Source of the DNA: Guillardia theta CCMP2712
Taxonomy: Eukaryota; Protista; Cryptophyta
Reading direction: 5' to 3'
Length of the DNA stretch: 48,352 nt
Assembly (NCBI RefSeq): GCF_000315625.1
Contig: NW_005434419.1
Span: 1-48,352 of the forward strand
In this document: positions 1-48,352 of the stretch, one piece after another
Layout of the letters: each line of letters begins with the position of its first letter
Position numbering within the stretch: position 1 is the stretch's first letter
Notes under the pieces: model-generated
The model's input: only the letters and a program-made list of their open reading frames with translations
Told to the model about the DNA's origin: nothing
Databases searched by the model: none
Program-made: the position numbers and the translations under genes

Positions 1-902
1 GGAGGAGGAGGAGGAGGAGGAGGAGGAGGAGGAGAACCTTATTGGCAGCATTGAGAGAAGATCTCTGAGGAGCTGCTCCATAAAGTCTTGATGCAGACTC
101 ATTGCGCTCCTACGACAACGTGAGGGCAGCGACGGAGAAACGATGGACCGAGAGAAGCAGGAGAAGGAAGTTGTGGTGGAAGATGAAGAGGAGGGAGGAG
201 CAGGAGCAGGAGCAGGAGGAAGACCAGGAGGGGGAGGAGAGAGGGAGGGAACATGGACTGAAATCACCTGGCGTCTAAGGATTTTCTTGTGCTTTGAGGA
301 CAGGTTGAGAATTTTGAGGGTGTCGGTCAAGAGCTGCAGGAAACATTTCAGAAAGGAGAAAGGAAGGAAGAGGACGAGACAAGTCAAAGGAGGAGTTGAA
401 ACGAGAGGAGGAGGAAGAGCAGGAGGAGGAGGAGGAGGAGGAGGAGGAGCAGGACGAGAAGGAGGAGGAGGACAAGCAGGGTTGGAGAGGAGAGAACGAG
501 AGGGAGGAGAATAGCTGATGAGGGAGGAGGGAGAAACAAACAGAAGCCTAGAGTCGGCACACCAAGAGGTGGCCCCTCGGCATGTTATGAGGATGTAGTC
601 TGACCCTTGTGAGGTGGAGTGGAGACAACAAGTTCAAAAATGCGCAGAGGGAGGAAGAGGGGAGGGAGATGCCCAATGGAGGTAAGGTGATAGACTCATT
701 CATACAGCAACTTGACCTCTAGTTTCACCCTCCTGTCAACGTCGTTGTCACATCCAAACGAGGGGGAGTGATTGATCTGAGATGTTTCTTGTCAGTCTTG
801 AAATCGTCTTGCAAGTTTTCAACCTCCAGCAGCCAGGGTTTGAGATGTTCGTCCAGCAAGATATCGATCCCAAGAAGCTCGAAGCAAGAAGTTCCCTGTC
901 AC

Positions 903-957
<55 letters not shown>

Positions 958-1251
958 TTNNNNNNNNNNNNNNNNNNNNNNNNNNNNNNNNNNNNNNNNN
1001 NNNNNNNNNNNNNNNNNNNNNNNNNNNNNNNNNNNNNNNNNNNNNNNNNNNNNNNNNNNTTCCAGGCAGGGCCCCACATCGCGAGTTACGTATCACTCCT
1101 TCCCTTCCCCTCCCCCGCCTCCCCCCCCTCCACACACCCACACACTTCCCCAGCTTCTTCTCCCTCGTCCTCACCGTCAATCAGGAATGGTCTTTCAATG
1201 TATTCTTGAGCCACTCCCGCTGGAGATACACAGCAAGCCTGGAACCTTTGT

Positions 1252-1336
<85 letters not shown>

Positions 1337-2114
1337 CTGTCCAACCTTGTCGCTGTCGTCTGTCAAGAAAATCCCTTTCCCCTGCGAGCCGTTGTCCGGC
1401 TTCACTATCAGCCACTTCTGCTCCTGCTTCCTGCTCTGCATCTGCGACATCACGCTCAACCCGCCACCTCGCTGTTCCGCATCCTCCTCCACCTTCAGCT
1501 CTGACGCCTCGGACGGCAGGAGCCAGGTCTTTGCAACACAAACAAGTCAGTCCCTGCACATCGTAGTAGGAGCATGAGCCAGGAGGAGGTGGAGCAGGGG
1601 CAGGGGCAGGGGTAGGGGCAGGAGCAGGAACAGGACGAGGAAGAGCAGCAGTCGGAAAGGAGCAGGAGCAGAAGGACTAGGAGCAGGAGCAGCATTGTTG
1701 CCGCAGCAAGTAGTCTCACTTGCGGCATGAAGGAGAAGTGCTCGGGCAGCTGTAAAATGTCAGGAGCAAGACAACGAGAGCAGCAGAGGGAGAGGAGGCA
1801 GAGACAACTTCCCGCACCTTCAGTCCCATCCTCCTCAGCACTTTAGCCATCCCCACCTTCCTTGCCAGGATGTTCATACCAGCGAAGTGATTGATCTTCT
1901 GCAGCAACACGGAACACAGTGAGCAGGAGGGGAGAACAAGTCCCCTCAACAGTTTGAGCGGAAACAAGCAGGAGAACCTGAAATCTCTTCAGCCTCATCA
2001 CCCTCTCCTCTGAGACTGACGTGTCGGTCCAGAAAAGATCCCAATCCGTCTGCTGTCGTGCTAGTCACTGTACTCACTCAACAGTCCTAGGGTCGGATTT
2101 TGGACAAAGAATGC

Positions 2115-2191
<77 letters not shown>

Positions 2192-2300
2192 CAGGAGCAG
2201 GAGCAGCAGCAGGAGCAGCAGAGCAGCAGATTGCAAACCTTTTCATCTCTCGAGACAACCCATCCAAGGCTGTTGACTGCTTCCTCTACCAATGGATACT
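1..2300 (-). CDS. Tubulin-tyrosine-ligase-like polyglutamylase (TTLL6/7/13-like), multi-exon; start not resolved, central exons probably in the N gap, 3' end probably beyond the window edge
   Basis: Spliced minus-strand exons give TTLL motifs: [13 protein letters not shown] (~2240-2300), [23 protein letters not shown] (~1981-2050), [14 protein letters not shown] (~1821-1900), [17 protein letters not shown] (~1350-1415), [14 protein letters not shown] (~1175-1215), [21 protein letters not shown]|[10 protein letters not shown] (~720-890), [11 protein letters not shown] (~270-335). The expected KFDLR and HLTN exons are not visible and probably lie in gap 960-1059. Confidence 0.9.
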
Positions 2301-2820
2301 ACTGACACTGTGAGTTNNNNNNNNNNNNNNNNNNNNNNNNNNNNNNNNNNNNNNNNNNNNNNNNNNNNNNNNNNNNNNNNNNNNNNNNNNNNNNNNNNNN
2401 NNNNNNNNNNNNNNNNNNNNNNNNNNNNNNNNNNNNNNNNNNNNNNNNNNNNNNNNNNNNNNNNNNNNNNNNNNNNNNNNNNNNNNNNNNNNNNNNNNNN
2501 NNNNNNNNNNNNNNNNNNNNNNNNNNNNNNNNNNNNNNNNNNNNNNNNNNNNNNNNNNNNNNNNNNNNNNNNNNNNNNCCTCAAGCTCCATCGTCTTGAT
2601 AATGCTTCTCCGCATCATCATGAAGCGTTTGTGCCGATCTGTGATTCACGTTGAACATCTGTGAGTATTGCTATGACACGCACACGGGAAAAGAAGCAGC
2701 AGGACGACGAGAACAATGTCAAGACAAAAAGATCGCGAGCATGCACGACAATAGGAGCACACAGGTCCATAACGAGAGAGGGAGGGAGGGTGGGCGATAG
2801 AGGGAAGGAGAAACGAGAAG

Positions 2821-2937
2821 AGGCTTTCAGCTCATGCGCATGATAATAGGGAGATAACAACACACAACATGTTCGGCAAAGGCTTTCAGCTCATGCGCAT
2901 GATAATAGGGAGATAACAACACACAACATGTTCGGCG
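2821..2937. repeat. 59-bp tandem duplication (2 copies)
   Basis: aggctttcagctcatgcgcatgataatagggagataacaacacacaacatgttcggc starts at both 2821 and 2880. Confidence 0.9.
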
Positions 2938-3044
2938 ATCGACCTCAGGTTGCTACTGCTGCATGGATCTGAAGACTACCGCGAGCATGCCAAGTGATTT
3001 CGCCCTTTCGCCTCCCTTGCGCATCTTCGCCATCAACGGATAGA

Positions 3045-3400
3045 AATGGGGGAGGGCAAGGGAATGCGTTAGGGGGTGGGTAGTCAAAGGTAAAAATAGG
3101 GGTAGTCTAGGTAACATGCTGCGAGACATGTTTTTTGCGAGATGGTGGGGTCACCAACTTCGTGAGAGGGTATACCTGAAAAATGTAGGGTAGGGGTGCT
3201 CAAATGCTACTTTCTTCAGATATCTGGTGGGGTATATACAGATAAAATGAGGGGTGTATCAAGATATGATGGGGTAATCAAAACTTGTCCAGCAGAGCTT
3301 ATGGTAGAAAGTGGGGGTGGGTGGTATTCCAAAGGAACAAGTAGGGGTGCTCCCAATATTGGTGGACTTTACTACAGACGAGTGAACATTATGCACGGGG
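3045..3400 (+). repeat. GGGT/GGGGT-rich, strand-biased intergenic tract between divergent genes
   Basis: Dispersed ggggtg/gggtag/ggggta motifs in moderate-GC, non-coding-looking sequence; similar tracts at 22130-23100 and 42250-43090. Confidence 0.5.
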
Positions 3401-3941
3401 AACGCTATGCCCGAACAGCGGGAACGGGAGGAGCGGGAGGGAGAGGAAGGGAAGGAGCAAGGAGAGAAGGGAGATTAGATAGGAGCAGCAGGGGCAGCAG
3501 GGGCAGCAGCCACAGCAACAAGGGCAGGAGCAGCGGCAGCAGCGGCAGCAGCAGCAGCATCGTGTAAGGTGGAATAGAGGTGCAGGACTAGCAGGTGCAG
3601 GAGCAGGAGGAGGAGGAGAGTAAGGGATGCTGAACATGCTCTGAATCACGGAGAACTTGATTCGATTCGATTTGAAGAGAGTGAGATCAGCAAGTAGTGC
3701 CAAAATTTACAGAATGCGGAGGATGGGTCTGCAGGCAGAGTTGAGTTTGGCTCGTGGAGGGAAATTTGAGTGGGCAGTGAGGGTTGATACGGTACTTGCT
3801 AACTTTGAGAGATGGGGAGGAAGTGTTCAGAGTCAAGAAGAGAACGTACTGACATGCCCATGGGCAGGATTTCTTGATCGGCATGCGGGCCTGATGCAGC
3901 GATCCAGTCGACGAGGTCGGTCGTGAGACAAGCGCGCGGTG

Positions 3942-6653
3942 ATGTCTCATGTTTCGACGGCCTCCGCCGCTCATTCTCCCTTGCTGTCCAGCAGATGAAC
4001 TGCAGAGAGGAAGGGAAGCTCTACTTCCAGAAGGTCTCCTGGCTTCCCGATGCTCGCTGTGTATGACAACGTCCTAATAGGGGAAGTACAGCGCAGCGGC
4101 GGAGGCGTACACGGAGGCGATTGTAACTTGATTTGACGACAGTGGAGAAGTCGCTGACTGTGATGGTGTTTTTCTCTCCTCCTCGTCTATTCTCGTCACT
4201 TCCTGCGCTCGTCTTCCTTTCCCTCCTTCTGTCCCCTTACCTCGCTCTCTTCCTCAATGCCTCCATCTGCTTCACCTTCCTTGACTTCCCCCGTCCATTA
4301 CCCTTCTGTTGGTATGCCTTCTCCTCTCCCTCTCCCTCTCCCTCCAGACGCTCGAGCCGTCAGATGCTGCTCTTTATCAGAATCGGGCTCTATGCTATCA
4401 GAAGCTTTGCAAATGGAACCAGGTCACACTCTCCTCCCCTCCCCTCCCCTCCCCTCCCTTCCCCTCCCCTCCCCTCCTCCCCTTACAGCTCACCTCACCT
4501 CACCTCACCTCATCTCATCTCATCTCATCTCATCTCATCTCATCTCATCTCATCTCATCTCATCTCATCTCATCTCATCTCACCTCATCTCACCTCACCT
4601 CTCTATTGCTCTCCTCTCCTTGCAATCTTATTTTTTCGTATTTTTGTCGTCCTCATCATTCTTCCCCTTTCCCTTCATTTCCCTAGTCCGCACCCACTCC
4701 AACCGCATCCAGCTACTTCCTGTATCCTCCCTACTTCCCTTCGCTCTCATCCCCTCCACTCTATTTTCTAGCGCATGAAATTGTAGAGTAGGTGCTGGAC
4801 GACGCACGAAAGGCTCTCGAGCTATCGAAAAAGTCAGTCAAAGCTCAGTACCTGCTGGCCACAGCCTTCATGAATCTCAACCAGGCAAGACAAGATGAGA
4901 GGGGGGAGGGAGGGAAGAGAGAGAAGGGAGGAAGGGAAGAAATGAGGCAAGGCAGGCTGGTCTACAATGTAGCGCAGGTTGTGAAAATGGAGGAAAGAGC
5001 GAAGAGGATTGAAGAGGGTCGATGGGAGGGAAGGAGGGAGCGTGATGAGCAAGAAGAGTTTTCGATACCTGATGCGGCATGCAGCTGGAGGAAGCAGAGA
5101 AAGCATTTCAAGATGCCCTTGTACTTGCTGCACTCCCGGAGTTTTCAGGTTGCTTGCGCAGTAATGGGAGATTGCTCTGACATTGAATTTGTTTCAAGGT
5201 TACAAAGAGAGCATTGAGCAGGGGCTGTACTCCATGTACCACAAGCGATGGGAGGACGAGCAAAGCTTGTGAGGAGAGGAAAAGGGGAAGCAGCGAGGGA
5301 GGGGGGGAGGGAGGGAGAACAGGGGAGGAGCTGCGACGAAGATGGGGAAGCAAAGTCGAGCAGCTCGTGACATGACGCGAGCAGAGCAATTGGTCAAGAT
5401 GAGAAGAACAAGCTAATCATCGATGACCTTATTAACGAAGGTCTGCCTCCACCCTCTCCTCTCTCCTCTCGTTCCTGTCGTGATCCTCCTCTTCCGCTCC
5501 CCCCCTCCGATATCCTTCTCCTCCTTCCCACTTTCCTCCTCCTCCTCCTCCTCCTCCTCCTCCTGCCATTCGTTCTCCTCCCCCTCCCCGCCCTCTTCCT
5601 TTTCTTCAGCTCATGTCTGCTTCTCCATCAGCCTACGACCTGGAACGGGCCAAGGAGGATTCCTCCGGGGAGGTCGGGGCGGCGGAACGCAATCGGGTAG
5701 GAAGAGTCCTTGAGCACGGGAGAAGAACAGCAGCGGGCCTCTGAAATCTTGTCAATGGTAGGAGAGGAGGAGGGCGCAGCTCAACGAAATCTACGAGCGG
5801 GTCTCGGAGAAGCGTCAGGAGTCAACGATCCCAGAGTCCCTTTGCTGCCAGGTGACTTGGAGGGAGGGGGGTGAAGATCGGTAGGAGGGAACGTTGGGAG
5901 GAACGGCTGAGAGACAACAGGAGGGCGGGGGGCCGGGGGGGAGGTGGGGGGGAGGTGGAGATCGGTAGGAGAGTACGTTAGGAGGAACGGCTGAGAGATA
6001 AAGGAGGAGGGGAGGGGGGGGGAAGAGGATGCAAGGGGGAGAGTAAGAGCGGAGAGTGGAGGAGGCGAGGAAGGGAGTAGGAGGGGGAGAGGGAGAGGCA
6101 GCAGGAGGTCAGTGAGACGGTCGCGGGGCTGAGGCTCGCTTGCAGATAACGTTCGACCTCATGAGGGACCCGGTCCTCACCCCTGCCGGGCAGACCTACG
6201 AGAGCGCAGCTCTTGAGCAGCACCTGAAGCACGTGGGGTCCAGCTGTGGTGTGGGATGTTTGCGGGCTGACAAGCAGCTGGCAGAATGGCCACTGGGATC
6301 CGGTGACGAGGCAGCCGATCAATCCCTCTCAGGTGGTGAAGAACCTTGCCGTGAAGGTCAGAGCTGACCCTGTTCCTATCAATGCTCGCCCTTCCTCTCC
6401 CATCCCCTCTTTCTCTTCCCCTCTCCTTCTTCTCTTACGTCTCTGCTCTTCTCTTCTCTTCTCTTCTCTTCTCTTCTCTTCTCTTCTCTTCTCTTCTCTT
6501 CTCTTCTCTGCCCTGCCTTGCTCTGCCCTGCTCTGCTCCGCTCCGCTCTGCTCCTCGTCTCCTCCCTGCCCCCTCTTTCTCCTCTCACTTGGGCTCATGC
6601 AGGCGGTTATCGAAGACTTTCTGCGCGAGAATCCCTGGGCGTACGGCAAGTGA
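3942..6653 (+). CDS. STUB1: CHIP/STUB1 TPR + U-box E3 ubiquitin ligase, multi-exon (start approximate)
   Basis: TPR exons REEGKLYFQK|GKYSAAAEAYTEAI|TLEPSDAALYQNRALCYQKLCKWNQ|VLDDARKALELSKKSVKAQYLLA...NQ|LEEAEKAFQDAL; U-box exons IPESLCCQ|ITFDLMRDPVLTPAGQTYESAALEQHLKH|NGHWDPVTRQPINPSQVVKNLAVK|AVIEDFLRENPWAYGK* with the stop ending at 6653. Confidence 0.93.
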
Positions 6654-6899
6654 CCTTGTAAATATTTTATCTCCGACGGAAAGGCTCCAATTAGACGCCC
6701 TGCCCTGCCCTGCCCCACCATCCTTGGCACCACCTCACTCTCCTGCTCCTGTTCCTCCTCCTTCCCTCTCTCCTCCTAATCCATGGCGCCTTCCCTGCGT
6801 GCGGCCCCAACACCTCCTCTCCTCACCTCCTCCCTGCCCTCCCGATCTGACAGGCTCAGCGATGCGGCAGCAGCACGGCTCGCAGCTCTCCTTTTTCCC

Positions 6900-7709
6900 C
6901 TACTCCTTGCTCTCCCAGTCTCGGTCCCCACCACCGAGAAAGTCCAGAGGGTTGTACGCGTACTCATCAGAGTACATCCCGTCCCCTGCATAGTTGAGCT
7001 CCACCCACCCGAGCCGAGCGAGGATTTCCTTCATTCTCTTCTTGTTGTTGCCTCCGTCGCTGATAGCAGTCTGGTAAGGGTACACGTATGCGTTGCTCCT
7101 CGACGCCGATCTGTACGTCACGATCTTCTCCGAGGGGATGAGGAGGAACTCAACGTCATCGACGCCCTTCTGCGGCACCTTGCTCGGGGTGATAGCATGC
7201 AGGTACTTCTTCCCATCGTCCTCCTCCACCACCCTCAAGGTTGCATCCTCTTTCACTGCCTTCTTCAGCGCCTTCCACGCCTCCTCCGCGTCCTTGGTGG
7301 ACGAAGTGTAGTCCCATGGCGCTCCGAACTGACTTGGGTTCTTGATTGCGCTCACACTGACGCAGTTGGCGAGTGTCTGGCAGGCGTAGAGCCGCTGGGT
7401 CCTGGGATTCACGCCAACGTTCCCCTTTGCGCTTGCCGGGTCGATGCTGTCCTCTGTCAACTCCGTCGCCTGCGCTGGGAGGCCGAGGAGAGGCAGGAGG
7501 GGCATGGCGGCGAGCGAGCGCAGGCAGTCCTGGCGAGAGAGGAGGTGCTTGCTCTGGCTGTCAACCATGCACATTGATGTGATTCCTGCTTGACTGCACC
7601 CTGCCGACAACATGAGAGCAAGAACGAGGAGATCAGTCAGAGATGATACCTGGTTGGAACTGCAGCTGTGGTGATGTGAGGTAAGATTGGCAGACTGCAA
7701 ACTAAACAA
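6900..7709 (-). CDS. DUF1499-family protein, probably plastid/thylakoid-lumen targeted (true start uncertain)
   Basis: Motifs LYACQTLANCVS, APWDY, YLHA, GVDDVEFL, VTYRSASR and SDGGNNKKRMKEILARLGW fit DUF1499. Upstream SRQDCLRSLAAMPLLPLLGLPAQA resembles a lumen transfer domain with an AxA cleavage site. Confidence 0.78.
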   Translation of the reverse strand: MFSLQSANLTSHHHSCSSNQVSSLTDLLVLALMLSAGCSQAGITSMCMVDSQSKHLLSRQDCLRSLAAMPLLPLLGLPAQATELTEDSIDPASAKGNVGVNPRTQRLYACQTLANCVSVSAIKNPSQFGAPWDYTSSTKDAEEAWKALKKAVKEDATLRVVEEDDGKKYLHAITPSKVPQKGVDDVEFLLIPSEKIVTYRSASRSNAYVYPYQTAISDGGNNKKRMKEILARLGWVELNYAGDGMYSDEYAYNPLDFLGGGDRDWESKE

Positions 7710-7973
7710 ACATTCAGTAGAAGAAGAGACTTTGCGGATGGCAGGTGCACAAAGAGACTACAACATCGGTTTGTTCAGGCGCAAACCTTCTACCATGTGG
7801 TGGACAAAACTCTATTCAATGTTGCCTTATCCTCTCCTGTCCTCTCATGTCCTCTCCTGTCCTCTCCTGTCCTCTCCTGTCCTCTCCTGTCCTCTCCTGT
7901 CCTCTCCTGTCCTCTCCACCACTCTCCACCACTCTCCTCCCCTCTCCTCGGCTGTCCTTGCCTCGCTTGCTCA

Positions 7974-8011
<38 letters not shown>

Positions 8012-8199
8012 CTCCTCTTCGTCTCTCTCCCCATCTCCTCTCCTCTCCTCTCTCCTCTCCCCTCCCCTCGTTCACTCGCACCTGCAGCAGCAGCATGGCG
8101 CCTCCCCGCCACCCCATAGCGCCTCCTCCTCTGCCCATTGGGACGCCTGAAAAACAAACCAGCAGCCTCTATCGGGGGTGGTAAACAATCTTATAGGAT

Positions 8200-9517
8200 A
8201 TGCAATGGAGGGAGAAGGCCGTGCTGTTAGCAATGGCGGCGATGGCGCTGGTGTATGACATGGCAGCTCTGGCCTACTCGTTCTCGTCTCCACCTCTCCT
8301 CAAGACCTCTCGCCTCCTGCTCCGCGCACACGTTCCCGCTCGCGGCCTGCTTCCCCCAGCATCGCCTCCTGTCGTAGGCAGGGTGCATGAAACTAGGAGG
8401 TTTCGGCTGAGAGGAGGAGCGCGCAGCTGTCCTGCGTCGATGATGTCAGGAACAGAGAGGTCGGGGACCATCGAGATCCCAGCTTCTTGCCCCGATGCAG
8501 CTGCACTACTGTCAAGGCGGTGGAGGGAGGTAAGGGATGTATTGGGAGGGGGGAGGGAGGGAGGGAGGGAGGGAGGGAGGGAGGGAGGGAGGAAGAGAGA
8601 GAAGGGGGACTAAAATGTGGACGAAGCTCGTTGCAGGAGGAAAGATATCATCGGAAACGAGCTTTGAGGGCACGAGGCTGAGGTACGGGCTGCGGATGGA
8701 CGCGCGCGGCGGGATCGAGGAGTTTGTGGAGGATGCAGAGGAGGGAGGGGAGAGCGACGGGAGCTGGTCCAACTGCCGCTCGCTCTACAAGGAAGACAGG
8801 GGCGTCATGGTCAAGCTTGTCAGCAGCCGCCGCCTCCGCCCACCAGCCGCGTTCAATCGCAGCCAACGTCGGGTGTTCCCGCCACACGACGACTCCTGCT
8901 CGCTCTGCTACGGAGCCATCAGCCTCCCCCTGCGAGAGAAGGCGGCAGTCGTCGCCCTCCCCGAGGAGAGCGGGGGGAGGAGGTGGGACTTCCACTACAA
9001 CATCGCTCCGGTCCGCTGCTCCTCCATTAGCGGAAGGTAGCCTCGTTCAGAGGGCTGACTCAACCATGGCAGATCGAGTCGAGAGGACATTTCTTGGTGG
9101 TCCCTGACATGACCAAGGAGGACAACTGCAGGGAGCAGAAGCTGCTCTTGAGAGACTGTATCGACATGGTGGGGTCCTCCCCGTGATCCTCCCTGACCGC
9201 TCTGAGACATGGCAGGGGGCAATGAGCAAACAGCTAGGCGGCGTCTGCCTCAACTTCAACTCGCCCAACGCAGGAGCCACACAGAACCACATTCATCTGC
9301 ATGCAAGCTGATCGCCCGCCTCTCCTGCTCCCTCCCTGACCTGCCTTGCAGGCATGGAAGCAAGACTACGTGTACATCGTGGAGGGAGCGAGGGAGCGAG
9401 AAGGTTGGGAGGAGGCATTTGTAACCTGGATGACGATGGGATGTTGACAGGAACGTGGCAATTTGGCGAAGTCTCAGTCAGAGTAAGAGGAAGAGGAGGA
9501 GGTGGTGGTGGTGGTGG

Positions 9518-9603
<86 letters not shown>

Positions 9604-10535
9604 GAGGAGATCGATGACTGCTGTTGTGCGTCGTACAGGAGCTCGAGTACCCTGCCTTCTGCGTGAAGATCAGCAACGAAAACCCTCCGGAGCACGTAGG
9701 AAAAGTCGTTCATACCATTTTGGAGGTGAGAAGGAGGGGAGGAGAGGGATACTGAAGTGTGGGAGGATGGAGGAAGGAGGATGGCAGGGTGAAGGAGAGA
9801 GGAAGGGAGTCCGAGAAGCTGACGAGGAAGGGAGGGGGAGGGGAGAGCGGGGTGTTGAACAAGAGGAAGAGTCAGGAGGAGCATTCATCTTTCTTTCCAG
9901 GCTGCGAGTGAAGACCCCGACCTCTCTTGGAACCTGGTCTTCTCCAATGGCTACATCTACCTCTTCCTCCGCATCAGCGAGGTTCCACTCTGTTCATTCC
10001 TGCCCTCCACCTCAACACCCCTCCCCCTCTGCTCCGTGTTCCTGCCCTCCTTCTCCCCTCCTCCCCCGCTCTCTTCCGACTGAACTGCCCGCCCCCCCCT
10101 TCAACTCTCTCGCTCCCTCCTTCCTCTACCTCCCCCTCACCTCCCTCACCTCCCTGAAACTACCTGCCCTCCTCCCTCTCTCCCACCCCCCCACTTCTAG
10201 CTCAACTCACCCTCCTCCTCCCAGGTCGCCCCTGTTTCGCTCCCAGGATTCGCCTTCGGGTGCAACCAAATGATGGGGTACCATTGCGCTACTGCTCCTC
10301 CTCTGATGGCTGCTTGCTGACTCCATCTCCTCCTCCTCCTCCTCCTCTTCCTCCTCCTGCTCGTCGTCTTCGCCTTCCTCCTCCTCCTCCTCCTCCTCCT
10401 CCTCCTCCTCCTCCTCCTGTGCTCTGACTGCGCTGCACCCCAAGGTTCTGGAACGTGGACACGGAAGATCAGTTCGATATGGTGAACTACGACACTGTTA
10501 TGGTAGCGAGCGTGTTCTTCCCCATGGAGGCCTGA
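8200..10535 (+). CDS. GDP-D-glucose phosphorylase / GDP-L-galactose phosphorylase (GDPGP1/VTC2)-family HIT-like protein with N-terminal signal + transit peptide, multi-exon
   Basis: Spliced product: ...LLSRRWRE|LVAGG...YNIAP|IESRGHFLVVPD...|GAMSKQLGGVCLNFNSPNAGATQNHIHLH (9216-9302)|AWKQDYVYIVE...|ELEYPAFCVKI...|SWNLVFSNGYIYLFLRISE|...FAFGCNQMMG|FWNVDTEDQF...PMEA*. FNS..A.A..NH.H.H and N..P.E.GH.L.VP are hallmarks of the GDPGP1/VTC2 family. Leader: MQWREKAVLLAMAAMALVYDMAALAYSF. Confidence 0.78.
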
Positions 10536-10859
10536 CCTGAGTGGCGCATGACGCGACAGAGAGCGCTGGAGGAGACGTCGGTCGCCTCCTCGCGAGGGCG
10601 GGACGTGATCTCAAGAGCCCAGGGGATGTTTCAAACTGCCAGTAGCCAGTGACGGTGAGTCGAGCGGCTGGACCACGTCGGTGACCCCCGCAACATGAAC
10701 ATGAACATGTTGAACATGAGTTGAAAGCCTCGCCGGTCAGTCAGAGGCCTCACTACGGCGTCGTTGAAGTCAACAAGGCGCGGTTAAGTGAAGGTATCAG
10801 TTAAGTTTGGGGGACAGCAGTCGGCAGGATAGGGTTTGGTTCTCGCTGTCTTTTCGGGA

Positions 10860-11110
10860 GTCTTCTCGGCCGCCGTACCCGGGCCTGCCCGGCAGTGCCA
10901 GAGTCATGATCATGTGACAGTGATTTAACTTCACCGTTGAGTAAAGGAAGCGGCTCCGGCCCGCTCGTCACGGGCACCGCCGACCGTGAGTTCTGACAGT
11001 GAGCCGGCCGGGCGGTGACGGACCGGACAGTACGGAACCGTACGGTAGACCGTACCGTGGACGCTGGCCGCGCACTCCCAAACAAGACCCGGTCCGCGCC
11101 GTACTGGCGG
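10860..11110. repeat. GC-rich tract of short palindromic words (CCGG, CGGCCG, CCGTACGG/GTACCG)
   Basis: e.g. ggccgccgtacccgggcc and ggaccggacagtacggaaccgtacggtagaccgtaccgtgg; same vocabulary as 21300-22080 and 42100-42185. Confidence 0.6.
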
Positions 11111-11181
11111 TCATGATAGCGAACATCTAGCACAGAAAGAGTAGGCGGAGGTCACTGTTATTGATTACGATCTGATCCCAC

Positions 11182-11253
11182 GGCTTGTTGGTGTAGCGGT
11201 TAGCACAAAAGACTCTGAATCTTTAGACCGGGGTTCAAATCCCCGACGAGCCT
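11182..11253 (+). tRNA. tRNA-Gln (anticodon CTG)
   Basis: 72-nt cloverleaf: acceptor GGCTTGT/ACGAGCC, D-arm TGGTGTAGCGGTTAGCAC, anticodon arm AAAGA-CT-CTG-AA-TCTTT, T-loop GGTTCAAATCC; followed by an oligo-T Pol III terminator. Confidence 0.95.
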
Positions 11254-11466
11254 ATCTTTTTGGCTACGGCATCTTCACTGGGCCGCCGAGTGGCATCAGG
11301 AGTGTCCCACACATCAGGAGTGTCCCACACCGGTGCCAGGTCTAAATTACCCGGCGGGCCTGCCGTGCGGCGTGGGAAAGTCGTGGGGAAACTCAGGGGA
11401 CTGACTTTTCTCAGTACTGAGTAGACGGCGAAGACCATCGGGCCCGGACTCGCCAAACAAAAAGAT

Positions 11467-11538
11467 AGGCTCGTCGGGGATTTGAACCCCGGTCTAAAGA
11501 TTCAGAGTCTTTTGTGCTAACCGCTACACCAACAAGCC
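11467..11538 (-). tRNA. tRNA-Gln (anticodon CTG), identical inverted copy
   Basis: Exact reverse complement of 11182-11253, with its own oligo-T run (atctttttgtttggc on the minus strand). Confidence 0.95.
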
Positions 11539-11904
11539 TGGGTTTCGAACTGGCGCCCTTATGGATGAGAACTCTCGCTCAACCCTCTGGACAACCGGTG
11601 TTGCTATGTGTGTGACATTTAGGCTTTATAATCCATTTTACTACCTCCCTATAATAGTTTTACAAGAACCCTACCCCCCTGCACAACAGTGAATGGTCAG
11701 GGTCAGGAACTACCCTATGGGACTCCCCGGAATCACTTTTTCCTTGGTAGTGGCTATGCACGACGCCCACTGTTCGTAGCGTCGATCCGCAAGCAGGTCA
11801 TGTTCAACATGGACAATGATGTCCTCAGGGACTGTTAGGGTTCTTAACATAATCTCGTTCTTCAACCACAACCAGGCTTCTTCACGTCATTTCGTTTCAT
11901 TCAT

Positions 11905-12681
11905 TCATTTCTTAGTTTTAGTGCTCAGAACAGATGGGTGTGTCTGCCATTCTTCTTCAACATTCACCTCCTGTGACAGCTTCAACAGAGCTTCTTCAAC
12001 CTGTAAGTTAGAGATCTCAGTGACTATGTCCATGTGAAGATCGATCAATCTGATGTACCCTGTTCGTGAGCTTAGCATAAAGCTCCTCCTCCACGCTTGT
12101 TGTCGTCCACGCGTCTTCAATCCCATGCTCTTTTCTTGCCTCCTCCCTCTTCTGTCGGTATTCATCCAACAGATCCTTCACATGGATAGGCTCTCCTACA
12201 GAAACATCAGATTCCTGATGCATCTTCCAGAGTTTTCTTAACCGATTCGTATGGTAACCTTGTTTCCCGTCTGCAATGGACTAAGGCGTCATGTGCTCGT
12301 CGGAGACCAGGAGCAGAGTCACCTTGGGAGGAAAGCTCTGGGCCCGGCTGTTAGGAAACTGAGGCAGCACTCTGTGCATCCCTGTGTGGTAGAATGGAAG
12401 AACAATCGGACTTTGCTCCTCGCAGTACCTGAGGAATGAGTCACGAGCCACCTCGTAGGTGCGACGGGCGTGTACGCAGACAGGAGGGGAGAAAGTCACT
12501 TACGCGATCAGCTTCCCTACTCCTGGACGAAGAGGGCCGAGCCTGAGGGGAGGAACAGAGGTCACGAGTGCTCGACTCGATCCCATGTCACCTGCGATCC
12601 TCATTCCGCAGCTTCCATGGTTGCCAGATCCTTCCCTCAGGGAAGATGTGACACCATCCTCCTACACACGCATCAGTCAGA

Positions 12682-12719
<38 letters not shown>

Positions 12720-13681
12720 TCCTTCCTTCCTTCCTGCTTCTCTCCCTCTCTGTCATCTCGCCCCCTTGCCTGCTTCCTTTTCCCCTTGTTCGCTTCCGTT
12801 GCGCGTCTCTCCCTCCCTCCCAATCCTCGCCTCTCTCCCTTCCTCTTGCGCTAGTGCGATACCTTTCCTGGCTTTTTCAGCAAAGATTCTAAAGGCTTCC
12901 TGGTCCCTGCCGGCAAGCCGTTAACGATCTCAAGTCTTTTGTGCTTGAATACATGTTGCGATTTCTGTAGATTGGAAGACCTCTCGCCGCATAGAAGAAC
13001 AGCTGAACGAGCGTGTTCACTGCTGAACCATAGCACACAGCAGCACGGGGTTTACCTGCGCAAAGATCGGGCCCAGGCGGAAGAACATTCCATCATGGCA
13101 CAGACTGTAACGCAGCTCCCACTGCTTGATCGGCCAAGGGATCAAGGTAGAGAAGAGGAGAGGCTCGTCCAGAGAGGAGCAGTGATTCGAGACTGTGATG
13201 AGCGGTGCTCCCCGAGGACGGGAGCTGATCAGCTTAGTGAGCCGATCATGATTCTTGATCTCAACCTTGTTCAGGATGTACATGAAGGGTTTCCTGGGCC
13301 CCCAGTCAGTGCATCACCGTGCCAGCAGCTGCGTGCTCACTGGATGAAGGTGTCGAAGACAAACACAAAGAGCTGCCCGTAGATCTCGCGCAGGAGGATA
13401 AGAAACTTGACCAGCAAGAATCGCGTCAGGGAGAGCAGGGACGTTGTCCCCTTTGAACGGCTCGCGGCGCCTCCTCCGGTTGCTGGCGTCTGGCTAGAAG
13501 CAGACATTCTCGTCCTCGCGAACCCTCCGCTGCTCTTGGGGCGGGGAGGCACTCGTTGAGAGAGTTGAGAGGGGAAGTGCCGACCGCGCGCATTGAGCTG
13601 GACAAACTGTGAGGGGGCGAAAGCGGACGCCATGGACATGTGCGCGGCAATAAGGCCCAGCAGAAGCCACGAGGCTCTCAT
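11905..13681 (-). CDS. Tafazzin-family phospholipid acyltransferase/transacylase with ASAFAP-type bipartite plastid-targeting leader, multi-exon (3' end approximate)
   Basis: Leader MRASWLLLGLIAAHMSMASAFAP; tafazzin motifs PLITVSNHCSSLDEPLLF (HX4D), LRYSL, GWCHIFPEGRI, LGPLRPGVGKLI, PIVLPFYHTGMHRVLP, TGNKVTIRIG and GEPIHVKDLL. Confidence 0.88.
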
Positions 13682-14115
13682 GTGGTGATGCCTGTTGTCA
13701 ATAGCGTCTCAGTTCATCTTCCTCTATAAGTCGTCACAGAAGCGTGAAATCTCTAGCTCATGCGCTTGCTTATGCTTCGTATGAATTCCACTACATTTCC
13801 ATCCCCTAGGGCATCCCGAAACAATACTGAGTAATGTTTTCATCTCCTCATCGTCTCCTTTCTCACACCATTACTCGCTGGCTACCTCTCTGCGTGACGT
13901 TCCTCCTCCTCCTCCTCCCTCTCTCTCTCCGCTCTCCACTTCCTATCGCTTTCTTTGCCGCTGCGGCCGCGGCCATGGCCCGGGATCCAGAGGTTTTGCC
14001 AAATTTTCAAAGTTCGAAACTTCTGAAGCCGAAAAGTTTAAAATTAAAGTTCAAAACATGTAACTTGTTCAAAGTTGCTGAAGTTTCTCCAGGTTTGTGG
14101 TGGGGCGGGCCTGCC

Positions 14116-15491
14116 ATGGCGGACTCCTTCCTGGATGGCGAGAGGGAGCGGCGGCGGCGAGGAGGAGGGGGAGGGGGAGGGGGAGGAGGGAAGAAAGGGA
14201 AGGAAGATAGACAAGCATTCTTAGCACGAACGCAGGCACAGCGAGCAGCGAGGCAGCAGAGCAGGCAAGAGGTCAATGCTGCGGTGTCGATTCAGGCGTG
14301 GTTGCGAGGTCGAAGAGCGGCGGCGGCTCTGGGGAGGGAGATGGTCAAGGAGCTCCACACTGTCTTGGATGGTGAGAAGAAAGAGGAGCTGAGAGGATGG
14401 GCGCGAGTGAGCGATATCATGAAGCGGATGAGATCACAGCGAGGGGAGAGGGAACTTGTCCTGCGAGCAACCCAACTCGTGTCGAACGAGTTCAAGGACG
14501 TGTCTGAGGAGAGTTACATCCAGCGAGGGCTGAGGGAAGAAAAGAGCATGTTATGCTTGCAGCTCAAGAGAATGTGCTACTTGGTCTGCCAACAACTGGT
14601 GGGTGTTGCTGACAGATGTGTTTCTGTGACTCTGTGTTGATGACGCCTCTTCCTCCTTCTCTTTGCAGTACGTTTTTTCTCGTCCACATGCATGGGTGTG
14701 TTTGTGTAACAACAATATGTTGAGCTGCTTTCGCACCAGCGATGTGTGTGTCTCGCTCTCATGCGAGCTTGACTTATCGTGGACAGGCTGGAACTCGTTG
14801 GATGATCGATGGAGACAGGGAGGTCAGCAGCAGCTACACGCAACTAACCTTGCCCTCTGACACTTCTGCACCCAGGACTTGATGTCTCTGCTGCAGTTCT
14901 TGTACTTCTTCTCCGACCCCTCCCTCCCGCAGCGATGGCAGGAGGCGCCCGCTGGCACTTTCAGGAGCATGCGGGGAGAGGTAGCTGACTGTCTGCACGC
15001 AGCTGCGCGGAGGTTTGACTCTTCCCTCAGATCCTGTTCAGCATTGTGCAGGAGGGGCGCCTCTACACAAGCATCAGGCTCCTCCTCCTCGACCCGTCCT
15101 GGCAGGACATGGATGCTGCAGGGTCCAACCAGAAGCCCGCTGGTCAATTCCATCTAATCCTCAGCTCGCTGCTCTGGGCCATCGCGCTGCACCCTCTTAG
15201 CCACTCGTCGCCTCCTCCTGGCAAGCAGCATGCGGTGGCCTTCGAGTTCGCTCGGGAGATCCTCTCCATCCCTCAGGTCGAAGAGCTCCCTTCCTCTCCG
15301 CTAGCATCCTTCACACGCTGACGCTGCGCTGAAAGGTCCTGAGCAAAGTTCCTGCTATGATTCAGAGCTCCCTCACTCACCACACTGTCTGGCCCAAGGT
15401 GGGAAGTGGGGTGGACCGGCATTGCTGTGACGTGGGCCTGCAGCTGATTTATGCGATCGGCAACAGCGAGGCTGCATCGGACTCGTCAGGG

Positions 15492-15528
<37 letters not shown>

Positions 15529-18500
15529 GGCAGATAGGTCTCATATCCCCGTCGTAATGTTTCACTAAGGGTGGGATGGAGGTGAAGGTGCGACTGCGGT
15601 GGCAGCAGATCGAGCGATGGATCTGTTCACCAACGTCGTCGAGATCGCCAACGTCAGGCCCATCCACGGCCTCCAGCCGCTCTACCTCTCTGGTTTGTCA
15701 GCTCGAGTTCCAGCTGGGCAGTGATTGAGTCTCGTCCCAGCTCTGTTGAGGCTCGTCGACAAGATTCCGAGCAGCGGCTGGACGATGTCTAAGATGTGAG
15801 CATCTCCTCCTCCTCCTTTCCTGTCTGCTGTAGCATCCCTCCGTCCCTCCCTCCCTCCCTCCCTCCCTCCCTCCCTCCCTCCCTCCCTCCCTCCCTCCCT
15901 CCCTCCCTCCTCTCCCTCCTCTCCCTCCTTCCCCTCCCTCCTCTCCCTCCTCTCCTTCCTCTTCCTCCTTCCCTTCCCTTTCCCTTCCTCCCTCCCTCCC
16001 TTCCTCGCCCCCTCCGCCCTCCCCGTCTTCCTCCCTCTTCTCACCCTTCCCTTCGCCCGGGCTGAGGAAAACATTCTGCAGCCAAGCCCAGCAGCTCGCG
16101 CCGCTGCATAAGCCGAAGCACATCCACTGGCTGTTGCTGGGGTTGGGAGGTAGAGGGGAGGGAGAGGAAGGGAAGGCGCTTGAGATAGGAGCCGAGCTGA
16201 AGATAGAAACCCTCAGTCTCAAGGTGAGGGAGGCTGATTGCTGTCACTGTCCGCCATGTCCAGCTGAACTCCAGCAGAGCTGGAGCTTCGTGGAGTGGTC
16301 GAAGATCTACTCTGACGTCCGGAAGCTGAGAAATTCTGATGGGAAACCCAAGTACACGAACGAGATCGTCTCCTTCTGCCAGCTGTATGGGTGAGAGAAA
16401 TGCAGTCACTGATTTTCAGTTGCTGATCCTCCTCCCTGTCTTCCGTCCTCCTTCCTCCTCCTCCTCCTCCTCCTCCTGTCCTCCTCCTCCTGTCCTCCTC
16501 CTGTCCTCCGCTCCCTTCTCCACACAACTGCTCCCTCCTCCACTACCTTCTCCTCCTTCTCCTCCTCCTCCTCCACTGATACCATCACCAGGAAGCTTCT
16601 TCGTCTCTGGACGGTGGCGAACGTTCAGGTCTTGAACGCCATCTCCTTCGACAGCCCTGTGCACGTGAGCCTCTGGTCATGGTTGCGATGCTCGAACTTG
16701 CTGCAAGGATACATCGATGAGGGAACAGAGGTGAGGGAGGAGGAGGGAGGAGGAGTAGCAGCAGCAGCAGGTGGTGGTGGAGCAGCAGCAGCAGCAGCAG
16801 CAGCAAAGCATGGCGGAGGTGGTGGGGAGGGCAGGGGGCTTGGAAGGCAGAACAAGGGGCCGGTGAATGGAGGGTGGGAAGACAAAGACGTGGAGGAAGG
16901 AGGCAGGAATGGAGGCAGGAAGGGGACCGAGGAGGGGAGCACGAGCATAAACAGGAGGAAGCAGGATCATGAACTCGGTCTCACCCTCCTCTCTCTTTCC
17001 AGGCCGGGATAGTGGGGGATGTAGCCTTCCTGTTCTGCAAGTGCTACCTGCACCGCCTCATGGTCACTGACGACACTGAGTTCTACGAGCAGCAGGTCAG
17101 GACCTGGTTGCGTCTCCTATCGCTTCCTCCGCTGATCTCTGTCCCAGGTTCCCTTCCCTCTGAACCAACTGGTCGAGATGGCGCTCTTGATCAGACAGGC
17201 AAGATCCTCCTGCTCCTGCTCATGCTCCCGCTCCCGCTCCTGCTCCCGCTCCTGCTCCACCACCACCTCCCCCTCTCCAACAGACTGAAGGGGGTTGAAC
17301 TTGCAGTACGTAAACCGTCGGTTCTGGGGAGCGGACAACGTCTCCTCCTCTGCTGCTGCCCGACAGGCTGTGGCCTCTGCTGAGTCGACCAGGGACATCC
17401 GGCAACAGCAGCGGGAGGCCGCGACCATGGTGGGCAGTTCATACTGGCGTGCACAGGCCTGTCTGACTTGAAATTTCCACCCCTTCCTATGCAGCTCCTC
17501 CATCAGCTCTATGACCGGAACGCGCGAAGAGAATTTTGTCCGCTGGAGATATGGTTTGGCTCTCTCCTTCTTTCCTCCCCCCACCTTTCCTTGCCCCCAA
17601 CCCTCCATCATCGCCTCCACTTGCTCTTCTTTCGTCCCTCCCCTTCTCTACTTTCCTTCTTCCTTTCCCTTGTTTCTTGTGCCCATTGGTTCATTCCTGC
17701 TCCACTTCCTCCCCGTCCCGTTCGCCCTGCCGGAGTCTCCGGTCCCTTTATGTCTTGAAGCTATGTCATGACTTATCCCTGCAAGAAATTACTTTCCTCC
17801 TCCTCCTCCTCCTCCCTGCTCCTCCTCCTGCTCGTCCCTCCTCCTTCCTTCACTTCCTTCCTCCTACCTCCTCCTCCTCCTCCTCCTCCTCCTCCTCCTC
17901 CTCCTCCACCCATTCCCAAGCCCCCCCCCCCCCCCCTCCTTCCTCCTCCTCCCCCTCTCCCTTTCTTGCTCATCTTCCTTCCCCCAGGCTGCAGAAAGGT
18001 TTCAAGATGGACGCGTTTGGCATCGACTCCACCGCTGAGGACAGCCAGACGCTCGTCGTCCTCCGCGAGTTCCCCCACGTGATCCCGCTGAAAGAGAGGG
18101 TCCAGATCTTCCAGCGGCTGATCGAAGAGGAGAAGAAGAGCCAGCAGTGGCCGACCTCCCTTGTCAAGATCAGGAGGCAGAGGATAGTGGAGGACGGCTT
18201 CAACAAGCTCGGAGTCCTCAGGGAGGAGCTCAAGGGGGTGGTCAAAGTCCTCTTCGTCAACGAGAGCGGGCTCGACGAGTCCGGCATCGACATGGGGGGC
18301 CTGTACAAGGAGTTTCTGACCCATTTCATCGAGCGAGCCTTCCATCCTGACTACGGCCTCTTCAAGTACTCAGCTGAGAGGCAGCTCTTCCCTAACCCCC
18401 ACAGCCACATGATGGTTCACTCCCACTTGGACTACTTCGCGTTCCTGGGGAGGATGCTGGGGAAGGCCATGTACGATGGCATCCAGATGGACCTCTCGTT

Positions 18501-19266
18501 CTGCGGCTTCTTCCTCTCCAAGCTCCTGGGCAAGCACAACTACCTCGACGAGCTGCCGTCGCTCGACCCGGCCCTGCACAAGAATCTCATGTACCTCAAG
18601 AACTACGAGGGGGACGTCCGTGACCTCTCCCTCGACTTCACCGTCACCACCGACGAGATGGGAGGAGGGGAGGTGGAAGAGCTGGTCCCAGGAGGCTCCA
18701 ACATCGAGGTTACCTCCTCCAACAAGATCCAGTACATCCACCTCGTGGCCGACTATCGTCTCAACAAGCAGATCAAGCGGCAGTGCGAAGCCTTCCTGCG
18801 AGGCTTCCAGGACGTGATCCGCGTGGAGTGGATCAGGTTCTTCAACCCGGTGGAGCTGCAGGTGCTGATCAGCGGGGAAGACGACGGCGGGTTCGACGTC
18901 GAGGACCTCAAGGCTCACACGGTCTACTCTGGGGGATATACCTCCCTCGACAGCACTTGCCGGAGGTTCTGGAAGGTCGTGGCGCAGTTCTCGAGCAAGG
19001 AGAAGTCAGCTCTCCTCAAGTTCGTCACCTCCTGCCCGCGCCCTCCCCTCCTTGGCTTTGCCTCCCTCCAGCCTCCCTTCACCATCCATCGCGTTCACTC
19101 CGACAAGGGCTTCTGGGACTACATGACGGGCAAGTCGGAGGATCGCCTTCCGACCTCAAGCACCTGCATGAACCTCCTGAAGCTCCCTCCTTACCCGAGC
19201 TCCTCCAACCTCCGCGACAAGCTCCTCTATGCCATCACGGCTAACGCCGGGTTCGAACTCTCGTGA
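14116..19266 (+). CDS. HECT E3 ubiquitin ligase, UBE3B/UBE3C (plant UPL6/7)-like, with N-terminal IQ motif; multi-exon
   Basis: N-terminal RQAFLARTQAQRAARQ...AAVSIQAWLRGRR (IQ); internal LLHQLYDRNARREFCP; terminal exon ~17989-19266 is a full HECT domain (ESGIDMGGLYKEFL, FLGRMLGKAMYDG, LLKFVTSCPRPPLLGF, RLPTSSTCMNLLKLPPY, GFELS*) with the catalytic Cys. Confidence 0.95.
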
Positions 19267-19856
19267 GCATGCCATGACTCCGATGAAAGTAGTTGGTCTT
19301 TCAAGTTAGTTGTACATACAGCAGTCGCGGTCTAACAGTAACTTGGGTAACTCCGGCCCGTGCGACATCCGGCATGTTGAAATGATGTACGGCTACTATG
19401 ATGTTTGACTACCGACTCCGTGGATCTTGAAGTCTCCTCTTCCTCGGAGTTCATACTGGTTCCACTCATTTACAACAAGTAGAGATGCTGACTGTACAGT
19501 AACAAGTCATCACACTCCATGAGTTGAAAGTTAGAATGATGCGACACTACAAGGTTGAATTCACTATGGTGCAACCGCCCTGCCGCTATTGTGAGACAAT
19601 AAAATTGACATAAAAACTAAAGGAAAAGTATTGAACCTACTTCGAATCCTACTGACATTTTATCTTTTTTCATTTTCTGTCACTACAAGTAGCACTTGGC
19701 GCCCCGTTGGCTCGAGTCTGAGTTAGCTTCATCTTCTGCAAGCAGACACACTTGGGGACGGACACTTGAAATGATTCCCTTGAGATATCTGCTTCTTGGC
19801 CTGGTTCCCGTCAGGGACGTCAAGTTACTAGCATCGCGGTCCCACTTGTTTGCCTG

Positions 19857-19975
19857 GTCAGCTACGAGGATGAGCTTGGGTCCTAGGACCTCACTCAGAG
19901 CACTTGACCCAACCTTGTCAGCTACGAGGATGAGCTTGGGTCCTAGGACCTCACTCAGAGTACTCCCAACCTTCT
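19857..19975. repeat. 60-bp-period tandem repeat (2 copies)
   Basis: gtcagctacgaggatgagcttgggtcctaggacctcactcagag is identical at 19857 and 19917. Confidence 0.9.
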
Positions 19976-20100
19976 CAGCCGCTCGCGGGCGGGCAAGGAT
20001 CTCAGCCACAAGCTCTTGGAATTCATATCTCAATCTGGTGTGCTGGATACTGGGGGTTGATGATGCGGCGAATCCAAGCTTTCATGTGATTGCTGTTGCA

Positions 20101-20733
20101 ATGGAGCTGCACAGAATGGACATGGAAAAGGAGCTGGGGCTGCAGAATGAAATGGAGGACAAGATGCACAGGAATCAAAAGTACCTTGCCCATTACTACA
20201 AGCGTGAAATATCCACCTTCACTCAAAGGTGTGCGTCTTGATTGAGATCTGCAGAATGATATTGATAACGCAGATACGTCCTTGAGGAGCTGTTCAGGGA
20301 AGTAGTGTGCATTGTTCAAGATTCCGAGGATCATGCGCTTCAATCTATGTTGCCGAAGACGGTTCTCAATACGATGCAGAGAGGAGAGATTTCTATGTCT
20401 GACGTATTTCGGCTCTTGAACGATCCGGAACACGCAAGCTTTCGACGGAATGTGTGGAAAACGATCGGGTTACCACAGGACCTTGTGTTACCCCCGTTTG
20501 ATCCAAGAACGATGATGTATGTGCAGCTCTCTGAAATGATACGCTGTTCACCAGGAAAGTATGTGTTTCTACATTCATATGCAGATGACAGAGAGATCAT
20601 ATTTTTCAGCGAGGTTGCAAAGCGTTTCGAGAAGAAGGTAGACTATTTCGACCCCGTGTCGGCATTTGCGGGAGAGAGGATCCTGAAAGCGGATGATTTC
20701 TTCCCGCACAACCGAACGAATTTTGAACCCTAA
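20101..20733 (+). CDS. Hypothetical ~195-aa protein, two exons (20101-20228, 20274-20733)
   Basis: A 45-nt GT-AG intron (20229-20273) joins MELHRMDMEK...STFTQR in frame to YVLEELFREVVCIVQD...HNRTNFEP*. Protein-like composition, no domain recognised. Confidence 0.55.
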
Positions 20734-21299
20734 ACCCAGAAGTCCAGGCCATGACTGGGACGGTCGGTTATCGTCTTCCCTTGCCGTGCATCGGGTTGCT
20801 CCAAGTCGGCCTTGTGCTCGGAGTCCTACCGCAGCAGTGCTGCAGGGCCCGGGAGAAAGGCAGGATGTAGACGTCACGGTGTTGTGTGAGGTGTTGGAAG
20901 TAAAGACTTAGTTTTGCAAGTTGCTACGGAGTCTGAGCATGACTAGCCGACTAGCCGTACCACTGCGGCAGAGTGACTCAGCTTCCGCCGGTAGCATTCA
21001 AGTGTCGAGGTCACAATCTAGATATCATAAGTTCACAGTCAGGTACGGTAGCCCGTCAGCGGTACCACTGATGGAACTTGGAGACAAGTCAGCCGCCGAG
21101 TTTTATTTACCGATTGAACAAGTGAGAGAACCCGATCCGATGATCGGCGCACTGCCTGCCGCAGGGCCGCACAATCATCGGATCATTGTGACAGGGATAC
21201 GAATAGACCGTGGCTCTGAGTCTGAGACTGAGAGCTGTCAACTGATAGCAGACCGTATCATTCAATGTATCGGACTCACCGTCCAGCCGGGAATCATGA

Positions 21300-22080
21300 G
21301 CGGCCGCAACTTGCCAAACGGCAGCGTCCGATCGCCGGACTCGGGAGGGCGGAAGCCGGCCGCGGGCCCGGCGGCCCGGCCAATCGGCGTGCCACTCACT
21401 GTCGCTGAGCCTCAGTGTAGCCTCCCGAGTCCCCCGCGAACGGCCCGATGACCGGCGGCGGCGGCCGCGTAAAGGGCCGGCCCCCCGGGCCCGGCCCGGC
21501 CGCGGGCGCCGCGCCGCCCCGGTGAAACTTTCAAGATGCACGCGGCACGCGCCGGCGGTGACGGCAAGCCGGGCCCGCAGTCCGGGCTTCAGTGACCGGG
21601 GGCCGCACGGTACTACGACGGTACTACCGTACCGCGGTACCGTCCGGCGGTCACCTACTGCCCGCCCGGGGACCGTACCGTGTACGGGCGGCGGCCGCAG
21701 TACGCCCCGACGGTACCGGCCGGTACCGTGTACGATACGGGCCGTGCCACGGTGTACGGTACGCCCCGGCCGGACTGAGCTTCTTCACGGCGTCCCGGCG
21801 AGGCAACCACCAGACGCCGTTACCGAGGTTCCGAGTGACTGCCGCTGAGGCCCGGGCGGGCTCCGACTCGGAGGCCCCCGCCAGTCCGATCACTCGGGCC
21901 CGGCCGGCCATTGCCCATCATGCGGCCGCCCGGCCCCGGGCCCGCCGCCGTACGGTACGGTACCGGGCCTCGATGATCGGATGGCCCGGCGGGCCCGGCG
22001 GGCCCGGCCAGTGCCCGCCAGCCTGGCAGGGTCAGGGCTGACTACCGTACGGTACGAATCGGAGGACCGTCCGACAGACC
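21300..22080. repeat. Very GC-rich degenerate palindromic repeat tract (CCGTACGG / GGTACC / CGGCCG / CCCGGG words)
   Basis: Dense words such as acggtactaccgtaccgcggtaccgt, ccgtacggtacggtaccggg and ggcccggcgggcccggcgggcccgg; ORFs here are low-complexity R/G/P/A shadows. Confidence 0.7.
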
Positions 22081-22129
22081 GACGAGTCGAATTTACGAAA
22101 TCTGCACCCCCACCCCCCGAACATGTCGG

Positions 22130-23100
22130 AAGCAGGAAAGTAAACTGGGTCATGGTACGTAGGGTGGTGGATGGTGGCGGTGGGTGGTAAGTTGGTTGTC
22201 AGAGATGAGGGAAACAGGGGTACCCATATCTGATGGGTGGTTGAGTAGTAATAGCGGATGGCGCAGGTGCAGGTGCCAGGTGCAGGTGGGCAGGCTCGGG
22301 GGGGGAGGGTAGGGAGGGTAAGTGGGGTAGGTGGTGGTGGTGGTTCGTAGAGAATCGAGGGGTGGGTGGTCGTTTCTCGAACAGTGACCCTGTGTAGTAA
22401 AAAAGACAGTCGAAATAGACTGATGAAGTGATTCACTTCCAGAACGAGAGGGTGGGGTACTAAGTGGGATATTGGGGGGTCATGGACCGATTAGCGCTGT
22501 AGGCAAGGGGTCGCTACGAAGGGTGGGTGGCACTCGCTCATTCCGGGGTAGAGAGGTGGTACATTCGTGGTATTCTGACGGGGTGGGGTAGTAGCTTATT
22601 ATGAACCTTATCTGTTCACCCACATTCTCCGGAAACTCCACTTGAGTGGGTAGGGTACCTGGTTTTTACGGGGTACAGGGTGGTACGGGCTGGAATGACC
22701 CGTCTTAAATGTACCAGTTGAGTAAAAGAGAATGGAAATGGGGGGTGGTGATGGGTGAAAATCAATTGCTTAGGGTGGTAGGGGTGGACCATTTAATTCT
22801 TGTATTTTGATGGCCTGGTGATGGGCTATGTCAGTGATGGGGTAGGTAGTAAATGTTGGGACATAGGGGTAGGGAGAGTGCCGGAATTTACGACATAGAA
22901 AAGGAGCAGGTAGGGGTGGGGGGTACAACCCGGATGGAGAAGGTTGGGGTGATGGTATGTTGGATAGAGGGGTGGGTAACTAGGGGTAGGGGTGGTGCGA
23001 CGGAAGGTTTCTAACCATGTGCAATGATTTGGCGGGGAAGCATGCAAGATGGTGGAATGGCCCGGGGAGTTGAGAGGAGGAATGGGGTATGGCGAAGATG
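22130..23100 (+). repeat. ~1-kb GGGT-rich strand-biased tract upstream of the membrane RelA/SpoT-like gene
   Basis: Many gggtgg/gggtag/ggggt motifs on the + strand and no credible ORF. Confidence 0.55.
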
Positions 23101-23266
23101 ATGATCTGATGGACTAACACTAGTGAGAGAGCTAAAATCTTGAACTTGCAAGCAGCTAGCTCTAAACTTTCACCTCGTCGATTTTCGAAACAAGGGACCA
23201 CTCTCCGGTATCGTGAAAGACAGTTCACAACATGGACGAGCGAGGTAGCTTAGATCAGACAAGTAT

Positions 23267-26200
23267 ATGAGGGCACATTTCTTATACATGCAGGATTCTC
23301 GTTTGCATCCATGCAATGAACATGGTCTCGCCCAACAAATCCCCAATGCGAGTAATGGACCATTGCTCGCAAACGGAGACGGAGCCAGCGCAGGCCCTCC
23401 CGGACTCTCGTTTGCGCACGAATCCCGCGAATGGCTGAGCTTTATTCGTACAAGCTTGTTGCAGACATTCTACGGGATTTACTTCCGATCCACAACAAGG
23501 GCAGGCAACTTCCTTGGGAAGAACTCACTAATGATATTCCTGGGATCTTCGGTGGATCCTTGGATACGATACCAAGTGCTGCCGGTCCCGAGCTTGCTCA
23601 TGAGCTCTCTCTGCTTCATAGCTTCTGTGTGCTTTCTGCTGGCCATGGTGGGCAACACGTTGTATATGATGTATCATCTTTCTGAGGTGGGTAAGACTAA
23701 CCACAGACATTTCCGTCTGTCCATTGAGGAATCTTTGAAGTATGGTACTTCCGGCGTTATCGATGGAGTGACCTTCGGTCTTGTCCATGATTCTTGTGTC
23801 GTCTCCTTGCAAGGAGCCTTCAGGAAAGCTGCGGGATCCAGCATCTACCTCTCGTACCCCGAGCCCGTGGAAGCAAACGGGTTGTATATTGTTCACAACG
23901 GAACTTATCCTACTAAGTTCTTGCTGGAAGCATCTGAGGACTTGCAGACTTGGAGTGTCTACGGCGCTTCGTCCAAGCGATTCACTTGCACTGGTTTCTT
24001 CCTGCTTGACTGGGTGTATCGTCCAGACATCGCGCATGACTACACGAGGGAGTCTTCATTTGCTTCCGATGTTTGCCTGCAGCTGAGGCAGGAGGGGGAC
24101 GACTCGAACTGTGACGGTCTGATCTTCATAAGCAACGGATGGCGATGGACGATGCTCTTTCCAATAGTTGGGAACATGCTGATCATAGGGGCGCTGATAT
24201 GTTGGATTTACGTCTCAGTCAAAACAGAGTATGCCAGCGTAATGAAGTATCCCCTGTTGATCTTTTTGATCTTGTGTGCTGCGGAGTCTCTGTCTTTTGC
24301 TATCATCTGGTGTACATTGCCGACCCTGTCAGGTGTGACTCAGCCAGAGAACAGTATGTATGCATGGGTTCTCTTTGTTTTGTATCTTCTCTTAGCTGGG
24401 GCAGTCAACGTGATGTATGAAAAGTATTTCTTGTCTATTTGTATAATATTCGAAATTCTCTTCTTCATCAGCGGTTATGTCAACCTTTGGTATGTGTACG
24501 GCAACTCGGTGCCCGTTTCAGAGTATTTCTTGGCATCTGTTTATTTTGTCCTCATCGCGGGATTTTCTGCAGTCATCCATGCGAAAGGCGCCAAGAGATT
24601 GCATTTTGCAAACAAGAGGTTCGAAGGCTTTCGAACCAGAATGAGGCAGATGGTGGTTGACACCTTAGGGGATACAAACGCGAGCTCAGTGTTGGACTCA
24701 ATAGATAAAAAACTTGAGTTGCTGAGGTCCGGGAGGAGAAACACCGTAATTCAAGATTCTCCGTCCGCCATGGACCTTGGTTCAATGCGCTTCGATCTCG
24801 CAGCAACCATGGCCGACTTTGCCTCTGATGCCGTCGTATCTCAGGGGCCAAAGGACTCTCATGTCGCTTGCCTTGACCAGTTGTTCATCCAAGCAGAGAT
24901 GCTGAAGCCTTTCCTCAACGTGAAGGTGTTGGAGCTCGCGATCAGGAACGAGGGCATGTTGAAGTCAACGAGCGGGGAGTGGCTCTCTGCTCAAGAGCTC
25001 CAGAGTGACCCAGAAATCTGTTCACGGGTGAAATGGACGGAAATCAAGAGCGTTCCGCGCATTGTGAGCAAGAGCTTTTGTTCTTTGGAGGGGGATTGTT
25101 CTCGGCTGACAGACATCTGTCGGGAGAGGATAGTCTTTGAAGACTTGAAAGCAATCCGCAAGTGCCTGCTGCATATCATACAAGATCCGCAGATTGTTGT
25201 GATGTCCGGCAAAAACTCGATGAAAGATTGCCTCACGTCTACTCACGAGTATCATGTCGGCATTGTACTGTCAGTTCGCCTCGCCATGCCGCAGACTCAC
25301 AGTCTTGGAATTTCGCGCCATGCGTGTGAGGTTCAACTCATGCTCCGGAAGTTTGCAGAGTCGCAAGATTCGACAAGTCATGAAGACTACGTCGCATACA
25401 GGTATGAGCAATGGCATGCTCGCACTTGTTCTATGTTTGACCTTGATGTGCAGGAATGCTTTTGACAGTCAGAAAACACGGGTGTTCTTTGACTTCAAGA
25501 AGACTCTGTCCTATTGTGGCAAAGCGCACAAGTATGCAAGCAGAGGCCCCACGTCTTCAGTCGCGAGTGAAACTCGAAACGCCGATGTTTCCCACCCGTT
25601 GCTGGAGGAAAGCGAACACTGGGTTGAGAGGTTCTGTAGATCGCGGGCCTGCCATGCAGGCAATGTGGTCAGCTCCCAGCTGTCTGTCATTCACGAAGCA
25701 ATAGCGCGAGCAAGCTACAGCAGCTGCTTCTTCACCTCAACTCCCATCGCTGCTGCTCTGTGCAAGCCCGTGTTCCAGATGCTGTTCTGCTTGATAGGTC
25801 TGGTGTACTTCATTCAGGTCGGCTTCATCGTTTACGGCTACATGCACTCGGCACTCTTCGAGTACAAGGACTTCGTCTTCACAGTGAAGCAATTTGACGG
25901 AGCCCCTCTCAACGAGGGGAACTTCACCCTCTCCTCGTTCGGGCTGCTGAGGAGGGGATGCAGGGTAGCGTCCGCATCTCGGATCGTGCAGACAAGTCAA
26001 GTCTCTGCAGCGATCTCCATGAAGTCGTCGATGGTTGCCGACGGGTGGTACTACGAGCTGCCAGCAGGGACCAAGTCCTCTGATATCCCGATCTCCTTCC
26101 GCTTGGAAGGATCGCAGGACGGGAGGAGCTGGAGCCTTGCTGGAGCCTCGTCCTTCATCACAGGGGAGGCTGGCTGGGTTGCTCTGTCCGCAAGGCCCAA

Positions 26201-28236
26201 TGGGAACCTGAGGAACAAGTGGGGATATCAGTATAACTACATCCCGCCGACCATATGGCTTGTCTCGTGGCTGTTCTCCTACTTCCTGAGCGGGGTCTTG
26301 TACTGGATTGCAGCGTTATCGTCCGTCCTCCATCTGTCTGTGTACGTCAAGCACATCGGAGGAATGGGATACCTCTTCGACGTCATCCTCACCTTGCTCC
26401 CCATCCCATGGCTGGTGGAGCAAGGGAACTCGGACGCAGCCATAGATTTCTTCTTGAGGGGAACGTGCTGGATCATGATCGGGTACTTCATCAGGTTTGC
26501 AGAGGCCTACTGGGTCATCGTGAGTGCGTTCGTCGGGATGTACTTCATGGGGGTCGAAATGATCATCATGTTCCTCATCCACGAGGACTCTCGGAACTTC
26601 TGGTTCCAGTTCCTAACCTCCTCCTTCATACAGTTCGGATCAGTGATGTTCCTCTTCGGAGTCTTGTCCATCGGTGCTCGCTGGCGCTTCCTGCTGAAGG
26701 CTGAAGAGTTGATCAGAGGGGACAGAGACAGCTACATGCACTGCTGGGAGAGGCTGTACGAGGACGAGTCCAACGTCGTCCACATGGACAACCTGCAAGC
26801 CATTGCCGACGCCGTCTCCTCCAAGGAGCGGATCCGCCAGCGGGTCCCTGTGGACATCGAGCAAGCTTGGAAGGACGTCGGCTTCCACGTCCCCTGCCGG
26901 AGGAACGACGTCATCACTCGCATCCATTCCTTGCTACATCCTGCTAGGCCTCAGTTCGAGGACGTGGAGTGTTTGGATCAGCTGCTCGCGCAAGCGGAGG
27001 GTCTCGACTCGTCGATGCGATTCCTTTGCCAGCGGTGGGCGGCAGCAACCAACGGATGCTTCCCGATGCAAGGTCCCCCACTCTCCTGCTCGCTCCTGCT
27101 CGCTCCTGCTCGCTCCTGCTCGCTCCTGCTCGCTCCTGCTCGCTCCTGCTCGCTCCTGCTCGCTCCTGCTCGCTCCTGCTCGCTCCTGCTCGCTCCTGCT
27201 CGCTCCTGCTCGCTCCTGCTCGCTCCTGCTCGCTCCTGCTCCCTCCTGCTCCCTCCTGCTCCCTCCTGGTCCTTCCCTCCCTCTCCTCCCGTCTCACCGT
27301 CCTCCTGTCCCCCACTCTTCCCCATCGACCGTCACCCGTGCATGACCAGTCGCCTGCAGGCAAGACATTCATGCGGTGGACGGAAGTGCTCGAGAAGAGG
27401 ATGACGGATCAAGTCCAGTGGGCCAAGATCAAGAGGCCGCTGAGGATAATCGAGAAGACCCTGCGCTCCTACCGCCACGACCCGAGCTACCTCTGCGACA
27501 TCTGCAGGCAGTGTATCGTTTTCGAGACCATGGAAGACCTTGTGAGATGCGTTCAACAAGTGATCTCAGACGAGGTCAGTCTCTTGCTCTTGCTCTTGCT
27601 CTTGCTCTTGCTCTCCGTCTGTCTCCACCTCCACCTCCACCTCCACCACCTCCACCTCTACCTCTTTCCTATCTCGTTCCCTTTCTCTTCCTCTTCCTCT
27701 ATCCGCCTCCAGCTCTGTCCCCCGCTCAACCTGCATGCAGGACGTTGTGGTGGAGAGGATCAAGAACAGGTTCGTCGCTCTCAATCGTGGATCGAAGCAT
27801 ACCCTTCAGTGAGTTTGCTGTCCCTCCCGCTGCTCCGCTTCCCTTTCCTCTGCTCATCACTTCCTTTCTCCTCCCTCCTCCTTCTTGAACTCGCTCCTTG
27901 CGATTCTCACACCCTCTCTGTGTTCTCCTCTCCCTCTCCCTCTCCCTCTCCCTCTCCCTCTCCTGCTCCCCCCTCCCTGCATCCGACATCTCCGCACCTC
28001 CTCCTCTTCCCGCTCTGACCGATCCTCCTTGCAGGAAGGAGACATACAACTCCCTGCACAGCACCGGCTACAGAGACGTCATGGTCAACATCCGGGTCGT
28101 CTCCGACCGAGCGAAGCAGCTGGGGCTGTCCTGGCACATTTGCGAGCTGCAGCTCCTGCTGCTGGACTATGCCAAGATCAAGAGCGAGCTGGGGCACTCG
28201 CGGTACATCCAGTGGAGGAATACGAGGGGGGAGTGA
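23267..28236 (+). CDS. ~1,400-aa membrane protein with two tandem modules [TM - discoidin/F5-8C-like loop - 5 TM - RelA/SpoT-like nucleotidyltransferase]; exons 23267-25401, 25454-27072, 27360-27574, 27741-27769 (or -27808), 28035-28236; start uncertain
   Basis: All four introns are GT-AG and keep the frame (4200 or 4239 nt CDS). The modules share PTKFLLEASEDLQTW..GASS/PISFRLEGSQDGRSW..GASS, CLDQL..QAE, W..IK...RI..K, L.DICR..IVF, CE[VL]QL and H..Y...RN. Module 2 carries KNR...GYRDVMVN...ICELQL, matching RelA/SpoT synthetase-like motifs. Confidence 0.8.
27083..27270. repeat. 10-bp minisatellite (CTCGCTCCTG)n inside intron 27073-27359
   Basis: Visible directly; it explains the spurious LLLAPARSCS repeats in the ORF track. 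Confidence 0.95.
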
Positions 28237-28992
28237 TGGCAGGGCACTTGTATCATAACTGTGTACATATGTACTCTTATTCTTTCCTTGCATGGCAGCG
28301 CCGTGGGGGCGGTGAGGTATACGATGTGAAGGTGAAGTAAAGGAGGAATGGTAGAGATCAAATGAATGGTTTCAAGGCGTGCACGTTGGTTGTTTCTTGC
28401 TCTGATCTTCTCCTGCCTGCTCCTCCGTGCTCTCCTCTCCTGCTATCTCCTTGCTTCTTCGTTGTTCCAGTCATCGTCTCGCCCTCCTCCTCCTCCTCCC
28501 CCCCCCCCCACTTCCCCCCTCCTTCCTCCCCAGCCCATATTCCCGGGGCTCCGTCTTTTCTCTGCCCGACCTGCGGTAAAGCCACAAACCTGAAATTCCC
28601 GCCAAAGCAGTCGCCGCATGGCGGAGGCGGCGAAGGCGGGAGGGGAGCGATGAGGAGAGAGCGAGTGTAGAGTGGCAGGGGGACGGAGGAGAGGGAGACG
28701 GGGAAAGGACGAGAGGACGAGAGGAGGAGAGGAGGAGAGGTAGAGAGGTGAAGAGGTGAAGAGGGGAAGAGGTGAAGAGGAGAGGAGAGAGAAGAGGAGA
28801 GCGGGAGACAGGAATGGGGGAGATGGGGAGACAGGAAGGGAGGGCGATGGAGGAGGAGAGAAGTAGGGGTAGGAGGAAGGGTGTGGTTTTCTGGAGCCTG
28901 ATGAAACCTATTCTCAGCTGCAAACTTTTAGATACGAGGAAGGGCCAGGAGGGCATCAGACTAACAAGATGAAGAGATGAAGAGATGAAGAG

Positions 28993-29913
28993 ATGATGGC
29001 GTCTCAGTCAAGCTTCTTCGCCAAGACTGACAACACCAACACCATCGTCGCCATGTTGTCCTCCATCCACCTCAGGAGGGACATCGTGAGACCGCTGCAT
29101 TGTGCGCCTCCCCGCTGACCCTCCTGCAGGAGGCCTACTGCCTGATAGACGCGCATGGGATCAGGTTCACAGTGGAGAAGGGGAGGTGCATGCAGTCCAA
29201 CGTGTACATGAAGAAGGAGCTCTTCACAAGGTTTGAGTGCGACAGGCGCCATGAGTTCGGCATCAACCTCTCCCTCCTCCTCGACTGTCTCAAGGTCCTT
29301 GGCCATGCCGATGCTGCCGACATGGTCTCGCTGCAGCTGAGCTACGCAGGGGAAGGCAGACCCTTCCTCGTGCAGATGGTCGAGGGCTCAGGTGGTTTGT
29401 GCTGCGCTGCATGGCTCGTCTGACGTCGCCGCAGTCGTGAGCTCCAGCGGAGTTCAACCAACCATGGTCAAGGAGCCGACGGACTTCTGCTGGAGCAACA
29501 GCTCGTCCAGGAACATGATCATCCTCCGTTCCCTCGCTCTGCGCGAGGCCTTTGCCGAGCTCAGCCTGTGGGGAGAGCAGCTTGAGATCTGCATGCAGCC
29601 GGTGGGGAACGCGGCCATGGGCTCAAGCGCCATGGCGGCGCTGAAGCTCAAGGCGACCGGGGAGCAGGGATCGTGCGAGGTCGAGCTGAACACAGCGTGT
29701 GAAGCTGTGAAGTCAGCGGACCTGCGGCAGGAGACGCATCACTCGTACCGGTTCTCCCTCCTCCAGCCGCTTGTGAAGGCGCTGGCGCTGTCGGAGACAG
29801 TCTGCCTCAAAGTGAACGAGCTAGGGATGCTGCACATGCAGCTGATGATACAGAAGGAAAGCGCGATAAGCACGTTCGTGGAGTTTCTGGTGTGTGCGGA
29901 TGTGGAGGATTGA
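28993..29913 (+). CDS. RAD1: RAD1 subunit of the 9-1-1 DNA-damage checkpoint clamp, 3 exons
   Basis: FFAKTDNTNTIVAMLSSIHL|EAYCLIDAHGIRFTVEKGRCMQSNVYMKKELFTRF...FGINLSLLLDCLKVLG...LSYAGEGRPF...|LREAFAEL...ATGEQGSCEVEL...HSYRFSLLQPLVKALALSETVCLKVNELGMLHMQLMI...TFVEFLV: the Rad1/Rec1 family pattern. Confidence 0.9.
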
Positions 29914-30267
29914 AGACGAGGGGGAAAGGAGGACGAGTGGGAAAGGAAGGGAGGGAGACGAAGGGAGGGAGGGAAGAGGAGGGAGATGGGAGGGAGGGAG
30001 AACCAGGGCAGGAGGAAGACGATCAGGACTGAAAGCAGCGAGATGAAGGGAGCGGGAAGTGCGCTCATGCGAGGAGGAAGTAAGGGTGCGTGAGCAAACA
30101 AGTCAATATAAAGCTGTTTATTTGTGCACCAAAGGATTGATTTTCAGGATCAAAGAGCAACAAGCATAAGGAGTCGGAGAAGTAGAGGAGGAGGAGGAGG
30201 AGGAGGAGGAGGAGGAGGAGGAGGAGCAGGAGGTGGTGGTGGAGGAGGAAGAGGAAGAGGAGAAGGA

Positions 30268-32296
30268 TCATCTGCACAGGTCAATCCAGGCAACGTGCTG
30301 GTTCCTCTCCTCGTCCTTCATCCTCAGCAGCCGACCTCTCTGCTCCCTGCACTCACTCATGATGCTGTCGAGAGTTCGGAGAAGTTCCTCCCTCTCCCTG
30401 TCGTCCCTTCTCAGACGCTCCTCCTCCTCCTTCATCCTCCTCCTCAACCGAGCCAACCGCTCGTCGAGATCCTCCACCTTGTCTCGGACAGGAGCTAGCT
30501 CCAGCTCTACAGCAGGGCCCTGGTGTTGGGAGATCGCTGTCGAGGAGCAGAAGTCAGTGAGCGGGAGTATGCGCAGAGGGGTCCTACCTGCTGCTTTGGT
30601 GGGTAGAGCAGGGAGGGAGGAGGACGGGAACTGGTCCTGCCTTGCTGCTGGCATGCCTGCCGTGGGCCCTGCTCCCTGCAACCCGTTGGCGGGAGGCTTC
30701 GGAGGAGATGATGACAGGAGGAGGTCGAAGGAGGAAGGATCTGCCCTGCTTCCTGCGTGCGATCCTTCCAGCAGCTCTCCCATCAGGTCCGGCTGTCCTG
30801 CTCCACCTGGGGCCGCGAGCTTCCCCTGCTCCTCCTTGACAAGATCCTGGAAAGGGTCCCAGGCTTTCTGCTCCTTCACCTGTACAGGGGGGGACGCAAG
30901 GAGTTGAAACCTCCCGTTCGGCGCTGCGGCAGTTCTTCCGTCCTGCTCCTTCTCGTCCTTCTCGTCCTGTTTCTCCTTCACCTGCTCCTTTGTCTTTTCC
31001 TTGTCCTGCTCGTTCGCCTGCTCCTTGTCCTGTGGCTGCATCTTCCATGCATCTTGTTCGCCCGAGATGATTGCGTCGTCCTGAATTACAGGCGAAAGAT
31101 GCGACGGGGCGGCAGGAGCAGCGAAGGATGGAGAGGAGGAAGGGATGGAAGTGGAAGACGGAGGAGGAGAGGTAGGAAGAGGAGGCTGGGTCCGGGGGGG
31201 GGAAGCAGCTACAGGAGGAGGAACAGGAGGAGGAGCAGGAGGGGGGGAGTTGGAGTGGGTGGCGCCTGGGAAGGAGAACAGATCCTCTCCCTGTCCCTCC
31301 TGATTCGTCTCGAAGCTCTCGAGGAGGTCACGCTGAGCAGCAATAGGATGCGGAGGCCCTGCAGCTGGGAAACTTTCCGTGCTGCCCCCCAGCAGGTCCA
31401 AAAGTTCCCCCGCCTCTGCCCTTGGTGCCTTCCCCCCTGGGAGAGGAGGAGAGGTCGCTGGCTTCGGAGGAGGAGGAGGGCTCCTCTTCGGCGGGGTAGT
31501 CGGAGGAGGCTTCTTGGGAGGAGGAGAGCTTGCGGCGAGCTCGGAGGGTGGCTGAGCCTCTGGGGAGGAAAGGAATTTCTGGTCAACGGAAGGACGAGAG
31601 AAGGTTGACGGAGATGAAGAGGAGGCAGCAGGGGAGGAGGACAGGGGAGGAGGCGAGGATGGAACAGGAGGGGGAGAGGAGAGGGCAGGAGGGAGCTCGA
31701 AGCCGAACATGCCATCCGTTGGAGGAGCAGAACGATGCTGTTCGAACGCAGGAGGAGGAGGGAACTGGGAGAAGAGGTCCCCTCCCTGGGAGGAGGATAC
31801 CGCTGAGCCCTCTCCCTGCTCGGGGAGGAAGGAGGCTGACGGCTCTTGGGAGGAGGAAGGGAGCTGTTGCGATGAGCTGCTCCCGAACGGATCCCAAACT
31901 TCCTCCCCCTTCGCATCCTTCTTGGCTGGAGAGAGCCCGCCCGCCGTGCTGGACATCGGCTGCTGAAAGTCAGCGGGTGGGAAGGAGGAGGAGAAGGAGG
32001 TGACTTGGTCTTCCTGTACCAGGGAGGCGAAAGGGTCCTGCAGATTGCTGTTCGGGGAGGCAGGAGCGAAGGAGGATGAAGGGTCCTCGATGTCGGGAGC
32101 GGCGAAGGAAGTCCACTGGGAAGAGAGCTTGCTGCCTCCTGCGAAGTGATCGTCTCCCTCCTGCGCAGAGCTGTTGGTGGCGTCCTCGAACCCCGAGGGG
32201 GAGGGCAGGACGTGAGGAGGAGAGGAGGGCGCGATCTTGGTGTGCTCCTCCACCAATAGCGCGTCGAAGGCGCCGAGGAGAGGGGAGGGTGAAACA

Positions 32297-32334
<38 letters not shown>

Positions 32335-34938
32335 GTCATGCAGTTTCCTTTGCTCATGGCCAGTAGCCCCTCCCCCTCTGTCCTTGCTATCGCTGTCAGC
32401 CATGGAGCCGAGCAGCTCGTGGGGACTGGGGAGAGGAGCAACGATCGATCCCCCGTGATGATCGTCGTGGACAGGCTTGTGCGGTGAGGAGGAGGAGGAG
32501 GAGGAGGAGACATCGAGGTCAGCAGGGGGGAGGACGAGGCTCGCCGGAAGCTCCTCCCCCTTCCTCCTGCTGATGATAAGATGCATGGCGACGGCGAACT
32601 CCCGCGCATCCAGCATCCCGTCCTTGGTCAGGTCCGAGAGGTCCCAGATCCTCCTGAGCTCCTGCACGGGGAGGCCGGACTCAGCAAGGATGGGACGCGC
32701 CTGCTGCCCGGAGAGGTGGAGGGAAGAGCCGGCGAGGGCCCGAAACCTCCTCGTGTAGTTCGCGAGCTCCATCTGAGACAGCCCGATCGTCCGCATCAGC
32801 CGAGAGAACCGAGGAGACACGGCTCCTTCTCCTGCTCCTTCTCCTGCTCCTGCTCCTGCTTCAGCGCTGCTGCGGATCCCATCCTGGCTGGACCTCTGGC
32901 TTGCTTCACCATGGCTGCTGTCTCCTACTTTGTTCGGCACGTCCTTTCTGTCCTGAAAGGAGGAAGCAACAACACTGGCAGAGCGAACAGCTTCATCGAG
33001 CTCAGTGGATGCACGAGGAGCAGGAACGGTTGCAGCGAGCGCGGGGGAGCTCCCCTCCTTCACACCCGGTACCTCGAGGTGGAGCAGTTGCTGGGGGAGG
33101 GAGGTGGGAAGGACGCCATCTTTCTTCCGGATCTCGATCAGGTGCATGGCGACGGCGAACTCCCGCGCATCCAGCATCCCGTCCTTGGTCAGGTCCGAGA
33201 GGTCCCAGATCCTCCTGAGCTCCTGCACGGGGAGGCCGGACTCAGCAAGGATGGGACGCGCCTGCTGCCCGGAGATGAAGCCGTCATGATCTGAGTCGTG
33301 CTGATGGAAGAGCGCAATGTAGGAGGCGACTTGCGGCGGGTGGAGCGCGGGGACCAGCTGAGGGTGAGGAGGGGGCTGGCTGACGACCACAGAGGAGGAG
33401 CTGCTGCCGGCAGAGGAGGTGGGCTCTAGAGCGGGGGAGATGGCAGGGAGCGAGGAAGAGGAGGAGGGAGGAAAGTTCGGGGTGGATACCATGGCGGGGC
33501 TGGGGGGAGCTGGTCTGCGAGAGAAGTGAGAGCGAGACCAGGCACGAGGAAGGGAGGAGGGAAGCGGCTTCTCCCTCCTCGCCATCCCCATCAGATGCTG
33601 CGCTATGGCGAACTCATGCGCGTCGAGCTTCCCGTCCTTGGACTCGTCCGCCAGGTCCCACACAAGCCTGAGGGTCGAAGTGGAGAGCCCTGACTGCATC
33701 AGGAGCTGCTTCGCCTGCCTGCCATCCAGGTAGCCTGTCCTCCCTTCGTCGATGGCCTCGAACACCTTGCAGTGCTCTTCGTACTCTGCCATGGTGAGCT
33801 CGACGTCTGCCCCACCTTCCTCGCGCTCCGCTGCCATGCTCTTGGGCGATGGGAGAGGATTATGCAGCGGGAGGACTTCGCCCATGACGTAGTCCGAGCT
33901 CGACGTGGTGCGAGAGGTCCTGTCCTGCTCCTCTGAGCCCCGCAGGAACTGAGAGGACGTGAAGGTCGCGGCGTGAGGAGCAAAAGTGGAGCTGAAGGTG
34001 TTCGTGCTTCCTGCTCCTGCCATGACGGTGGCGGGGGGAGCTGGGGGCTGGGCTGAGCTGCCGGCAGGTTGGTTGGCGAAGGCGGGGAAGGGGAAGTCAC
34101 CCTGGAAGCTGGAGCAGACGCTCATGGTGGGCTCGTACTGGTTCTGAGCAAGAGAGATGAGCCTGAGGGCGAGGAAGAAGCCGTCCTGCAGGAGGTCGAT
34201 CAGCAGGGGGAGGCAGAGGGGAGGGAGGGGAGGGAGGGAGGGAGGGAGGGAGGGAGGGGGAGGGGGGGGNNNNNNNNNNNNNNNNNNNNNNNNNNNNNNN
34301 NNNNNNNNNNNNNNNNNNNNNNNNNNNNNNNNNNNNNNNNNNNNNNNNNNNNNNNNNNNNNNNNNNNNNGATTATGCTTGATTATGCGGGAAAAAACTAC
34401 GGATCAAGGAGCAGGAGGGAAACGATCTTCGCTGCTTGGTTTCCCGGAGCTCGCAGGAGGAGGTGCAAGGATATCAGGGCCCGTGGCCGCCACTTTCTTC
34501 AAGAAATCCGGTCTTCCCACACTGACTCTCAAGAAGGTAGTTTGCTCCTCCTCCTCCTCCTCCTCCTCTCCCTTCTATTATTGATGCTCAACCTGACTTG
34601 TTGTATGTAGATCTGGGACATTGTTGATACAGGGGGGGGGGGAATCACCAAGTCGATGCTTCCCATCCGCGCTGTATCAACAATGTCCCAGATCTACATA
34701 CAACAAGTCAGGTTGAGCATCAATAATAGAAGGGAGAGGAGGAGGAGGAGGAGGAGGAGCAAACTACCTTCTTGAGAGTCAGTGTGGGAAGACCGGATTT
34801 CTTGAAGAAAGTGGCGGCCACGGGCCCTGATATCCTTGCACCTCCTCCTGCGAGCTCCTGGAACCGAGCAGCGAAGATCGTTTCCTCCTGCTCCTTGATC
34901 CGTAGCTTTTCCCGCATGGAGGTAAACAGCCCGCTCAT
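30268..34938 (-). CDS. Eps15/Ede1/intersectin-like endocytic adaptor with four EH domains, DPF motifs, a Pro-rich region and a C-terminal coiled coil
   Basis: EH1 is split over exons (ISGPVAATFFKKSGLPTLTLKK|IWDIVDTARMGSIDL|DGFFLALRLISLAQN). EH2-4 lie in the large ORF (SGLSTSTLRLVWDLADESKDGKLDAHEFAIA; twice SGLPVQELRRIWDLSDLTKDGMLDAREFAVAMHLI). QDPF/WDPF motifs are present. Confidence 0.88.
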
Positions 34939-36299
34939 GTTGCGTGCTCCTATTCCTGCTACGGCATGTCAGAGGGCCGTGGCAGGAATAGGAGCAGAAG
35001 GAGCAGAAGGAGCAGGAGCACAGCCCTCTGACTCCTTCCTCTGCCTGCTTCATTGCCCTTGTGCTAGTTGCTCCTCCTCCTCCTCCTCCTCCTCCTCCTT
35101 CCTCCACCTACTCCAACCTCACCTCCTCCTCCTCGTCATCGTCTTCGGCATCGTCAAGTGTAAGGTCTACTTGCATTCACATGCCATTCTCCCGCACAAC
35201 CTACTTTTCCTGATCCATCTCGCCTGCTCGGCTACAACCTCCACCTTTCCCGCTGATCTTTCATCCTCCTTTCTCATTCTCCTTTCGTATCCTCATGCTC
35301 TCCCTTAAATGCGCTCGTCCCTATAAAAAGCAAACAAGGAGCAGAAATGCATGAGGGAGCAGAGAGCAGGATGAGCAGGAACAGGAAGAAGAGGAGAGAG
35401 AGGAGGGGAGGGAGAAGGGAGGGGAGGGGAGGAGTTGAGAGGAGAGGAGGGGAGAGGAGATGAAGNNNNNNNNNNNNNNNNNNNNNNNNNNNNNNNNNNN
35501 NNNNNNNNNNNNNNNNNNNNNNNNNNNNNNNNNNNNNNNNNNNNNNNNNNNNNNNNNNNNNNNNNNNNNNNNNNNNNNNNNNNNNNNNNNNNNNNNNNNN
35601 NNNNNNNNNNNNNNNNNNNNNNNNNNNNNNNNNNNNNNNNNNNNNNNNNNNNNNNNNNNNNNNNNNNNNNNNNNNNNNNNNNNNNNNNNNNNNNNNNNNN
35701 NNNNNNNNNNNNNNNNNNNNNNNNNNNNNNNNNNNNNNNNNNNNNNNNNNNNNNNNNNNNNNNNNNNNNNNNNNNNNNNNNNNNNNNNNNNNNNNNNNNN
35801 NNNNNNNNNNNNNNNNNNNNNNNNNNNNNNNNNNNNNNNNNNNNNNNNNNNNNNNNNNNNNNNNNNNNNNNNNNNNNNNNNNNNNNNNNNNNNNNNNNNN
35901 NNNNNNNNNNNNNNNNNNNNNNNNNNNNNNNNNNNNNNNNNNNNNNNNNNNNNNNNNNNNNNNNNNNNNNNNNNNNNNNNNNNNNNNNNNNNNNNNNNNN
36001 NNNNNGTACCGGTAGTTTTTCGCTTTGATTATAGTACATCGAGGGGGTAGGGTCCAAGGACAGGGTGAGAGGGAGGGAGGGAGGGAGGGAGGGGAGGGGA
36101 GGGGAGGGGAGGGGAGGGGATGGAGGAGGATGAGGATGAGGATTAGGATGAGGAGGATGTGGTGGTACTTAGTCACACTTTCTTCCTGAAATTGTCTTGA
36201 AGATTGTTGTTCTTCTCTATGAAACATTTCCCTCTTGTCCGTTCGTGTGAGTATTGGTACATTCATTCTTTTCACTTGTTCACACCCATCACCGTCTCA

Positions 36300-36534
36300 T
36301 CATTCAGATGTCTCGTATCGCTCCCGCCAGCTCTGCTAAGACGTCAGCATCCGTCGCCTCTGAGACGCCAGCGCACATTTACAGCCTCGACGACCCTTTG
36401 CCGAGCATCTCTAGAAGTGCAGAAGACCTGAGGATTATGAGGAGAGGAGAGAGTTTGGAGGTGTAGGTCAAGGAGAGACAAGAGTTGAGAGGGTCTTGAT
36501 ACGATGATGGTATGGTGGTAGAGCAAGAGGGATA

Positions 36535-36586
<52 letters not shown>

Positions 36587-39172
36587 TGTCCTGATTGCAC
36601 AGCACGAGTATTGGAGGTCTCAATGGATCGATGCCGATATGCAGCAGCAGCTTTGAAGGGGAGGTGGGATAGATGGCATGCTCGACTCATACCTTGAGCT
36701 CTCGAGCGCTGAAGAACCTGGGCAGCTTCTGCCTGTACCTCGTCGAGGAGACTTTTCTTGCCTCCACCTCACCTGCCTCCCACCTGCTTCAAGTCTCATC
36801 GCACCCCTCCTCCTCTCCTCTGATCGCACCCCTCCTCCTCTCCTCTGATCGAACCCCTCGTCCTCTCCTCTCATCCCTCGTCCTCTCCTCTCATCGCACC
36901 CCTCGTCCTCTCCTCTCATCGCACCTCTCGTGCTCGCAGGAGCTCTTCGGGTAGAACCAGATCTTGTCCACAGGGTTCTTGTCCTTGGCCCCGTAGTGCA
37001 CATGCCACTTTACGATCTGGCAGCATATCAGCCAATGACTGAGGGCGGGAAAGGACGCGCGTACACGAAGATCGGACGAGGAAAAGTCGTCCGGCTTGCC
37101 CTCCATGTGAGGACGAGGAGGAGGAGGAGTAGACCGCTTGTTCCGAGCTGCTGGGCACCTCTCGAGGTATGCGATCTGTGGGGTTGGGGTGAGGATGGAG
37201 TGGGTAGAAGACAGCAGAGAGGAAGAGGAGGGGAAGGAGGAGAGAGGAGAAGGGGAGTGAGGAGAGGACAGGAGAGGAGCGGTAGAGAGGCGAAAAGCAG
37301 CAGCTGCTTCCATCGCACCTGAGAGCACATGACCTCTTCGTCGCTCTTCGCGTCTCCTCCAACCTGCGAGAGAGGATTCTCCTAGTATTGAGCAGAGTGA
37401 GAGAGGTAGGAGGTTGGGAGGGAAGGGAGGGAAGTGGCGAGAAAAATGGTGGTNNNNNNNNNNNNNNNNNNNNNNNNNNNNNNNNNNNNNNNNNNNNNNN
37501 NNNNNNNNNNNNNNNNNNNNNNNNNNNNNNNNNNNNNNNNNNNNNNNNNNNNNNNNNNNNNNNNNNNNNNNNNNNNNNNNNNNNNNNNNNNNNNNNNNNN
37601 NNNNNNNNNNNNNNNNNNNNNNNNNNNNNNNNNNNNNNNNNNNNNNNNNNNNNNNNNNNNNNNNNNNNNNNNNNNNNNNNNNNNNNNNNNNNNNNNNNNN
37701 NNNNNNNNNNNNNNNNNNNNNNNNNNNNNNNNNNNNNNNNNNNNNNNNNNNNNNNNNNNNNNNNNNNNNNNNNNNNNNNNNNNNNNNNNNNNNNNNNNNN
37801 NNNNNNNNNNNNNNNNNNNNNNNNNNNNNNNNNNNNNNNNNNNNNNNNNNNNNNNNNNNNNNNNNNNNNNNNNNNNNNNNNNNNNNNNNNNNNNNNNNNN
37901 NNNNNNNNNNNNNNNNNNNNNNNNNNNNNNNNNNNNNNNNNNNNNNNNNNNNNNNNNNNNNNNNNNNNNNNNNNNNNNNNNNNNNNNNNNTCCCGTCCTC
38001 AATGCAGATCGACCCCGCGTATCGATACTGGACCGCAACCCATCCATCAGCTGGGCTGTCAGGCAGGGAGCAAAGCACCAGGTCCCTCCTGCACACTCGA
38101 TCCAACAGCCTCCTTGCGCGCTGAACTCCTGGGAGATGGGGGGTCAGGGGTCAACACCGGCAGCAGGTCGTCCTCGTCCTCGTCCTCGTCTTCCTCCTCG
38201 TCCTCTTCCTCGTCCTCGTCTTCCTCCTCGTCCTCGTCTTCCTCCTCGTCCTCTTCCTCTTCCTCGTCTTCCTCCTAGTCCTAGTCCTCGTCCCTTCTGC
38301 TCCTGCTCCTGGTCCTCGTTCTCGTCCTCACCTGGACTTTGCTTCTGACTGTGCCTGATCAGATCAATCACGCCGTCGTCCATGAAAGTGAAGGCCTGGA
38401 GGAGGGAAGGGCTGAGAAGGAGGAGGAGCTGAAGGCGAGGGAGGGAGTTGTTGAGCTGGTATGTGACATCGGCGATCGGGCAAGTTGCCCAATGAAGGGA
38501 AGGGAAGGAGAGGAGCAGCAAGACCGAGGTTGTCTCAGCCATTCGAAAGCAGAAAGAGTTGTTGCCAGCACCACACGAGATCTCATTCGTTGTTGTCGCA
38601 GCATGACAACGATGACAAGGATTGACATGATGACAAGGATTGACATGATGACAAGGATTGACATGACCGTCGACACAACAAAGTTTGTCATCACAACTCA
38701 GCACATCAATATCTACCATTACAACTGTACACATGAACATTGGTCATCACAACCATCTGCCTCCTCCTCCTCCTCCTCCTCCTCCCTTCCTCCTCCTCCT
38801 CCTCCTCCAACATCATAACCTGAGGATCGAGCGCAGCCTCGCACATGGTGCAGTGGCGCAACAAGCATCCATCACCATCGAAGACAGCGATCTTGACATC
38901 GTCGTGCCCTGTCAAACTTGCGATGAGATGATGGCGAGGAGGTGAGAGGAGACCAGATATGAGGACGTCGAAGATCATCTCTTCAATCGCCAACACCTGG
39001 GAGGGATGAAGTCAACAGGATGAGTTTCTGCAGTCATGGGCAACTTACCCTACGGTTCTGGTAGACCTTGTCATGCATCAGACATCTCTCGCTGAAGATT
39101 TCCATCGCCTCACAGACCTTGAGGGTACCCGTGAATCATCGGAGTTGGAACTCACAATTCCTTTGAGGTTGT

Positions 39173-39257
<85 letters not shown>

Positions 39258-39966
39258 GTATGCGATCCTCGAATATGATAATGACGATGATGTAATGATT
39301 ATGATGGTGACAGCGATGATAATGATGGTGGGGAAGAGGTTGGGGAGCAGGAAGAGGAGACGTTTGAGAACGACGACGGTGGTGAAGATAAGTTGGCAGG
39401 AAGCGGGGGACATACCTGCTTCTCTGGAAAGCATATCGCTTTCCTGCTCGAGCTCTCTGCCGAGTGTATTCTGCATCGCTCGCTTCACAGCAGGGCAAGC
39501 AGGGAGGAGGAGATGAACTACTTGCAAACCCTGGCAGAGTCTGTGAACCTCTCGAACGTAACCTGGACAACACTTGTCAAGAATCTTCCTGTTTCCTCCT
39601 CCTCCTCCTCCTCCTCCTCCTCCTCCCCCACCTCCTCCCCCTTGCTCCCCCTGCTCCTCCGCCTCCCCCTTGACACTTCTCCCCCTGCTCCTCCGATTCA
39701 TCTCCTCCTGCTCCCCTCCTTTACTCCTCCGGCTTATTCTCTTACTCCTGCTCTCTTCCTCCCTCACCACTTTGCTCCCCAAGGTNNNNNNNNNNNNNNN
39801 NNNNNNNNNNNNNNNNNNNNNNNNNNNNNNNNNNNNNNNNNNNNNNNNNNNNNNNNNNNNNNNNNNNNNNNNNNNNNNNNNNNNNNNNNNNNNNNNNNNN
39901 NNNNNNNNNNNNNNNNNNNNNNNNNNNNNNNNNNNNNNNNNNNNNNNNNNNNNNNNNNNNNNNNNN

Positions 39967-40019
<53 letters not shown>

Positions 40020-40308
40020 GAGACCGTAGGAGGAGGAGGAGGAGAAGAAGAAGAGAGAGAGAGAGAGAGGAGGAGGAGGAGAAAGGAGGAAGGAGGAGGA
40101 GCATGAAGGAGAGGATACTGTTTGCTTCCAACAGGTGCCGGAACATCCGGACTGACTGCTCCTCGTGCTTCCAGGACCTGCACAAGCTCTCAGCAATGAT
40201 GACAACTTGGAAGCAGGCGGAAGTTGAGGACGAGGGAAGAAGAAGAGAAGGGAAAAGGCAGAAGGAGGAGTAGCAGCAGGAAAGGGAGCTGAAGGAGCAG
40301 AAAATAGT

Positions 40309-40351
<43 letters not shown>

Positions 40352-41340
40352 AGGAGCGCACCTTAGGTTTGCCAGGAGTTCTTGGTCTTCGATCTCAATC
40401 CTCCTGCGGCAGAGAAAGTAAGATCACCTCAACTGGTATCAGTGCCCTCTCCTTCTCCCTCCCTCCTCGACTTTCTCTCTACTTGAGGGAACAACTTTCG
40501 TTCACTGTCTTTCCTCCTCCTCGCCCCGACTCTACCTGCCGTCCATCAAAACATGTTCCTCTCCTTCTCTGCACCTTTCGCTCCTCCCGCTGCTCCTCCA
40601 CCCACACCTCCTTCCATACCCCTCACCTCAGAAAAGTTTCAAACTTGTGGGAGAAAGGGCCATGTCCGAGGTCGTGGCAGAGGCCAGCCAACTGCATGCA
40701 AGTGACTCTCGGGCATCCTATCACCTCGGAAGCAACCTGAACGCACAGGATGTCTCGGTCGTCGATGTTGAGCAAAGGCTGATCATCCCGAATCGCTCGC
40801 AAGATCTGCATCGTGTCAATCGAGTAGGACGACTCACGCCGTCTCCCCCCTCACACACATCAGCTTCCTCCTCTTTCATCTCCATCTCCCTCATCTCCAT
40901 GAATCCCTCCTTCTCCTACCCCCCTCCTTCCCCGTCCCCTTTCCCCCCCTCTCGTCCGCTCTCCCTTCCTATCCCCTCTGACCCTTTCCCTTCCGCCTCT
41001 TCTTCCCTCCTTTCCCCCTCTGTCCTCCTCCACATTCACCTGCCCTGCTTTGAAAGCGACGCCAATAGAGTGCTCGAACCTCGTGTGAGTAGCAGAGGGG
41101 AAAACAAACTCAGCAGCTCCGAGCTGTTTCAACTTTCGCAATCTCTGGAACTAGTAGCATGTAAGGCAGAACAACTGTGGAACAGCTCGGATGTACCTGG
41201 GGAGTGTCGATGACAGCCAGCAGGAGAGGAGGGAGGGTGATTTGACCGTGGATGCAGTCGTGGAAAGTTTTGGTCTTCCTCCTCTGTATCCTCTTTGTGT
41301 CTTGACTGACTTGGGACTGTGAAAACACTCCCCTGGCCCG
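36300..41340 (-). CDS. SAMHD1-like HD-domain dNTP triphosphohydrolase, multi-exon, interrupted by gaps; the N-terminus may extend to ATGs at 41658 or 42053
   Basis: [25 protein letters not shown]|[36 protein letters not shown]|...[18 protein letters not shown]|[15 protein letters not shown]|...[11 protein letters not shown]|MHDKVYQ|[12 protein letters not shown]|[12 protein letters not shown]|[17 protein letters not shown]|[11 protein letters not shown]|VFCTS...|[10 protein letters not shown] with the stop at 36300-36302. Confidence 0.9.
38610..38666. repeat. 18-bp tandem repeat x3 (atgacaaggattgacatg), intronic
   Basis: Visible directly within a SAMHD1-like intron. Confidence 0.85.
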
Positions 41341-42099
41341 CAGGTTAGCACAAGAAACAGAAAACTCCAACTCTCCCCCTACCTCAGCGAGCTGGATTGG
41401 GACGACAAGTCGTCGTGCGTTGACTGCAGCCGCTGCATCACGGTCACCGCAGAGCTCAATCAGCTCTTCCCCCACCCCGCACCTGAACTTTCCCGCTATC
41501 CTCTTGCGATCCCTCGGATACGAAAGGCAAGCTCCTCCTGCTCCTCAATCAGACCTGGGAGGACCTGGGAGGGTCTTACTTCTTGGAGTAATAGTCCCTG
41601 ATGCTGTGACTTGTGGACGTGGGTTGGTTTGACCTTTCCCTTTCATGGCCCCAGACATGTCGTCAGATCATTCGGAGCTAACTAAGCTACTTTGACGGGG
41701 CGCCTGCACGAGCAACCTGGAGGAACGCTTACAGGCATCAAACAGGATTCATCGCATTTGGGGGAAATTCATGTTGTAAGAGCATTTTATCGCCAACTTG
41801 TCCCTGCATCAACATCTGCTGAATACACCCGCTTGTCTTCACCTAGTGAAGATCATAGAAGTTCTTTAGTAAGTGTCCTAAAAGATAATTCCGATTCATC
41901 CCAGCTGAATGTCTTCCTGCCTGTGGTTTTCTGATAGTTTCCTTCCTCTTCTCTCTCCTCCTCCTCCCCCTCACGGTCCAGCAGCTTCCTCCTCTGCTCC
42001 TTGTTGCCTCGACCGCGCCCTTGCGCCATTGGGCCCCATCCAGGAACCATCATTCTAAAACTCTTTTTAGATTTTAAAAGTTCAAAATCGAGTGACTAG

Positions 42100-43090
42100 A
42101 GCCGGACCGGCTCCGGGCCCGGCCAGCCCGGCCCGGTATGCACCGGGCTCCCCCGGGCCCGGGCCATACCCGGGTGATCACGCCACTGACGATTCCCCCA
42201 GCGCTTGTCCCCTGATCTTTCTTGTCTCCTCTTAAGATATTCCCCACATGCCCCCTCCCCCTCCTTCAGAGCCGAAGCCTGATCTCCCCCTCCACCCCAC
42301 CCCTTGTTCTACTCTCGCATCCTCCTCATCTTCCCTTTACCCCGTACCCCCTGTCGCACAGTACACCCCACCTTACTACCCACACTTTCCTAGTTTAATC
42401 AATGGTAATAGCACCGGTCATGTACCCTACCCCCGTCCTACTCACCCTCGTGGAGCATTCCCCACGAGTGATTTAACCCCTGTCACCCTCAAGTTTTTAC
42501 CTCAACTTTCCCAACACCCTACCCTCAAGTTTTACTACCCCACCCATCTATTCTCCAGGCCCACAACGAGCACCCCTCCTATCTAAAGTTGCAGCCGAAG
42601 GACCCCACCCCACGCATGGCTGTTTGTGTTTTTCGGCTCCCTGGGGTTGAAAGGGTTTCAAATCAACTCGATGTGAAGCATTTTAGAGATCTTTTGTCGT
42701 ACCTATTTTTGTATTGAAAAAGATAGATTAATTATCTAATATGTATTTAAATTGAACCTTTTCTACTGCATCCATCAAGATTGTACCTATGTACACATCA
42801 TATAAATAGTTATAGTTCCATCTTTACTTCCTCTGGTATCAAAATTACATTATTTTTAACCTGATAAAAAGACGATTTTTAGAACCCCTTTGAGCTTTTA
42901 GCCAAAAACAGGGGGACGGATCATGTGACTTTGAGGGTAGGGTGATGTACCCCACCATACAATTATCCGCTCAATCACAGGGTAGTGAGGAGTATTTCAG
43001 AGATCGATATCTTGAGGGGGTAGTACTGGAATGAGGGACATGACCCCACCCTGCATTTGCGTGGGGGAACGTGGGGTCATAACGACGGGT
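42100..43090. repeat. Composite intergenic element: CCGG-palindrome patch, ACCC-rich arm, AT-rich core, GGGT-rich arm
   Basis: 42100-42185 is ccgg/cccggg-rich; 42250-42620 is taccc/caccc-rich; 42650-42900 is very AT-rich; 42930-43090 is gggta/ggggt-rich. It lies between divergent genes. Confidence 0.5.
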
Positions 43091-43341
43091 ACCGAGCAAG
43101 CATTTTTCAATGCCTCATGCTTCGAGGCAGTTTGGCGCTAGTATGCCGAGCCTCACGCTGCAGAGGAGCAGGAGGAGGAGGAGGACGAGTGAGGAACGAA
43201 GAGAAGACGAGAGAGCATCGGAAGCACTGGGAAGCAGAGAATAGACAGCGGCAGAGAGGACAAAAGAGAGAAAGGAGGGCATAGGAGCAGGGAGGAAAGG
43301 AGGGGAGGGATGGAGGACTGAAAGGCAAACAAAGGTAGAGC

Positions 43342-46300
43342 ATGCAGTCGGGTCGAGGAAGGGAACAAACCAACGACATAGTATGTAGCATCGAAATGGC
43401 GAGATGGGGTGGAAGAAGCACAGAGTGTGCGAGAAAAAGTTGAGGAGTTTCCATTCATTTATCCAGTACGAGAATGTCCTGGGCATTGAAATCACAGAAG
43501 ACAGCATCGAGAGGGTGAGGAATCCTTTTCTATTGTGAGAACAAGTGGGAACGATTCCGTGCTTCTCTTTGCCGAGGAGAAGGGATGTAAAGAAACCAGC
43601 GGTTGACTGGCGCAAAGCCGTGCTTGCAGTCGTATCATAATTGCTGTTTTGCCTTGTTGTTTGAGGATCAAGATTGGCAGTCTGACATGAGCTGTGTGAA
43701 CTCACGATCTCAAGCCAGCTCACTTGCTCGTTTCTTTAAGCTACAATCTCTCTGACTCTTGTCTTGGCAGTCGTGGATGTGGACAAGAATACTCGACGAC
43801 CCTGAGTTTTGCGTTTGCCGCTCTTGTTCGAGCTCGCACGAGTTGAACAACAATCTTTCCCCTGCATGTTCAGACTTGTGATGGAGTTGTGACCTGGACA
43901 GGGTTGACTCCGCTCTTGTGAAGTGCCTGAATATCAGGGTTCAGAGCTTTGTACAAATCTACTGCAGGGTTGGTTCTCAGGATGGAAGGCATGGAAGAGC
44001 GCAGGGAAACAACTTTCTGTGCCAGGAAATCGTCTCCTGAACTCCTTCCATCCCTACCTCCGGTGATTGTGCTAGATTGACTTCCTATCCAGGGTAACTA
44101 AAGGTACAGGTCGGCCCCAGCGCCGCTCCGAATGCAGCACATCAACCTCCGAGGATAGAGTCGGACAACACATACAACGACCCTAATGCAGCCCTGGCGA
44201 CCAAGAGTGTTCTCTTGTCTCTAGACGACATCAACGACGAGCGCGGGTTCGAAGGCAAGAAGCTGGGACGTCTCCCACCGCCAGGGCACGGTCGGCTGAT
44301 CAAGGAGTCCAGTCTGTCGCTCTCGCACAACTACCTCTACACGGTAGCAGAGAGCAACGAGAGTGATCAGGACGCGTCTGTCCACCTGCCCCCCGAGGTC
44401 TCTTGCGGTGATCCCGTCAGCGGCTTCCTGCCCTTCAATCAGTGCGAGGTCGCCATCTACGACGACGACAACCCTGTCGATGTCGACGGCGACTTCACTC
44501 CGACCATGGTGAGAGCTGTCATGAATCGCATGCCCAGCCTCTGACGCGTGTTGCCTTGCTCTACTCGGCAGACTGGGAATCTGTACCGTGGGACCTTTTG
44601 CGGGAAGGAGGTTCTTGTCAAGAGGCTGAAAAGCTCCGACGTAGGCGATCCGACCAAACCTGTGTATAAGGACCTGCTACTAGAGGCTAAGGTGAGGAGG
44701 CGGAGGGCAGACAGCAGACGTTCAAGTGGCTGGCAGGTCATGACGATGGTGGGGATGCACAAGAATGTTGCCTTTCTGCACGGGGTCCAGATGGGCGAGT
44801 TCCTGATGCCGAACCTCATCATCGACAAGCCTGGGGGGCCGAACTTGCAAGAGTTCTTTGGCATGTATGAGGTCGGACTGCCTTGAGCTCGTGGAGTGAC
44901 TGGATGTTTCGGAACAGTTGGCGGGAGAAGCACAAGGGTGGTTTGAAGAAGCCGACTATCTTTGCATGGAGCAAGGACTTGCTTCGGGGGCTCTCGTGAG
45001 GAGCAGCTCATCGACCTGATTGGAACTGAGGCCATTGCAGGTATCTCCATGAGAGGTCGCAGCCGATCTTGCACAGGGACATCCGTCCTGCGAACCTGCG
45101 GCTGAGTGAAGGTGAGAGGAGAAGAGCAGAGCAGCTGCTGAGACCGAGCTCGGACTGACGTAAACGCAGACTTGAGGACTGTCAAGATCTATGGCTTCGA
45201 GGCTGCGACGATGGTGAGCGCCCGATGGCGGTTTCATGGCGCTGAATCAGCTTCCTGCGTGCAGTATGACATCCAAGATGTATCTATCCCGCTCAACTCT
45301 CGAAGATGGCTCATGCATTGTTCTTCAAACCATGACATGTACGGCCCATTCCCTCTCCGAAGAGTTTGCGTCCTCCCCACTCCTGCTGTGCGACTCGCAG
45401 CTTCTTTTTCATCCTGCCCCTGCATCTCTCTCCCTGACATCGCTGAAATCGTGTCCAGGGCGCATGACGGGAACATGGAGGTGCCTCTGATCCATCGCCT
45501 GTACACGGGGGGTCAGGACGGTAGATACACGGCTCCTGAGGTTTCTCTCGGCAACGCCTTTGGGATGAAGGTAAATGCGAAATTCCCTCCACCGCCTCTT
45601 CTCCCTACTGTTCCTCCCTCTCCTGCCCCTTCTCCCTCCTCCTCCCTTTCTTCCAGTAACATCTTCCTCTTCCCTTTCATCTCTTCTTCGCTCCTCCCCA
45701 TCCTCATCTTCTACTCAGTCGCTTGCCCCTATTGCAATATTTTCCTTCTTATCCTCCCCCTCCCCTCCCCTCCCTTCCTCCTCTACCCCTATCCCCCTTT
45801 TCCAGTGCTTCTAACGCATCTCACTTTAACGGTGCCTGCCGGGCAACGTGGACGAGTCAACGTGAAGTTTGACGGCTGTTGTGCAGGCTGACGTGTACGG
45901 CTGTGCGCTGGTAATGTGGGAGATGTGCTCGGGAAAGCAGCCGTTTGGAATAGGAGACATGAAGAAGGTGCGAGGGAGAGAGGGAGAGGAGGGGAGGGGG
46001 GAGGGCAAGGCAGCAGAAGGGAGGAGGAGGACAGGAGCATGAGGAGAAGAGATTGAAATTCTGGGAACTCAATCTTTGTGCAGGTGCCTTCAAGCGTGAA
46101 GCGACAGATTCCCATGTCGAAAGTGAGGCTCGGCGAGAACTCGTGGTCCATCAATCCCAAGTGAGATTGGGAGGAAGGGAAGAGGCGGGGAGAGAGGAGG
46201 GAGCATGCGCAAGAGCAGGCAAGGAGGAGGGAGGAAGAGGGGAGGGAGGGAGCACGGAGGGAGGGAGAGAGAGGAAAGAGAAGGAGGGGGGAGGGTGAAG

Positions 46301-47450
46301 AGAGAAAAGAAGAAGAGAGCTTGTAGAAAGGAGGGAATGGAGCGAAGAGTTGGAACTTTCTCTCATTGTCTTCCTCAAGGGACATCGCGACCCTCAACCT
46401 TCGACCTGACGCGAAGCTCGTGAGCTGGAGGCAATTAAGGGAACTCATCCAGCAGGTTTATCCTCTTTGCTGACCTCCCCCCCCCTCCTTGCTGCCCTTC
46501 CTCCTCCTCCTCCTCCTCCTCCTCCTCCTCCTCCTCCTCCTCCTCCTCCTCCTGCTTCTCTTCCTTCCCCTCCCCCCCTTCTTCCTGCTCCTTGATGCAC
46601 TCCTCCTCCTCCTCCTCCTCCTCCTCCTCCTCCTCCTCCTCCTCCTCCTCTGCTCGTTCTTCACAACCAACTCATTTCTCACACTCCTTTGCTCCTACTC
46701 TGCTCTTCCTGCATTTCATCTGCCCTAAATATCCCCCCCTCCCTCGTTCTTCCCTCCCTCCTCCCTCCTCTTCTTCCCGTCCACCCCTTTCCTTCTCTTC
46801 TCTTCTTCCTCTTCTCCTCTTCGCTTCTTCCTCTTCTTCGCTTCTTCCTCTTCTCCTGCTCTTTGTCATCTGCGTCGTCCCGACTGCCTCACGTCCTCGA
46901 CTCCAGGCGTGGGATCCAAAGCCCAGCAAGAGACCTTCTGCCTTGAACATGCTGCAGCAGCTCGAGACACTGGTAGCTCCTCCTCCTCTTGCTCCTCCGT
47001 TCTCTCTAGGCTCTGCTGTCTTCCTTCCTTCTCTCCCTTCTCTGCCTCCTCTTCAACTCAGTTCGCTCCCCCTCACTTCTCTTCAGCATGGCTGCCCCAG
47101 TGAGAAGGCGGATCCTGCTCCTCGTCTGGACATAGAGTCCCGAGCCTTCTATGATGTGAGCCACAATCCTACTCCTCCCCTCCTTGCTTTGTCCTGCCCT
47201 CTCCTCCTCGTTCTTCCTCGTCCTGCTCTTCTCCCTCCGACTCTTCCACCCGTCGTCCCTCAATCCCTCGCCCTCTGGCTTCTTCCTTCGAATTCCCCGC
47301 CCGTTCGCCGTCCTCCTTTCTCATCCCCAATTCTTTCTTTCCTCTTTCTCCTCCTCCTCTTCCACCATCATCACCATCACCACCACCACCGCTCACTGCT
47401 ACTGCCATGATCAGGTGGCTGTTTCATGTTCGTCTTGCAAGCTCATGTAG
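43342..47450 (+). CDS. TKL-like protein kinase-fold protein, probable pseudokinase, with C-terminal CaaX box; multi-exon, start uncertain
   Basis: TGNLYRGTFCGKEVLVKRLK...LLLEAK|VMTMVGMHKNVAFLHG...|YLHERSQPILHRDIRPANLRLSE|DLRTVKIYGFEAATM|...GRYTAPEV|ADVYGCALVMWEMCSGKQPFG|AWDPKPSKRPSALNMLQQLETL|...|VAVSCSSCKLM*. Confidence 0.82.
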
Positions 47451-47508
47451 CTGGACCGGGAGGACGAGGAGGACGAGGAGCATGTTCTTGTTCGTGTTCT
47501 TGTTGATA

Positions 47509-48352
47509 TCAGACTAGCTTAGACTGGATCTGACTGTGAATGTGACAAAGGAAATCCACGTAACTGACAACAGTCGGGGCTCGGTCCTGCGAGGAGTTAG
47601 ACGAGGAGCAGGAGCGGGAGCGGAAGTGAGAGCGGGAGAAGAAGCAGGAGGGGAAGCAGGACAGGAGTGGGAGGTGGAGTAGGAAGAGCAAGGGCAAGGA
47701 GGGAAGAGGTTGAGGCGTGAAAGGGAGAGGGGATCAGAAGGGAGGAGATCAGAAGGGAGGGGATCACCTCTACTAGGTATGAGAAGAACTGAGCCTCTAA
47801 GATGTCTTTCTGCTGCATGACCTGCGACAGCGGCGTCAAGGAGGAGAAATGAGAGAGAGAGGAGGAAGAAGAGATGAGGATGCGAACGAAGAGAGAGAGA
47901 GGGGGGTTTGGGGAGGGGGGAGAGGGAGGAGAAAAACGGAAGATTGAGATAGGAGGGAAGCGAGTTGAAAGGAGACAGGACGGGAGAAGGTGGAGTAGGA
48001 AGGGTCACCTCAACGATGGGGAAGGAAGCTTTACGAGATCTGATTTGATCGACGATTGCGACAACTCTCCTGTAGGAGGGAGTGAGAATCAGCAAGGAGG
48101 GGCAGCTATGACGATGAAAATGATATGATCAAGATGCGAATGATTTGAATAGGAATGGGGAGGGGGGGCAGGCAGAGGAGGTGGAGGAGGAGGAGGTGTG
48201 CATGTGTTTGTTGTGTGTGAAAACCTTGAGAGGTCGTTGTCGTGCTCAACCAGCTGCAAATCAAGTGAGAATGCAGAAATGAAGAAGTGATGAAAAGATA
48301 AGAGAGGGAGACTTCCATAACAAATGTGGAAAAGCAGGAGGAGAAGCAGGAG
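47509..48352 (-). CDS. SEC24: 3' end of a COPII cargo adaptor SEC24 gene (continues beyond the window)
   Basis: Terminal exons RVVAIVDQIRSRKASFPIVE|VMQQKDILEAQFFSYLVE|DRAPTVVSYVDFLCHIHSQIQSKLV* match the Sec24 C-terminal LVED(R/K)...SY.DFL...H..I pattern. Confidence 0.78.

Follow-up and report, generated by a model that had tools for sequence, protein, structure and literature searches.

A candidate receptor-type membrane enzyme with two RelA/SpoT synthetase-like domains in Guillardia theta

We found that a gene in the window analyzed (48,352 nucleotides of DNA from the cryptophyte Guillardia theta) is transcribed and spliced to specify a single protein of 1,412 amino acids that has two homologous modules. 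Each half consists of a membrane helix, a beta-sandwich loop of 140-165 amino acids, five more membrane helices, a long helix with a disordered linker, and then a soluble domain with the fold of RelA/SpoT-type (RSH) synthetases. The best explanation of the whole, which with modest confidence we consider probable, is that the product is a receptor-type membrane enzyme belonging to the RSH synthetase superfamily.

RSH-type synthetases are stress, toxin and anti-phage enzymes of bacteria and plastid enzymes of plants and algae. To our knowledge, no ppGpp synthetase is known in animal cells. These cells do have the hydrolase Mesh1, and ppGpp has been measured in them (PMC7666150). Literature searches on Guillardia or cryptophyte alarmones or RelA/SpoT, and on transmembrane alarmone synthetases of protists, turned up no account of this family. 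If our reading is correct, this large, expressed family of membrane receptors ending in an apparently intact RSH synthetase domain would be the first to be proposed for alarmone-type signaling under receptor control, or for nucleotide-based defense, in the cytosol of eukaryotes.

Gene structure and membrane topology

The coding sequence (4,239 nt; 23267-28236, forward strand) has five exons and a single, terminal stop codon (Table 1). The model was made by eye, with GT..AG introns. Introns 2-4 were confirmed by transcript contigs from three separate studies, the longest of which (4,623 nt) is long enough for the entire coding sequence. The contigs contain 27360-27574, 27741-27808 and 28035 onward, and their loose end before 27358 is the end of exon 2. 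Intron 1 was placed because the frame of two long open reading frames demands it. That is, the single spliced protein of ~1,400 amino acids that was originally predicted is borne out, by RNA for introns 2-4 and by reading frame for intron 1. An alternative in-frame donor at 27769/27770 would better fit the consensus length of the family; the contigs use 27808/27809 instead. Raw RNA-seq reads have a poly(A) end near 28381. In addition, RNA-seq runs contained 0.85 of the sampled words, equal to the exon share of the stretch from 23267 to 28236 (4239/4970), and the gene was found steadily in transcriptomes from several studies.

Table 1. Coordinates of the gene and of the parts of its predicted product.
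Feature	Position	Strand	Remarks
Exon 1	23267..25401	+	Predicted cytosolic N-terminus (residues 1-109), module 1 and RSH-like domain 1; open reading frame and splice donor
TM1	23594..23650	+	Residues 110-128; hydropathy 2.5; helix in AlphaFold model
Ectodomain 1	23651..24151	+	Residues 129-295; beta-sandwich, F5/8-type-C/CBM32-like; 4 Cys, one N-x-T sequon
TM2-TM6	24152..24583	+	Residues 296-439; hydropathy; five helices in AlphaFold model; K/R on predicted cytosolic loops only
RSH-synthetase-like domain 1	24866..25399	+	Residues 534-711; degenerate
Intron 1	25402..25453	+	52 nt, GT..AG; frame shift between two long open reading frames
Exon 2	25454..27072	+	Inter-module linker, TM7, ectodomain 2, TM8-12, linker, start of domain 2; 3' end is the loose end of transcript contigs
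TM7	25779-25835	+	Within exon 2
Ectodomain 2	25836-26252	+	Within exon 2
TM8-12	26253-26678	+	Within exon 2
RSH-synthetase-like domain 2	From 26967 (exon 2) through exons 3-5	+	~200 residues
Intron 2	27073..27359	+	287 nt; 10-nt tandem repeat at 27083-27241
Exon 3	27360..27574	+	Domain 2 motifs K1276, R1280, K1284, R1287, D1298, R1301; transcript contigs and HMM alignment
Intron 3	27575..27740	+	166 nt; missing from transcript contigs of three studies
Exon 4	27741..27808	+	RIKNR motif and a 12-residue insert absent from the family consensus
Intron 4	27809..28034	+	226 nt, GT..AG; three contig sets and one raw read join 27808 to 28035
Exon 5, coding part	28035..28236	+	GYRD (Y1358), E1383, H1400, Y1403; stop 28234-28236; 3' UTR to ~28381

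Hydropathy analysis detected six plus six hydrophobic helices, with TM10 weakly hydrophobic, and the AlphaFold model of module 1 has six transmembrane helices. These results agree with the layout first proposed, in which each six-helix block is followed by a soluble domain. The plan of one helix, a loop, five helices and a soluble domain was found in both halves, with loops of ~165 amino acids in module 1 and 139 in module 2. The halves are homologous to each other: their soluble domains scored 183-187 bits against the family profile, and between the two loops there is a weak match (E 0.004). The TM2-3 and TM4-5 loops bear lysines and arginines, which also make up 8 of the 26 residues after TM6; the TM3-4 and TM5-6 loops have none. 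By the positive-inside rule, the N-terminus and both soluble domains are predicted to be cytosolic and the large loops, each with one N-x-S/T sequon, to be outside the cell or lumenal. This agrees with the earlier placement of the soluble domains on the N-terminal side. The present gene model has no N-terminal hydrophobic leader. We dropped the notion of a voltage-gated or TRP-like 6-TM channel because the loops between helices are very short and leave no space for a pore loop.

RelA/SpoT-type domains and their predicted active sites

The soluble domain has a divergent RelA/SpoT-type synthetase fold, the alpha/beta nucleotidyltransferase (NTase) fold of RelP, RelQ and Rel. The family profile matched RelP (E 4.4e-4) and Tas1 (E 5.8e-4) in the PDB. 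As had been proposed with the original prediction, we compared models structurally with RelA/SpoT-type NTases. Tas1 was the best Foldseek match for both of two structure models, and CapRel and FaRel2 were also matched; the scores tie, so that Tas1 is not separable from RelP/RelQ by structure. The best local sequence match was also to Tas1, 22 bits over 42 residues (K-S-x-x-R-A-x-x-K ... Y-x-G-D ... D-x-x-R-x-x-I). Pfam supports the assignment transitively: P0191, which matches the family at E 1e-48, scores above the PF04607 cut-off (27.8 bits; cut-off 27), and four other family members score below threshold. All significant structural and profile matches were to RSH pyrophosphokinases, and no other NTase family was among the best 50 matches listed. 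Thus, the RelA/SpoT-type identity first read from motif strings, all of which are present in module 2, is upheld by the profile, the models and Pfam via P0191.

Direct searches gave less. PF04607 had no match at E<=1 in any exon translation of this gene or in an intronless paralog, and a six-frame PF04607 search of the G. theta genome found two classical RSH loci only. Pfam, NCBIfam and PADLOC scans of the pieces of this gene found nothing significant, with PADLOC matches only at E 0.004-0.009. Single-sequence searches of the PDB gave only chance matches (ORC1, designed proteins, RRF). Pfam detected no HD (PF13328), TGS, ACT or class III cyclase (PF00211) domain in the pieces of this gene or in the intronless paralog, in keeping with the earlier claim that HD and TGS domains are lacking.

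The two domains differ in their active sites. In SaRelP, Lys80, Ser84, Lys88 and Arg91 are ligands of the ATP phosphates, Asp107 and Glu174 coordinate Mg2+, and Tyr151 in the G-loop binds the acceptor nucleotide (PMC5794853). Domain 2 keeps 23 of 23 family-conserved positions, including the equivalents of SaRelP Lys80, Lys88, Arg91, Asp107, Tyr151, Glu174 and His190. The Asp/Glu pair for Mg2+ (D616/E688 in domain 1; D1298/E1383 in domain 2) is conserved in 99-100% of 181 family domains. The ATP-phosphate ligand positions of domain 2 are K1276, K1284 and R1287, and Arg1280 replaces the serine, as in Tas1. Domain 1 keeps K594, R598, K602, D616, R619, E688 and H705. However, it has Cys605 where the ATP-phosphate arginine is expected, and its G-loop has EYHV instead of the GYRD of domain 2 (with Y1358), so that G, R and D are lost. 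Because domain 1 is degenerate, the protein probably has one predicted active site and one altered site, and not the two equal enzymatic domains that had been proposed.

Decay of the first domain was found in 18 of 22 two-module proteins. In contrast, second and single domains keep the Asp/Glu pair for the metal, the phosphate-binding Lys/Arg and the Tyr of the G-loop in 88-100% of sequences, as expected if purifying selection maintains what is predicted to be a working active site. Motifs depart from those of RelP in having Arg for Ser in motif 1, DxxR for DxxGxR, and no RT after ExQ. The first two changes leave room for a chemistry other than (p)ppGpp synthesis. Domain 2, ~200 residues with clear catalytic Asp and Glu, is a directly testable object.

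The gene family and its ectodomains

The gene is not a singleton; it is one of ~50 paralogs in G. theta. We found at least 86 copies of the domain in the genome, in ~30 two-module and ~20 single-module genes, with copies paired ~2.1 kb apart and arranged in tandem and inverted arrays. The transmembrane pattern is common to 40 modules. Mean pairwise identity is 39% for the domain, 19% for the loop and 13% for TM2-6; that is, the sensor parts diverge far faster than the effector domain. Relatives are present in other cryptophytes. The gene belongs to a large, fast-diversifying cryptophyte repertoire of predicted receptors.

The transmembrane module is too divergent for sequence searches (as a query it found only 3 places in its own genome), and modules were therefore gathered via the soluble domain. 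A protein-similarity search with exon 1 found one relative only, a number limited by the length window of the search. The family profile found 5,942 representative proteins in public data (E<=1e-3), and the family therefore likely matters for marine protist biology. Some relatives had already been named automatically in UniRef as "RelA/SpoT domain-containing protein". In other proteins the same fold is joined to TPR, ankyrin or LRR repeats, with the TPR fusions in Atlas clusters. A relative from Myxococcaceae has a 73-aa open reading frame 13 nt downstream, a layout like that of toxin-antitoxin pairs. HD_4 was found at two loci in G. theta (contigs C47 and C24), both of them classical RSH genes, and this search of the genome found no stand-alone alarmone hydrolase.

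There is weak to moderate evidence that the large loop resembles an F5/8-type-C (discoidin/CBM32) domain. Ectodomain 1 consists of beta strands in the AlphaFold model, and the Atlas features give F5/8 type C a score of 0.94. The loop profile matches two modules of the GH92 mannosidase 7nsn (E 3.6e-5), with the pattern DP..W.L.GS.DG..W. PF00754 was matched weakly (E 0.006) by one of 42 family loops; the loops of this gene had no Pfam match.

Possible functions and related systems

In the reading that we favor, domain 2 would use ATP to pyrophosphorylate a purine nucleotide at its 3'-OH and would make a (p)ppApp- or (p)ppGpp-type product. In motifs 1 and 2 the protein is closer to Tas1 than to RelP/RelQ. 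Domain 1 would be an altered partner site, probably regulatory, and a glycan or other ligand bound at the ectodomains would control the activity in the cytosol, with the TM6 helix and the linker as the relay. More tentatively, cryptophytes and perhaps other marine protists could have a cytosolic, extra-plastid alarmone-type pathway fed by ~50 receptor-synthetases at the cell surface. The discoidin-like ectodomains would be the sensors, for glycans, viruses or other cells, a (p)ppApp/(p)ppGpp-like output would serve as a messenger or as a signal for growth arrest or suicide, and the degenerate first domain would regulate the active second, as with C1 and C2 in adenylyl cyclases. We consider this broader picture possible, if doubtful.

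It is somewhat unlikely, in our view, that the genes are instead a defense or self/non-self receptor repertoire with a toxic output, causing growth stop or death by ATP-depleting (p)ppApp synthesis (as by Tas1 and FaRel) or by pyrophosphorylation of tRNA 3' ends (as by CapRel and FaRel2). These modes of action of toxSAS enzymes have been described (PMC11782079, PMC9712102). The large lineage-specific expansion in arrays, the fast evolution of the sensor parts, the Tas1-like motifs and the structural matches to Tas1 (twice on top), CapRel and FaRel2 all point this way, as do the repeat fusions of the fold, its reported use in fungal NLR effectors (10.1101/2022.03.16.484565) and the Myxococcaceae gene pair. 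However, expression of the candidate gene is steady across studies, the structural scores fail to split Tas1 from RelP/RelQ, and the PADLOC matches are poor.

Two other readings concern the domain itself. Loss of conserved residues in domain 1 and in the first domains of most relatives, together with the lack of a direct Pfam match, could mean that the RSH-like domains are pseudoenzymes. In that case the working part would be the 6-TM bundles, as a transporter, channel or adhesion receptor, regulated by domains that only bind ATP or some other nucleotide; the bundle is weakly similar to 7-TM proteins (TMEM45A, Ste2, rhodopsins). We think this quite unlikely, given the retention of active-site residues in domain 2 and in second and single domains generally, and the transmembrane parts are the least conserved, which is unusual for the core of a transporter. 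Finally, the motif departures, and the unexpected acceptors (e.g. tRNA) for which RSH relatives are known, would fit a different reaction of the NTase fold, such as transfer of a nucleotide to a protein, a lipid or a small molecule, and not pyrophosphoryl transfer. With significant matches all to RSH pyrophosphokinases, we regard this as highly improbable.

A receptor-type synthetase would differ from each of the systems that it resembles. RelP and RelQ (SAS2 and SAS1; PDB 6fgk, 6ewz, 5dec) are soluble bacterial homotetramers, whereas the domain described here is eukaryotic, lies behind a predicted 6-TM receptor module and occurs twice per chain; its motif 1 also lacks the first Arg. Tas1 (PDB 6ox6), the type VI secreted (p)ppApp synthetase of Pseudomonas aeruginosa, is a toxin domain with an immunity protein, and no secretion or immunity context was seen here. 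An adenine-nucleotide acceptor, as for Tas1, is only a lead. CapRel and FaRel2 (toxSAS tRNA pyrophosphokinases; PDB 7ztb, 8pu4) are cytosolic bacterial sensors without a membrane module. The plastid enzymes of plants and algae (RSH1-3, CRSH) are of the same synthetase superfamily, and so are the two classical RSH genes that G. theta has in the same genome. The classical genes have HD_4 and a domain that scores with PF04607, whereas the present family has transmembrane modules and no HD or TGS domain. RelA_SpoT has been reported as an effector domain of fungal NLR proteins (10.1101/2022.03.16.484565), likewise a eukaryotic, non-plastid RSH-type output of a variable sensor. Those are soluble STAND/NLR proteins, whereas the predicted sensor here crosses the membrane several times and has an ectodomain.

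The likeness to mammalian-type adenylyl cyclases (6TM-C1-6TM-C2), also part of the original prediction, holds for the layout, in which a predicted cytosolic, catalytic-type domain comes after each of two 6-TM blocks and one of these domains is degenerate in most members. It does not extend to the domains, since PF00211 was not matched, and the 6-TM blocks here bear a large beta-sandwich loop. The resemblance is one of design, not descent. Adenylyl cyclases, and ABC proteins that have a degenerate site, offer a convergent parallel to the repeated decay of the first of the two catalytic-type domains.

Fold and active site of the soluble domains

We found that the soluble domain of the protein has the RelA/SpoT homologue (RSH) synthetase fold and belongs to that superfamily. 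This assignment is secure because it draws on profile matches, on structure-model matches and on a relative that passes Pfam PF04607. The domain as it occurs in the window protein was not recognised by Pfam or by single-sequence searches of the PDB. A profile built from 42 family copies of the domain matched two solved structures: RelP/YwaC (6fgk; E 4.4e-4), where the alignment spans the complete catalytic domain, and Tas1 (6ox6; E 5.8e-4). A paralogue's domain was modelled with AlphaFold (pLDDT 91.6), and the model retrieved 33 chains from the PDB at E<=1e-3. Every one of these is an RSH synthetase (Tas1, RelP, RelQ, an exported small alarmone synthetase or CapRel), with FaRel2 and RelSeq just above this cut-off. 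The RelA/SpoT-type fold of the original prediction was recovered by profile and by structure models, and the motif strings quoted there are all present in the sequence. In addition, the relative P0191 (E 1e-48 to the family profile) passes PF04607 at 27.8 bits, and four further family members have PF04607 scores below threshold.

In SaRelP, Lys80, Ser84, Lys88 and Arg91 are ligands of the ATP phosphates and Asp107 and Glu174 coordinate Mg2+; His190 is in contact with the ribose, and the G-loop residue Tyr151 binds the acceptor (PMC5794853). Through the RelP alignment these residues correspond, in the order named, to family positions K65, R69, K73, R76, D87, E160, H177 and Y135. Domain 2 (residues ~1213-1412) keeps 23 of 23 family-conserved positions, including K1276, R1280, K1284, R1287, D1298, R1301, Y1358, E1383 and H1400. 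Domain 1 (residues ~530-712) retains K594, R598, K602, D616, R619, E688 and H705, with Cys605 in place of the phosphate-binding Arg, SGKNS in place of RIKNR and EYHV in place of GYRD. Two motif departures from RelP and RelQ are common to Tas1 and the family: Arg for Ser in motif 1, and DxxR for DxxGxR. As a lead, these motifs may point to an adenine nucleotide as the acceptor.

We compared the first and second domains of two-domain proteins, counting rows that are related by descent and hence are not independent events: the first domain keeps K65, K73, D87, R90 and E160 in 21 of 24 proteins, and retention in first and second domains, respectively, was 29% and 100% for R76, 50% and 96% for R122, 42% and 92% for Y135, 46% and 88% for D137, and 42% and 96% for Q162. 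The second domain had the higher family HMM score in 18 of 22. In a tree of the domains, one eight-member clade is made up of first domains only, and there are at least three further long-branch pairs of first domains, including that of the window gene and its Hanusia relative. Therefore, decay of the first domain arose in several lineages. For several proteins the tree groups the two domains of one chain together as sister branches, which are recent or else have been homogenised. In five two-module paralogues, P0009, P0002, P0003 (L009:1571-6046), P0004 and P0155, the first and second domains are mutual nearest relatives, and in P0009 they are almost identical. Unlike the window gene, these proteins seem to have duplicated the domain internally not long ago or to have undergone gene conversion.

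Gene structure, transcripts and surroundings

Two long ORFs on the + strand (23267-25465 and 25254-27404) are in different frames, and two shorter ORFs lie downstream. Joining them across four introns gave a CDS of 4,239 nt, that is, 1,412 aa, in agreement with the single spliced protein of ~1,400 aa proposed originally; transcript contigs from three separate studies cover it from 27360 onward. In these contigs 27360-27574, 27741-27808 and 28035 onward are contiguous, and the loose upstream end of the contigs has exactly the sequence with which exon 2 closes. At 4,623 nt, the longest contig has room for the whole CDS plus UTRs. Poly(A) ends of raw RNA-seq reads fall near 28381, and the share of sampled words of the stretch present in the runs (0.85) equals the exon share (4239/4970).

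Features of the gene and its neighbours in the window
Feature	Positions	Strand	Remarks
HECT-domain ubiquitin ligase ORF	17536-19263	+	E 2.5e-98; upstream of the gene
Intron 1	25402-25453	+	canonical GT..AG; from joining ORFs in different frames
Intron 2	27073-27359	+	canonical GT..AG
Intron 3	27575-27740	+	canonical GT..AG; spliced out in transcript contigs from three studies
Intron 4	27809-28034	+	canonical GT..AG; joint 27808->28035 in transcript contigs
EH-domain/EF-hand protein ORF, Eps15-like	30271-34125	-	E 3.6e-54; downstream, opposite strand

Exon 4 (27741-27808) inserts 12 residues between RIKNR and GYRD for which the family consensus has no counterpart. An alternative in-frame donor at 27769/27770 would drop this insert; the contigs of three studies use 27808/27809. 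The predicted protein of P0030, the Hanusia phi relative closest to the window gene, ends (residues ~1270-1296) by running on into sequence exactly where the window gene has its exon 3/intron 3 boundary. Probably the two genes have this intron position in common and the database model of P0030 is truncated.

In intron 2, a 10-nt unit (CTCGCTCCTG) is repeated ~16 times in tandem at 27083-27241, and introns 3 and 4 are CT-rich and microsatellite-like. Read in the wrong frame, the repeats of introns 2-4 give long Leu/Pro/Ser ORFs. The HECT ligase and EH/EF-hand neighbours are ordinary eukaryotic genes, unrelated to the RSH-like finding. Low-GC bins in the composition profile of the window are due to runs of N, which are assembly gaps (960-1059, 2317-2578, 34270-34369, 35466-36005, 37454-37990 and 39786-39966; 1,720 bases in total).

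Membrane module and family

Hydropathy gave six hydrophobic helices in each half, and the loop behind the first of them measures ~165 aa in module 1 and ~139 aa in module 2. This is the layout originally described: one helix, a ~140-aa loop and five helices per module. An AlphaFold model of module 1 has the order TM1, beta-sandwich, five TM helices with TM6 extended as a long helix, ~40 disordered residues and the RSH fold. Lys and Arg occur in the loops TM2-3 and TM4-5 and make up 8 of the 26 residues after TM6, and are absent from the loops TM3-4 and TM5-6. The two large loops carry a single N-x-S/T sequon each, at N211 and N868. This placement fits a cytosolic N-terminus, with the soluble domains likewise predicted to be cytosolic and the loops outside, as the original prediction had suggested from the helix count.

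With moderate confidence, we regard the loop as a discoidin/CBM32-like ectodomain. Atlas language-model features gave F5/8 type C (0.94), a 42-sequence loop profile matched two modules of a GH92 mannosidase (7nsn; E 3.6e-5; pattern DP..W.L.GS.DG..W), and one family loop matched PF00754 at E 0.006. A structure search with the TM bundle found no convincing structural relative.

In the genome of G. theta CCMP2712 the soluble domain occurs at least 86 times, and other cryptophytes have relatives. By our count, the 86 matches form ~30 same-strand pairs ~2.1 kb apart and ~20 singles; the genome domain search found no further member inside the window. Many copies are part of ORFs without introns that are 1,000-1,500 aa long, such as that of P0003 (1,492 aa). 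Tandem arrays consist of four loci on contig C30 (477-530 kb) and of two near-identical loci on C1 (834-843 kb), and an inverted pair lies on C206 (46.7-57 kb). These arrays suggest birth-and-death evolution. Classical RSH loci (HD_4 + PF04607) number only two in G. theta, and HD_4 was not found elsewhere in the genome.

Among 1.84 billion proteins, the domain profile found 5,942 representatives at E<=1e-3 and 460 at E<=1e-30, including proteins of Hanusia phi, Hemiselmis, Rhodomonas salina and MMETSP transcriptomes, with weaker kin in Myxococcaceae and Planctomycetota MAGs. Of the best 150 matches, 79 proteins have at least 500 aa, and 76 of these have TM helices. Forty modules have a common pattern of TM1, a gap of 144-256 aa and four or five TM helices. 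Mean pairwise identity was 39% for the RSH-like domain, 19% for the loop and 13% for TM2-6. The RSH-like fold also occurs fused to TPR and ankyrin repeats, and LRRs occur on weak sequence matches to the family. The nearest named bacterial relative is a 211-aa protein of a Myxococcaceae MAG (L053:1573-2208), which matches the family profile at E 5.6e-14. An ORF of 73 aa with no match in Pfam (L053:2221-2442) begins 13 nt downstream, a toxin-antitoxin-like layout.

No publication on the family came up in full-text literature searches. Some relatives bear the automatic name 'RelA/SpoT domain-containing protein', and RelA_SpoT domains are already known from fungal NLRs. New here are the two-module gene with RNA support (transcript contigs from the end of exon 2 onward), the degeneration of the first domain, which recurs among relatives, the Tas1-like motifs, and the evidence for a discoidin-like ectodomain.

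Possible functions of the gene

The most likely reading is that the gene encodes a candidate receptor-type pyrophosphokinase of the RSH family. An extracytosolic discoidin-like sensor would control cytosolic domain 2, the presumed active domain, and domain 1 would be its altered partner. In the main rival reading, the family would serve defence or recognition, as a repertoire whose output is toxic and toxSAS-like. Expansion of the family, fast evolution of the sensor parts, likeness to Tas1, fusion of the RSH-like fold to repeat domains, and a bacterial relative with a toxin-antitoxin-like layout all speak for such a repertoire. It is less likely that the RSH-like domains are pseudoenzymes or carry out another chemistry, because the set of active-site residues is retained in second domains and in single ones.
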